A stretch of DNA of 63,179 nucleotides, filler included, from Sphacelaria rigidula (lineage: Eukaryota), in assembly GCA_964200075.2 (NCBI GenBank). It is 7 parts of 7 records of this genome, joined end to end, with 100 filler letters (N's around TTAATTAATTAA, not from the genome) between each part and the next. Parts side by side here need not be neighbours in the genome. Positions count along the whole stretch, not along the records: positions 36,163 to 45,101 come from CAXNAA020009696.1; 6 more parts are not named here. The stretch is one strand, 5' to 3'. This document shows positions 1 through 63,179 of this stretch, one piece after another. The notes below the pieces were generated by a model that ran no database searches, was not told where the DNA came from, and saw only the letters and a program-made list of their open reading frames with translations. A program made the translations under genes and the position numbers. Position 1 is the first letter of the stretch. Every line of letters starts with the position of its first letter.

Positions 1-1291
1 TCTCGGCTAGGGGGATCTTCGGTCCATCCTTTCTGAACCGAAGGAAGCTCTCCTTCCTGCCGGAATCCACGAATTCTCCTCCGTCACGCCGAATCGTTCC
101 GGTACTCAGCAGCCGGCAAGGTAATCCAGGGACCCAAAGTACGTCCTTCAGTGTGACCTTTGCCGGAGCCACCTTGCCTCGAGCACCTACGTGCAACGAC
201 ATCTCTCCCATTGCCAGTGCCTGCAGTTGTCCCTTGTTCCCAAATGTACAGCTTCGATTGACCGTACGTGTATTTCTGAGATCCTGTTTTCAGGGAGTCA
301 TGTGGATATTCGCTCCCGAGTCGCGGAGAATCGACTCCTCTGTGTCACTGTTGGTCGACATGCACATGGATACTACTCGCTCATCTTCGACTACCACGTT
401 CATCGTCATGAATGCCTGCGGTCTGCCCTTCCTCCCATTACTTCTGTCATTTTGTGGAGGGGGTGGGAACGTTCGTGCCGGGCTCATCCCCGGCGGTCGT
501 TTAGCTGGAGGTTTACCGTTAAGGTAGAAGCGACACTCCCGCCACCAATGATTTCGCTTCAAACAGTAGGCGCATTGATTTCTATCGAGCCCCGAGTCGG
601 TTTTGTTGCCGTGGGTTCTCAATTGGAACGCTATTGCCTCGTCACGGCGTTCCATGTCAGACGTTAGATATGCTGATGATGCTACGACTGCCCGTTTTAG
701 CTCATCGCACGTCATACCTGGCTGGGTTGTTAGCTGGATGAATACTTGTGGAAGCGCTTCCTTAATCCCGAGTAAAAGGGCTGCCCTTTCAGTCTCGTCG
801 GCTTTGGCGTTTCCCAGCGCTTTGAATTCTCCCTAGATGGTGTCCAGCTTCACCATGAAATCTGCTGATTCTTCTGCAGAATTGCATGGGAGATCCCGCA
901 GTCTTCGTTCCAATATAAGTAGTTGCACAGGCCGCTCGTCCTGTGCACGTCCTCCGTGAATGCGTTCCATCTCCAGCCAGGCTTCCCTGCCGTCAGGGTT
1001 GCCGCCGTACTCGCATCGCGCGACGATGGCTGCGGCTGACCCTTTCGTAGCCTGTGCCAGGAGGAACCATAGGGACTGTGTATCACGTTGGTGCGTTTCG
1101 TACGCCCTACGCTGATCAAGTGTCGTCGTGGCTGTCGGAACGGCCGGTGTGGTGTAATCCGGTCGCAGCAGGGGGTATAGTCCCTTCCCCCCTGCGTATC
1201 CAACGATTGAAAGTCTCCATGCGTCCCATGTTTCTCGCGAGTGCCCACGAGCGCCCGTCCAGACTGGCAACTTGCGTGGGTCTGCCTCCAT
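1..1291 (-). pseudogene. copia gag-pol polyprotein remnant with in-frame stops
   Basis: ORFs 833-1291 and 290-715 and the sequence below 290 share one frame, broken by TAG at 833-835 and TGA at 290-292. Confidence 0.85.
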
Positions 1292-1483
1292 ACTCCTCGA
1301 GGCTCACGAACCTGTGCACTTGTGAGGTGTTGTTTGGTGTGGCCGTGGCGCGCTTCCTCGCAGTGCACCGTTTTGTAGCGGAGCAAGGCAACTTTCACGA
1401 GAGAGCTTGATGGGTTGAGCAGACTACGTACCCGAGTGGGACGCTGCATCGCCGTGCTTCTCGTTTTTCATTCAGACGTCACC

Positions 1484-1703
1484 TGCTGGTGTACAGCTCT
1501 ATGAATCCCAGCCATAAACCCCAACTCAGTTACTGTAGAGCTTATAATATAGAGCCGCGGAGCCGTTCTGGCTAGACTGAACACTGGCTACACTGCTGGT
1601 TCCCGGACCGTCCCTGTCGGTACTTTGTACTGAACCGCACTGACTCCCACCAGGCTGGTTGACTATCTGCCCGAGAATCTACGTATGAGATCTATGTCCA
1701 ACA
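1484..1703 (-). repeat. putative 5' LTR of the copia element (~220 bp)
   Basis: The minus strand begins TGTTGG and ends CCAGCA (imperfect terminal inverted repeat), contains TATATTATAA, and lies just upstream of gag. No second LTR is present to confirm it. Confidence 0.6.
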
Positions 1704-3557
1704 CATAATCTGCACAGTGGGCAGGCAAGCTGCTTCGCTCGCGCTTATTTTTCTGCTGTTTTTCTCATCTTGATAAGACGGTATGATGGTTGTCACGAAG
1801 AACCCAGCCGGCCATTCATATATCTGACCGCGCAGTAATCTCCGAACGAATACGGTAGCATTCAATATTATCGATATTCACAATTGGATCGCCCCTCAAT
1901 CCCCTCAAAAGGTGGGTTGCTCAAAGCTTACTAAGTACAGGAGTACCTCGTCTTGTTTGCTTTGTCTCCCTGTCGCTTTACTATCACTATGTGGATCTCT
2001 ACTATTGCTGCAGTTGTTTTGTACATTGCGAGAGCCCTGCAGGGCGAGCTGCCTCGACATCCTTACGCGCTCGCACCATTCTGCCGAGTGAGTGGTGGAA
2101 GGGTTCAGCCACTGTGTCCCGTGCTTTGACAATTTACTGCGCCGTTTGACTTGTGTTCCGCAATTTGGTAGTTTGTTAGTACCATTGTGTGCACACACCG
2201 CACGACCACATTGATTGCGCAGCGTGTCGATCACCCCGCCGAGATCTCGTTTGTGCGGGATGAGCAACACCGACGGCTGGGTCTCCAATATCAGGCCGGT
2301 AAAAAGAGGTAAAGAGAAGCGTTCGAGTAGTTCTTTGCCATTTGATTTTGCCTCGCGTGGTGGGTTGGACGGTGACTGTGGTAGACCGACGGCGGCTTGA
2401 CGTGGGTGCACTTTCCACAAACGTGGTGCCAAGTTGGACAAAAAGGGGGTGTAATATGAACATGAGTGGTGGCGGGTGTGTACCGACTCCATTATCGGAC
2501 GAAATGAAGTGTATTGCGAGGCTCTTATGCCCCGCGGTGCTGTGTGACCCTAAATCGCGGTTTTGCTTTCTGCGAAAGTTGGTGTGCATGCTCTGTGCAT
2601 GGCCCGTGGGCGTGTCGCCTTCACGTAAGGATTGATCGTTGGGTTGTTTGGGTCCAGCACGTGCAGCTCCTACTTTCGCATTCACCCCCACCCTCTTTTT
2701 GGCTGAAGAGCGGGCGGGCGTACCCGCTTGTGTCTGTTGCCCATTACACCATTTCACACGACGTTCACTAATGAAGAGGCGAGGCTCACTCCGATAGTCT
2801 CGCTACGATTTTCACTAGAGGAAGTCGGTGACGTTTGTACCAATTCACCTGCACGTCCGTGTATTTTCGCGAATCTCAATATCCTCGATGCTGCCACAAC
2901 CACAGCTTCAACCCGTGCCCGAGCGATGTTATGCGTGCCGCTTTCTAGTGATTCATTGGTTGTGGAGCAACACCTTACTATCATCAAATTCGTCCCGCAA
3001 CGCAACCAACGGCTATCGCGGCGTAGGATACCTTTGACGGCCAATGTGGTTGGTGCTCCCGAGGGGTGAGCCATGCCCGGTAGGGTAGTCGAACACGCTT
3101 GTTCGCAACAAGCGAAATGTCCAAACCATTCCCCCCGCGAATGTCTGCCGATGTCATGGAATACTTGTTGACCGTTGCACTTCCCGGTTTGGTCCTCTTC
3201 GAAGCACGGCCCAGAGGAATTCCGACCCCGTTCTCCAAAAGCCGGAGAGACACACCACGTACATAATCCAACAACATTGTGGCGCGCCCAGCTTTTGCAC
3301 AGCCCACCAAAAAACAGGTAAATGCAAAGAGCTAGGTCTTCCTACCCAAACACCGAGCGGACCGCGCCTGAGCCTGCGTATAAGATCATTCGCCCGGAAC
3401 TCTCTTTGTTAACGCATAGGGTTCTCAGTCGCCGTTGTAATGCTGCAAACAAAAGTCGAGCGACCTCGATCTCAGCACAGTCTATCCGCAGTCCTATGCA
3501 TCTCTGGCCAACGCCATTATAACCTGGTCACTCCCAGTAAGTCTCCAACCCCACGTT

Positions 3558-3848
3558 TCACCGATCTTCAATTGCTGGGCGCTTCGCGCCCGCTAACTTC
3601 TCCGAGTAACAATGATCGGGGTCATCATTGATCGTCGGCAATATTGCTGCTGATGGGACGGTGACAGCTTCTCGCCGCCTGGAGCGGAAAAATCCTTGCA
3701 ATAGCAACGCACATTGGTCCGCCAGTACGCCTCCTTGAACTTGAAGGTCGTGGAACGCGTGCTTGTGAGAGCGAAGGTCCACCCAACCACCGCAGGCGCC
3801 CAGGTTAGGGTTCGGGGCGCCGTAGACAATTCGATCCACCCGAAACAG
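3558..3848 (-). CDS. tadA: tRNA adenosine(34) deaminase, bacterial TadA-like; last exon
   Basis: After acceptor cccag the exon reads LFRVDRIVYGAPNPNLGACGGWVDL..HAFHDLQVQGGVLADQCALLLQGFFRSRR, matching the TadA C-terminal half. It joins exon 8670-8762 in phase 0. Confidence 0.88.
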   Translation of the reverse strand: MFRVDRIVYGAPNPNLGACGGWVDLRSHKHAFHDLQVQGGVLADQCALLLQGFFRSRRREAVTVPSAAILPTINDDPDHCYSEKLAGAKRPAIEDR

Positions 3849-4879
3849 CTGGGATATTGACGCGAGAACATTGGTGTGTAGAGAACAAGTGGAAGTGTAG
3901 TACGGGGTTGAGGTAACGGACGACTGAAACAAATGGGTGATAGGTCAGCGGAGATTGGCGTGGGGGATCTTGGAACATAACGCCTGAAGTACTGGTGCCT
4001 TCATCCCTGCGCGCACTCGAAGATTGTGTGCGTGCAGCGACGTGTTTTGCATTTCTTCGCGGTTTCTTGGTATACGTAATTGACTCGAAACGGCGCCGGC
4101 ATTATTGATGGCGGGTCAGCACGCGTCTGTTGCAACGTTGTCACTGGGTTCGTCCTCCTCTTGCGCAATTGTACCACTCCGTTGTCGTGGCTGAGAGGAC
4201 TTGAGTTCGACAAGGTTGTCCTCACGAAAATCTTCCCGCGGAGGATTCGAGAAACGGGCGTACTACAGTAGTGGGCTGTCTAACTATTCATTTTGTGGCA
4301 TTTTGTGATTTTTTCGTAGTTGGCGATTTTCTCGACCTCTTTCGCTTGCCACCGCTTGTCACTTCGGGGTTCTGAAGATATTTGTATCCGCTTCACATTC
4401 CAAGAAGAAAAAATCATATGTACTCAATATTGAGTGACTTACGGGCTGTTCGGTCATCAGGTCCTTGCTACGTTTCAGCCCAGATTCTTCCTCTTCTGCA
4501 TTTTCGGTTGATCGAGCCCGTCCTGATCATATTTGTGAAGAAATGTACAGTTTCACTTTTTTAAAATTCTGCCTACTCATTGCACTAGGGCCGAAAAACT
4601 GTGTTTCACGGTCAATAATACCCTCCTGATGAACGGGGTATTTACTCGTTTGGCCCGATAACACCAACATACACTGACTTGGGCACTGTGTGTCGAGGAT
4701 GATATGTTGTGTTGTACCGAAATCTACCGACGCTAGCAATTTCGACTTCTATCGAAGAGTAGTACGCGAGGAAAACCCCAAAACACCCCAAAATACTTAG
4801 ACCGCCCACTACTCTATTATAAAACGCGAGCACAACACGCCCCCAACACTAAGGCCTTCCACGACTCCTCAAAACATTT

Positions 4880-6253
4880 CACACGTTGGACGGATCACTT
4901 TCTATAGGACGCGGGTCATACAGCTCAAGTGTGAACACACATGTTTACCCGATTCGGGCGATACAGCCCAACTAGTTATGGAGCGGTCCTCGTGATCCGG
5001 ATCTCATCGATCAAGTGGGAGGTATCTTGTACGGGTTATAAGGATACACAGATTCTTCTTGGCGTTTTGTGTACACCTGACTCGGATTACATAGGTGTGC
5101 CCAAGGAGATCATGTACGGATACTTGGGTCATACAGATCATCAGACAGACATGTACGGATTGCACGGGTCATACAGGCCATCACGGGACAGATATGCAGG
5201 AATCACACGGGTTGGCAACTGAGGATTACTAAATACTGTTTATTGTACACTTGATTCGGATGCGCCGACAGTGCACATCTTCAGAAAAATATCTGCAGCC
5301 CTACCATGGAACCACCCGAAATAAAATATACGTACTTCATGTTCCATATGCCTGGGTTGCTACAGCCAACATACGGACTCGTAAACATGCACATTGCACC
5401 AGGGCCAGGTTATAAGGTGAGGATTACTGAATACTGTTTATTGTATACTTCACTCGGATACGCCGACAGTGCACATCGTTGGAAAAAATATGCAGCCCTA
5501 CCATGGAACCACTCGGAATGAAATATGCGTACTTCATGTTCCATATGCCCGGGTTGCTACAGCCAACATACCGACTTGTGAACATGCTCATTGTACCCGC
5601 GCCATACGGGTTAGCAGGTGAGGATTACTGAATACTGTTTATTATATACTTTATTCGGATGCGCCGACAGTGCACATCTTCGGAGAAAATATGCAGCCCT
5701 ACCGTGGAAACACTCGGAATAAAATATACGTACTTCGTGTCCCATATGCCCGGGTTGCTATAGCCAACGTCCGGACTTGTAAACATGCGTTGTACCCGGG
5801 CCATACACGTTAATAGGTGAGGGAGCTGAATACTGTTTTCTTGAATACTTGATCTGGATCTTGCATACTTGATCCGGATCTTACGGGTGCGGGAAAGGGT
5901 TTCTTGTACACTAGATTCGGATTCCACAGGTAAGGGGTAGCTTTTGGTGTACATGAGGTTCGAATCGCACGGGGCGATGACAAGCGACTGCGCTTGCCTG
6001 ACCCGAGTAATATAAATGACAATGATGTGATGTTGTATAGATGACACGGGTCTGCAGATCAGTTGTACACGACATTGTGTGTGTGAACCGGGTCGTACAG
6101 CTCGCCGCTCGGCAAGCATGTACGGGTCAAGCGGGTCCTACGGATCAGCATCGGAGAAACGTGTACGGGTGACAGCTCACCTCGGACGGATCATGATCTA
6201 TGCCCCGAATGAGCTGACCCAGATCTGTCACGAGCTGATCCGTCCGACGTGTG
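4880..6253. mobile_element. non-autonomous TIR DNA transposon (CACACG...CGTGTG termini) inside the tadA intron
   Basis: CACACGTTGGACGGATCA at 4880 and TGATCCGTCCGACGTGTG ending at 6253. Flanks aaacattt / aaacactc match at 6 of 8 positions. Confidence 0.75.
5220..5835. repeat. tandem repeat, ~200-bp unit, 3 copies plus the start of a 4th
   Basis: TGAGGATTACT(A/G)AATACTGTTT recurs at ~5220, 5418 and 5619, and in degenerate form at 5818. Confidence 0.92.
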
Positions 6254-7135
6254 AAACACTCTCGTTCCGGCATCGTCGGTGAATGATTATCTACACGTCC
6301 GCTGTAAGAACTAGGGTACGTTGACTCAGCTGCCACGCCTGAAGACAGAAGATCATCAACATTGGAACAACGGCGTTGTGCATTTTGGTCACGTCGTGCA
6401 AGTCACCTCCATACATGTCCAGGTACAGTTTGTTTGTTCTTTACTCCGGCAAGGCAGCACCCCCCACGCGGAACCTCATATCGGATGGAAACTCTCGCCA
6501 GGGTGCTTTTGTGAGTCAGACGTCTGCATCTGTCCAAGCACGGGTGAAGTGCTCAAAAAGGCCTAAAACCGTAATCTCGGACAAAAAGAAGACGATTATT
6601 TGTTTTTTCGTCACTTTTTTCGACAACGACAACGAGTGGACCCGTCGCAGGGTCGTCTCGGCGAGAAGCCTGTGAGTAGAGCTTTCTATCAATACCTTGC
6701 CCATGAAGTGAATCGCTGCCCCACACGGTCGAAAACAACAAAACAAGAACAGGGCCCGACGCTTGTCGCTTGTTTGTGGCTATCATCCATTACCTTTGTA
6801 CAGGCTTGTTCTCGCTTTCGACCGAATACTCCTTCATCCGCAAGTGTCCACGCTGATTCTTGAGTTAGACTCTGAAAATATACACATACACACTATGAGG
6901 CGTTTTGGAACTTTTCAGCAACGATGCCTTTTGTTCGTCTATTTTTCGCCGGTTGTCGGGGGTCCCAGGGTCCTGGGGGATGTAACAGGCCGTAGTTCGA
7001 ACCTCGGAAATCAGCGAAAAACGCCAGTAAAAGACGTTCCTCGAAAGTGTCGAAATGCCTCATAATATATGTGTGCAAGTTTTCGGAATCTGACTCCAAG
7101 AATCGGCGTGAACATTTGAACTTTAGCGCGATAAC

Positions 7136-7388
7136 GACTCATGCTGTGGCAGGGGGGGGGGGGGATTTTGGGCCATTTTTTCCACAAAATTCTACCTGTA
7201 ATCGTCGTTGATAGCAGCAACGGTTGTGCTAACGCGCTTGGTTCCGATAAATAATGCCTATTCTTACTGCTTGACACCGCCTTTACCCAAATACAAGCGC
7301 ACCGCGAGTGTGTTAGGTCGTCTGAAGCACCTATGAGCCCATTTGTTCGTGGAATCGTACACCCCCCCCCCCTGTCGTAGCATGACTC
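7136..7388. mobile_element. MITE (~250 bp), copy 1
   Basis: Terminal inverted repeats GACTCATGCTGTGGCAGGGG / CCCCTGTCGTAGCATGACTC. The interior is homologous to 29397-29658. Confidence 0.7.
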
Positions 7389-8654
7389 TAAAGTGGGCAT
7401 GAAAGGTACGAACTCACCAACACTTCGTTTCAGTATCGAAACGACCTTTTCGGGTATGTTTGACGGTAAAACGACCTCATGGCATCGGTTTTGTAAGTCA
7501 CGCGACGACACATCGTACACATGTGCCTTGGACTATCCCGGGGCGCATAATTCATATCGTTTTTATTCTTAGGCAATCAATACCGGCTTCCGGGGGTCTT
7601 CAAGCAGGGACAACCGGAAGCCGGGAAAGGGCGGAGAACCCTCGAGGTATTATCAGTCATTTTTTGCTTTGGAGCATCAATACCAACCGAACAACCCAGT
7701 GTGAGAGCGGTCGGAGCTTTTTTTTCCACCAGAGATATAAGGAAAACCGTCGGGGGCCTATCTGGGTCACTGGTGCATATCAGATCTGGAAACCCGACGA
7801 CGCCAGAACTATACATCGCCGAAGTACCACGGTTTTGAATGTATTTCGATCCCACGGACACCATTCTCAATCATGTTTTTCCCGTTAGGTTCCCGAGCTG
7901 ATGGCGGCTATGACAATGTGAAGCATGTAGAGATTGGACAGGAACTGTGGTGGGAATTCGTGTTATTAATTTCAGAACAATTTCGAGGCCGCTGATTGAT
8001 CGAGGTACCCTTTCGCCGTGAGCGCTGGCAGTACGATCTTGAACCAAAATCCGGCTTTGTAATCCTCTTCAGTTATCCAAGGCGGTCAGTATTATTCCAT
8101 GCATGCGACAGTTAGGGCAGGCATCGCGGAAGGCATGTGCGGATGAGTTTTGGTTCGAAAAATAGCGTGACCCAGGCTGTATGTCCTATACAAATGTAAC
8201 TCCTGCTATAGAGCCGGCACAATGCCCTTAGCACGCATGTTGGGCGATGACATCTTGGCCCAATGCACATGGAAAACACATGCTAAGATACACAAAGCAA
8301 ACTACTGGGTTCTGAATCCGGCTGCCAATGCGTCTACAACGCTGCTGGGCACGCGGTGTACGGAGCTCGAAACGCGCACCGGGCTTTCTCTGACCCGCGG
8401 CAAGCTCGAAGTTAAAAACTTTGCGAATCTTGCAATAAACAGTCCTGTTGAAATTATCTTTCGGGCGAAGATCACGTACATGCGCTCCTTCCGGGAAAAA
8501 CTCTCAAATGATCAGTTACAGGGGGGGGTATACGTTTTTTTCAGAGAAATGATTTCCGTCACCATATACGCACGGCACAAGCCTTGCGAGGAATTGGGGG
8601 GAAAGTAACACTACCGGAAATCATGGTGGATGATATACGCACGAGGATAAACTA

Positions 8655-8807
<153 letters not shown>

Positions 8808-8941
8808 TCAGCTTTTTTTCATTCCTCGGGACGAGTCCGTAGTCGCAAGGGATGAACTAATCTCATCTCCCGGTAAATTTGAGCATATGCTGTAAAGTGG
8901 CTAGAACGCCCACACCCCCCCCCCCCCCAACAGTGGAAAAA

Positions 8942-9041
8942 NNNNNNNNNNNNNNNNNNNNNNNNNNNNNNNNNNNNNNNNNNNNTTAATTAATTAANNN
9001 NNNNNNNNNNNNNNNNNNNNNNNNNNNNNNNNNNNNNNNNN
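8942..9041. other. artificial contig spacer N44-TTAATTAATTAA-N44
   Basis: Identical 100-nt spacers also occur at 17983-18082, 27023-27122, 36063-36162, 45102-45201 and 54141-54240. The 12-mer places stops in all six frames. Confidence 0.98.
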
Positions 9042-10504
9042 TTCGCCGCAAAAGGGATGCGCGGTCAAGGGGCGAATGACTTGAGGCAAGCAACAGTTCA
9101 GTATGCCCCTCACCCCCCCCCCCCCCCCGCCGCCGCTCTCTGTGACGTAGCTATTTTTTTTGGCTCTTCTCTTGGCTCCTTTCCATATCCTTCTTTTCCT
9201 CTGGTTGCCCTTTGCGTATGTAGGTTATGTGTGTGTGCTCTGTAGATATGTGTATCATCACCATCGTTTTGTGATCCCATGGTTGCTTTCCATCGTATGC
9301 CACTACTTGTGTGGTTTATTCCCACCCATTTATTGCGCTGGAGCCGAAAAATTGTGTCTTTTGGACCAATGATGGTAGACAACACCCCCTGATGAACGGA
9401 ATACCTACCCCGTATCACCCCGACAACACCAATGGGGGGTTATGTTATAAGCACGACCTACTTCTGTTGCCGTTATTTATATACGCTTGGACTTGAAAGC
9501 GCCGAGAACGGATATTACACGAGAAAATTCAGAGAAGTACCAAGGGCAGGTGGAGTAGGATGTATTCAATTGCGGGGTATTTTGAAAGTCGTACTTGACT
9601 GTACAGTACACAATTTGGAGGAGGGTTTCAGGTGTTCCTTTCCAGTGATTTTATGGGTACGACTCCCAACACCCTACCCCAATTTGAATACTTGAGGTAC
9701 GACTATCAAATAACCCGCATTTGAGTATGCCCTACTGGACCTGCCCCTGAAAGGTACCCAAAAACTAAAAATGCCCAACAGAGGTCTTCATGGCACAGGC
9801 GGAGGTGAACCGATGCCGATCACTCTCATGAGCGACATTAGGAACAATTGTATCATGTTTACCTATCCATTGTGCTTGAGCCCACAAGAAATGTGTTTCG
9901 GACCAGAAACGGTCAACAACACCCACCTGTCAATTCAGCTCGGAAGTCGTTCAATATTGAGCGCAGAGACGAGATTTATTTCTTTCGAAATGTGGAGCGA
10001 ATGCCTAGTATCTCCCGACTTCAAACATTGGGATCAACCGCTCGCTGGGATGAGCGGTGGCACGCGAAGAAACAAATGAAACTCGCCGACTACGAAAAAA
10101 TCACAAAAGTCTCCAATTTTAGATGAAAACTACTCTCTCCGGTTTATCCGATTTTCTCTGCGTTGACGTGGGGAGAGTATCGCCTACAGCTCACAACTGC
10201 AGTGGAGTACCCCCCCCACCAGGGGAGTCATATTGTGAGCGCGGACCTGAACAAGCGGGCTAATGCGATGGTTGAAAAAGAGGCAGAAGGACACCTCTAC
10301 CGGTACGATTGGGACGGTGCTCGGTCCCAAATTTCACCCAATCTCCACATGCATCACATCGTAGTAACGGTCATCGACTTGGGAATGTGACGAAAAAATC
10401 ATATTTTAAAACGGTTACTTCGGGGGTCGAATTATACCCGAAACCGTGATGTTTCGGTGATGTCGGGTGTCGGCGTCGTCTAATTTCCACTCATGATACG
10501 CACG

Positions 10505-11200
10505 AAAGACCCAGGGNNNNNNNNNNCCCAGGGAGCCTCGTGACGGTGTCCCTTACATCTGTTGCAGAAAAGCTCAGATCGCCCTCAAACTTGGCAATTC
10601 CGTAGGTATTGATGCTTCAAATGAAATCATTGTATTCATGACGATATTTCATGTTTTCTCCGTTCTCTACCGGCATCCGAGGGTCCCAGCATGAAGACCC
10701 CCGGAAGGCGGTACAGAATGCCCCGAAACAACAGTAATAAAACGATGCGTCCCCGGATAGTCCAAGGAACACATGTAGAAAGTTTGAGGGAGAAAGTCGA
10801 AAACCTCATACAGTTTGTCTTGCCTTGACGTGAAATTCACCCCAAAAGACGTTTCCATACTCAAACCAAGTAGTTAGGAGTTGCACGTTTCAAGCCCACG
10901 TCCTCCACAAACGCGCAAACCTTCGCGCCGTTATGTTATGAGGAGTGAGACCCTGAAACTTTGCGCCAATATGCTGTGTGTCATGACGCAACTTTCCATG
11001 GACGGGTTTTCCTTAATATACATGAGATTTTCACTGTTTTTCGGGTGTCCGACGGGATTCAAGTCGTTTTTAGAGGTAGTCTCCATTCTGGGACCCCGGA
11101 GAACCGGCACCACGGTTTTTTAACCACTTTTTCGCAAGGGATCTGTCGCCGCATAACTCAAGGAAGGGCCCCACGAAGGTTTGTCGCAAAAGTCGATTAA
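10505..11200 (+). repeat. dispersed repeat family A (~700 bp, non-coding)
   Basis: Colinear with 26282-26950 (cccagggagcctcgtgacggtgtcc... gttgcacgtttcaagcccacgtcct...). A diverged reverse copy lies around 7490-7720. Confidence 0.85.
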
Positions 11201-12984
11201 CTGATGCTTGAATTTTCATGTTCACGTCAAAGAAGGCCCAAAAACGCCGTTTTGGTACCAAAATCAAGTAGCTTTCGGCTTCACCGCGGGACGTCAAAGT
11301 TCATCGCACAAAAGCGAAAAACCTCATGCTCTTTTAAGGAGTTAGACTTTGAAAGTTTGTGCAACTGTGCTATGGGTAATTACGCAATTTTGGATGGACG
11401 AGTTTTGTTTCGGTTATTTTACCTTCCCCGTTTTACGGGGTCCGATTGGATCGATGTTTCCCCGAAAAAACTGGGACCCCCGAAAATCGGTGAAAAAGTC
11501 GAAAAGTCGAAAAACATTGACCTTCGAAAGTTTCGTATTGCCCCACAGACCATTTGTGCCAAATTTCAGGGTCCAACTCCTCAAAACGGCGTGTGGTTTG
11601 TCGATGAGTGTTTTTGGGGTGATAGGCCTGAACTAGCCTGTATACGAAAGCGCATGGGGCGTGTACTTGGTTGTGCGGTGAAGATCCCGTACTAGAACGT
11701 GTTTGAAACGAGATATCGAAAGGGAGCTCTGATACAGAGATCTTTGGGAGTCGAAAAGTCGGAATATGAAGGGTGTGCGCGGCGGTATAAGGGGTAAAGG
11801 TTGTAGCCCGCTCGCGGGTGCGGCCCACTTGATCACTGAGGGCCGTAGCACCAACCGCCCACCCCGCACATTTTTCATATCAACCTCCGATAACGTTGAT
11901 CATGGATGATGACGGAAGAGAACCAAGTACACATCCTATGCTCTCTTGCTATAACCCTTTGCTCCGCTCTCCTCTCCCCTCCTTAAAAAAAGCACTGTAA
12001 TAAAAACGGCACGACAATGCCACGAAGGCGCATCACCCTTGCCCTTGATGTTTTGTCTTTTTCAGTTTTAGGAGTAGACAGAAAAGGGTGTACCGCTACT
12101 ATTTTTGGCCGATAGCAGGTACACCAAACTTGCGGTTCGATAACGAGGAGTTGGTCCCGCCGTTTCTTGTCCCATATTGCACGGGCAATACAAGTACAAC
12201 AGCGAAAGGCATACGGTTGCTATCTTTGGCCAACCAGAGGTACACTAAATTTGCGCCACGATGACGGCGAGTTGGTCGTTATAGGCATACCACGGTACAA
12301 GACACGGTTGAGGGTGAACCTCTTTTGGTCCGGCCGTATAAACTGCAATGTTTGCATTACTGCCATATCGTGGTATGGTGCTGTTGTTGTCCTTGTTCGT
12401 CGGCATAATCTCCGTCTAACTGCCCGTTGGGTACACGGTGTCTCATCATGTTCAGTTATCAGGGGTAGGCAGCAGATACGAATTTGAGGCGGGTCAGAAC
12501 GTGTGCGGCAATCAGTCTATCATCGAAGGGGCACACACACTAACACTGAAGTATGATAATTTTTCATTGGGGAATAGCACACACCGAAGTATTACACATG
12601 TTACACTGGAGTTCCTGAAACACCCAAGTACGACACATGTACTCTGAAACTTGGCTCATTGTGGAGTGTGTCATCTTTACTCTGGAGAATGACACACCGT
12701 GCTTTTGAAGCTGTTTTTTGTTTCTTCTTTTATTGTGTCACATCTATAATGATTTCCCCAGGTCCTACTTGACTTTTTACTCGATTCCCCTTGTACCTTA
12801 TACTGGGTAATTAGCCTTTGACCACGGAAGACGTCCGTCCGCATGAGATATGTCGAAAGATACTGCGCAGGGATCTGAACGATTTTTGCTATGAAGATAA
12901 CAACAATGATGGCAACAATAACTACAGCAACACTGGAATATGACACACGCGAACACACGAAATTGGTCGTGCGACAACAAACAG

Positions 12985-13094
12985 GTACTTGGACGAGCTG
13001 TGCCACATGGATCACAACGGCATCATTCACCGGAACGTCAGGCATCAAAACTTGCTCATAACGAAGGACTCCCGAGTAAAGACGACGGACTTGG
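12985..13094 (+). pseudogene. degenerate protein kinase exon (subdomains VIa-VII)
   Basis: acag|...YLDELCHMDHNGIIHRNVRHQNLLITKDSRVKTTDLG|gtgaag aligns to the kinase pattern LHxxGIIHRDxKxxNLLxxxxxxVKxxDFG, with HRD changed to HRN and K to R. Confidence 0.65.
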
Positions 13095-13562
13095 GTGAAG
13101 CGACGGGAAAAGGGGGATGATGCTGCTTGGACACAGGCAAGGAAGGCGCTTGATAATTTTTCTCGAGTATACGTTTCCGGCGTTTTCCCCATAATGTCGT
13201 TTCCCGAGAAATGAAGAACAGAGTCGTATTTTGTGTTCTTTTTTTGTCGTTTGTTGTTTGTTGTTTTCTTCCCCGTTCCCTGTCGGATGGGGAAAAAAAA
13301 ATGACCCGGTCTTCTGCTGTGTTGTACCAGTTATTTTATTGTGCCCCACAAGTGTGAAGGGATGTCGATTCGCCCGATTATTCGGGGAAACAAAGGTCTG
13401 ACAGATTTGGCTTTGCGTGTATGCACGGGTCAGAGCATATTGGTATGTATGTTTGCGTACATCCGGCGCGTGACTGATGAGGCCTGCAAGGTGAGTGGGT
13501 ATCGAAGCACAGTAAGGTATTATTCGTCGATCGATAGATGGATACACAGACGAAAGTTGTAA

Positions 13563-13826
13563 GGTTGTGTTCTGTGGGGTAGGGGTGTGTTCGGTATGTT
13601 CGGCAGGGTATGAGGAGATTCATTACAGAACTTCGAGAACCTGTCGTGTACGGTATGGAAGTTGTCCAGAACTTGTGATGTGTAACCGGGTATTTCTACA
13701 TGGGTGTACCTGCACCCCGGGTAACGGCGAACGTTTCGTACAGATCTCACAGAGCTGACGGGTACGGGCAAAATCCGGGTAAATACCCCGGGTACTTCAC
13801 AAACCTGCACCCCACAGAACCCAATC
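13563..13826. mobile_element. MITE (~260 bp); related copy at ~41124-41417 in an intron of the channel gene
   Basis: TIR GGTTGTGTTCTGTGGGGT / ACCCCACAGAACCCAATC. Internal motifs such as cagaact...cgggtacgg and ataccccgggta are shared with 41124-41417. Confidence 0.7.
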
Positions 13827-14689
13827 TTGAAAACTCGAGCTGTGAAAACGTTTAGTGCGGAAGTAAACATGGCCAATGAAGGAATAAATAATGACTCGAG
13901 CACCTTGTGTGGAATAACAAAAAAGTAACAGAACGCCGCCTTTTGGTCAAGGTTGATGATTTGAGATCCACCGCTTGTGGTGCTGAGTGTTATTTTTCGG
14001 TAACAAGAGCATTTGCACAAAGTTTTGTTACTGCTTTCAACGACGATCTGAAGTGGAATTTCGTGGGAAAATGACCCGAAATACCTCCCCTCCCCCCCGC
14101 CCCCCCCTATCGTAGCATATGACTCGGGGCACGTGCGGTACCATCCATGGGTACCTTGACACTACGGACACTCTGGACGCAGCCCAAGCAAGGAGGGGAG
14201 GGAGTGAAACTGTGATAAGAAACACGAAGAAAGTGTTATTCGAACAATCTCTCTGTTATTCTATCCAGAACCTGAACTTCGCGGGAGAACGTGAACGGTT
14301 GTGTACAAGGAGGAACAGGGACGTGCTATAGTAAAGGTGGAAGTGTCGGAAATAAACGAATGTGACATGAGCTCGTTTGGTACTTGAGACAGTGGCGAGA
14401 AAACGTTCGCTATAGGGTTCGAGAGACGGACTAATGTGCGGAATGAATGATATTCAAAGAATAAGTAGAAGATGGATGGTGGTAACAGACGGCGGAACAG
14501 GAAGGGGCATGAGGTGTCTGGCAGGTTCTTGTGTAGTTTATGGAAGACACGTATCGAGCGCGTCCAAATGTTGGAGGTGTCTTAACCAGGAGCAGAAACG
14601 GTGCTCCGTTTCAAAACGCATGCGTGGTCAGTGGTCGATTGTCTGAGGAAATGAACAAATGTGTACACCCCCAGGCCCAAAAATGGAAA

Positions 14690-14982
14690 GGCACCCATGA
14701 GCCAATGTAACGCATGGCTGTCTCTAGAAGTTGCGATATCTCAGAATGAGGCAACCCATTGTAGGCTGTCATCCTCATCCAAGATGATCACTACGTTTCG
14801 AGCCGAACAATCTTGGCAGGACGCAGCTCACGCTTCATGCGACTGGCCGAACACACCACGGAGCTTCGCGCTTGGTGATTGATTACGAACCTGGTCCGGC
14901 GAAAACCCGGCGTGCTACGTCTCGGCTTTGTAGGGATGCGAGTCCAACGGTCTCTTGACCACGGCATGCAAGACCATCAGTA
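14690..14982 (+). repeat. dispersed repeat family B (possible SINE or LINE 3' end)
   Basis: Reverse-complement homolog at 17678-17982. Fragments occur at 27123-27213 (-), 63116-63162, ~9050-9130 and ~16140-16205. Several copies end in agta(c)-poly(C). Confidence 0.8.
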
Positions 14983-15084
14983 TCTTCCGCTTGACCCCCA
15001 TACCACTGCTTTTGCGTTTTCCAATCTTCAAAACCATGACCCGTCGTGCTTGCGTGTGCGTGTACCCATGCGTGCGTCAAGCAG

Positions 15085-15369
15085 GCTGCCGGCGTGGAAG
15101 AGAAGGTGGACACGGATTGCGTTGTATTCGCCGTCCGCAAGGACAACCCGAAATACAAGCGCGTGAAGGAGATGATGGAGGTCAACAAGCATGTGGATAA
15201 GAGCACGAGGATGCGCTTCTCGGAAGCAGGAGTGGCCGTTTTCCACCCTTCGTTGCCTCCGCTTCCACGAAGAATGGCCGTTGCTTCTATTCCCTTGCTG
15301 GCCCCTCCTGAGGCAGTAGTGGTCGATTGGAGATCGGACCCGCAGTCCCAGCGGCCGCACAAATCTTGA
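15085..15369 (+). CDS. TAF13-like (TFIID 18-kDa histone-fold family) C-terminal exon; upstream exon not found
   Basis: After acceptor gcag, KVDTDCVVFAVRKDNPKYKRVKEMMEVNKHV resembles TAF13 RVQVEDIVFLIRKDPRKFARVKDLLTMNEEL (comparison from memory). Confidence 0.6.
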   Translation, partial: AAGVEEKVDTDCVVFAVRKDNPKYKRVKEMMEVNKHVDKSTRMRFSEAGVAVFHPSLPPLPRRMAVASIPLLAPPEAVVVDWRSDPQSQRPHKS

Positions 15370-16913
15370 TTTATGATGTGGGCGCCGGGGGACTGCATGA
15401 AGGTGAAATATTTTTGTGATGATAATGGTTTTATTTCTATTTTTTTAATATTTTGGTGATGGCAATATTTTTTCGTTCTCAGAAGAAACGATGAGAGCCC
15501 CATTTCTTGTGAGAAATAGCAGGGAGGGTATTGGTAAGACGAGCCTACGTCTGTCGGTGGCTAGGGGTTCGAGAGATGGAGTTCATGTGCGAAAATTAGG
15601 AACAATATAAGACTCAAGTGCTGTGATGTTTCGGTGAGAGGAGGATGGCGTAGGGTGGTGGAAGCAGGGGGTGTATGTGACTTGTTATTGGCAAATGGCG
15701 AGGTTTGTTTCGCGTGTACTGCTGGACTGTTCAATTGAACAGGGGATTCTGGAAAATGGGAACGATATATATATATATATATACTCATAAGAACGACAAT
15801 TTTCCGATGGTGGTCGTATTTGGGAGGAATAATACCGCTCGAAGGCGCCTTCAAGGGAACTGGAGGTCAAAGAAAAGCTCTTTGGGGGGTGGCTCTATGT
15901 CCCGCGAAGGCGCCTTGAAGGGAAACCATTGGAGCACCATGGACACATTCAACACCAAAGGTGCTTTCGAGGGGCAGATGCAATTTCCCACAGTTGGGAA
16001 CACCGTCGAAAAAACACTTTCCATGGAAAAAATCGTTTCCATTTACAGAATCCTCTGTTTTTTATCTTTGACTGTCGATTACATAGCGCGTTATTCTCGT
16101 CTCTCCCCCCCCCCCCCCCCCCCTCCCTGTGCTCCGTCTCGAAAGGGATGCGTGGTCAATGGTCAAATGACTAAGGCAAGCAACAAATGAGTACGCCCCC
16201 CCCTCCCTGTATTTTTGGAGTTATTCTCAGCAAATGTTTCCGATTATGTTCGTACCTCGGTCACGTACGTTTGTTTATCTTGTAACGAGGACTGGATATT
16301 TCGTACTTGAGTAGATTGATTGGATCTGGCCCCCACTGTATAACTGTATCTACGTGTGTGCATGCGTATGCCCCCTGCGCTGCAGACACGGGTGCAAGCA
16401 CGGCGTGCGATTGATTGCGTTCCTCCAGTAGTGACGCCCATGTGATGTAACGGTACAACTGACACCACTACAAGTACTGTAGGGTGAAACCATCGCGGGT
16501 CCTGTCAGATGCGTTTGGCTCTTTGTTGATGGTTGAAAGCACAGTATCTACTTTTTCCTTCGTTGAAAGATTGAGGACGTGAGAATACGCAACAAAAGAA
16601 ACTTTTGTCGTGACGGAGTTTCGTTCTGACAAGAGTCGACACGGTGCGGTAGTGAGAAGGGATTGTCATGATCCAATCCAATCCGCGAGGCCGAAATGTA
16701 AGGCGTTTACGGAGCAAAAAAAGATGTTTGCATATTTCAGTTGAGTGGCGTACTTTGATGGAGTGGGAATGTTTTATTTGTTCATGATATATGTAGTCTC
16801 TCCTTGAATCTGCTTTTTGAAGTAAATTTTTGGCTGTGAGGAGCACGGTTGGAAATCCACAAAGACTGGTTTGTACCCGTGTTGTTCTCCAGTGTCGCCA
16901 CCCGTGTATATGA

Positions 16914-16922
16914 AGTAGCAGC

Positions 16923-16963
<41 letters not shown>

Positions 16964-16988
16964 TAGTAGTAGCAGTAGCAGTAGTGGT
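16914..16988. repeat. (AGT)n microsatellite
   Basis: Directly visible. It explains the poly-Leu run in ORF 16505-17176. Confidence 0.95.
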
Positions 16989-17113
16989 GACAGTATGTCC
17001 GCGTGAGTGATGTTCACAGTGCAGTATGATAGTGACAATAATATTGTACCTTCCAGGGGTCTGTCAAAAACATATTTCGGGACACCTAGGCCCCAAGATC
17101 GAAAACTCGAGTT

Positions 17114-17304
17114 GGCATTTTCGCGTTCCCCTGTGGCCGCAGTTCTTATCTTGGCCAAACAAGAAATTGTGTTCAAGAACGGTCAAAAACAGTCAAATCT
17201 AGAGAAATTGCCATTTTCCTCTGGATGGACTTGACCGTTCTTGGACAAAAATTCTTGTTTAGCCAAAATAAAAACTTCGGCCACCGGGAGAACGGGAATA
17301 TGTC
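17114..17304. repeat. foldback/MITE with ~70-bp imperfect inverted arms
   Basis: 17124-17186 is the imperfect reverse complement of 17231-17294. Confidence 0.8.
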
Positions 17305-17677
17305 CTGGAACCGCCTCAACTAGTAGAGCAAGTCATTCCAAGGCGTCAAACTCTGCCTACTGTAGCTCTCTTTTAGCATAACAGGACGTACAAGCTCCAA
17401 AAATGCACCTTTCCACATTTTTTATTTTATTTTTGTCTGGTATAAGGGGCGGCATCACATTTTTGGTTTATTTATTCTTTATAATTATGCACCTACGTAT
17501 CAGGAGAAACGTAAATCGCCTGCTACCCCCCCCCCCCCACACACACACACACATCAGAGGGGGGTATACCCCACCCCCGACGTTGCCTTATTTTGTGTAG
17601 GATTTGGTATGCGATCAGTTTTACAGGAGTTGGTATGGCGTTTGGGGGGGGAGGGGGGAAGGTGGAGGGGGGGGGGG

Positions 17678-17982
17678 GTACTCATGATTATGCATGCCAT
17701 AGTCATAAGACCATTGACCTCGCATTCCTACAAAGCCGGGACGGAGCACGCCGGATATTCGCCGGACCAGGCTCGCTCTCAAACACCAAGCGCGAAGCGC
17801 CGTGGTGTGTTCAGCGAGTCGCATGAAGGGTGAGCTGCATCCTGCTAAGATTATTCGACCCGAAGCCTATTGACTATCTTGCATTCGGATGACAGCCTAC
17901 AATGATTTGCTTCATTGTCTGGTCTCGCCACTACCAGAGACAGCCACGGCGCACAGATTGCCTCATGGGTGTCTCACCATGC
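17678..17982 (-). repeat. dispersed repeat family B, inverted copy
   Basis: Reverse complement of 14690-14982, truncated by the contig end. Confidence 0.8.
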
Positions 17983-19802
17983 NNNNNNNNNNNNNNNNNN
18001 NNNNNNNNNNNNNNNNNNNNNNNNNNTTAATTAATTAANNNNNNNNNNNNNNNNNNNNNNNNNNNNNNNNNNNNNNNNNNNNACAAATTTGGACAATCTT
18101 TGAGAAACTGAGAAATTACGGATTCTGCATACTTCTGACGCTGACTACTGTACCTTCGTCAGTTCAAGTTGTTGGTTTCCTGCAATTGGGGAACTGGACG
18201 CCAGAGCGTTCCTTCTGGTTCCATGTGTCAGTCATATGTCCGTACGAGTGTTCCTGAGCAGCTTCCGGTATTGATGCCGACGTTGTTCCCGAGTGCCATT
18301 GCACACCGCGAGGTGCCTTACGCCTCCGGAGACGTAATGTGGACAGCTTTTGTCCATCAAAAAAGCAACCTCACTCCCGCCATTCGGGGTAACAAATATT
18401 TGCCTTCGCGTTCACAGCCTGCCGCTATTTCCTCCGCGAACACCTACGGGTCTGGCGAACGGGACTCGAGTTCATTTTGTGCTGCATGCACCCCCGCCTC
18501 TGTCGCCGGTTCAGTAATGAGTGTTAGTAGTAACAAAGACCCATTCAGCGCAAGTTTTGACGGATGGCCGTACTCTGGAGAGACATGGGACGATGTTTAC
18601 TTGGCTTCTACGACAGCTTTTATCACGGATGACCCCCATTTGTGGAACCAGCTTCTGTCTTCTTCGGCTAAACGCGACGCTTTCACTGCCACGCCAACAG
18701 CCGTATCAATCGCAATGTAAAAGGCCACAGCATGCGTGACTGTGACAACTCATGCATCAACGCATTCGATCTCATGAACCCTGTACAACAGGACAATGAA
18801 CCCGCGTGGCGCCGATGGCAAAAACGAATGCGCGGCCATCGTACCCCAGGTCGAAATAATCTCAACCCTTCGAACACTCGAGGCAACTATCGCTAATCGC
18901 AATCGCCGACAAAACAACAACGATAGTTCTGGCACTCGCCAAAGAGATAATACCTCTCGCGCCAATCATGGTTCCGCTTACAGACACCAGCGGACGCAAC
19001 CGACACAAAGCTGGAACCCCAACACCAGAGACCCTGGTACCTTCACTTCAGCTCGCATAGCTCCATGACGTGGCAACGCCGGCGTTAAAATGTCCTCAGC
19101 GCCGCCGATAGCACTTTCGAAGACTTTTTCAACACCGCCCGCGGAACGAGCGACGAAAACGAATCGCTCAGTCTCCTCGGCGTTATGCAGGAGCACTAAT
19201 TACGGCCGCTCAAATCGACCCCCGTCTTCACCTCTTCACCGCAGAGTAACAGCTGCGTGAACTCACTATTTAGCTCTACGCTCGGCTCTGGACTTGGTCC
19301 TTCAGAACTGAGTGTAAATCTGAGGTGTGGGAACACCAGCTGCCCATCCCTGAGACAAAGGCTTCGCTCAGCGACCGCACACACCGGCAGTAGTGTATCT
19401 CACTCGACTGGTTCAAGTGTCGCTGGTCTCAACTTGACCATTCCGGGTCAAGTAACACCCACCCAGCTCGAACGAGTTCGTTCTTCTCGTTCGTTACACC
19501 ACGCGAAACTACCCCTGAACGGTTCCAAGAAAAACTGTTGTAATTTACAATCGGCTATGACTCCTCAGCCAAGCTTGCCAACGGAAAGTCCACAAGCTTC
19601 GCCCGATTATACCCCGATGCTGACCTCATCCACCCGACTGGACGCACTTGTGATGCCCCAACAAGTTTTGGAAGTTCCCCGACCATCGTCACGGCGAAAG
19701 AGGGAGCCCCGTAGGGATAACCCCAAGAAAAAGTGCGCATCATCACGCTCACCTCTCTCCAGCGGAAAACCTCGACCTTGATTTCTCCAAAATTCGGCGA
19801 CT

Positions 19803-22800
19803 TTGAGCTCGATGGCTTCATCAAGCACCACGGAAGAAACAAATTCAAATATCAATGGCGCCACTGCTTCTTCAATCGACGGCCCCAACAACGCACAATC
19901 TGGATCCACCTTGGATGTTGATCCCTGTCTACCCAGGACGGTCATTTACGAGATCGTTAATGATCAGCCTAATCGTCCCTCACCTGGGAATAATATACCA
20001 TCCGCCACCTTCCCTGGTGAGAAATCTGACCCATCGGCAAATCACCCACCGTCCGTTTTTGCTGTCAGTCCCGCCGATCCTGACCAATTTATCTTGCCGG
20101 AACATGGTCCGGATCTTGGCGGTGAAGTGTCTGTGGACCCGACGCCTTCTACTAAACGCGTCGCGATCCACTTTGATCCAAACGCTACCATGCCTACGAA
20201 CTGCGTATCCTTGTTGGACAGCGGCACCCCGCAAACATTCATTCGAGAATCAACATGGGAACACATGAAACAGACTGACGCTGCTACTGCAGCTTGTGAA
20301 ACCACCACCCAACCTCGAGTATGGGGCGGCTTCGGTGATTCTACCGCACCCCTGGCAACAAGAAAATCCGTAAGTCTCAGTCTGAATTTTTTTCACAACA
20401 CCACTCGTTCTGCCAGCCTGGCTACCTGGGCATTCATTGTCCCCAACAGCACAATGCATCACGCCGTATTGTTGGGCAGAGATAGCTATATGCGGTTTGA
20501 TAAACGAACCTACCGCACGCTTCCACCACTATCGCCACAATCCACGTCTCGTGGAGAATTCAATCTTGAATACTTTGGTACACTTCACGGCGCCCTGGCC
20601 TACCAAAATAGTATACAAGCAACCGGAGCTGCTTACCACCCACGATACAGAGGTAGTATTGGTATACCCCGTATTGGCGCACCAGCCGCCAAAGAACATT
20701 TTGTCTCGGCGGGACAACAATTCCTTCCTCTTACGGCTCATGCTAACTTGGAACCCGGCGATATCTTAGGGATCGCTTCTGCTGCTGCTGACCTGGTGCA
20801 CATCCCACTAGAGACGTGCGTAAGAGAGTCTGCCGAGTCCAACGCAACATCTCCGACGGAGTCAGTTCATTGTGTCGATGAACCATATTTTGACCTCGGC
20901 TCTGCGACTCCACCCCCGGTCCACACCGTGGATCCTGCCCAGTCAAATTCCGATCCTCCTGCTGAAGTGCTTAAAGCTTATCACCAGATTCTCGGAATAG
21001 TTTCTTGCAAATGTGGAACCAACTGCCGCCACACATGCGTTATATCAATTTTGACCTTCAAGGGCCCGGCTGGGAAGGCCAGCAGTCATCCGAGAACTCA
21101 GGGGTGTTCTGCTACAGTACCAAGACCGATTTTCCCGATCCAAGACGGAACTTGGGCACTCCAAAACGCTACCCTTTGAGGTTACACTCCAACCCAGAGT
21201 CTCGCCAATATCTTCTCGACCATACCAGACAGAACCAATCCTCGCCGAAAAGTAAATGCCATCTTGGATGCATATTTGGGAGCAGGGTTATACAACGTTC
21301 CTCCTCTCCTTGGGCCTCGCCACTTGTGGTCGCTCCCAAAAAGGATATAAACATACGCATAGCCGTGAACTACCAACGGTTGAACCGCTTCACTGGGGTT
21401 TGTAAACTTCTAATCCCCCGCATTGATGAAGTCTTCGACTCCTTAGGCGGAGGAAAAATATTAAGCATCTTCGACCTCGCTTCTGGATTTTTCCAGATTG
21501 CTATCCACCCTGACACAGCCCCACTTACGGCCTTTTGTGCCTCGTCCGGGCTCTACGAGTGGCTTCGAATGCTACAAGGCGCTGCCACTGCTCCGGGATG
21601 ATTTCAACGCTTAATGCAACGCGTCACCGAAGGCCTCGAGCACATCATCATGTACCTAGATGATGCTATCGCTTGCGATGCCTCATCTTTTGCACACATC
21701 CGCACTCTACGATAACTTCTCTCTCGCCTACGAACACACGGCTTGAAACCGTCTCCATCCAAAGCTCGCCTTGATGCGACTGACTTGGGTTTCCTGGGTC
21801 ATTCCATTTCACCAGCAGGCCTACATCCGGATATGAACAAAGTCAGGGCGATGATTGACTTGCGGATGTCAACCAACATTTCTCGGCTTCGCTCATTGTT
21901 GGGCGGACTATCCTACTACCACATTTTTTTGCCGAATTTATCCAAATGGATTCACCCCCTTACTGAGTTACACAAGAAAGGAGCCGTGTTTATCTTCACC
22001 ACCGATATGGAGAATATCACCCACGAATTGCTGAAAACGCCTACCGAAAATACGGTACTCTGTTTTCCTGACTGGGAGGCAGTACAAGATGGCTCTCGCC
22101 TTTTCTAACTCCACACTGACGCCAGCATAGACGGATTTGCAGGAGTTTTGAAACAACCTCAGGTTGAGGGTTCTATTCGACCCATCCTCTACATCAGCCG
22201 CGCCACCCTGCCCAACGAGGCCAACTGGAGCCCGCTAGAATTGGAAGGCGGAGTAATCGCCTGGGCCATTAAGCGCCTCCGACGAAATCTATTTCACGTG
22301 CCCTTTGAGATCTACATGGATCATGGGGCACTCGAGCAACTCGCCAAGGTCGGCGAACACAACCCAAATGTACAACGATAGTTGGAGTTTCTAACAGCAT
22401 ACCAGTATACCATTAAGCACCGTCGAGGCAAAACCAACGGGAACGCTGATCTCCTTTGCCAACTACTCCTGCCGCCTACGGCCGCAGTTTTCAGCCCGAC
22501 TTGCCGTTTAAGGGAACCCGATGAACCTGGGATTTACCCTGTCAGACTTTCTTCAACGCCCGTTTATGTCCTTGACCTTCAGTGCCCAGAGACTGGTATG
22601 CACATGGGAGGACCTCGCCCTCTACCATATGACACCGTCTTGGGTGAGTTGAAGCCCACTACCTCCGATTTTGTCGACAACACGCGCTCCCGATCTACCG
22701 CCCGCACCACTCCCCCGAGTGCCCCGCCGCCACCGATAACACCCACAAATTCCACGAACCACGCAACACCAGTCCCACGGACCAGCACGCGACGCTCCGC

Positions 22801-25204
22801 GAAAAATACTGCAACGTGCACGACGCGCCGCGGACAATCTTCGGCGGACAATCTTCGCCGCGCGCTGCTACACCCCCACTGCTCATAACGGCGCCACCAA
22901 CAGCTACCGCTCCTGAGCATAGAGCCGAGGACTCAGCTTCTTCTGCTCCTGGGGCAGGTATTGACGTCGGCATTTTTGCCCCGTCGCCTATTTCGCTGCC
23001 AACCCCACCATGTTTGGTCGGCTCTCCAGCGGAAGGTCAACTCCGCGAGTTTCTCGCCAGCTACTCTCACCGTCATTGGGCTCGCGAACAAAACGCGGAA
23101 CTTACATATCGCGCAGCCATCCGGTACTACAGCTTGACTGCCCAGTCCCTTTTCCATCCGCCCTTCTGGCCCCGGTTGGCACACTGCCACCACCAGATAC
23201 CTCTGACGTATACGAACTCGTGCGTAAAGGCACGATTTCACTACGGATGAAGGCATACAATTACTCGTGCGTCGCCCCACACCTTTGACGGGCGCACTTT
23301 CCGTCTCAACCACGGCACGGCACGCACGACTACTCAATGACGAACCAACGCGCGTATATGTCCCATTATTAATGCGCCCCTGAGTCATGAAAGGCTGTCA
23401 CACGAACTTGTCATGTCACCTTGGCGTCACTCGCACCCTTGCGCTTCTGGATTCGGCGATGCTTCAAATGTGCCAAGCTCGAAAAACTTCACGGCAGACA
23501 GTACACTGGCCCGTCATCTCTATGGGACTCCCCAACGCCCCGGGCTACATTGTGTCCTTTGACTAGTTTGGCCCTCTACCGACCATAGGTCGCGGCAACA
23601 CCTACATCTTACACTTCACTGACCGCTTCAGCTGCCACACGTCCATGTACGCGGTAACCGCTGCAGGTTTCACTGCCGCCGGAACGGCCGATATATTGGT
23701 CCACGACTACATTAGGTACTACGGTTACCCGAAACGACTCCTTTCAGACAATGGTCAGCAATTTTGCTCAAATCTCTCTGATTAGCTTTACAAGCTCATG
23801 GGCATCCGCAAAATTGCCACGAGCGCCTACCACCCTCACGGTAACGGTGGTACCGAAAGACTTAATCACACCATGGCCCAGGTGCTCTCTTTGGTCGACA
23901 ATGACCGCCAAAATGACTGGGACCTAGATCTCTCGCACATCATGTTGTCCTACAACAACTCGATTAACGCCGCCACAGGCCTTTCCCCGAACGAACTCCA
24001 TCTTGGACGCTACCCTCGGCTGCCCATCACTGTGTTTGCGCGACACACGTTCGATGGCCACCAAGGATTGGATCAGGATCAGATATCCTATCACGAACTA
24101 GCGCATTCACGGCAACGCAAAGCGTTCACCCTCGTGCGGAAACAAAACACTATCAACGCCTCGCGCCTTGAGAGATCTAACACTGCTCTCTACGACCTCA
24201 TGCACAAACGCTCGAGCTGAAAGTTGGTGATTGGGTTTATTTTACAACAGTTTGTCGACCATCCGCCAAGGCACCAGCAAGGCAGCCAATGAAACAATTT
24301 TGAAGACAAAGTTGTCCCTCAATTGGGCAGGTCCATTCAAGATCCCGACAGCCAGATCATCGTCATCATCACCGGATGACAAACTGCTCTATCTCGACCT
24401 GCCTCGTGACCTCCGGGGCAAGGACACCAAACCCCGCGTCTCCGTGCACAGATGCAAACCCTGCACGGACCCGCATGATACTAGCGACATGCCCAAGTAC
24501 TTGCCTGCCGGACTCACACAGTACGCTCTCAACAGCGACTCGAACAAGTCCCCGCCCTGTCATATGACCACCGACGACGAGACGGAACAGCCACTCCGAT
24601 TGACCGTGTCCACCATCTCTGGCCACCAGATCACCCGTGGTCGAGGTGGCAAAATTGCCGTCATGTATAAGACCCACTGGCACGGTCTTCGGAGAGCGTC
24701 TTGGGGACGCGAATCCAACCTTGAATGGCAGTGCCGTGCAATCCTCCTGCATTGGAAGCAATCCCAACATAAGCATCTTGCTCTCACAACACGAAATATC
24801 GCAACATGCGCCGTGGTGCAGCACCCCGCGAACTTCACCGCGATCAAGGACTACGCTTTGCCGCCGATGGCTACGAACTCATACCTACCAAGACTTGCAA
24901 GGCGAAGTTCTTCGCAAAGCAGCGAATACTATCCAAGGGCAGCTACCTTTGGTTCAAAGGCAGCGACAACCTCTGGTGGTTGGGTCAGACCCACTCCGCT
25001 AACCTGGTTTCTGCCGACACATACATCGTGCGCTTCATCGACGACCCTGGACCCATCCAGCTCAAGCTTCGGCCAGCACTATACCCCACCTGCCCATCTG
25101 CACCACGCGGATCTTTGTGTCTTCAGCGACTCAAGTCCAAAGGACTTCGCCGCGGCATCCAGCGCAACATCGACCACACCCACGACATCCACGCACCGCT
25201 TTGA
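19803..25204 (+). pseudogene. gypsy pol polyprotein with many stops and frameshifts
   Basis: Motifs are spread over ORFs 19803, 21005, 21743, 22148, 22382, 23798, 24231 and 24806. In-frame stops include 21599-21601, 22379-22381 and 23381-23383. Confidence 0.92.
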
Positions 25205-25809
25205 ACCACGCTCCTTCACTGCAACGTTTCTTTCCTTTTTTAGTATATTTGCCCTCCCTTCTTCGCTAGCACCCAACTCTACGACATCCACAACAGGACA
25301 ACCTACATTCTTCGACGATCGGAGACTACTAGGAGCCACCCACCATCTACGACTACTGGAGCTCTAGTATCCCCTTTTGGCTGGGGCTCGATCTCGTTGG
25401 ATCACCGATTTTCATATTTTGTTTCCCTTGCTTCCGACCAACATGCGTTGGTCACAGACTGATCTTGCTGACTTTTCTTCGGAATCCCCCAGGTAGAAGC
25501 TCTGCTCCCTGTTGTACCTCCCTGGTTTCCCCCTTCGTTTTGCTAGGACGCCGAAGCAATTTGTGCTTCTTCGTTGATCGCTAGCACGCAGAAGCAGCTT
25601 GTGCTCCCGCGTTTCTAAGCCGTCTTTTCTGCTTCTCGAAGCAGTATATGCTTCCCTTATTTTTGAGGTGTGGGAGTGGGTACGGGAGTGTTTCCTCAGG
25701 GGTGCCTCATTAGCCGCTCACGACTTTACGAGTAGAGAAAACCTTAGTTTTCGCTGCTTTTGAGGACAGGCCCTCACATCTGTATTAAAGGTTTGTCTGG
25801 GTGGGTTAA

Positions 25810-26281
25810 TGTCATGAGGAGTATATTAGCCTGTTGTCATGCCGCCTCGGACCCGTAGATGAGTCCGGCTTTATATCTCATCCCAGGCTATTTTAAGACT
25901 GCAGTTCTGTTTAGAGTTGGTCAGATACGAGTGTGAACTTGATATAGCAGGGATAGTAAGACGGACGATGATCCCTACGCCAGACACCACGTCTCATCTC
26001 CGGCAAAGAAGTCTCGCATCACGGTGAGAATGATCGATTGAGCGAGAGAGATTGAATACTGAGGAGATCTAGGACCGAGTAATCAAAAAGAGAAATTATC
26101 TACCTACGCGTGACATTCTGATACCTTGGGCACATAAATACTAGGGCGGAGCCGCAGCGTTTAGTCCACGCTGCACAGTGCCTTTGCCTACTCCACGGCT
26201 CGGTTATCCAGCCTGTTGTCTGCCCCCCTGCCTTGCCTAGTGAGCCTGTGCTCGCCATACATCCGGCACAATCCCATCACA
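25810..26281 (+). repeat. 3' LTR of the gypsy element (472 bp)
   Basis: TGTCATG...CATCACA termini, preceded by a G-rich tract, and homologous end to end with 29681-30153. Confidence 0.88.
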
Positions 26282-26950
26282 GAACGACCCAGGGAGCCTC
26301 GTGACGGTGTCCCCTACATCTATTGTAGAAAAGCTCAGATCGCCCTCAAATTAGGCAGTTCCGTAGATATTGATGCTCCAAATGGAAAAACTGTACTCTT
26401 GATCATATTTCATTGTTTCTACGTTCTCTACAGGCTTCCGGGGGGACCAATATAAAGACCCCTGGAAGGCGGTACAGAATGCCCCGAAATAAAAATAATT
26501 AAATGATGCGTTGCGAGATAGTCCAAGGAACGCATGTACAAGTTTTGGTGAAGAAACTCGAAAACTTACACAGTGTTTCTTGCCCTGACGTAAAACTCGC
26601 CCCAAAATACGTTTTCATACTAAAACCAAGTAGTAAGGAGTTGCACGTTTCAAGCCCACGTCCTGCACAAACGCGCAAACCTTCACGCCGTTATGAGGAG
26701 TTAGACCCTGACACTTTGCACGAAGATGCTATGTGACATTAACCAACTTACATGGACGAGTTTTTTCAATTTCTTGAGTTTTTTATCGTGTTTCGGGGGT
26801 CCGACGGGATCCAAGTCATTTTTCGAATAAGTCTCCGTCCTGGGACCCCGGAAAACCGGAACTACGATACTTTTTATTGTTCCGCGAACGAGCTTTCGCT
26901 GCATAACCCGAGGAAGTGCCCCACAAAATTTTATCGCAAAACTCGATCAT
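26282..26950 (+). repeat. dispersed repeat family A copy abutting the gypsy 3' LTR
   Basis: Colinear with 10505-11200. Confidence 0.85.
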
Positions 26951-28204
26951 CTGATAACAACAAATTGTGCGAATTGAGGTTTAACTTCGAGATGAGGTTC
27001 AAGCCGAAAAACAGTGCTTTCCNNNNNNNNNNNNNNNNNNNNNNNNNNNNNNNNNNNNNNNNNNNNTTAATTAATTAANNNNNNNNNNNNNNNNNNNNNN
27101 NNNNNNNNNNNNNNNNNNNNNNCAGCCTACAATGAGTTGCTTTGTTTTCTGGTATCGCCACTTCCTGAGACAGCCACAGCGTATACACTGCCTCATGGGT
27201 GCCTCACCATCCATCGGGGGTGGGGGACTCCGCGTCCTCAAATCTTGTCCGCGGAGCCCCCTGGGCATGGTGGCAATTTCAGATTATAATACCGTAGAAG
27301 GAAAATATCTTCCATATGGAGGATAAACCTCAAGTGTGGGCTGGCGATCGCATGCGCGACTTCGTTGTTCGGGTTGTTCATGGATCAAAATAAATTGTAC
27401 AGATAACGCTCATCATTATCCCTCGAATATCTTCGAGGAGAACATCGCATAAACAAGAGAGAATATAACTGCACAGAACTAATCGTTATCGGTCTAAAGT
27501 CATCAATGCGAAGGCCTCGCTGATTCTGAACTGATCCCGTGCGAAATCAATGCGTGATGGCACAAAAGACACCACGGCTCGACTGCTGCCGAGATAGCCC
27601 CCCTCCGAACCGGCCAAAAAAGTGCACGGAGGCGATGATCATAGATAGATGCCGTTAGAGCTGGTTCTGTGCTGCACGACGCGACTCATTTGGGCGTTAC
27701 AGCTGATTTCGGACTGCTACACGCCTCTCATGTGGGCGAAATTGCTGCAAACGAGCCCAATAGTGGGATTTCAGCCGGTCGTTTGGACGGTCTCCGTTGC
27801 ACATTTTGTGGGGGGGCTGTGTCGGCATTAGTCGCTCAGGGCATAACAGCTGGAATGATGCGCTGGAGAAGACCCAGACCACCACAATCCAAGGAAACGT
27901 TTTATGCACCCAAGGGGTTGCAAATAAGCGATGCACCCGGGGGCACTTCCGCGGTACCCCAGGCCCACGTCTTGTGGGCCCAATTTCGATCCAAATCAGG
28001 GAAAAAAAACACAGTCCGACTGGAACTTCGGTGGAGACGCCGAATCCGAGAGGCCTCTCGCGGGATTAACCCTCAACTCACTTGGAAAATCACCATTTTG
28101 CGTTCGAGATAACCAACTCGGGGTATTTATGACGGGCCATTCAAAAGGCAATCCGGACATCGCATCTACGCTGTCCAGTTAATGGATGTGAGAAGAGCTT
28201 GCGA

Positions 28205-28345
28205 GTTGATTGATTTTGAGTGATTGATTGCGCACTGTAACCCACCCCCCAGGGGTCCAACCGTGGTCTCATGATAGACGTACCCAAGAAAAACGAAAAT
28301 GAAACACGCACTGAGAAGAAAAAAAAACGGAACAAAAAAAAGAGC
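28205..28345 (-). repeat. LINE/SINE 3' end with (CAAT)n-like tail
   Basis: ttgattgatt...gtcca(a/g)ccgtggtc is shared with ~42115-42250 and ~33090-33170. Confidence 0.55.
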
Positions 28346-28644
28346 GGTCGAACAGAACGACATAACAGATTAAGTCGTGACAAAAAAAAAGTAATAAAAA
28401 AGTCAACACAGGCAAAGCACAGAAAGAAATGGCCGAACTGAAACAAGAAAAAAGGAAAAGAAGAGTAAAGTGCAAGGCAAATGAAATCAACTACAATGAA
28501 ACGATGGGGAAAAAAGAAAAGAATGGAAAAGGCCCAAGGGATTCAGGGCAGCAAAGTAGATACAGACACACTAGTGATGCCGTACTTATCCCCAGAGAGA
28601 AAAGATTAATTGGTTTGTCTAGAGACAGACACATCAAACAACGT

Positions 28645-29190
28645 TTTCGTAAGATTCAGAGTAGAACGCTGATTGAGAGTGGCTTCGGTAATTTGCTTTC
28701 ACCTGGCCATTTTTTCATTCTGTGTGTGCTTTTCTTTGCCTCTATCACGAGCGTGTGCTCACAGGTACACGTCGATATCCTACTCAAGGATATCAAGGGC
28801 CGCAGTGGCAAGCTACTACAGAAAGCATATCGGGCCCTGTGCACGGGCATTTCGGAACTGGAACGACTCATTCACTAATTTACCGCTGTTCACTCTCAAT
28901 TGTTTCCTCTACTCTCAATCTCACGAAAACGTTGTTATCAAAGAATGTAAAACCGATGTGGATTGGGTCAGTCTCACGAACGAAATAAAACTAGGAGTGT
29001 TATTCAACAACCGCTCTTGAGTGATCCCATAGCTCCCCCCAACACCAGCCCCAAAGCTGTCACGAAGAAAATGGCCACACAGCGCATGATAGCTGGTTTC
29101 ACACTGCATGACGCGCCTCATGTGGTCGACATTGGCGAAACGATCCCAAGTGTGAGAGTTCCCAGCAGCTCAGTGTGCTCGGCTTTTTTC
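28645..29190 (+). repeat. dispersed repeat family C (probable decayed transposon)
   Basis: 28645-28935 is homologous to 56720-57017 (+) and 51730-51985 (-). 29040-29190 is homologous to 53450-53600. Confidence 0.8.
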
Positions 29191-29396
29191 GTTGTCATTC
29201 ACATCAAGATTTTGCCTCCTCAAACCCGTCACTTTCCTGAGGGGCGTTGTCGCGGCATCATTCTCTTCTCTGCCGATTTCCCCCTTTTTGAGTATTTAGC
29301 TTTCTGTAGCCACTGAAACATTACACATGACAATGGCACCCCCTGATCCAATATTACCTTTCCATTTGCAGGGAGTTCAAATTTCACGCGCATAAA

Positions 29397-29658
29397 GGGT
29401 CATGCTACGATAGGGTGGGGGGGGAGGGGGGGGCGTATTTTAGGGCGTCTTCTTTCACGAAATTCTGCTTGCAATCGCCGTTGATAGCAGCAACAGTAGT
29501 TCAAACGCGCTTGCTTTCGATTGATAACGCTCACTCGTACTGTTTGACACCGCTTCTACACAAATACAAGCGCACCGCGAGTGTGTTGGGTCGTCTGACG
29601 CACCTATGAGCCCATTGTGATGGAATCGAACACCTTCCCCCCTATCGTAGCATGACTC
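29397..29658. mobile_element. MITE (~260 bp), copy 2
   Basis: GGGTCATGCTACGATAGGG / CCCTATCGTAGCATGACTC, flanked by TAAA on both sides. Confidence 0.8.
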
Positions 29659-29680
29659 TAAAGTGACCTTAACGCAAAAA

Positions 29681-30153
29681 TGTCATGAAGACGCATATTA
29701 GCCTGTTGCCATGCCGCTTCAGACCCGTTGATGAGCCTGGCTATTTGTTTTTAGGGTATTCTAAGACCCAAGACTGCAGGTCTGTTCAGAGTTGGTCAGG
29801 TACAAGCGTGAACTTGTATATTGCAGAGATGATGTCGGCTTCGTTTGTTCTCGCACGAACCAAGTCCCACCCTCTTGTCACTACCGTCTACTGCCCCTCT
29901 CTCAGCTAGAAGTCTAACACGGTGAGACTGATATATTGAGCATGAGATTGGATTGGTTGAGTGGATACTGGAGAGTCGAGACCAGACAATCAAGAAGAAG
30001 ATATGACTTGCGCGTGAGACATTGGTATTTGTCGGGCACGTCTTGTGTGAGTCAGTGTCTGTTGTATTGCCTGGCTACTCAGTCTGCGGACTGGACCCTT
30101 GCCTTGCCTAGTGAACCTGTGCTTGCCATATACAGCACCGTAACCCCATTACA
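29681..30153 (+). mobile_element. solo LTR related to the gypsy LTR
   Basis: TGTCATGAAG...CATTACA, 473 bp, colinear with 25810-26281. It is flanked by AAAA/AAAA and has no internal sequence next to it. Confidence 0.85.
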
Positions 30154-30275
30154 AAAATCGAAGTCAACACAAGCAAGAAGCAATGCTGCGGTAGGGGTGC
30201 AGTTTATTGTTAAGGCTCTTTATTGAAGGAACCTCTCCACGACAAGTATCTGAGGCTTACTGTGCAGCCCTAATC

Positions 30276-30431
30276 CTTTGGGGACCGGACTCCCAGAAAC
30301 ATGGCGTTCACATGTAGCGGGGTTTTTGTGAATCGACATCATGTTCGGTCCTTTTCACGTAAAAATGGCGCCCATTCACGAAATAGTCCCTGTGTGCAAA
30401 CACAATGTCTCTGGGAGTCCGGTCCCGAAAG
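30276..30431. mobile_element. small MITE (~155 bp)
   Basis: CTTTGGGGACCGGACTCCCAGAAACA / TGTCTCTGGGAGTCCGGTCCCGAAAG. Confidence 0.7.
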
Positions 30432-31499
30432 AGTTCAGACAAGGTTTGGCCCAAAAAGTGCACCCCTGACGTGGCATGACACTCCAAAATTAATCCATAC
30501 TACAGCTGTCCTTGGTGTTCGGTACGATCCACACGGTGGTACTGTACAGTCCAGCAGAACTCTAAAATAACAACAATCCAAAAATTTAAACCAAAGATCC
30601 TACCCAAAATCAAAACGACAAGGCTAAATACCCAAGCGTAATCCTCCATATAATTATCCACTGATTGCTACTCGGCTGTGTCAATGGCTCCTGCTTCCAG
30701 TACTCTACCCCACTTCCGCGCGATAGAGCCTGCCCATAGCTCGCTGTACTCGACTGAATCGCCTTCGTATATACCCTTTTGGCACCATAACGTCCTTCGC
30801 TGGCCATTGAAGCTCCGGTGGGATAGTATGCGGCGGACGCTGCTCACGCATGACGGCATCAATGTCTGCATACGTGGTCAATCTTGTAATGGGTCGCATC
30901 GAGATGCCTCCTTGCCCTTCTGTTGCAACACCCTGTTCCTGTCGCCCGGCATCTACCGCGCCGCGCGTGAGAATGGCGAACATAATAGATCGCTTGTCTG
31001 TGCGCTTCATTAGTCCCAGGTTGTGGTCCATGAAAGCTGACTTGTCGGCCTACGCTGCCACCCTTGATTGTGTGTCCCCAGGTTACCGTGGGTCTGTTTC
31101 CAGATCTCATCCTTTTCTCAAGCTGATTGGGAGCGGCGAGAAAGAGTGATCCGGCACTGCAGAAGTAGTCGATGAATTGAGCGGCGCAGTTGAGGGATAC
31201 GCCATGTGTTAGCGATAGAGCTATGCTACGGTAGGGGAGGGGGGGGAGGTCAATTCCACAGAAAAATGTGCTCAGAGATTGTCAAACGACCTAAAACCTC
31301 GCGGTGCTTGTATTTGGGTAAAAGCAGTGCAAAGCAGTATGAATGAGCGTTATACATCGGGAGCAAGCGCGTTCGAACAACTGCTGGCTGCGCTCAACGG
31401 TGATTGAAGTGGAATTTCCCGGAAGAAAACAGCCCAAAATATCCCCCCACTATCGTAGAGTTCTGATGACTATGGTATGCATGATCATGAGTACACTAT

Positions 31500-32050
31500 C
31501 GCAGCATGACTCGATATCGGCGGCAGTGTCGGCGAAGTCGATGAGAGCAGCAGCGGCTGCGGCGGTGTCAGCGGTGTCGGCGGGGGCTCGGATACTTCCG
31601 TGTAATATGTCGATGCCATCGGCAGCGGTGTCGGCGAAGTCGACGGGGGCAGCAGCGGCAGCGGCTGCGACGTTGTTGGCTGCGATTTCACCGAAGTCAG
31701 CGGCAGCGGCAGTGGCGGCGGCGCTGTCGGCACAGTCGGCAGCGGCAGTGATCGCGGGGGCTCAGATACACCACGGTACCATGTGTCGGCGAAGTCGGTG
31801 GCAGTGGCAGCGGCCGCGGTGATGCTGGCAGCGATGTTGATGAAGTCGGCGGCAACGCCAGTGTCGGTGGCGACTCGAATTTCACCGTGTGATGCTGCTG
31901 TGTCGACCGGGTGGCGACGGAAGGTACTCCCTACTCCCTCCCACCCTTTCCGGTGAGCGGCATCGTCGGCGGCGATTTTGATGAAGCCTGTGGCGTCTCG
32001 AATTTCACCGTGTGGCGCAGCTGTGTCGGCGTGTCAGCGACGGTAGTAGC
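31500..32050. repeat. GC-rich degenerate minisatellite (tcggcggcagtgtcggcgaagtcg-like)
   Basis: Recurrent motif that gives only low-complexity Ala/Ser or Pro/Thr translations. Confidence 0.7.
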
Positions 32051-32204
32051 TCCATTACCCCCCCTTGTGGCGAACGACATCGTCAGCGATCGCAGAGCCG
32101 GCACACGCGGACAGTCAACACAAAAGGAACAACGCATGCTGGGGAGGCGGGCTGGCCATAAATGCCTGGGGGGGGGAAACACAACGCTTGCTGGGGAGGC
32201 GGCG

Positions 32205-34434
32205 CACACGTGGACAGATAGCACCCTGTAAGACGTGCTGCATAGGGTTCTTCACAGTCTTTTGTCAGAAACCCTACACTGCATTTGCAAACTCTATTAC
32301 CTCTACCAGCATTTTGCGTAGCGTTTTTGTCGAAACCCTGCAAGCAACCCTGTGGAGAGGCCCCCCCAATTTTGAAAATTCCAAAATAATTTGGTACAAA
32401 ATCTGTAAATTTATAATCTTGAATAGCTTCTTCTGCTCTTCGAGATCAATCCTCTTTTTACCCGATTCAAATCGGGCAAAAAGAAATTTATCTTGAACAG
32501 CAGGACAAGCTATTCAAAACATTTTTTTTTTTCGTCCAATTAAATTGGGCAAAAAAAGAATTTATTTCAAACAGCTTCTTCTGCTGTACAAATCCCATGC
32601 ACACTGGCAGATTTGATTTTTGAACAGCAGAAGAAGCTATAAAAAAGCCTCACTTTACCCGCCAATTCATCCGGAAATTGGGCGAAAAGAGAATTATTGC
32701 GAACAGCCTCAGCTGTGCAGACCCCGCATACTGCACCGTTATCAGCGGATGGGATCCGAGACGCAGAAAAAGTTGTTGAAAATAATTCATCCTCTTGCCC
32801 CCCAGTTCATGTATCAATTGGGCTAAAGAATGAATTCTCGAAAGCTTTTGCTGAATACAAATCCCACACACTGCTTACGAGTGTATGTTCACACGCCTGT
32901 GCTTCGAAGCGACGCTTCCGCTGCAGGCATGGTAAAGATGCTGGATCCACGGTATATACCTCGCATATGAATGCAGATAGCTCATGAAAATCCCGTCGTC
33001 CAGTCCCTGTCAAGACGAACCAAATGATTTGTAGCAATAATGCGAAAACAAATTGATCGCGGTAGATGCATATACCTTGATGGGGATGATTGATTGTAGA
33101 TTGATAGATTGATTGGTTGACTGTCGCATTTTAATTTACCCCCCAGCAGGTGTCCAGCCGTGGTCTCTATAATAACAACAATAAGCTGTATAATACCATG
33201 CAGGACAGTGCAATACCGCGTGCTTATACGTCAGGTGCTATATACTGCAGAGTGAGCGCGGCGTATGTGCTACGTATGGCTATGCAATGTGGATATATGC
33301 TGCAGCTTATATTTTGATATACGGGGGTCTTAAATACCGTCAGGAGTAACTACAGAGTTCGCACAGCACGCACACGTACATGCATATGCGCACGCAAGTG
33401 TAGCACGCAGTGAGCAGGGCATGAAAAGGAAGCGAGGAAAGTACAGTACAGACGGCGCAGGACTATATAGGTTCTCTGCCTACACTGCGGCGTGAAAAGG
33501 ACTTGAACAACGTGCAGCTTTGTATTGACGATGCCTGCGCCCATGCATCAACTATGCGGTGAGGACATGCTATATACACCATGCGTGCATATGGCGGTTC
33601 AATCCGTTGCCATGCGATGCCGCGCGACCATGAAAGAAGATGCTCAAGTTTCCATGCACCAACAAGAAATACCTCATACCCAACCACGGCAGTGTGTATC
33701 TATATCCCTGTGCCCAACTCGTGGTCTTTGCTACAGACAGTATATAGGGTTGTGCCGTATAGCTGGGAACGAAAATGTTTTTGTTATGGGTGATTTGCAT
33801 GGATCTCGGGACATGGTTCATACTATATAATATACAAGTACTTTGAAGTACAAAATTGCCGGGTCCCAAAAGTCAAACTCCAGAGGTAAATTGCACCCGG
33901 GAGAGCACTTTCCCCCCAACGTTGCCAACAGACAACCATTTCAAAGTTACAAAATAAGGGTGCTCATGCTTTCGTTTCTGAAGTTATGTTGCTTGATATA
34001 TCCATTAAAAACCCAAAAATAATGTCCACGTCAACAACAAGTCATACGTGGTTCAATGCTCAGTGCGTTCTTCTCCCGACCACTAAAGTTCGAGATCGAC
34101 ATCCACCCCTGTCACGATTAATCTGTTTTATCGCCAGTACTGCGCCCGCGCTGCAAGGTCGAGCATATTGTATGTGCGTAAAAATATGTACATCATATTA
34201 ACAGCAATGAACACTACACGGAGTGACGAAACCCTGTGGAGCGTCCTGTGTGGCGCAAAATAAGATCCTACAGCCAAATCCCCGCGAGAAACACTGCACA
34301 GTTTCCCTGAAACCCTGTGAAGTGTCCTGTGTGGCGCAAAAAAACGCCCTACAGCTAAATCCCCGCGAGAAACACTGCACCGTTTCCCTGAACCCTGTAA
34401 ACGTGCCCCACAGGGTGCTATTTGTCCACGTGTG
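32205..34434. mobile_element. 2.2-kb TIR element (CACACG termini), no recognisable transposase
   Basis: CACACGTGGACAGATAGCACCCTGT / ACAGGGTGCTATTTGTCCACGTGTG (24 of 25 match). An 81-bp subterminal tandem repeat lies at 34228-34398. Confidence 0.75.
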
Positions 34435-34827
34435 GGACTGTAAACGAACACCAGGGGGGAAAGGCACAACCTTTCTCGAGGGGACGACCTGTAAACGAAC
34501 ACCGCGGGGGGAGAACACGAAACACCTCTGTCTGAAGCGAGGGCTGTTGCTTCGTGAGGCGGCGAACTAGACTTTACAGCGCTACGCGCAGCCGTACACT
34601 CACTGTCTGTCGGGGGAGGTCTGATGTTTGTGATGGTGGACATAGAACTCTACTACGCTACGCGTAGCAGCAGACTTGCAGTCTGTCGGGGATCTGATAT
34701 CCGGGACGGCAGGCGTAGAACCAGGCTCTACAGCGCTACCGCAGACATACTGTCTGTCGGGGGGGTCTAATATTTGTGACGGCGGGCGCTGCAAGCGGAA
34801 CCTTACCATATATGTGGGAGGTAGGTG

Positions 34828-35197
34828 AGTGGCCCAGCGTGATGACGATCGCGGGTCGCGATCGAAACGTGGTTGACCGTCGAACAATTGTATTCCCGTC
34901 TTACTGAGAGGGATGCCCTGCTTTTTCTGCGCAATACGCAGTGAAAAACGATTGACTCTGAACCCTTCTCGCGATGAAAGTTAAGGTCAGCACCGCAGAA
35001 GAAAAGTAGGGTACTGAAACGAAACAAACAAATGAGGCATCCTGCGTTGACTTTCCTCCTCTGTGACCCCCACATACATCGAAAGGTGTCCTCCTATGTG
35101 ATCCCAACTGATGTGCCCACATACATCGAAAGGTGTGGACTGGCGTCCAAAATAGGTGGGAAGACAGCACACGCAAACACAAACACACACACACACG
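34828..35197 (+). mobile_element. SINE-like element with (CA)n tail, diverged relative of 52525-52839
   Basis: Shares tgaaccc.tctcgcgat and cccacata.a.cgaaaggtgt.gactggcg with that element and ends in (CA)n. Confidence 0.6.
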
Positions 35198-35658
35198 TAT
35201 GTACCTTTCGCGCTTGGAGAGGCGGATGTACCTTTTAGGGGATATGACGAACGTATGTGACGTGGGTCTGTGGTAAACATCGCAACCGTTACATGTCGAA
35301 CACTTCGGGACATCGTTTTAGGATTATTTGAGCGTTTCCACAAGCAAATAATTTACGTCAAGGGCAGGTCGAGTAGAGTATGTACTTTTGAGTACTCGAA
35401 TAAAATACTCGAGTGTTTGCTTTACTTAAATTTTGAGTAGGTCGAGTACGGCCTTAAACACTCTACTCAAATTTTGAGTAGGTTGAGTACGGCCTCCAAT
35501 ACTCTACTCAAATATTGAGTAAACACTCTCAGTAATACTTGAGTGTAGGATATCACCTGGGTATGACCGAAATACTCTACTCAAGTTGTGAGTAGGTCGG
35601 GTACGGCCTCACATACTCTACGAGCTGGGCCAGCCTAGAGGCGGATTTGAAGTTTGCA

Positions 35659-35940
35659 GGCCCATGCTCCCGCCAATATTTAGAGTTTGACCCTGAGATT
35701 TGGTATGGACAATGAATAGGGCATGAAAAAAAGAATTACGTCGGCACCAAAAGCTGTTATCATTTTTTTTCATGAGTTAAGGGCGTTTTACTGATACCTG
35801 AAAACTGATTATTGACCCTGAGTCATGAAAAAACAGAAAAAAAAAAAAGTTGGTGCCGACGTAATTTTTTTTCCATGCCCTATGCATTGCCCGTACCAAA
35901 CTTCAGGGTCCAACTCTATATATTGGTGGGAGCATGGGCC
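35659..35940. repeat. long inverted repeat (~125-bp arms, ~28-nt spacer)
   Basis: 35659-35784 is the imperfect reverse complement of 35813-35940. Confidence 0.85.
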
Positions 35941-36636
35941 TTTAAAAATCCGGGTCGGTAGAAATTCGGAGCAGTATTTCTCAGGCCACTCACCGGCCCA
36001 TGTTTGGTTTTCGTGTAAACAGCCAATCATCTATGTTGAGGATGGTGCTTTTGATTGAGGATNNNNNNNNNNNNNNNNNNNNNNNNNNNNNNNNNNNNNN
36101 NNNNNNTTAATTAATTAANNNNNNNNNNNNNNNNNNNNNNNNNNNNNNNNNNNNNNNNNNNNGTGTGGGGAAAGCACTGTTTTGGGCTTGAGCCTCATCT
36201 CGAAGTTAAACCTCAGTTCGCACAATTTGTTGTTCAGATCATGGACTAGAGCTATATATTTGACGCCTACTTTGAGTGAATGATATTTTAAACAAGGCTT
36301 TTTCGTTGGCCACTGCAGCGGTACCGTACTGCAGTCAGAAGCAGCTTGTGAATCTGAAAGTTGCGTCCCAGCGGCGAAAAACGTTCTGCGCATTTTGTAG
36401 GCGACGGGGTTCCACAAAGCACGCGACCAAAACACGGGCCGTGTCAACACTCTTGGAGACACAATGCATGTATGCTCCGAGCCGCATGACCCAGCCCCAA
36501 GCCCCAGGATCAACAACTGATAGCGTCAGCGTCAACCCTGACCTGAGACAAGCAACGTACATATCCTTCTTCCGTACGTATTCAGCTGTTTCCATGAACG
36601 CCCCAGATAGGTTAGAATACCCTTTGCCGCACTCGC

Positions 36637-36780
36637 CTCATTGATCATCTGTGAAACGATCAGCGGGGACCACCTCGGTGCCGGAGTGAATATTCTCTTC
36701 GCCTTCAGCAAACCCAGCGTGGCGAAAAGATTCACGGCATTCACCATGCAGGCCATTGTCAGCACGACTACGTAAATGAC
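36637..36780 (-). CDS. channel gene exon (TM10); ends at a putative GC donor or reads on to the stop at 36532
   Basis: VIYVVVLTMACMVNAVNLFATLGLLKAKRIFTPAPRWSPLIVSQMINE|gcgagt. Confidence 0.8.
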
Positions 36781-39700
36781 CTGTCGGGAGTTTTGAACGT
36801 CTCGCACAAAAGTGTACAAGGCAACGATGTACAACCGCGCAGTTGTTGAGGGAGGCAGTGATTAGGGCGTTTGGTGGCGGCATGGCAACATGAAAGACGT
36901 GATCGTGGACGTGATCAACACCGCAGATTGCCTAGTTGTGACACACATACGCAAACGTGCGCCCCTGTGGCAACATTACTGACCTTCAGGCACAGTAATG
37001 CACGAGTGGGCCCTACTCATACAAGACGGGCCCCTAACCCTGTTTTTCAACGATTTTGGTTGTTATTGTGTCGCACCTTGATGGTTTCGTGACCGGACAA
37101 GTTGTAGGCGACAACCGACGCGGCTGCCAAAGCGTCGAGGGGAAACGCGAATCCCCAGTTAGACATGTTGAACCCTCCCTCCAGGAAGAAATCCAGCGGC
37201 CACGCGAGGACCCCCAAGGCTACGGCCATCGATACAGCCGGGTCTGACGGGCGGTGAAACATACAGCACGTGCCATCACCGGGGGATAATGAATTTGAAT
37301 ATGAACAGACTGCCGACTGCGAGCTGGCGATACAACAATTTCGGGCTTTGTATCTATATGCGACCCGACACGCGGGGTTCACTGTCATTGACGTTTCAAC
37401 ACAACTGCTGGCGGGATCGCAGAAACACTGTCGCCTTCCTCTACATATTCATGTGCAATCATGGTGTATCTCCCGGTGCGACGATACATTTACCTGCATA
37501 CCCAGCACCAAATAATGAAACGAAAACAATCACATCATCACGCTCACGAGGTCCCAGCGACCTCCCTGATTACTCACAGTATAATACCCGCTGCAACGAA
37601 TCGAAGCTTGACACACTCTCCAGGTTGTGGTAGGCCATCATCGCCATAGCTGGCGGCGCCACCCAGATGGCGAAGAGACTTCGAGTTCGGACGTCGCTGT
37701 GGTGGTCCGAGATGGCCTGAGGGTTAAGACGGAAAACACAATACCGTGATTGACAGAAAACACTCCTACTAACACTACAGCCCACTTGATGTAGGCTCGC
37801 GAGGGGAAGGCACCGCGTAGCGAAGGCTGGTCCGTCGCCGGGAGGTCGTTTCGGACTCACTCTGTTGCTGACAGACTAGTCTACCCCTTACACAGGTCGG
37901 CTGACTTCGACATGTCGCCGCGGGATTGATGGCACCGGCAAGATCTTTGGAGCTATCGCTGAAACCATTTGTGTACAGAACCATATGAAAGTGGCAATTT
38001 CATGCCCGTTTCGCATCGGCCATCAGTAAGAAAACATTGATAGTTTGCTATGGTGTATTTTGTTCACACACACGAAGCCATGGAACGTGAATTTCGTTGC
38101 TCATGGAATTTAGTGGGGTAGGAGGTGTCTTTGGGATGGAGAAGGAGGCACGTACTCCGGGAGGTTCATTGAAGCACAATGCTCATAATATTTATTGTGG
38201 TCATTACAAGCACTGCCGCAGTTCTCGTGATACCCACTCCCTTGCGACCACGGCCTCGCATTATCCTGCAACCTCCATATGAGTATCTACTTGAGATATT
38301 AGATCCCAGATGAGTATAGTATCCTAGATGGACGCTGAAATATATTATAGGGCTCCACCCGTAGCCGACCCTCGAAACACTGTATTCTTCCAGGGATGAA
38401 ATTTTTTCGGTGTTTCGGACTCTGCATTCCGACTTCTCCCAGAACGAAGCGACTTGATTTTTCCTCCTAAGCTTCATTTTTGGATAAGTCAGAAAAATTC
38501 GGACTGCAATGCAGTAGTTCGGAGAGCTGCGCCATGAAAACGCCGTGGTGCTTGCAAGCACTCGAGAATCATCAGGCACCTCGGCAATTTCGGAGATCTC
38601 TGAAAAGCGATGTCGATAATAATGGGCCTCAGGTGATTTAACCCGAACCTGAAATTATGTTCCAAGTTCTGGACAGAGAAGGGGCTCCTGATATCTCCCA
38701 CCGCACGTTTGACTCAATGCCAGTAGCCTTTTTCAAGCAGAATACTGTAGGGGTTGTGCATTGCTCGAGTCGATCTCGTTTGCGTTTATTATTTCATCTT
38801 GACCACGGGGGCATGGGTCGACACCACAGCAGGGAACACTCGATCGTCGTCGTTACTACCGCCCCACCTTGCTGAAGGTGATCGGCCAGAGAGCCAGCCA
38901 GATGATCGTGCCGATGCCAAAGAGGTACCAACCCCACTCGTAGTAGTCCGGGTCGACCGAACTGGCGGTGGCGGCCCCCATCAAGTTCGAGACAGGCACC
39001 ATCATCCAGCTGGGCTGAATATACTCCGAATCTACGGGCGAAGCAACCCAGCTGTCGAGAATTCGAAAATCCGAGGGACGACGGAATTGTAGTGAGAGTG
39101 CAGACGTTGAACCCAGCCATTCAAGACAGTACTGCCACACATTGTGAGGATGCTGTGCACTGTGCTGGAAGATACACGTTTCCCTGTGGGGGGTAGACTG
39201 CAGTACGTGTTTTCTTGTAACCAATAGCAATTGATATGTAGTTGACATGTTGATTCTCAAATTCAGAACCTTGATTCATGCACAACGTCTCCGGAGTATC
39301 AATAAACGGCGTGCGGGTCCAATTCACGGGCAACGATGGCTACTGATTTGATCGTGAACGGGCATCAAGGAAAGGGCATTCTCCTTCGCTTAGCCAAGGC
39401 GAGAGAATATACTCTCGCCGTGAAATAGTGGTGTGTTGGATGTAATGGTTACTTCGATTCGTCCTGTAGCATGCTGAGATATATACACTGCGCCGCATTC
39501 GCAGCCCCCGCAGCAGCAAGCTAACTAACCAGTTTAACGCATGACAGCGGGGAACATTTTGGGCCAAAATACATTTGACGATACATGAGCAGCATCCAAA
39601 CCGGTGCAACGAAGATCAGGTCCACATCTACCCCTATTTCGGCTGCCGGTATTTGGGTAACTAAACTCGCGCCAAGGGCGACCCAACTATGGCAAATGGG

Positions 39701-42700
39701 AGAATTCAGACCGCCACCATGGCTATAGATACCGCGATATCCACAACCTCGGAATGAATTATGCTTCCCTGGCGTTTAGAACCCGTAACAATAGCAACCC
39801 CCAAGCCCGCAAACAATTCTCGAAAAGATATTTCGCGGAAGTCATTTCTTCAGAGCTTGCCTGGCAATCGTGTACCAGGTCAGCATCGTCAGGGGAATGG
39901 TTCCAATCCAGTAGAGCACCCTGCAGAAAGTGGTGGTGCTGGCGGGGTCGGTCCCGTTGGCAGTAACCCGTGCTAGGACGACGAAGATCAGGAACGGCAG
40001 CGCGAAAGTGCCACGGTGGAGCGGGTGATGAAACTCCTTCCAAACCTGCAAGGGAGTGCACGTATTTACGGTGTTCACGCGAGCGGGGTTGGCGAAGTCA
40101 TGAAATTCGTTTTCACTACCCCGATTTTCGTCAATTACCGCATACCCACATGCGGTGGGTCAGAAGCAGATCGGCAGGATACAAGCAGATTCTCACGCCG
40201 GTGTTGAGAGTTGCGCTTTCAAATTTGATGTGGAAAATCGGCGGGGCATCGAGTAAGATCCGGCTTCCATTCACTATAACGTCCCCAACTGTTGAAAAAC
40301 AAGGAAATCTCAACGTCCCACACCCTCCAAGAAATTCTGCCTACCCAATTTAGAAGTGCAACTCTCAAAATTGGAGTAAACCTCCTGTTCATATGACGTA
40401 GGCTTGTCAGAAAACGGAGCTGTGATTCGTAGCTCATTCAGCAGCTCCGTTTGGACACATATGCCTCAAACATTTGTGTGGAGATCCGCATGGGCACAAT
40501 AAGAAAAAAAAGATCTGTGGGACATTGTTTTTTCCATGAGCTAGAGACGTTTAAAATTATATCGTGGTAATGACCATATTTTCATGAGAGCGTTCCTAAC
40601 TCACGAGAGAGAATGCCCGGGATTATATTGTTCGCAGTATGCCCTTTCAATTCTCCATACTTGAATGCAAAGCATTATTTGAAGACCTGAGCAGAGAAAC
40701 TGAGTCAGGGGCCAAAAGCAAAAAATATATATCCGAAAAACAAATGTGTGCCCTCGCGACACTCCGTACCAACTTTTAAAGCACAATCCTCTCAATTGAG
40801 ACGTGAATCGAGATTAAGTCCATTTAATGCCTCTGCTCCTAACCCTAACTTTTTTTTATTCGCACCTTGAACCCCTCTCTTCCTCGGGATGAGTCCATGG
40901 TCTCAAGGGATCAACTCATCTCTCCCCCGGTACGCGCCTTACATTTTGGTCTCGCGGATTGCGTCAGATTTCAAACTAGAGAACTTTCCAACAATGATGG
41001 TTTGTGGTTGTGCAGTGTTGAATGAAAAAGTAGTGTGGGATGATCGATGGGAGGTGCATGTTCAGGTCATAAGGTTGTGCTTGCATTGTATATATATCCA
41101 TACCTCCTCAAGGCATATATCCTAACCCCGGGCAGGGGTATGGGAGGCTTACAGAGCTCAGAGAACTGTCGGGTACCGGTACTAGAAGAAAGTATCACGG
41201 AAATCACAGAACTTGCCGGGTACGGTACGGGAAGCATACAGAAAAACCGTACCGGCAATCGGGTATTTCTTCAAGGGCATACACGCGCTCCGAATACGGG
41301 TAAATACCCAAGAAATGTAAGGGTATGAGAATCGTATAAAATTCACAAAACTGTCGGGTACGGTAAATACCCAAGAAAATACCCCGGGTATAAAAACCTC
41401 CGTACCCTACAGAACACCACGTTGCACCTTTGTGTTTCGTGATACAGCTTGACAATGACCTTGGAGAGATCTGACACGCAGCTCTAACATCACTCGAGCT
41501 GCGAATGGGGCCCGATGCCGATGCATGGTGTCCGGCGTAATTTAGGTTCACCTTGGAAGGGTAGAGGATGCACTTGGCCACGAGCAAGATTACGAGGATA
41601 CTCTGCAGAACCGCCCCAGAGTAGGCCAGCGTCTGAAACCACGAGAAAAACAGGGAGAGGCGACGACGTAAGTGCAACATGATGGGAGGGCTGCGGCAGG
41701 GCTTGCGAAAGGTTGTCGTGCTTTGGGGTAGAACCATCACTCAGGACTGCAAAACGAGAACTCAAACGGGGTAGAACATGACAAAGCAACGAGTCGGGAA
41801 AGAAGGAATTCCATGCAAGAAGGGGGTGTAAAGAGAGTGGGCAAGCTGCCCGAGCCGAACCAAGTGCTCTAGAACAGACGGGAAAGTACCGCGACCGCAG
41901 ATTGCCCAAGAGGGCGTCAGAGCTATGAGTATCAAACGGGCAGCAGAAGCAAACCCTGTAGACTATGAACCCCACGAAATATGAGAGGTATTCGGACATG
42001 ACCGTTATTCCAGTTCCAACTCTGTAGACGGCAAAGTCGCATTTATCTTCCGTCGTTTGTTCAGCAGATGTCTTCCTGATGTTTGTTTAGGCTTACGAGA
42101 AAAATGCAACTGTCATTGGTTGATTGATTGTTTTGGTTCATCGTCGCACTATACTGACCCCTCAGGGATCCAGCCGTGGTCACATGACAGGCGTACCCGA
42201 GAAAACACAAAGCTGAAGCACTCTCTGAAAAAAGAGAAGAAACAGAACAATATTTCCAACAAATCTTCAGAAAAAGCCTGAAATACGCGCACCTTCCACA
42301 CTACTTCGGTGGTACCCTCGATGGTCGAGAGAATCTTCCAGGGGAGACTGAGTCCAGTCACGGAGAGGGGAACCATGAAGTAGGCCATGTGGAGATCTGC
42401 CTCAACGGCAAGCCAACAGCGCAACACGGCGGTGAGTCAAGAATCGACAGTACTGTGAACGGGGGGCTTGATGAGAAGGGTAACACAGGGAGCGCATGCT
42501 GCATTGCTTCTACTTGTGCTGCGGTCACCTCGGATGAAACAACATCTGCACTGGTTGATGTGCTTTGATTTTGCTGACTAGAAGCAGCGGCCGTATGTGC
42601 ACGCTTCAGGATCGCTGTGGGACAATCAAGGGCGCCGAGTCAGGCATGCCGGTGGTCAGAAATGACGACTGCCCCTACTAGCCGCTGGCTGGTGTAGTTT

Positions 42701-44767
42701 TTCAAATTGCACCGATTTTAGTATCCGACCTTACGGGCGATGAATTGTTGTATTCCACGTTGTGCAAGGAGAGGTACGCTAGCGGGCACTGTTACACAGC
42801 AGGTTGCGGTATTGGAACGAGTGCCTGGTGGGTAGTTTGCCCTTGGAACACGTATGTGCAAACGACCAAGCAATAAATATTACAAGCTGAATGTCAACAA
42901 CGTCTTCTACTACTCCCTCAACAACTCGCGCCCGCCTTGATCAAACTGAGACACTCACACTTGATGGGGTGGAAACGCTCCCACTTGTCGTCGGCTTTCC
43001 CGCGCTTGGCCCTGAGGTCGGTCGGATTCCGCGGTACGCCCTGCGTTGCCCCCGATCAAGCACAACACCAGTTGGCGGGGTACAAACCACACGATGAGAC
43101 AGAGATGCAAGGTTTAGCTTCAAAAGATGATGGCGACGCATCCCTCATTTCCGGAACGTCGCCTGGTACACGAAAACTGAGTAAGGACTTGAAATGGTAA
43201 TGTTATGTTTTCTCTATTTATAAGGACTCCACATGTGAAGAGCCACGAAGTGGATTTCATGAGGGTGGTGCAGAATATTGCGTGCTACAGAGTGTCTCCT
43301 TGTCCCCACGAAATAAATGTCATCAAAACGGCAGTATGGTTTGGGAGAAAGGTACCATGTCGACGGGTACTCCGAGGGGGCGCTAAAGTTTGTCAGTTTA
43401 TGGACCGGTAAGACGCGGGTTTTCAATTTCGGCGTTTCGATGGCGGGATATCGTTCTTGTTGGCGGCGGCAATGGCTCCATGTTAACTGCTGTTGGCGAC
43501 AAGAACGGCTTCATCAACCTTGTCCCCAAACGCGATGGATACAGGGATATAGAGCACTGGACTGGAACACTTCAGCATGGAACACGCCTTACGTGGAGGG
43601 AATGTGGTACTGAGCAAAATGACGCGGTTGCACATTAGAGTACAACCTCCATCTGAAATGTAGACATTTATCTGGGATGTTATTTTGGAATGTCGGGTTC
43701 ATCTGGGAGTTTCACCACCTTGGATATTCATACAATATGGATATTCATCTAGGGTATGAATATTCGTCTCGAATGTCCAAGAAGGATAGGCACATTTTTG
43801 AGGGATATACCATCCCAGAGGAATCTCCCAGATGAACATGCCAGATGAATAATCCACAACCCACATCGCCGATGAACGTCCGTTTGCGTTATCACATCGT
43901 AGATGGACAAATATATGGAGTGTTTCACCCCCCAGGCGGAGGTTGCGCGATAATGCAACGCTTCCACAGGAACTGACGGGCGCGAAAACGAAATAGTTTA
44001 ACCCTAACAAACTTGAGCTTCCAAGTTTCCCCGAAGCCGGAGATTCATAGGTGGGAACGATCCACTGAAGACACATCAGCGAATACGCTGGGTTGCGCTC
44101 AAGTCCTGTTCCGAGAATGATTCTTGCCTGGGAGGAATAAGAGCGTTTCTCACCTTGGTAGGGTAGGTGACGGCTTCCGACTCAGCCCCCTTTCCGGTGC
44201 GAACGTTGACTTTCTCCCAGGCGTACATGGTATTGCTCCTGTGCGGTAGAGCACACCACAATTGACCGTCAGCCGTAGGCATCTTCGAGTGACGTGCTTT
44301 TCTCAACCAAACCAACAGCTCACATATCCATCAGGAGTTGTACGACGAGGAAGGTGTCGTACACCCGCGATATTTTCATGTCTAACGGACTACATTTTTA
44401 TATTCACTCTTCGTACGTCAGTACGTTTTGTGTAAGGTTTGAGCGTTGAGTGCATCCATCAGCCCCCAAGACATGCGTCAAGTACCCTCCTCCATTCTCT
44501 CGTACGCACGGCGTGGAGTTTCGCTAGAAGGGGTGGGTGCTCCTGACCGCCTCTACTCTGAGCTACAAAATGTTGCAGCATGCTGTTAATAACACACCCG
44601 ATGACGACCATCCTAGGAGTGAAACGAAGTCGCGATCACCTTGTGCCGATGTGCATGCGGTACACCGAGCCGCTGACGAGTCCCCACTGTAGCAGGTACT
44701 TGAAGATGAAGCACCCCAGGCAGAAGTTGATAAACCCTTGGAGGGCCGTAGCCACCGCCAGTCCGAG
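36637..44767 (-). CDS. SLAC1/TehA (TDT family) anion channel with extra N-terminal CxxC membrane segment; partial gene, 10 exons
   Basis: Exons in transcript order: 44640-44767, 44154-44238, 42959-43040, 42293-42396, 41552-41632, 39861-40045, 38868-39051, 37578-37716, 37077-37243, 36637-36780. All nine junctions are phase-compatible and give one open frame containing YFMVPLSVTGLSLPWK, VWKEFHHP, PSWMMVPVSNL, IWVAPP and WGFAFP. Confidence 0.9.
37077..37243 (-). CDS. channel gene exon (TM8-9, gate Phe motif WGFAFP)
   Basis: PAVSMAVALGVLAWPLDFFLEGGFNMSNWGFAFPLDALAAASVVAY...HETIK|gtgcga. Confidence 0.88.
37578..37716 (-). CDS. channel gene exon (TM7)
   Basis: AISDHHSDVRTRSLFAIWVAPPAMAMMAY...LQRVLY-T|gtgagt. 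Confidence 0.85.
38868..39051 (-). CDS. channel gene exon (TM5-6)
   Basis: WVASPVDSEYIQPSWMMVPVSNLMGA...WYLFGIGTIIWLALWPITFSK|gtgggg. Confidence 0.88.
39861..40045 (-). CDS. channel gene exon (TM3-4), GC donor
   Basis: VWKEFHHPLHRGTFALPFLIFVVLA...LTWYTIA-AG|gcaagc. Confidence 0.85.
41552..41632 (-). CDS. channel gene exon (TM2)
   Basis: TLAYSGAVLQSILVILLVAKCILYPSK|gtgaac. Confidence 0.85.
42293..42396 (-). CDS. channel gene exon (TM1)
   Basis: LHMAYFMVPLSVTGLSLPWKILSTIEGTTEVVWK|gtgcgc. Confidence 0.85.
42959..43040 (-). CDS. channel gene exon (linker)
   Basis: cag|GVPRNPTDLRAKRGKADDKWERFHPIK-T|gtgagt; phase 0 to 1. Confidence 0.72.
44154..44238 (-). CDS. channel gene exon (linker)
   Basis: cag|G-SNTMYAWEKVNVRTGKGAESEAVTYPTK|gtgaga; phase 2 to 0. 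Confidence 0.7.
44640..44767 (-). CDS. channel gene exon (DUF4395-like, FCLGC)
   Basis: cag|LGLAVATALQGFINFCLGCFIFKYLLQWGLVSGSVYRMHIGT-AG|gtgatc; ends in phase 2. Confidence 0.75.
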
Positions 44768-47700
44768 CTGATTGTAAAACAATGCATGAACATGATGTTG
44801 CAGGAGTGAAGATGTGAAGAGGGAGGGGGATCGGACGAAACGAGGAGGCTTGTTGAACCACCCATTGTGCGTTGCCTTCGTCACTCTCTGTAGGAAGGAT
44901 GTCGACTGGAAAACGCTCAATCTACTTGTTGGATCATGGCCCCTCGGTGGAGAAAGGGCGAGGAATAGGTTGCAACCACTACGCACAGAAGGATTAGAAG
45001 CACGAGTAAAGCCGTAACAGCCCCCCCCCCCCCCCCCGTCCACAAAGAAGTAGCAGAATCAACACAAAACCGGAAACCCTCGGCTTTACGATCGCATGGC
45101 CNNNNNNNNNNNNNNNNNNNNNNNNNNNNNNNNNNNNNNNNNNNNTTAATTAATTAANNNNNNNNNNNNNNNNNNNNNNNNNNNNNNNNNNNNNNNNNNN
45201 NCAAGAATACCGAGACCCTCGAAAAAGACGGACGGGACCGGGGCCCAGCCCCGGGTCCCGTGCGGCTTGTATAGTATACGATATATCGACAGCGCGCGGT
45301 GTGCGTGGATTCACAGTCATACCGATACTTACTGCGTAGTCCGTGTTCGGCAAATTTGACGCAACATGCCATGGTTTTTCTTGACTCGACATGTGGTCAC
45401 CTACCAGCGGACTAATTCACCGCTAGCGAGCGACGTTCGCGCTGAAACGTGTTCGGGGAGCAACCTCGTGTCCAACACATGCCAGTACGAACTCAGTCCT
45501 CGGTGTCGACGTGCAAAATACAACGTGCGGCGGGAGTACTTTTCAAGTAAAACACACACCAGCATGCATCACGACCCGAAAATTTGCTGCGTCCTACACA
45601 CGCGTATCTATATATAGTGACAACGTACTGGCCCGTGTAGGGTGTGAAGCGCTTGCGGTAGCATTTGAATCGAACACTGCGGTACGCTTCCGCGGAAAGG
45701 CCGCCGTCGCGGACATTTTCCACGCGCAACGATACGGCACTCCACTGTTGTGTACTGCACTGCGTGATCTCTCATGAGACGCACGCATGGTAAATAAGTG
45801 AGTGGATTGCGACCCCGGTAGGCTTCTACCTATTATGCTAGTACGGGTTCTGCAAACATCGTTCAAGGGTCGGACGAATAAGCGATTCGTCTACAAATTA
45901 CTTGATTCCAGTGTGATTGATTCGCACTGTAGGAATCAATCCTTTGGCGTTGTTTTCAGCATTGCAGCCCAGGTATGCGCAGCTCAGGGACGTGGAATGG
46001 CGAAAGCATTGCGTGGAGAAAGTTTTGACCAGCGGTCAACTTTTGTCTCTCGAGCAATCACGCCTGAAAAATCGTACTTGTAGTGACTCGAGCCGGCGAT
46101 GATTCGTCCGAACCGTGAAATTGTTCATCTCGAAAATAATGATGGATCACATGCACACAGAACCCGTACTAGCATCGTACCTAGAAGCCTAGACCCCGGC
46201 AGCCGTGGCGTGTGCTACCTCGTGAGAGCGGAATTAGAACAGAAACGAGGAGTAGAAATGGCGCATGTACCGTTCAATAAAAATGCATAGGACTACACAC
46301 AGCACCAACCAAGATAGATGATGGCGCACACAACGTTTAATAGCATCAAGGCTGCTCAGCTTACCGCACCAAAACAAAACACACTCGTTTGCCACCACAC
46401 GAATACCACTCCTTGTACTGTACGGTTACCAAGCTGGACCAAACTCCGTAGGAAAAACATGCAAGTCGGTTTCCCCGACAGCGGGTAAAGACAACTGTGG
46501 TCAACCAGCTCTGAACCAAGAGCCCCACCACGTCGGTAGGTTCCTTCGCGCATTCTTCTCTTCGGCAGCGATAGCATTTTCTATGTGAAGACCCGCGATC
46601 AGATGTGAAAAGCAAACGAAAGAGAAACGAAGAAAGATGAAGCCTTTCTTCTGATTCAAAACGATTCCTCCGAGAAGCGTACAGGTGTTCCTCACATGAT
46701 CTTTCTCCAGAAGCTTCTCATACGATCTTTCGAACAGAGAACATTCCGAGATATGATTTTTTTCCGGAGATGTTAATGCTCGTGGGAACAAGGAATAGTG
46801 GGAACGACCTTCATCCAGCATGTAGCAATCAGTTGCTCAGCCAGTACACACGAGTACACACGTGAAGCACGGCTTCACACGGTGGAGTAGAAAGTGTACG
46901 ATTTACGATGCAGTAGCATACCATGCGGTACATGCAGTGCAGCCGCAGAGATGGAGTACAGTACATTACAGCACACAGCTGTACACAACGGGCAGTACCG
47001 CTACCGTTGTTTCGTACCGAGTGAACCATGACAAGTACCACGGCGGGCAGACGTATTCGTCTTGGTGCGGACCGCGTCGAACGTTTTTGAGGGCGCGAAG
47101 AAATTGTTTGGGCACTGTTCTCCTCGGGAAAACGGCATCACCCGACTTTCTTGCAGAGTTCGCATCATACAACGTGGACTTAACTAACAAGTATTCAGGA
47201 AGGCATATGATGATTACGCCCAGGAATCGAACCGCAGTTTGAGGTGCCATGCTTGGCTTTGAGCCACACGAAAAACAATTCCCGCGGCTTTTCCATGGTG
47301 CTTTTTTCACATGGCACACGTGGCTAACAAAATATGCGGTTCATTGGTATGTGTGATTCACGGTACGGTGATACGTGATTCGCGGTACGGTAATACGTGA
47401 TTCGCGTCGTCTGTGCTGCGATACGGCACGGCACGGTACCCGAGAGTCACGTGATTTTGATTGCAATCAAAATCCATGCTCTTTCGTTTTCGCGGTACGG
47501 TGCGGTGCTGGGTTTGCACATTTTGCCGAGATCGCGGACATTTGAATATACCTCATTCCGACGCGGAAAAACTCGAGAACGGAAGAGAGCCCCCGCCTGG
47601 TTTGTTTTCTCTCGCTGAATGTGTGAGCTCTAGCCTCCCTCCACGCATCGATCAAATACGTCCGAAATACCTTTTTCTTGACCGTGAAACGCGCTGTTCG

Positions 47701-47899
47701 TTCGTTCAGAAGTAATCGTTTTCGCTGGCCAGTGGTGAGGACGTACACCAGTTTTGACTCATCTTCTACATGTGTTGGGTCCCCAACCCGACATACTCCA
47801 CCGAAAGTTTTCCCGTGAGTGTTTGAACTCTGCTACAAAATGGTTTTGTGGACCCTCACCATTTTTACAACTCTTTCGAAATACTTCAAGTTGCCTTTT

Positions 47900-47970
47900 T
47901 GGTGGGAGCCGGGGTTCGAACCCGGGACCTTCAGTTCATGAAACGTACGAGCTATCTCATGGTGTCGCCA
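47900..47970 (-). pseudogene. tRNA-derived fragment (pseudo-tRNA or SINE head)
   Basis: The minus strand reads ...GAAGGTCCCGGGTTCGAACCCCGGCTCCCACCA, giving a T-arm/B-box and CCA. The 5' half cannot form the acceptor stem. Confidence 0.5.
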
Positions 47971-49602
47971 ATGTGAAGCTGTGATTCCTCTCTGGTAATT
48001 TTGGTAATTTACCTTTTCTATGTGGTGGTTCCCGCAGCTGTTCCCCTTGTGACGTAACGTTGATGTTTGCCAATTGCTAAAGCTGGTAGTTGAGGTACAT
48101 CTTCATGCGTGAATCCGTGTCCCACTCCTTGTTAACGCTTATCCCCCGGTAACAACTTACGCGTGCGTGTCGCGCATAGCGCAACTCAATATGGCATGCC
48201 GTCGATCCCTCCTCGTGACTTCACGTGGTGAGCGCTTCGCTCTATTGTTTTGAACACAATATAGCTCCTCCGTCAGCAGTCTCACCAATCGCGAGATGTT
48301 GTTGAGTTTACTTGGGTTTTGAAGCAGATATACGAATACGTCAATTTGTGATCCTGATTTAGATATTTGATAGATACTTCTTGTCCTCATCTTCGAGGAA
48401 CATTTCATAATCCTGAGCGTCACTCCAGCTGTACCCCATGTAGGGGAGACTCCGATAGGTTGTGTTTCCATAATGTATGTTCTTGCAGAATCCCCCGTCA
48501 AATCAACTGCGGCGAACATACGTTGAGGCCTCTCGTGCTTTGCGTATCTACTGTACACGTCACAATTGTTACCTCGGAGTGAGCCCTGTGCTTCTGGACT
48601 GCATCACGTGGAAAATGGATTTACGGGCCACAGCTACTCAGCCTTTGAAACCGCACAGCCCCCCACGTTCACCGTCCGCGTGGCCCGCCAATAATTTCTC
48701 TCTCGCATCAAATCAACGTGTTGTGCGGTAGGGCGCCGGTTGGGAGGAGTACGAGTATGTCCGAGGAATGTCGTTGTTGTATCCGGGTGTTGTATCAGAA
48801 TATTCCCGAGGCCAACTCTTCACCCGGTCATTTGTGGTCATTCCGCCCAGTTAAAGTGTTTCAGGGTTTGGGATTGATACTCTCCAGGCAAGGAAGCAGC
48901 AATCGAATATCACCAATTTCCGTGAGAGATGCGTTCCAACAACTCCCCCCCATTTGAACCTCTGTAGCTTTTCGATGTAGGTGGCGACAGGGGCGACTGA
49001 TGTGAACAAAGCTCCTTGATATATGTTCATCTGTTGAGGGCCGTAGTGCGGTTTCACCCGTGCCGTAGTGCGGCCTCATCAGCATACACAATCCCCTGCC
49101 ATTGCCCACCGTCAACCTTCCTATTTTGGAGCACCCCTCGCCTAGCCACACAGAATAGGGTGGTGTTTACCAACAGCGCCTTACAGCAGAAGCCATACGA
49201 ATGGCCTCGGCACCAAAGATTTGTGTGCATGCTCAGACTTCAGTAGCCCTACCTTCGTTCTGTCGTCGTGCCGAATGGCGAAACAGTATTGACACTACGG
49301 TTCTTTTCGAAAAGGTGTCTTCCCCCCTGTAGCGACCGTGCTGCAGTAGCTATGTTTGGCCCCAACAGACCCCACGGTTGGATTGTCAGTTCACTCGAGT
49401 CCACTTGACTATTTGCGACCAAAGTACTGAAATGACAGTTTACACACCTTTGACATGCCTTCGAAATATTATAATATTTGCCTCTTGATTGGTGCAGGCT
49501 GCTACGGAATTGGTAAGCAAGTCCTCGTGAGCGAGGGTACGACGGTGCAGATCGCAGCAGCAGCGAGGCTAACGCGGCCTCGACCCCTCCTCTGCTATAG
49601 TC

Positions 49603-50780
49603 GTGAAGAAAATGGCTAGGGGTTGCACCCGCATGGGTTGCACCATGAGGGCATCATACGCTTCACCGGGCAGCAGGAGGGCGGGGTTCTGCGCCACGCA
49701 CGCCGGGACCGGCATGGTCAAAGTAATGAGCAGGAGGCGATGCAGCAAGGAGGACTGCTACAAACGGCCATCGTTCGGGGCAGCCATTGGCGGGAAGGCG
49801 GAGTTCTGCGCCGCACACGCCCGGACAGGCATGGTCGACGTGAGACATTCACGGTGCGGGGATGACGGCTGCTCCATACAACCATCATTCGGGGCAGCCA
49901 TTGGCGGGAAAGCGGAGTTCTGCGCCGCACACGCCCGGACAGGCATGGTCGACGTGAGACGCAATCCGTGCCGCGGGGAGGGCTGCTCCAAACGACCATC
50001 GTTCGGTGTAGCCGGTGGTTCGAAGGCGGAGTTCTGCGCCACACACGCGCAGACGGGCATGGTCGACGTCATAAGTAAGCGGTGTCAAAAGGAGGGCTGC
50101 TCCAAACGACCATCGTTCGGTGTAGCCGGTGGTTTGACGGTGGAGTTCTGCGCCACACACGCACGGACGGGCATGGTCAACCTAATCAAAGCCGCTGCGG
50201 CAATAAGGGCTGCTTCGAACTACGGTCATTCGGTGTAGCCGGTGGCGGGAAGACGGAATTCTGCGCCACACACGCCCGGACGGGCATGGTCAACTCAAGA
50301 CATGGGCAGTGCGGCAATAAGGGCTGCTCCAAACAACCATCATTCGGCGCAGCCGGTGCCGGGAAAGCAGCGCTCTGCGTCACACACTCCCGCGCAGGGT
50401 TGTTGAGCGGTAATATACGCGCCTTGCGGCATTGTTCCAACCGGGCGCGTGAGCACAGTCTTACCTGTCGTGATCCTTGGCATGACCTGGCCATGACGTC
50501 TGATGCAGCGGGACATATCCAAGAAGAGAACTGTCCCAACGAAAGGTCGGCCGTGGAAAAGACTGGTCTTGATATGAATGGACGGGGTGGACGGCCCGGC
50601 CATCCATCGGATCCATCGGATGCTGGTCCAAACACGAGTAATGGTCATTTAGCTCATTTTCGTCCGAGCCCGCGTGCCGTCCGTGATAGGCGACGGGGTG
50701 CGAATTACGCAGACCACGTCGCCTGCTGCTTTAGGAGAGCCCCCCAGCCCGGCGGCAGCAGATGGGGTTCGTGCAGGTGA
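49603..50780 (+). CDS. EsV-1-7 cysteine-rich repeat protein (7 repeats), frameshifted at ~50188-50190
   Basis: Repeats CxxxGCxKxPSFGxxxGxKAEFCAxHAxTGMVDV of ~38 aa. Five lie in ORF 49603-50238 and two in ORF 50082-50780. One extra A would restore VNLIKSRC. Confidence 0.88.
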
Positions 50781-52524
50781 GGTAGAGACCCGCATGAGAA
50801 TGGAAATGGCGATAACTGCTGCCCCTGGACGAGATTTCGAAGGGACAGGAACCAGCGGCGAACCGGTTGGTGCGTGATGTACCAGTTTCGACAGAAAGGG
50901 TGATGGTGGCTCCAGCAACAACAGGAGCTGCGGTAGTAGCATCAGAAGTAGAAGGCACACAAAGTGGTTACGCCAAACGGCGCGAATGGGGGGTATAATG
51001 TGATGCCCAAAAAGGAAGGAAAGGACGTGGAGTAGAAATTAGACGAGTCTGCTCCCAATCGACACATGTCCGCGGTCTCATCCTGCCTGAAAGAGAGGTA
51101 GATTTGATAAGGGGGCCCGTGCACACCTTTTTCCAGGCTGATATTCAAGATCGTGCAATTTCACTGTACCTGTCTTGTGCACAGAGCATTGCTTCGTATA
51201 CATCTCTGCGATAGAACCTTATACCGCCGGTGCAACTGTTTCTTATGATAATGGGGCGAGAAGTTGAGGATTCGATCGCTAGTTCACTCCTGTCCCACTT
51301 CTATCTATGAAGCCATGGCGACGTAAGCAGCGGGGAGTACGTGACAAAAGTCGTTGCGGCGTGGAAGTGCCAGTCTAATCCTTCGTATCAGGATATCAGT
51401 CATGTTCCAGGAGGGGTAGAGATGGGTGGATCCATCAAGACCATAGACTCGTCCCGAGGTACGTTGGAGGTGGAAAGTGGGACGAGAGAAGAAAAGCCAA
51501 TGTGCTGCTCGTACCACCACCATTTCCCTCGCAAAATACATGATCCACCAGTTGTGCCCAACGGCAAGAGTGCTCACCTGCAATGCGCACAACAAATAGA
51601 TGATGGCATTAGTGTTCGAACTGCTCATCATGGTCGACATGAAACGGCCGTGTACAGCGTAATGGCACGACGCACGCGCACCATTTACGATATTATGTAA
51701 CATGGGTCAGTGAATCTACAGAGAACAATGCTTTCGTGCGATTAAGAGCAGAGGATACGACTGAGAGTGAGAGGCGGCAAATTATGGACTGAAACGTTTC
51801 AGCTCCGGAATAACCCTCCACGAGGCCCGATGCGCGTTCTATTGTAGCTTGCCACTGAAACCATTGATATTCCTGAGGTGGACATCGACGTGTAGCTGTA
51901 AGCGCGCACCAGTGTTATGGACCGAAGAAGGCACATACAGAATGAAAAAATGGTCAAGTTGAAGCAAATGATATCCACTCGCAACCAATAACACGGGATT
52001 TTGAAAGTTGGGGATGGATTATGTATTGGGGATGAGAACCCGGAGAACTAAAATCTTCGTATCCGCACCACATTTTCGAAACATGGTTCTTTTTCTTCAC
52101 TTGCTGGCAGTTCTTGACAACTACTGCACGCCGTACTAATTTGGATTTCGGTAGTCGGAATGTCGGGGCCAAAGGTGAAGAACCAATTTGGGGGGATTTA
52201 GGTGATCCGATCGGACGCCAAAATTGTTTTTTCACGTAGACCCCGACATTTCAATAATCAAAATCCAAATTTGTATGGCGTGTAAAAGTTGTCAATAGCT
52301 ACTACTAGCATGTGAAGAAATGGAAGCATACTTCGAACATTTGGTGTGGATACGGAGATTTTGTTCTCATCATCCTAATTCCTTCGAGGCCCTTGGGGCT
52401 GAAAAGGCTTCCACTGAGCCGAAATTCGAAAACTGTCCTGTCCTATCCTACCCTATCCGTCTGGGCCTCATTTTGAAGCTCCGAACCACGCACGTTTTCT
52501 TCCCGAATTGATCCGAAGTCGCGC

Positions 52525-52787
52525 TGCGCGCTGACTCAGTTGGTAACCTCGAAACCCTCTGACGATTGGGTGGTGGGTTCAATTTCCGGAGCGATTTGGG
52601 ATTTTTTCTTACACCATGCCCAACAGTGGAGAGCGACTATGTAGTGGGTACACAAAAGTCGACCTAAAGGTTGACGAGGGAGAGGGACTGCTGAACCCCT
52701 CTCGCGATAAAAAAGAAAGGTAAGCCCGGCTGGTGCGCCCACATATACCGAAAGGTGTAGACTGGCGCCCAGAATAGATGGGACGAC

Positions 52788-52839
<52 letters not shown>
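52525..52839 (+). mobile_element. tRNA-derived SINE with (CA)n tail
   Basis: A-box-like TGACTCAGTTGG (52532), B-box-like GGTTCAATTTCC (52576), (AC)n at 52789-52839, and a related copy at 34828-35197. Confidence 0.72.
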
Positions 52840-52840
<1 letters not shown>

Positions 52841-52948
52841 CGCTCTTGTAACATCGATCGAGACGCTCTCAACAAGTTTCAGCTCCATTGGTGCGCATGG
52901 CGTTGTGTTTTCCTTCTGCCTCTGGGCGCACTCAAGTACACCGCCACT

Positions 52949-52995
52949 TTCGACCCCTTTTGACCCCTTTTGACCCCTTTTGACCCCTTTTGACC
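52949..52995. repeat. 10-bp tandem repeat (TGACCCCTTT)x4
   Basis: Directly visible. Confidence 0.9.
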
Positions 52996-54240
52996 TGAGC
53001 GAGTCTTGATTGCACAGACTTGACTGTTGCAAATTTCATCGAGGCACCTTTGGAGGTTGGAGGCATCACACGCAGCAACCAGATCTCCGAATCACTTCAA
53101 ACACCCTCAAGAGGGTTCGGGTTCATTGCTACTTTCTTCGTTGTCTTCGCTCGTGCGTGCCGACGCCGTCCGTAGCTGAGGTCGAGGGGGTGTTACGTGA
53201 TCGAGCTATCACGCGATTGAACTGAACTCATCTCATTTCACACCCCGCTGCGTGAACACCTCGGTACAGTAGCTTCGCAGGATTAATTCCGATGTGAGGA
53301 GGTCATGCATTACAAGCCGGGGCGAGATATGACCCCACGAGGAACAAGAGTGCTCTACAATCAATGACTTGTCGTTGTATTTGACACCCACGCTATCAAC
53401 CGCCGACCGCAAAGGTCTTTTGGCTGACACTTTGTACGATAGCCCCCTCCCAAAACCAGCTAAAAGTGTCACGAAAAAATGGCCACACAGCGCCTGATAT
53501 TCGGGTTCAGGCTGCATGAAGCGCCTCATGTTGGCGACAGTGGCTAGAACGAACCCATGCGTGGGAATTCCCAGCTTCTCGTTGTGCTCGGCTTTTCCCA
53601 TTTCGATTTACGTGAAGCGTTAGCCTCCCAAAACCATGCACTTTTTGAGGGGAGGGTAATCGTAGAAAGGGTCGGCTGTCAAGCAACGCTGGCGGCAGTG
53701 CGGCAGGCAAATCCGATCATAGCTAGCTTTCGTTGCTCTAATATACTGACTGCCGTCTGCAGAGAGGTCACCCACCGTAACAACATGTAATAGATAGCCT
53801 CATGCACCGGGTGCGTTGTCGGGGGAAGTTGTAGGCCTGTCGTGGCCAGTTGAGACCAGATATCTTTTATATAATTAGTGTACCCATATTTGCCTACTCT
53901 CATATATCACACATATGCTGAAACCACCACCGAATTAGATCCGACACATAATGCCGCACACCAACTCACGAACACATACCTAAACCACTGAATGAAGTGG
54001 GGTACTAATACCTGGGAAAAACGCTCATACAAAATGACATGTCATAATCCCAGATTTTCGGCACGCAAAAAGGCGTGTGCCGCCCCAGCAGATATGCACT
54101 GCAACCACTACATAGGGTATACCTTAAATAACAGAATGATNNNNNNNNNNNNNNNNNNNNNNNNNNNNNNNNNNNNNNNNNNNNTTAATTAATTAANNNN
54201 NNNNNNNNNNNNNNNNNNNNNNNNNNNNNNNNNNNNNNNN

Positions 54241-54760
54241 TTCTGCAGCTCAGCATTCTTCACCCGCTTAAACGCCTTGTCCGTCACCTTCAGCGCCTTC
54301 TTCAGGGCAGTGTCTTTGGGGTTTGCTCGTTGTTTTTTCCATACACTTTCCCGGAGATCCCATGCCTTTTGGAGGCGGTCCTGAGCTTGAGATGACTCAC
54401 TGAAACCTCTAGATTGGGTTTTCTTGGCGCATGGAGGGAGTGTATCCGAGGCCGTCTGTCGTAGGGCGTTGGCAAAGGTAGATGCCATGTGGTTGACATC
54501 CGTCACTGCGGGGGAATCAGTGGCATTCGGGAGCTTAACGACAATGGCCTGTGCAACAGTAGCCCTCCAGTTCGGTCGGATGCGAGGGCTTGGCGGTCGA
54601 AACGCACTCCCCTCTCCCCGCCTCTCGGTCGGGGTTGGCGGTTGGGGGCGTTCCGTCCGCGGAGACGGATGGCGGCAGAGACCAGACGATGGTCCGATTT
54701 CATCTCGGGGTGCACTGTAACATTTCGGACGAGTCTGCGGTCTTGCTGACGTACGGTAGT
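54241..54760 (-). mobile_element. RTE-like LINE fragment: end of APE endonuclease and linker
   Basis: RQQDRRLVRNVTVHPEMKSDHRLV (APE SDH motif), then a frameshift into a helical linker. Truncated by the contig start. Confidence 0.8.
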
Positions 54761-55585
54761 AGTTGTCAAAAACTACCAGCAAGTGAAAAAATGGAACCAC
54801 ATTTCGAAGATTTGATGTAGATACAAAGATTTTAGTTCTCCGGGTTTTTCATTCTTAATCAAAATTTACCCCCAATTTGTAGAATCCCGTGTTACAAGGG
54901 GAAATCATCACCATGATTGTTGCCCGCTTCCGATGTCAAGGCCTCTCTCTCCGACCCGCTGCATTCGAAATCTACACGACCAATCCAGATCCTGGCTGAA
55001 CAATTCGGCCCGTGGCCGATGGGCCCGTCGGGTCCACCTTCACAACAGTTGCGGCTGATGGGATCGGATCCGAGCATCACCCTCCCAACGTCGCGCCAGC
55101 ACGGCTCCCCAGCACGGCTCAAATAAGCAGCCGCCCTCAACGCGTTGCTTGCTCCATTTGCCTCGCCCCTGTCATGGTACGACGTAAATCCGCCCCTTCC
55201 ATCGTTTGTTGAGCATCCGCCGCTGCTATAACAAGATCGGCCGCTTACCTCGCTATTTCCATCGCCGATATCACCAGTGGCAGTCGCGCCGGTCGCTCGC
55301 GAAGGGGGCGGGGGCAAGAAGCAGTGGCCCTAGCAACGGTAGCTCAGGGTGCAGTTCCCCGAACACCTGCACCCTCGACATATGTAACGTATTGCGCCAC
55401 CTTTGCCAGTCTGATGAGCATCTGAAGGTTCGCAGGTTCCTGGATGTATAAACGTATGTGTGGCTTAATGAGTAGACAACAATGTTGTGCCATACGAGCT
55501 CCACCCCTCTTCTCGCCGGTTTTCTACCGCCCTCGTTATGAGTCCTCTTTTCCGGTTCAATGCCCCACCCGCGCCCGGAAGGATC

Positions 55586-55841
55586 CACACGTCGGACAGA
55601 TCATGATCTGTCTGAAACAACAAATCAAAGAAGACTCTCGAATCTGTCGGTCCAAAAACACAATATGTGACCACTGAGTCAGAAATGCCGAAGCGCAACC
55701 TTTGCGGTACTCGACGTGCTCGGTGTCTGGCGCTGTAGGGAGCAAACATGGAAAGGGGGGCCAAATGTTCCGGATCATGATCTGGATGAGTATACTGAGA
55801 AGAAGTATTTTTCAGACGGACCATGATCTGTCCGACGTGTG
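55586..55841. mobile_element. MITE of the CACACG-terminus family (256 bp)
   Basis: CACACGTCGGACAGATCATG / CATGATCTGTCCGACGTGTG (perfect 20-bp TIR). Flanks gaaggatc / aaaagatc match at 6 of 8 positions. Confidence 0.82.
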
Positions 55842-56719
55842 AAAAGATCCACTGTGGACATCCCGTCCCGAAAGCCCCGCCCCTCCCTCCCTCAGTATTC
55901 GAATGTGACGCCAGAGTTACTCACGTGCGTCCTGCCGGTAACCAAGTCTAGACAGCAGCGGGAAGGCATATGCCCATGTACTATGGCGATACACGGGCAG
56001 ATCTTGTCCCTTTACGACTCCAAGTCCTGCCCGGACGTGTTGAACTAAAGTACCGGATAGGCGGTGACTTGTGCGAAAGCATTTTGTACCTGAAAAAAAG
56101 ATATCGGGACCAGCAGCTTTTCGCCCTCGTCGATGCTTACCTACCGTCTTTCATCACCAATATTGGTCTTGTGAACAGATTCGGCGATCGCAGGACCTGC
56201 AAAACGAATTCTCATACCTCGAGGAAAGGAATCTGGGACGCATGTGGCAGGAAGTCGCATCCAGCCAACGGATAGGTTAAAATGAAAAGGGCCACCTTGA
56301 ACAGATTGCGTCAGCCACGAATATTGCCCAGGCACTCTCGCTCTCGCTCTCGTAGCTCAGAATCCCGATCGCGCTATATACCCTGTTCATTAGAATGTAC
56401 CGGGGGCCACAATTCACAATGCATGCCGCAGTCACTGGCATCGTGTCGAAGCCCTGTGGTACGATACACCCTGAGGACATAGCCAGGAGTACAATAATTC
56501 CCTGATCAGTATCGATCGAAGTCACGAGCCACTCCAAGCGCTTCCCGAACAACCTCCCGGAATGCATGATGAAGTACACTGCGGGCATCTCTCCCTCATC
56601 TGTACTGGGCGCTGTCGGTACTTAGAGCCACTGCAATGGCGCAAGCACAACAAATATGGGGTTGTGAATCATGAGTACAAAGGTGGATAAGCACTGAACT
56701 TGGCAAATGCCACTGTTTT

Positions 56720-57017
56720 CGTAAGATTAAGAGTGTAGTGTTGATTGAGAAATAGTTTTATAATGCGCTCTAACTTGCCTATTTTTTCATCTTGTGTGTG
56801 TGTTTTCTTTGCCCGTGAAGCTGTCGTGTGCTAACAGCTACATGTTGATATCCTACTCAGGGATATCAAAGGCTTCAGTGACAAGCAATCACAGGAAGCG
56901 TATCGGGCCTCATATGAGGCCCGGAGAGGTATTTCGGAACTGAAACTACTTCATTCATTAGTTGACCATTACTCACTCTCGACCGTATCCCAGGCCCTCA
57001 ATCTCACGAAGACGTTG
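56720..57017 (+). repeat. dispersed repeat family C copy
   Basis: Colinear with 28645-28935. Confidence 0.8.
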
Positions 57018-60000
57018 TTAGATCTGCTCCTGCTTTTTCAATGCTGTCTTTTCCTATCGCTGCCTGTCAATGATGCAAGATATGATGGTGGAGTTGCCCG
57101 AATCCCCGCGCGGGTGCCAGCACCCGCGTCCGGCGCCGTCGTCGGCGCCGACGCCACCGCGCTTGGTTGCCCGCCTGTCACTGCCGTAAGATATGTCTGC
57201 GGGGCCATCCCTGTAAGACTTCTGCCGCCGATACCTCCGCCCACCGTAGTTGCCGCCACCGGCGGTCACCCGCTCGGCGCCGCCACAGAATTCGACCGGC
57301 GGGGCGTCACCACCAGCCAGCCGCCAATAACAATCTCGCTGTCGCCGCTACTGCGGCTGCGGCCGCCGCCCCCCTCCCCTGGCTTGCCCATCACCACTAC
57401 TTCGACTGCCAGGCCGCCTCCTCCAGCCCGTAGCCAACAACGCCGGTGCATGTCGCAATTACCACCGCCACACTCCTGCATCATGAGTGTTGTCTAATGG
57501 GTAATTGTAACGGCGAGGTGAAGGGATGGTGGACGATATGGGTGTTACACACCGTTCTTCATAGTTTCCCCTTAAACTTCAAACGGATGTGTCCGTGGTC
57601 TCAAGGGGTCATCCCATACCCCCCCTGGTATGCGCCCCTGATAGTGGTATCGCGGATTGGATTAGTACCCCCGCATATCGTATGCTATTATCAGATGAAT
57701 TTTCTTTCTGCTCATGTCCTCACGCACTTTAATACTGAAATCAGATACTTGAACCCGGCAGAAGTCAAACCGCGCCTGACGGGAAATCAAGCCCTTGCTC
57801 TTGAGACATATTTGGTGCCGGTGACGTCAACTGGAGTACCGGGGCACGGCAGCTGTAAGGATCAAGATATTATTCTCGCGAGAAAAGCAACGCTGGCTGG
57901 CGCACAAGCACCCGCGCATCAAATTGTCATTTTTCCGCACTAATATCGTGACCAACATTCGAAGAAAGAGCCTCAACAGCTTCTCAAATATGTTCCACCC
58001 AAGCATACACAAACTAGACCACTCATTTCACCAGTCTGAGCTCCAGCTCCAAGCACATGTGGATGTCGTCACCTTCGCCTATGGTCCCGCGATCCTTGTC
58101 ACCACGCATCGGAATGCTGCCTTATCGCAGACGGGAACGATCACATTTCTCCACTTCCACGGGCCTCCGGGCAGCAGCTCCCCTGCCTTCGCGCAGGGTG
58201 GTATCCACTTTTATTGAGAACTAGTGTCGTCCGATTCGATGGCAACAACTCCCGTGTGTTTTGTTCCGACGCCGATGTACTCGAGACTTCACAGATCGCG
58301 CCTTCCATGCCTGATTGACTTCTTAGCCTGTTATGCTCTGCCCTTCACCGGCCGTCGCATCCCTTCGCCGCCCCCCTGGTTTTCCACAACTGCCCCACTA
58401 GCGGTCGCACGTGGCGCCCCCGAGTCACTGAACCGTGCAGTCGCCGCGTGTTTATCGAGGGATCGGGGACTTGACCGCTTTCGCGCTGCGCCTCCAAGGC
58501 CGGCGTCCCCCCCGGCGGCTCTACCCAAATTCTCCACAGGTACTGTACGTTCGGAGTGTATCGGTCGACATCTACTCTTAACCACGGATGTGGCATGTGT
58601 CGGACCGAATTGTGGCCTCGGGTGATACAGTTACTTCACTACCTGTCCGGGGGAAATGCAACAGCGATAGATGAGTGCAACGTGTAAGCTGTATGTTCGG
58701 TTAAAAGGCGAGAGTCGGGGTCGGGGGTTCATGTTAAGGTTCGTGATGCACAAATCTAGTCGACCTCAATTATATTCAAAAACCACAACCATAACCGGGA
58801 AGATGACCAAAGCGGTCAGATGCGTACGATTTTCAGCAGCCAAACTCTTCAGGATATTGCTGTAACAGGGGACTCGTGTTCCACCCACCTCGAGATCGAG
58901 AACGGTGCCGTTTGTTACGTTCGTACTGCGCCGGCCGGTATCTAAGCACCCATCCAGACTTGACATCCCATGAGTGAGCTTTGGAGATTCTCCACACCCA
59001 TTGTGAGCGAAGGTCGCGGAATATGGATGGGTGAAGGGCAACGCTTTTGATCCAGCTTGTCTCTCACTTTGCGATTCTCATACTGTGCCGGCCTACTACG
59101 GCCACGGAGTTTTGTTTGTTTCCTAACGTATCTGATGGTCGTAGCTTTAGATCGTGATACGCTACAACTATTCAACTGCACCAAATGAAATCCATGTCCA
59201 TGTCAACTCCGTTGATCTCGCTCCACTTAGATTGTCGTTTGAACCCGAGTGCAGGTTCCTAATATGCGCTCCCTCTTCCAATCGGGGCACTTGTAGCGAT
59301 GTGCATCTTCGTGTGTGGACGACGCAACCCGCAGAATGCCACGTAAACCACGACCGCCATTAGCAGAACTTGATTCTTGTACCTAGCTTGGACCCGACCG
59401 CCATAAATGCGCTACTGCTGTACGTGGCGTCTTCTTGCAGTAGAGACACTTCGGCACCAAGCATGATACTTCGCAGGCTGTACAATCCATTGCACTACAA
59501 TGCAATGCGCTGCACTGGGTTGTGCTGCACTGAACGGTGTACTTTTTGTACTAAATTCGGCACTCCAAAGTGATCGTGTACTGGTGTAGAGCAGAAGTAA
59601 AACCTTTCCAAAATACAGCCTGCTTGTTTCATCTGCGGCATGAAATTAATTTCAGTGAATCATTTCGCTACGCAAAGCTTGCGCTCTCTACATGGATTCT
59701 GCGAGCTGGGTCACGCGAGGGCGGTAGTCTCCCGTAACACCGTAGGCCAGGTTTCACGGGGAGTGGACATGGCTAGACAAATCTACCGAAGGGACACAAT
59801 TTCACCGACGGGATACAAGACAAGATCACCTCCGTGACCTCTTAATCTTCACAATCCGTCATGCTCCATTCCTGTGTCAGGCTGGTGGCGCCCTCCTCTG
59901 GTACCTCTCAACGCAGCAGCTCCTTGCTTGTGCAGGTAGTCGGATCGATGGAGGTTTTCACGATATCGAGCCTCCTCGCACTCCCCTTTCTCGACCCTCA

Positions 60001-60179
60001 GGTGTTAGTCCTCACCTTATTCCCGGCGGCGATCCAGCCCTCAGAGGTTTTACGTCCGCACCGTAGACGACTCACTTCCTTCCACATCTCTTGCTGGCCA
60101 TAGCTGCTAGGGCACGTAGGTTCTCCCGGAAGCGGCCCGCCAATGTCTCGAACGTCGGGCGAAGGATCAGGTATCGTGT

Positions 60180-60700
60180 GCAGCCGACCGCCCGAACATG
60201 GTGTGCTTCGGGAAATGTCTGTCTTCCTGGCGGAAAAACTAGATTTCACGCTTGAGGACTCAACACGTTCGCATTTCGTGATCGCGAGCACGGCTGCATA
60301 CGAAATGAAGGATCCTTGAGTTCATTGCAATCCTTCGATTTTTCTTCGCGCGGGAAACAGCTGCTCGAAGTGAGAGCTTCTCGTGGTGGGTAGTGCGCAG
60401 ACTCTCGGTCTCGGAGTGAAATCTTCTCGGTCCAGTGTCCACGTAGCTTTCCCGTATAACATAGCTTCCAATACTTCCACTTTGAGAAATCGGGTTTTGA
60501 GCGATAGCTGAGGGTTGGTTCGGTCGGAGTTGGGTGGAAGACTCCCGGAGGCGTGCCCATTCACTGCTGATCCGGCATTCTTTTCGATGAAAATATCTGC
60601 GTCTTGGCTCATGGCACAACCAAGGTAAACGAACTCCGCCGTGTGCTCGTACCGTGAGCCTGCCGGTTGTGCAGTGTGGTCTCCGGGAAACTAGGTACAG
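60180..60700 (-). mobile_element. decayed RTE-like LINE reverse transcriptase C-terminal fragment
   Basis: AEFVYLG, LSLKTRFLKVEVLEAMLYGKATWTL and FPKHTMFG appear across shifted frames. Confidence 0.75.
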
Positions 60701-61864
60701 ACCATGGACGCATGGTCTATTGACCAAAGCAAGCCTGTTGTCGCCTGCAAGTCGTAGCAATGCGGCACCATCGCTGTTGCTGACACCGGAGTCTCTCCCG
60801 GATGCTTCTTCTTCACCCCTAATTCATACACTTCGGATAGGGCACTGCCTTGTGTGCTGATCGCTGCCGTTCCCACTCGGCGTCGCGACACGCCCTCCGT
60901 GCTTCACAAGTAACTCTGTCTGTGGAAGGGTTTGCGTCTTGCTCCACAGTGCTGGTGTCCAGTATATCAGGTGATGAAATATGGCGGATGAACCTCGCGG
61001 TGCGGTGTGTCGCCTAATCACGCCGTACGAGACAGGCGCGGACCCTTTGTATTACTGATAACATAGTTCACCTATACGTGATATTGCAATGGACGTACAG
61101 CATACGACAAAAACAAATCTCAGCCCTTCAATACTTACCGCCTTCCTCACGAAAATCAGCGTGTCCGAAAGGCTGGTCTTCAGTGTTGTATGACCAAATA
61201 TCGTGAAAAATTACGGGGCTCAACGTACGTGTCGCACGTGCCTACGCTGTAAAGGACTCTGATACATCAAAACAGTGTAAACGCGTGAGTGTATGTCGAG
61301 ATCTAGTTGCGAGGACGTCAATGCACTGCTGAGTAGAGCTCGTTGGGAAAAATACTTCATTTTCACTCACTATTAAGATACTATCGCTGCCTGAAGAGTC
61401 GCAGTGCATCTGACTCATCACGCAGTTTATCGCAACCTATCCTCTGAGTATGGCTGTTTCGGCTGCGGTCACTGAATGAGCTGTTTTGTTTTGTTTTGTT
61501 TTTCCAAACAGTCGCGCTTCTTCCTGTACTATCATTTCCTTGAGTCTGCCCCATCTGGTGTTTGGCTAGCACTGTTCGCGCCAAACCCAACCCCTTCGAA
61601 CTTTGCGGGTAAGGGACGAATTCTCGTGGTCAATCCAACGTTTCTTGTTGGCGTGAGCACTCCACATTCCTGTCCCCATCTATCAGTGATAGACCTTGCT
61701 CGGCTTACAACACAGACGCGGAGTGCACCACGCGATCAATATACGCCAAATCTGCCGGAATCCGCCTTCATGTATCGTAACTCTTGAGCCAGACCCATGT
61801 ACGAATATTTCGTCATTCGTTCAGTCTTTCTTCAATGCGCCCATGAAACAGGCGGAGAATAACC

Positions 61865-62203
61865 ATGATTGGAAGAGAAATCCCAACGGCCATCGCTCTC
61901 GCGCTGCTTGGTGTGGAGATAGTCGACGGTGCGACCGCAATCCGAAAGCTTAACCGATACGAGGGACACGGGGTGCCAGTCGGCGAGCGGCCTCCAGATC
62001 GAACGGTGGGGGGAGTGGGCAGTGGCGGGGCAAGGTTGGAGGGTGTGCGACATCAGATGCGACAACTGACAACGTCCTCCAGCGGGCTGTGCACGGAGGA
62101 GTTTACGAGATGTACTGCGGACACGGACTGCCTGGACTGCACCATAGGCCATGGGGTATGGCTGTCGAGTAGCGTACCGGTAGATGAGGTACAAAACAGA
62201 TAG
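61865..62203 (+). CDS. possible secreted protein (first exon) with CxxExxxCxxDxxCxxC motif
   Basis: ATG start, hydrophobic N-terminus IPTAIALALLGVEIVDGATA, and motif CTEEFTRCTADTDCLDC. Downstream exons were not identified. Confidence 0.4.
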   Translation: MIGREIPTAIALALLGVEIVDGATAIRKLNRYEGHGVPVGERPPDRTVGGVGSGGARLEGVRHQMRQLTTSSSGLCTEEFTRCTADTDCLDCTIGHGVWLSSSVPVDEVQNR

Positions 62204-63179
62204 TAGGTTGCCGTTTCGTCATGGTACCGAAATTTTATTGCTCCGAATAGTAGAAGGATTGTCGAGCCGAGCTACGCTGTCTTTAGGGGAGGGTAATGAG
62301 TAGAGGTGTGTCAAGAAGATCAAGGACTGTCTGAAACTTGTTTGATGGTTGGAAAATCATCAGTTACCGCTGTAGCTTTGCTTTCGTCTGACACAATGAC
62401 CCAAGTAGTACAAGAGTCCGCCGGCTACTGTAGCTGTGAAGATGTTCAATTTCCACCATTGAATATTCACGGATGGGTTCAGGAGGCTGTTCGGTCACAC
62501 TGATACTGAAAAAGACGATGAAACCGGGAGTTACACAGACGAAATAACAAACACGTGTTTTTCGTATGAGGATGGAAAACAACCGACAACAAAATAAGCA
62601 CCCTGCTGTGGACACCAGGAGACACGCCACCACCCGGTGGTTCTCTTCATTCACGTTCACGTTTTGCGTGGTCTGTCTTGTGCCCTTGTCGGCGGGCCGT
62701 TGCGCATGTGTGGGAACGCTATTCAATAAACTTCGACGAGTGTACGACCTGGCTGCTTGGGCCCATTGCTGCCTTTTCAAGTAAAGAGGTAATGAGGTCA
62801 CGGTGTGTGGCTGAACATCGTGTTCGAGACGGGAAAGGGGGAGCCTGGAAACGATGCCCGGGTTGTGTTGCCGTATCTTTGCACGGATGGTGCGGAGACT
62901 GCTACTAGCCGTGTTGTGTCTCGGCCGATCTTGTGCCGTGCTTCTCGTTTTGCTCAAGATTCACGGATTTCAATATAGACACAAACGTTTAGCGTAAAAC
63001 AAAAAGCAGGAGAAACGAAAAACTGTCTCCAACCCATCTGCACACCATCGTTGTAGGTCGGGAAACACACTCTCGAGCTAGCCCGCGACTTCTGGCTTTG
63101 ATGCCCCCCCCATTAGCCTGGTCCGGCGAGAAGCCGGCGTGCTCCGTCCCGGCTTTGTAGGGGCGGACCCCCGATGGGG

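Follow-up and report, generated by a model that had tools for sequence, protein, structure and literature searches.

A predicted chromodomain and Tudor-like barrel in the integrase tail of a brown-algal Gypsy group, seen in a decayed copy from Sphacelaria rigidula

A decayed Ty3/Gypsy element and its tail

The window, meaning the whole stretch of 63,179 nucleotides analysed here, stems from the genome of the brown alga Sphacelaria rigidula (GCA_964200075.2), an assembly of 27,214 short contigs. It is an artificial join of separate contigs of about 9 kb each, and proximity across the N spacers between them is therefore meaningless; spacers with a TTAATTAATTAA core recur every 9 kb (8942-9041, 17983-18082, 27023-27122 and further). 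The contig piece 18084-27022 (G000:C9694) contains a decayed element on the plus strand, which the order protease, reverse transcriptase (RT), RNase H and integrase together with a long terminal repeat (LTR) assigns to Ty3/Gypsy. The following features were located:

20118-20480, plus strand: aspartic protease region of pol, decayed (tblastn against a full-length relative, 40% identity)
21332-21808, plus strand: reverse transcriptase with in-frame stops (Pfam RVT_1, E 4.8e-6; tblastn 57%)
22088-22402, plus strand: RNase H with stops (Pfam RT_RNaseH, E 1e-19; tblastn)
23363-24016, plus strand: integrase H2C2 zinc finger, partly deleted, from 23363, and catalytic core, 23534-24016 (tblastn, 80-86% to sibling L009)
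24201-24479, plus strand: presumed GPY/F, SH3-like integrase C-terminal region, broken by indels (72% to a sibling)
24591-24767, plus strand, frame 3: predicted chromodomain fold, group II-like (Pfam Chromo in relatives; fold match to Chp1; residue tallies)
24782-24785, plus strand: frameshifting indel peculiar to the window copy (sibling alignments)
24782-24865, plus strand, frame 2: predicted conserved basic linker helix (model helix 84-101; charge; dN/dS)
24866-25141, plus strand, frame 2: predicted Tudor-like small beta-barrel with two of four cage aromatics (model; Foldseek, VIA-align and profile searches; dN/dS)
25202-25204, plus strand: stop codon ending pol (siblings terminate at the same place)
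25810-26281, plus strand: 3' LTR of 472 bp, TG...CA (repeat boundaries in other copies)

Every part from the protease through the GPY/F region bears stops or frameshifts. In the latter, which we take to be GPY/F by its motif, sibling alignments place small indels at 24219, 24242 and 24379. In the full-length relative P0190 the protease region is weakly scored as Asp_protease_2. The chromodomain block of the window carries substitutions absent from most relatives, and its sole retained cage aromatic is the central tryptophan (codon 24678-24680). An open stretch in frame 2 of the plus strand, 24773-25201, contains the linker helix and the second block. Neither tail block was matched by Pfam in the window's own fragments, because both are degenerate. 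Homology of the 3' LTR to other copies stops at 26280-26284, and solo or 5' LTR copies start at 25808-25813; a 5' LTR was not found on the contig piece. Just past the 3' LTR another interspersed repeat starts, at 26288-26873, with a further copy at 10527-11121 (copies 80-84% identical). None of the sequencing records containing the stretch is typed as RNA; contigs of four runs cover it and are uninformative on transcription.

The sequence-only reading had started from two peptides behind the integrase, separated by a frameshift. Both are present where it had placed them, and the second block is not a chance reading frame, since it has 150 scored matches among 938 candidates in the genome and relatives in other brown algae. 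With the longer tail of a relative as query, 141 scored matches among 1,308 candidates were obtained in the genome.

The change of frame is a small indel near 24784, at which the window departs from 25 of the 29 sibling alignments covering the site. Both blocks were matched in 28 of the 30 best loci, one of the 28 being the window itself, and the remaining 27 siblings all hold the two blocks in one frame, 14 of them with no stop in between. The frame is open from the integrase core to the barrel in L006 and L009, two of the 21 siblings that also hold the core, and L009 scores Integrase_H2C2 and rve in the frame of the tail. Among 20 long relatives from the protein collection, ten combine RT, integrase and tail within one predicted protein. 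Since siblings keep both blocks in one frame, the frame change is damage, a lesion of the window copy, and a programmed frameshift between the blocks is ruled out by the same alignments. The second block is thus in frame with the integrase in intact copies, as had been supposed. The spacer between chromodomain and barrel measures 50-59 residues in 27 of 28 long proteins, a count that is not independent because these proteins were found via the tail.

Predicted folds, selection and aromatic cages

AlphaFold2 was run on the C-terminal 220 residues of an in-frame natural copy with 128 aligned sequences. The resulting model has a mean pLDDT of 85.8 and a pTM of 0.75 (84.4-85.8 across the five models) and supersedes an earlier one built from 15 sequences, in which the chromodomain (pLDDT 39-47) was unreliable. 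It runs from the chromodomain through a helix (84-101) and a further strand and helix to a five-stranded barrel (135-197), and chromodomain, helix and barrel are predicted to fold as one compact unit. A homodimer prediction for the tail scored 0.00 and is uninformative.

The model bears out the earlier assignment of the first block, which is predicted to have the chromodomain fold (residues 18-76; strands 23-33, 39-47 and 54-57, helix 58-73). VIA-align matched it to Chp1 (Z 6.4, rmsd 1.8, 53 aligned) and also to Rhino, HP1, Chd1 and Polycomb. Pfam Chromo scores above its cut-off in the relative P0011 (26.8 versus 25.1 bits) and reaches E<=0.1 in 15 of 33 members.

The barrel is modelled at pLDDT 86-94, with an extra leading strand and helix and a closing strand. 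Foldseek aligned it with the PHF19/PHF1 Tudor at probability 1.00 and rmsd 1.7 over 45 columns (24% identity, E ~0.03), ranking this match first in one search and fifth in another, and PHF19 also ranked first when the sequence profile of the barrel was compared with the PDB (E 0.055). In VIA-align the Tudor matches span Z 5.1-5.9, among them RDM15 (Z 5.9, rmsd 1.9, 56 aligned) and PHF19 (Z 5.6, rmsd 2.0, 55 aligned); the barrel also ties with TraI (Z 6.5-6.7), Spindlin, KOW, UvrD and PWWP barrels. No match of the barrel reached E<=0.001 or Z 8 in the fold and profile searches. Because all Z-scores of the tail lie below 8 and non-reader barrels are among the matches, the fold does not fix the function, and 'Tudor-like small beta-barrel' is the name that the modelling data allow. 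No Pfam Tudor family scored above cut-off in 32 members, and SH3_VIII-1_N was found weakly in five of them.

The Royal-family likeness proposed for the second block thus holds as far as a Tudor-like barrel is predicted and Tudors are among its best matches. Its PWWP side does not: the PWWP motif is absent, Pfam PWWP was found in one of 32 members at E 0.12, and the barrel is followed by a strand and short helices. The motif quoted for it was also inexact in its spacing, with 5 residues from K to WW and 12 from G to Y.

Two internal origins of the barrel were rejected. Profile comparison lent no support to its having arisen by duplication from GPY/F (hhalign probability 0.65%) or from the chromodomain (probability under 1%). 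No solved chain with the tandem as a unit was among the top fold-search rows, and a viral library gave nothing at E<=0.001. Tudor-type and Chromo clusters of the ESM Atlas scored 0.79-0.88, below the 0.9 level, and are leads only.

Pairwise dN/dS between natural copies (Nei-Gojobori) was 0.07-0.17 for the chromodomain, 0.12-0.19 for the barrel and 0.20-0.32 for the linker helix, compared with 0.14-0.31 for GPY/F and 0.06-0.34 for the integrase core; saturation affects the most distant comparison, and absolute values are biased low because copies with open frames were chosen and pairs are non-independent. These ratios indicate purifying selection on both tail domains, and the barrel appears as constrained as the enzyme, a between-domain comparison that stands despite the bias. 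Residues 77-108 of a sibling, covering the linker, hold 8 K/R versus 2 D/E, and chromodomain, helix and barrel are each net basic.

The cage of HP1 consists of Y24, W45 and Y48; in group II retrotransposon chromodomains the first of these is missing, and usually the third as well (PMC3350952). Residues at these positions were tallied among 161 relatives, with totals that vary with coverage. The first position is L in 67 of 99 (4% aromatic), the second W in 110 of 125 (90% aromatic) and the third L in 92 of 125 (5% aromatic). As judged from these alignments, the canonical group I, HP1-type cage is absent, one of three aromatics being kept, and the chromodomain fits the group II pattern, a likeness of pattern and not of descent. 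For control, 25 of the 34 Pfam Chromo matches in the genome were inspected, and 22 of them belong to another Gypsy group (L115-L136) that is mostly aromatic at all three positions and stops some 25 residues past the chromodomain.

The Tudor cage of PHF19 is formed by W50, Y56, F74 and Y80 (PMC7105160). Following the profile alignment of barrel and PHF19, the W50 position holds a small residue (0 of 77 aromatic), the Y56 position W in 58 of 67, the F74 position F in 61 of 70 and the Y80 position, assuming that spacing is kept, P in 62 of 65. At barrel positions 166-180 aromatics make up 7% or less at any one position, so that the fourth wall is missing in any register. The main group therefore appears to keep two of the four aromatics and to lack a PHF19-type cage. 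Of the SH3-like barrel with an aromatic cage that had been expected for the second block, the five-stranded barrel is predicted and half of the cage residues are present. Acidic residues lie beside the retained W and F, with further conserved aromatics nearby, which could form a non-canonical pocket.

A divergent group in the same genome (L093-L111, e.g. L108:2297-8521:+) keeps the whole tail at about 35% identity and aligns with the main group at an hhalign probability of 100 (E 4e-54). In its 13 rows the W50 position is T/M/S, Y56 is Q/L/H, F74 is M in 8 of 10 with one F, and Y80 is R/K. A Tyr one position past the fourth barrel site and a Tyr/Phe/His two positions ahead of the first chromodomain site would leave room for a rebuilt pocket. 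Both groups keep the barrel core, the basic helix and the G-x-W-C strand that closes the barrel, and both have an Arg and an Asp around the third strand.

Relatives and known elements

Searched against 1.84 billion representatives, a profile of the tail matched 1,243 clusters at E<=0.001, and relatives were drawn from the best 150 of these. Named members among the matches listed are Ectocarpus sp. CCAP 1310/34, Sphacelaria rigidula and one Undaria gene model. In a related family of the genome, 324 residues align at 92% identity with a protein labelled Sphacelaria rigidula, and the integrase core of Ectocarpus-labelled relatives is 57-61% identical to that of the window family. A stand-alone host protein with the barrel was not seen among 18 matches of 7,999 candidates of 411-2000 residues, which is weak evidence. 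In the proteins P0079, P0135 and P0068 the tail or the barrel alone appears fused to N-terminal non-pol sequence; domestication or chimeric gene calls are possible.

Four Gypsy lineages have been described in Ectocarpus, three of them with C-terminal chromodomains (Dinatale et al., 2025; PMC12477816). Since that work puts the Ectocarpus chromodomain lineages outside the chromoviruses, the window element is probably not a chromovirus either. Lineage IV (e.g. Gypsy-12_Ec32) combines an N-terminal NADAR domain with a C-terminal chromodomain (PMC12477816). Four of the 20 long relatives are NADAR/RT/RNase H proteins with the tail of the window family, two of them named Ectocarpus sp. CCAP 1310/34, and the three NADAR-bearing proteins tested have integrase cores 59-61% identical to that of the window family. 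From the presence of NADAR we infer that these proteins belong to lineage IV; lineage IV most likely has the tandem, because four of 20 long tail-bearing relatives carry NADAR. In contrast, the published text and supplement legends name the chromodomain only and no second barrel (PMC12477816). The divergent group, in which NADAR was absent from the one long pol scanned, may correspond to another published Ectocarpus chromodomain lineage.

No NADAR was found by tblastn in the window or in four long sibling loci of the window family; the assembly may be incomplete. Genome-wide, NADAR gave two matches, the better of which is not beside pol domains. At L051 (G000:C4:33863-37309) NADAR ends a long proline-rich open frame with short repeats, and a weaker copy lies on the same contig. 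Its absence from the tail-bearing families examined here (window 19782-20120; L039, L043, L044, L047) and presence in Ectocarpus relatives would mean loss here or gain there. In an integrase tree of 24 of 39 rows (15 near-duplicates dropped) the window family lies outside the NADAR-containing subgroup (support 90/94), and all tail-bearing rows are separated from two distant rows (100/100); inner relations are unresolved, and long branches meet.

A Tudor domain has already been reported from Gypsy-10_Ec32, an element of Ectocarpus and Tribonema called the first Tudor in a transposon (PMC12477816). Like the window family, it is a brown-algal Ty3/Gypsy whose pol ends in a Tudor-type domain. A separate Gypsy group in our genome (L138-L150; e.g. 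L143:1186-1638:+ and L145:1186-1638:+) carries at its end a Tudor of the PTM/DIR17 type (PF21743; 76 matches of 150 scored in the genome), and is the probable counterpart of Gypsy-10_Ec32. Compared via this group, the two differ: the integrases are 22-25% identical, and the accessible text on Gypsy-10_Ec32 reports no chromodomain (PMC12477816). The published Tudor-bearing Gypsy thus appears to be a lineage different from the window family. Identity of the window family with the PTM-type Tudor lineage was rejected, as the Tudor of that lineage does not align with the barrel (hhalign probability 0.5%). In that lineage the 60 residues ahead of a short linker in front of the Tudor look chromo-like by eye, and Pfam, PDB profile and hhalign gave no support for a chromodomain there; if true, it would constitute a second, independent chromo-plus-Tudor tandem.

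Plant chromoviruses (Tekay, Reina, Galadriel) share with the window family a C-terminal chromodomain on the integrase in which only the central cage tryptophan is kept (PMC3350952; PMC2832683). They differ in that their group II members have a single domain, no second barrel being reported in the accessible text, and belong to another lineage according to PMC12477816. ECR-1 and ECR-like elements are likewise brown-algal Gypsy elements with an integrase-fused chromodomain (PMC11541908; bioRxiv 10.64898/2025.12.07.692804), but ECR-1 keeps all three cage aromatics (PMC11541908). The cage-keeping group of our control is probably ECR or ECR-like; unlike the window family it ends right after the chromodomain, and its integrase is 23% identical. 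The Tudor of the Polycomb-like proteins PHF19/PHF1, similar in fold to the barrel and with aromatics matching at the Y56 and F74 positions, differs in that the barrel is non-aromatic at the W50 and Y80 positions and has an added helix and closing strand; descent from it is not established because the E-values are not significant database-wide. Chromodomains are also carried by the Chronos elements of oomycetes (PMC5348765), and Grau-Bove et al. counted 823 reader-transposon fusions, mostly with PHD and Chromo (10.1101/2021.11.30.470311). A Gypsy integrase with chromodomain plus Tudor or with tandem chromodomains was not found reported in the open-access literature.

Possible roles of the tail

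The tail occupies the position that targeting domains use in chromoviruses. We propose that its last three parts, the predicted chromodomain fold, basic helix and Tudor-like barrel, form one unit that travels with the integrase and would anchor the integration complex on chromatin with no classical cage for methyl-lysine involved. The basic and aromatic surfaces of the unit would make the contact, be it with nucleosomal DNA, with an unmodified histone surface or with a chromatin protein of the host, and this would bias the landing sites of new copies, as has been reported for group II chromodomains of plant elements, which are likewise cage-deficient. The proposal builds on the observed architecture, reading frame, selection and lack of cage residues together with the predicted folds. 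We give a tether of this kind, which would attach to nucleosomes, DNA or a chromatin protein of the host independently of a cage, a probability of roughly one half. Group II chromodomains do not bind H3K9me and yet carried YFP to heterochromatin via a partner (PMC2832683, citing Gao 2008; PMC3350952). LORE1 counts against the targeting view, since it has a canonical group II chromodomain and shows no strong global preference for heterochromatin in the available account.

The tail might instead serve the element's own machinery, in cDNA or RNA binding or in the assembly of intasome or particle, like SH3-type integrase C-terminal domains. The basic surface would suit such a role, as would the DNA- and RNA-binding barrels among the fold matches (TraI, KOW/Spt5, UvrD) and the pattern of conservation, in which both groups retain core, basic and closing-strand residues but not those of the cage. 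It sits less well with a first domain that has a true chromodomain fold with Pfam support, typical of chromatin proteins, or with a barrel that shows no sign of being a GPY/F duplicate and whose best sequence-profile match is a chromatin-reader Tudor; we regard this role as possible, if somewhat unlikely. Also conceivable is that the chromodomain alone engages a ligand, helix and barrel being a captured Tudor that now acts as a structural buttress. The near-fixed spacer (50-59 residues in 27 of 28 long proteins, a non-independent count) and the gain of the chromodomain from pLDDT 39-47 with a shallow alignment to a good prediction at pTM 0.75 with a deep one are compatible with domain packing, the latter being explicable by alignment depth alone. 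As constraint on the surface residues of the barrel (R, D, W and the closing G-x-W-C strand) is as strong as that on the chromodomain, we consider a mere buttress very improbable.

The sequence-only reading had favoured a two-reader system for chromatin targeting. As a pair of methyl-lysine readers, the domains would bind methylated histone tails (e.g. H4K20me3, H3K36me3 or H3K4me) via reduced or rebuilt pockets and so target integration combinatorially in a lineage that lacks H3K27 methylation. Both domains have reader folds by prediction, the best Tudor matches read H3K36me3 (PHF1/PHF19) or H3K4me1 (RDM15), and two cage positions of the main group are still occupied by W and F, next to acidic residues and near further conserved aromatics. 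Against this, one of three and two of four cage aromatics are present in the main group. The barrel of the divergent group has T/M/S at the W50 position, Q/L/H at Y56 and mostly M (one F in 10) at F74, and an intact cage can be seen for comparison in the unrelated cage-keeping Gypsy group of this genome. The double-reader idea is not borne out by these residues, and we judge it decidedly unlikely.

Compared with the cage-independent tether, a bolder reading is that chromodomain, helix and Tudor form an undescribed tandem reader, retained throughout a broad set of brown-algal Gypsy elements, of a brown-alga-specific feature, such as H3K79me2 or H4K20me3 nucleosomes or a host silencing protein. 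It would use a non-canonical surface and steer integration in a lineage without DNA methylation and PRC2. This we put forward as an unlikely but tentative idea; if true, the tail would be a ready probe for what defines repressed brown-algal chromatin. Brown algae lack DNA methyltransferases, PRC2 and H3K27 methylation, and H3K9me1 or H3K9me3 is present in some species (PMC13076208). Of the marks that had been named as missing in Ectocarpus, 5mC and H3K27 methylation are thus reported as lost in brown algae generally, and H3K9 methylation is not missing throughout.

Taken together, the two-domain integrase tail is a real, conserved and apparently unreported feature of a major Gypsy group of brown algae, and the copy in the window is a dead one; the data support the architecture well but do not support two methyl-readers. 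The group is abundant in this genome (more than 1,300 candidate places) and present in Ectocarpus and Sphacelaria, and a conserved domain seems to have been overlooked in its published annotation. Among the known ways in which LTR elements choose chromatin, reader domains fused to the integrase are the main one. Even if the module had no ligand, it would still correct the architecture of a major transposon lineage; as a cage-less module of 190 residues, predicted to be well folded, it would offer a handle on how brown-algal repressed chromatin is recognised.

What the first reader, a model, noticed from the sequence alone, without database searches (positions are those of the whole stretch)
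36637..44767. SLAC1/TDT anion channel fused to an N-terminal CxxC membrane module: candidate thiol/redox-regulated channel
Seen: ten exons splice into one frame. The 10-TM TDT core with the gate motif WGFAFP is preceded, through a ~60-aa polar linker, by a hydrophobic segment ALQGFINFCLGCFIF carrying CxxC. Known: SLAC1 (plants), TehA (bacteria) and Mae1/Ssu1 (fungi) lack such a module, and plant SLAC1 is gated by phosphorylation of a soluble N-terminus. Inference: the segment resembles the FCLGC end of DUF4395 (recalled, not searched), so the channel may respond to thiols, metals or sulfur species instead of kinases. The gene start is missing from this contig.
Basis: partly seen in the sequence, partly recalled or inferred. 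Interest (0 to 1): 0.72.

Follow-up and report, generated by a model that had tools for sequence, protein, structure and literature searches.

The report
Anion channel fused to thiol-redox modules
This is a real piece of a brown-alga gene in which a SLAC1/TehA-type anion channel is joined to a small membrane module with two conserved cysteines, part of a widespread but unstudied family that looks built to couple anion flow to the cell's redox state.

Summary
Ten exons on the minus strand (44767-36637) splice into 433 codons without a stop. They align without gaps, at 82% identity, to two Sphacelaria rigidula proteins. RNA-type contigs show several of the junctions, which a DNA run lacks.

The CxxC segment is the last helix of a genuine DUF4395 domain (PF14340). 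This holds weakly for the window exon alone and firmly in the orthologs. Both gene ends lie outside this 8.9-kb chunk.

Full-length relatives carry glutaredoxin, DUF4395, a conserved linker, a TDT/SLAC1 core and a hemerythrin-like domain. The family occurs in brown, red and green algae, ichthyosporeans and a kinetoplastid record. Both cysteines are kept in 92 of 99 representatives.

In sampled Actinomycetota, DUF4395 genes often sit beside or are fused to a thioredoxin gene. The Grx/Trx plus DUF4395 pairing is therefore old.

Best reading: a thiol-redox-controlled anion channel. No function has been tested. The window's own clade has lost the hemerythrin metal ligands.

The parts
44640..44767 (-). 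Exon 1 of the fragment. It encodes the end of DUF4395 helix 4 with the CxxC (FCLGC, codons 44722-44711) and the start of the linker.
   Evidence: Pfam DUF4395 positions 106-128 of 130, E 0.003. 95% and 90% identical to P0001 and P0002. AG acceptor and GT donor. RNA-type contigs cover 44643-44766. On the upstream side they continue into sequence that translates ..YTIAAQVFL, as in P0002. On the downstream side they continue into the start of exon 2 (tables 7-8, my hand reading).
44154..44238 (-). Exon 2: polar linker.
   Evidence: tblastn to P0002 gives 86% identity. In frame with AG/GT sites. A 17-nt loose end of an RNA-type contig at the exon 1 donor matches its start, with 2 synonymous differences.
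42959..43040 (-). Exon 3: polar linker, holding a motif that is invariant in 12 of 12 brown-algal proteins (G.P.N.TDL).
   Evidence: tblastn to P0002 gives 93% identity. Invariant columns of A1. A joint 42959 to 42391, from a near-identical copy, stands in RNA-type run X7 and not in DNA run X3.
42293..42396 (-). Exon 4: first TM helix of the TDT/SLAC1 core.
   Evidence: tblastn. Frame continuity requires the acceptor at 42396.
41552..41632 (-). Exon 5: TDT core, TM2.
39861..40045 (-). Exon 6: TDT core, TM3-TM4. GC donor.
   Evidence: Only the GC donor at 39861 gives ..TWYTIAS|WVASP.., matching P0001 ..TWFAIASWVASP...
38868..39051 (-). Exon 7: TDT core, TM5-TM6.
   Evidence: Pfam SLAC1 PF03595, E 1.1e-6, 28.5 bits against a cut-off of 27.9 for this exon alone. 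A joint 38867 to 37715 stands in RNA-type runs X2 and X7 and not in DNA run X3.
37578..37716 (-). Exon 8: TDT core, TM7.
   Evidence: RNA-type contigs (records 10 and 24) cover it with 0 mismatches, spliced to exons 9 and 10 (table 8).
37077..37243 (-). Exon 9: TDT core, TM8-TM9, with WGFAFP (37157-37140). The Phe before Pro is at 37145-37143.
   Evidence: Pfam SLAC1 E 0.0021. In ortholog P0004 this motif aligns to SLAH3 'WWAYTFPMT'. This Phe is kept in 89 of 90 family representatives. A joint 37075 to 36778 stands in RNA-type runs X2 and X7.
36637..36780 (-). Exon 10: TM10 and the start of the C-terminal cytosolic region. GC donor; the gene continues off the chunk.
   Evidence: P0002 reads ..MIHE|AFREAV.. 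at this point. RNA-type contigs map up to 36634 and carry about 385 further nt that do not lie on this chunk (records 1, 10, 24). No match to the ortholog C-terminus anywhere else in the window.

Best explanation
Shown: the region is an internal fragment (433 codons, 10 exons) of a brown-algal gene. The gene belongs to a eukaryote-wide family of multi-module membrane proteins with this order of parts: glutaredoxin, DUF4395 (four TM helices ending in a CxxC), a conserved linker of about 75 aa, a 10-TM TDT/SLAC1/TehA-type anion-channel core, and a hemerythrin-like domain with a conserved tail.

Inferred mechanism: the TDT core conducts an anion and keeps the pore Phe of SLAC1/TehA. DUF4395 has an even number of helices, and TDT termini are cytosolic (recalled for TehA and SLAC1). 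The Grx, the CxxC, the linker and the hemerythrin-like domain should therefore all face the cytosol. The CxxC sits at the cytosolic end of DUF4395 helix 4, where the fused Grx (thioredoxin in bacteria) can oxidise or reduce it. The dithiol/disulfide state of this membrane module, passed on through the conserved linker, would set channel activity. In most family members the di-iron hemerythrin domain would add an iron, O2 or oxidant input. In the window's own clade the hemerythrin ligands are lost, which leaves the thiol module as the main sensor.

My odds: about 0.95 for the identity of the gene and its fusion, about 0.5 for the mechanism.
For: Gene and fusion:
- A gapless alignment at 82% identity to P0001 and P0002.
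- Pfam on P0001 gives DUF4395 at residues 28-156 (8.8e-17) and SLAC1 at 231-538 (3.7e-35).
- Pfam on P0004 gives Grx 32-95, DUF4395 166-293, SLAC1 367-670 and Hemerythrin 703-829.
- Splice joints stand in RNA-type contigs and not in the DNA run.

Spread of the family:
- The profile search found 172 representatives at E<=1e-30.
- 52 stored proteins carry both DUF4395 and TDT at >85% coverage. 20 of these also have Grx and Hr.
- Named members come from Porphyridium, Tetrabaena, Myrmecia, a pedinophyte, Ectocarpus, Creolimax, Pirum and Papus.

Cysteines and pore:
- The first Cys of the CxxC (C283 of P0004) is the only invariant column in the 52-sequence full-length alignment.
- Both Cys are kept in 92 of 99 representatives.
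- The first Cys of the Grx active site is kept in 59 of 61. The motif is CPFC in 29 of 61.
- The pore Phe is kept in 89 of 90.
- The TDT core aligns to SLAH3 9m7r (1.6e-13), SLAC1 7en0 and TehA 3m72.

DUF4395 model:
- pLDDT 93, pTM 0.85. It has four long helices, and the CxxC lies at the break between helix 4 and a short C-terminal helix.

Bacterial pairing:
- Among 87 neighbour ORFs of 23 parsed actinobacterial DUF4395 loci, thioredoxin was the commonest family, with 6 members.
- In 4 loci the thioredoxin gene abuts DUF4395 downstream on the same strand. One locus, possibly two, shows a DUF4395-thioredoxin-like fusion.

Hemerythrin:
- The H..HxxxE..H..HxxxE positions are kept in 73-81 of 86 representatives.
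- The C-terminal model (pLDDT 89.7) resembles the FBXL5 and Rv2633c-type hemerythrin domains with weak Foldseek E-values.

Expression:
- Ectocarpus Esi0050_0061 is up-regulated specifically by copper stress (PMC4108028, passage in section 9 read).
Against: - No transport or redox measurement exists for any member.
- The window itself holds only 23 of 130 DUF4395 positions, and no Grx or Hr. Whether this particular gene has a Grx is unknown. P0001 is partial at its N-terminus, and P0003 starts inside the Grx without the CPFC.
- Neighbours of a second bacterial DUF4395 clade showed no thioredoxin among the 55 immediately upstream ORFs scanned. They were MFS 10, RNase_T 9, RecQ-type 7 and MarR 2. 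The downstream neighbours of that clade were not scanned.
- The side of the membrane on which the CxxC lies is inferred, not shown.
- The DUF4395 fold found no solved relative. Foldseek gave a best E of 1.1, and VIA-align gave only generic four-helix bundles with Z<=9.3.
- A CxxC can also bind metal.
Confidence: 0.5

Rival explanations
1. Substrate handling rather than gating. The Grx-DUF4395 pair acts on the transported species itself. For example, it could reduce or relay a sulfur or metalloid oxyanion or persulfide (sulfite, thiosulfate, selenite, tellurite) that the TDT core then moves, as a fused processing and export unit.
For: - TDT relatives include TehA (tellurite resistance) and the fungal sulfite pump Ssu1 (recalled).
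- Besides thioredoxin, neighbours of actinobacterial DUF4395 include rhodanese (2), ThiS-type sulfur carriers (2) and ArsR-type regulators (HTH_20 4, HTH_5 2) among 87 ORFs.
- Earlier scan notes list DUF4395 next to rhodanese/DUF1416, CysO/CysM, MetM/MetO and persulfide modules (these are leads, and I re-tested them only partly).
- A small hydrophobic 159-aa protein heads the cysteine-starvation operon with the sulfurtransferase cysA2 in M. smegmatis (bioRxiv 10.1101/834739, passages read). I did not verify that this protein is a DUF4395.
Against: - Rhodanese and ThiS are each seen only twice in 87 neighbour ORFs.
- No SLAC1/TDT family appeared among the families listed for bacterial neighbours. 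One search listed all 12 families. One search listed only the first 25 of 65.
- The hemerythrin module and the conserved linker fit a sensor better than an enzyme.
Confidence: 0.25
2. Metal sensing. The membrane CxxC binds Cu(I), Zn or Cd, possibly together with the Grx cysteines. The protein would then be a metal-responsive anion or organic-acid efflux channel used in metal tolerance.
For: The Ectocarpus member is induced by copper and not by H2O2. [quoted passage not shown] CxxC is a common Cu(I) or Zn ligand set (general knowledge).
Against: - The partnership with thioredoxin-fold oxidoreductases in bacteria and with CPFC glutaredoxin in eukaryotes points to thiol-disulfide chemistry.
- Copper stress also perturbs thiol redox, so the induction does not discriminate between the readings.
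- The paper's Additional file 3, which holds the expression values, could not be opened.
Confidence: 0.12
3. Annotation artefact. A DUF4395 gene and a neighbouring TDT gene are wrongly merged, and the in-frame exons between them are chance.
For: The exon 2 to exon 3 junction was not among the joints listed. The runs used are only guessed to be RNA.
Against: - The linker exons are 86-93% identical in protein to P0002. They hold residues invariant in 12 of 12 brown-algal proteins.
- The same order of modules recurs in 52 representatives from distant eukaryotes, including transcriptome-derived records.
- Junctions from the upstream exon to E1, E1 to E2 and E3 to E4 are seen in RNA-type contigs and not in the DNA run.
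Confidence: 0.03

Closest known systems
Plant S-type anion channels SLAC1, SLAH1 and SLAH3 (PDB 7en0, 9m7r, 9m7s)
   Same: Same Pfam family, PF03595. The ortholog P0004 core aligns at E 1.6e-13 to 1.3e-11. The Phe-Pro motif of the ninth helix is kept.
   Different: Plant channels are controlled through soluble N- and C-termini by kinases (recalled). Here the N-terminus is Grx plus a 4-TM DUF4395 with a CxxC, and the C-terminus is hemerythrin-like.
Bacterial TehA (PDB 3m71, 3m72)
   Same: The 10-TM TDT core. E 6.6e-11 to P0004 residues 370-682.
   Different: TehA is the core alone, 314 aa, with no extra modules.
Ectocarpus siliculosus Esi0050_0061, annotated 'Glutaredoxin/malate transporter fusion protein' (P0010)
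   Same: Same family. 46% identity to the window product. Pfam finds Grx, SLAC1 and Hemerythrin. It is copper-induced.
   Different: It belongs to the brown-algal clade that keeps the hemerythrin ligands. The window groups with P0001, P0002 and P0003, which have lost 3-4 of 5. The deposited Ectocarpus model lacks the second half of DUF4395, and the annotation names neither DUF4395 nor hemerythrin.
Bacterial stand-alone DUF4395 proteins (PF14340), often with a thioredoxin gene or domain
   Same: Shared motifs FP..V(D/N)...R, PGPPK(Q/R)FA and LE...FC.GC. The CxxC is kept in 33 of 34 aligned sequences. A thiol oxidoreductase is the partner.
   Different: They are about 140-190 aa and not joined to a TDT channel in the loci sampled. 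The partner is thioredoxin rather than glutaredoxin.
Hemerythrin-like sensor domains (FBXL5, PDB 3v5x and 3u9j; Rv2633c-type, 6q09)
   Same: The fold of the family's C-terminal domain (probability 0.84-0.95, rmsd 4.2-8.1, but weak E-values). Pfam PF01814 down to 7.9e-12.
   Different: Here the domain is attached to a channel and followed by a conserved tail of about 80 aa with no Pfam match. It is degenerate in the window's clade.

Membership tests
TDT / SLAC1 family (Pfam PF03595) | Match to the family profile above the curated cut-off | tested here: met
   Exon 7 alone scores 28.5 bits against a cut-off of 27.9. Exon 9 gives E 0.0021. Ortholog P0001 scores 122 bits over profile positions 2-331, and the window product is 82% identical to it across that span. 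The spliced window protein itself could not be passed to Pfam.
TDT / SLAC1 family (Pfam PF03595) | Ten TM helices | tested here: inconclusive
   A crude hydropathy scan found 10 segments in the P0004 core and fewer in P0001. The alignment to the TehA and SLAH3 structures covers the whole core. No dedicated TM predictor was run.
TDT / SLAC1 family (Pfam PF03595) | Pore-blocking Phe in the ninth helix (SLAC1 F450, TehA F262; residue numbers recalled) | tested here: met
   WGFAFP is at 37157-37140. The motif of P0004 aligns to SLAH3 ..YTFP... Phe is kept in 89 of 90 family representatives.
DUF4395 (Pfam PF14340) | Match to the family profile above the curated cut-off | tested here: inconclusive
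   The window holds only the last 23 of 130 positions and scores 18.3 bits against a cut-off of 24.5, E 0.003. Orthologs pass: P0001 62.1 bits over positions 1-128, P0004 74.7 bits. RNA-type contigs join exon 1 to an upstream exon that reads ..YTIAAQVFL, as in P0002.
DUF4395 (Pfam PF14340) | C-terminal C-x-(G/A)-C motif after helix 4 | tested here: met
   FCLGC is at 44722-44711. It is kept in 33 of 34 bacterial plus eukaryotic sequences (the exception is a truncated ORF) and in 92 of 99 fusion-family representatives.
Glutaredoxin (Pfam PF00462) as the N-terminal module | Grx domain with a CxxC/S active site | not testable with these tools
   The 5' part of the gene is outside the chunk, and no genome is held. 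It is present in P0004-P0008 and P0010. P0003, in the window's clade, has only the second half.
Hemerythrin HHE domain (Pfam PF01814) as the C-terminal module | H..HxxxE..H..HxxxE metal ligands | tested here: not met
   This was tested on the nearest relatives, not on the window, whose 3' end is missing. P0001 and P0002 keep 1 of the 5 scored ligand positions and P0003 keeps 2 of 5, against 73-81 of 86 across the family. Pfam on P0002 gives only E 0.18.

The most novel reading that the evidence does not exclude
Grx-DUF4395-TDT-hemerythrin proteins are a eukaryote-wide class of anion channels gated by thiol-disulfide exchange and by iron, O2 or oxidant sensing rather than by phosphorylation. 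DUF4395 would be a universal membrane-embedded client or relay of thioredoxin-fold proteins in bacteria and eukaryotes alike. This would give the first function for that domain and a direct link between cellular redox state and anion flux in algae.
Probability: 0.35. Interest if true: 0.8.

Novelty: new variant of a known kind. Interest (0 to 1): 0.6.

Why it matters
SLAC1/TehA-type channels are known as kinase-gated (plants) or as bare cores (bacteria). A version wired to a glutaredoxin, a membrane CxxC module and a hemerythrin would be a different control logic. It is present in many algae and protists, including brown seaweeds that face metal and oxidative stress.

It also gives a testable handle on DUF4395. 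I found that domain in 33 of 101 sampled Actinomycetota genomes (31 of 99 without the two unpublished ones) and in three model bacteria. The searched literature mentions it only in passing, in 2 papers.

Tried and rejected
- Complex prediction of the DUF4395 module against the TDT core (P0004 residues 150-300 against 355-690) gave no verdict. The score was 0.00, the controls were not run and my alignment was not used. This is no evidence either way.
- No listed sequencing run is on record as RNA. X1, X2 and X7 are guessed RNA. The E2-E3, E4-E5, E5-E6 and E6-E7 joints were not among those listed (one further joint was not shown).
- No whole genome is held for the window, so the missing exons could not be fetched. 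tblastn of P0001 and P0002 found no other part of the gene in the other six chunks.
- The search for homologous proteins with the DUF4395 part, limited to shorter proteins, returned only 10 fragments of the same algal genes and no stand-alone relatives.
- The search for related loci with the 12-sequence DUF4395 alignment failed because no stretch was conserved enough. I reached bacterial loci through a plasmid tblastn hit instead.
- Fold searches of the DUF4395 model found no specific relative. Foldseek gave a best E of 1.1. VIA-align gave generic four-helix bundles, Z 9.3 and below, within the range the tool calls common for helical models.
- The ESM Atlas look-up of the DUF4395 part returned only bacterial DUF4395 clusters at scores of 0.87-0.89, below the 0.9 lead threshold.
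- Paper searches found no paper describing the architecture: 'DUF4395' (2 passing mentions); hemerythrin + glutaredoxin + SLAC1 (0 papers); hemerythrin, tellurite resistance, dicarboxylate transporter and glutaredoxin (4 unrelated); hemerythrin + 'malic acid transport protein' (1 unrelated); Esi0050_0061 (1 paper).
- I considered reading exon 10 through to the in-frame stop at 36535. I rejected this in favour of the GC donor at 36637, because the orthologs and the RNA-type contigs continue elsewhere.
- I did not verify that M. smegmatis Ms5788 is a DUF4395.

Full report
WHAT IS IN THE SEQUENCE

The window is not one contig. It is seven chunks of about 8.94 kb, separated by N44-TTAATTAATTAA-N44 spacers. 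The finding lies in chunk 36163-45101, on the minus strand.

Stop-to-stop frames, splice-site enumeration and tblastn with two homologs give ten exons: 44767-44640, 44238-44154, 43040-42959, 42396-42293, 41632-41552, 40045-39861, 39051-38868, 37716-37578, 37243-37077 and 36780-36637. Spliced together they make 1299 nt, which is 433 codons with no stop. All acceptors are AG. Eight donors are GT and two are GC, after exons 6 and 10.

The product aligns over all 433 residues, without a gap, to residues 132-564 of P0001 and 51-483 of P0002. Both are Sphacelaria rigidula proteins, and the identity is 81.8%. The GC donor after exon 6 is needed to reproduce ..TW(Y/F).IAS|WVASP.. of the homologs. The FCLGC codons are at 44722-44711, and WGFAFP is at 37157-37140.

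RNA EVIDENCE

No listed run is on record as RNA. Three runs (X1, X2, X7) are guessed to be RNA and hold about 5-7% of the sampled words, which is roughly what exons alone would give. I laid them on the chunk beside a DNA run, X3. They show these joints:
- 36778 to 37075, the intron between exons 9 and 10, in X2 and X7.
- 37715 to 38867, the intron between exons 7 and 8, in X2 and X7.
- 42391 to 42959, between exons 3 and 4, in X7. Five letters differ at this joint, so the contig comes from a near-identical copy.

None of these joints stands in the DNA run.

Contigs of 833 nt and 695 nt cover exons 8, 9 and 10 with no mismatch. They carry about 385 further letters beyond 36634, so the transcript continues past exon 10.

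A contig over exon 1 differs at 5 of 124 letters, and the DNA run holds both variants. Its loose ends are informative by my hand reading. On the downstream side, 17 letters match the start of exon 2 with two synonymous changes. On the upstream side, the letters translate ..YTIAAQVFL, which is the preceding DUF4395 stretch of P0002.

The junctions E2-E3, E4-E5, E5-E6 and E6-E7 were not among those listed.

WHAT THE MODULES ARE

Pfam on single exons gives three matches:
- SLAC1 (PF03595) for exon 7, at 28.5 bits against a cut-off of 27.9.
- SLAC1 for exon 9, at E 0.0021.
- DUF4395 (PF14340) positions 106-128 of 130 for exon 1, at E 0.003 and 18.3 bits, below the 24.5 cut-off because only a tail is present.

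Exon 1 found two S. rigidula proteins, 95% and 90% identical, whose stored Pfam labels are PF03595 and PF14340. A Pfam run on P0001 gives a full DUF4395 at 28-156 (8.8e-17) and SLAC1 at 231-538 (3.7e-35). The 'CxxC module' is the last helix of a whole DUF4395 domain whose first three helices lie upstream of the chunk.

THE FULL ARCHITECTURE

A search with P0001 found 12 brown-algal proteins, from Sphacelaria, Ascophyllum, Scytosiphon, Ectocarpus, Laminaria and Hapterophycus plus EukProt and Logan records.

Pfam on six of them shows four modules: glutaredoxin, DUF4395, SLAC1 and hemerythrin. In P0004 they lie at 32-95, 166-293, 367-670 and 703-829.

The Ectocarpus siliculosus member (P0010) is named 'Glutaredoxin/malate transporter fusion protein' by its source. 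As Esi0050_0061, it was reported as specifically up-regulated by copper stress (PMC4108028, passage in section 9). I could not open that paper's additional file.

The linker of about 75 aa between DUF4395 and the channel is itself conserved. Columns invariant in 12 of 12 brown-algal proteins include W317, K326, T334, T337, G339, P341, N343, T345, D346, L347, F361, K365 and Y366 of P0004.

SPREAD

A profile of the 12 proteins, run against 1.84 billion representatives, gave 4709 hits at E<=1e-3, 915 at E<=1e-10 and 172 at E<=1e-30.

I parsed the 161 proteins then in store with HMMs built from each module of my alignment. 29 had the plain full order Grx-DUF4395-(linker)-TDT-Hr-tail. Most of the rest were sub-strings of that order, as expected for fragments.

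52 proteins hold both DUF4395 and TDT at more than 85% coverage. 20 of these also hold Grx and Hr.

I looked up 20 representatives. The named ones come from:
- Porphyridium purpureum (labelled 'SLAH3'), a red alga.
- Tetrabaena socialis ('Glutaredoxin-C6'), Myrmecia bisecta and a pedinophyte, all green algae.
- Ectocarpus fasciculatus, a brown alga.
- Creolimax fragrantissima and Pirum gemmata, both Ichthyosporea.
- A record 'Clim_evm1s74', which I read from memory as Corallochytrium.
- Papus ankaliazontas, a kinetoplastid by NCBI taxonomy. This is a transcriptome record, so prey contamination is possible.
- An MMETSP transcriptome.

The fusion is therefore old and widespread, not special to this gene.

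CONSERVATION OF THE KEY RESIDUES

Counts, unless another call is named:
- CxxC: of 99 representatives that include the end of DUF4395, 92 keep both cysteines, 2 keep only the first and 5 keep neither.
- In the 52-sequence full-length alignment, the first cysteine (C283 of P0004) is the only invariant column.
- Grx active site: the first Cys is kept in 59 of 61. The motif is CPFC in 29 of 61.
- Pore Phe: the Phe before Pro in the channel motif is kept in 89 of 90. In P0004 it aligns to SLAH3 ..YTFP... The equivalence to SLAC1 F450 and TehA F262 is recalled.

For the hemerythrin-like domain, the positions of an H..HxxxE..H..HxxxE pattern are kept in 73-81 of 86 representatives. The window's closest relatives have lost them: P0001 and P0002 keep 1 of 5, and P0003 keeps 2 of 5. 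The window gene belongs to this clade, with 82%, 82% and 70% identity to these three against 46-56% to the other brown-algal proteins.

DUF4395 ITSELF

An AlphaFold2 model of the P0004 domain was built from 34 eukaryotic and bacterial sequences. It is confident (pLDDT 93.0, pTM 0.85). It has four long helices (14-33, 37-56, 81-102, 106-126), a short helix between the second and third, and a final helix at 130-140. The CxxC (residues 129-132 of the model) lies at the break between helix 4 and that last helix.

Foldseek against the PDB found nothing, with a best E of 1.1. VIA-align found only generic four-helix bundles with Z 9.3 or less.

With an even helix count, and with cytosolic TDT termini (recalled for TehA and SLAC1), the Grx, CxxC, linker and hemerythrin-like domain should all be cytosolic. 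This is inference.

BACTERIAL CONTEXT

A plasmid tblastn hit from Tsukamurella is annotated DUF4395 and is 40.7% identical to the P0019 segment. It opened the way to prokaryote genomes.

PF14340 was found in 33 of 101 sampled Actinomycetota genomes. Two of those genomes are unpublished, and without them the count is 31 of 99. It was also found in the control genomes of Thermus thermophilus, Corynebacterium glutamicum and Lactococcus lactis.

I fetched 30 loci, none from the unpublished genomes. My ORF picker found the DUF4395 ORF in 23 of them. Of their 87 neighbour ORFs (two on each side), the families hit by most members were Thioredoxin 6, HTH_20 4, Response_reg 3, and Rhodanese, ThiS and ArsR-type HTH_5 at 2 each (65 families in all, with the first 25 shown).

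In four loci (L106, L108, L109, L114) the thioredoxin gene abuts DUF4395 downstream on the same strand. L094 is a DUF4395 followed by a thioredoxin-like stretch (E 8.9e-5). An ORF at the DUF4395 site of L098 has a thioredoxin match and no DUF4395 hit of its own.

A genome has only a handful of thioredoxin genes, so by rough reckoning six among 87 neighbours is far above chance. I ran no matched control.

Against a universal rule, I scanned the ORF immediately upstream in 55 parsed loci (of 80) from the clade closest to the Tsukamurella protein. None was a thioredoxin. They were MFS 10, RNase_T 9, RecQ-type domains 6-7 and MarR 2. That clade carries a second CxxC (..VCE[A/E]CN..) in a C-terminal tail. 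I did not scan its downstream neighbours.

Earlier notes of this scan link DUF4395 to rhodanese, CysO/CysM, MetM/MetO and persulfide genes. My sample agrees only weakly with these, with 2 rhodanese and 2 ThiS neighbours.

HOW IT MOST LIKELY WORKS

Shown:
- The channel core, the DUF4395 tail with its CxxC, and the conserved linker are encoded in one frame and, where visible, on one transcript.
- Relatives add a Grx and a hemerythrin-like domain.
- A thioredoxin-fold partner of DUF4395 recurs in bacteria.

Inferred:
- The fused Grx sets the dithiol/disulfide state of the membrane CxxC.
- This state is passed through the linker to the TDT core and changes anion conductance.
- The hemerythrin adds an iron, O2 or oxidant input in most members but not in the window's clade.

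I put about 0.5 on this reading. The rivals are direct handling of a sulfur or metalloid oxyanion (0.25), metal sensing by the CxxC (0.12) and a merged gene model (0.03). The transported anion is unknown.

COMPARISON AND NOVELTY

The core is a member of the TDT/SLAC1 family. The N-terminal module is a member of DUF4395. What differs from every characterised TDT protein (SLAC1/SLAH, TehA, and from memory Mae1 and Ssu1) is the set of attached modules.

The proteins are already in public databases under automatic or partial names, and the Ectocarpus one was noticed as a Grx-transporter fusion. My searches found no paper that describes the DUF4395 or hemerythrin parts, the family's spread, or any function.

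I therefore rate it a new variant of a known kind, with interest 0.6. The finding is real, coherent and testable. It rests on domain logic only, and it concerns a gene fragment whose own Grx and C-terminal parts could not be seen.

Noticed in passing
window 8942-9041, 17983-18082, 27023-27122, 36063-36162, 45102-45201, 54141-54240: The window is seven chunks of about 8.94 kb joined by N44-TTAATTAATTAA-N44 spacers. Neighbouring chunks need not be adjacent in the genome. tblastn with P0001 and P0002 found no other part of this gene in the other chunks.
   Followed up: partly
window 40633-41526, 42123-42420, 36163-36460: Stretches inside the introns and at the chunk's 3' edge have summed contig depths in DNA run X3 of about 11,800 to 347,000, against about 65 elsewhere. 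They also show many alternative joints. These look like high-copy repeats or mobile elements (tables 2 and 5).
   Followed up: no
window 44674-44714 (exon 1): A second, about 96% identical copy of exon 1 exists in the same organism's data. Five differences are fixed in the RNA-type contigs of X1 and X2, and both variants stand in DNA run X3. This is an allele or a recent paralog, and it is the copy whose junctions are seen at exons 1 and 2 (table 3).
   Followed up: partly
window 39861/39860 and 36637/36636: Two of the ten donor sites of this gene are GC rather than GT. The one at 36637 is supported by where the RNA-type contigs stop mapping. The one at 39861 rests only on the ortholog protein sequences.
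   Followed up: yes
window about 45023-45044, minus strand: A run of about 22 G (C on the + strand) lies upstream of exon 1, near the chunk edge.
   Followed up: no
L003, L013, L020, L038, L053, L061, L078, L093, L095, L099 (DUF4395 ORFs): One actinobacterial and acidobacterial DUF4395 clade has a second CxxC (..VCE[A/E]CN.., VCVAC in L099) in a tail about 17 residues after the family CxxC. In the set drawn from relatives of the Tsukamurella protein, none of the 55 upstream ORFs scanned was a thioredoxin. Possibly this clade carries its own redox partner.
   Followed up: no
P0001, P0002, P0003 against P0004-P0008 (alignment A1, columns 840-930): Brown algae have at least two paralogous clades of this protein. 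One keeps the hemerythrin His/Glu ligands. The other, which is the window's clade, has replaced 3-4 of 5.
   Followed up: yes
P0010 (Ectocarpus siliculosus), alignment A1 columns 313-392: The deposited Ectocarpus gene model skips the second half of DUF4395, including the CxxC. All other brown-algal models keep this part, so exons were probably missed.
   Followed up: no
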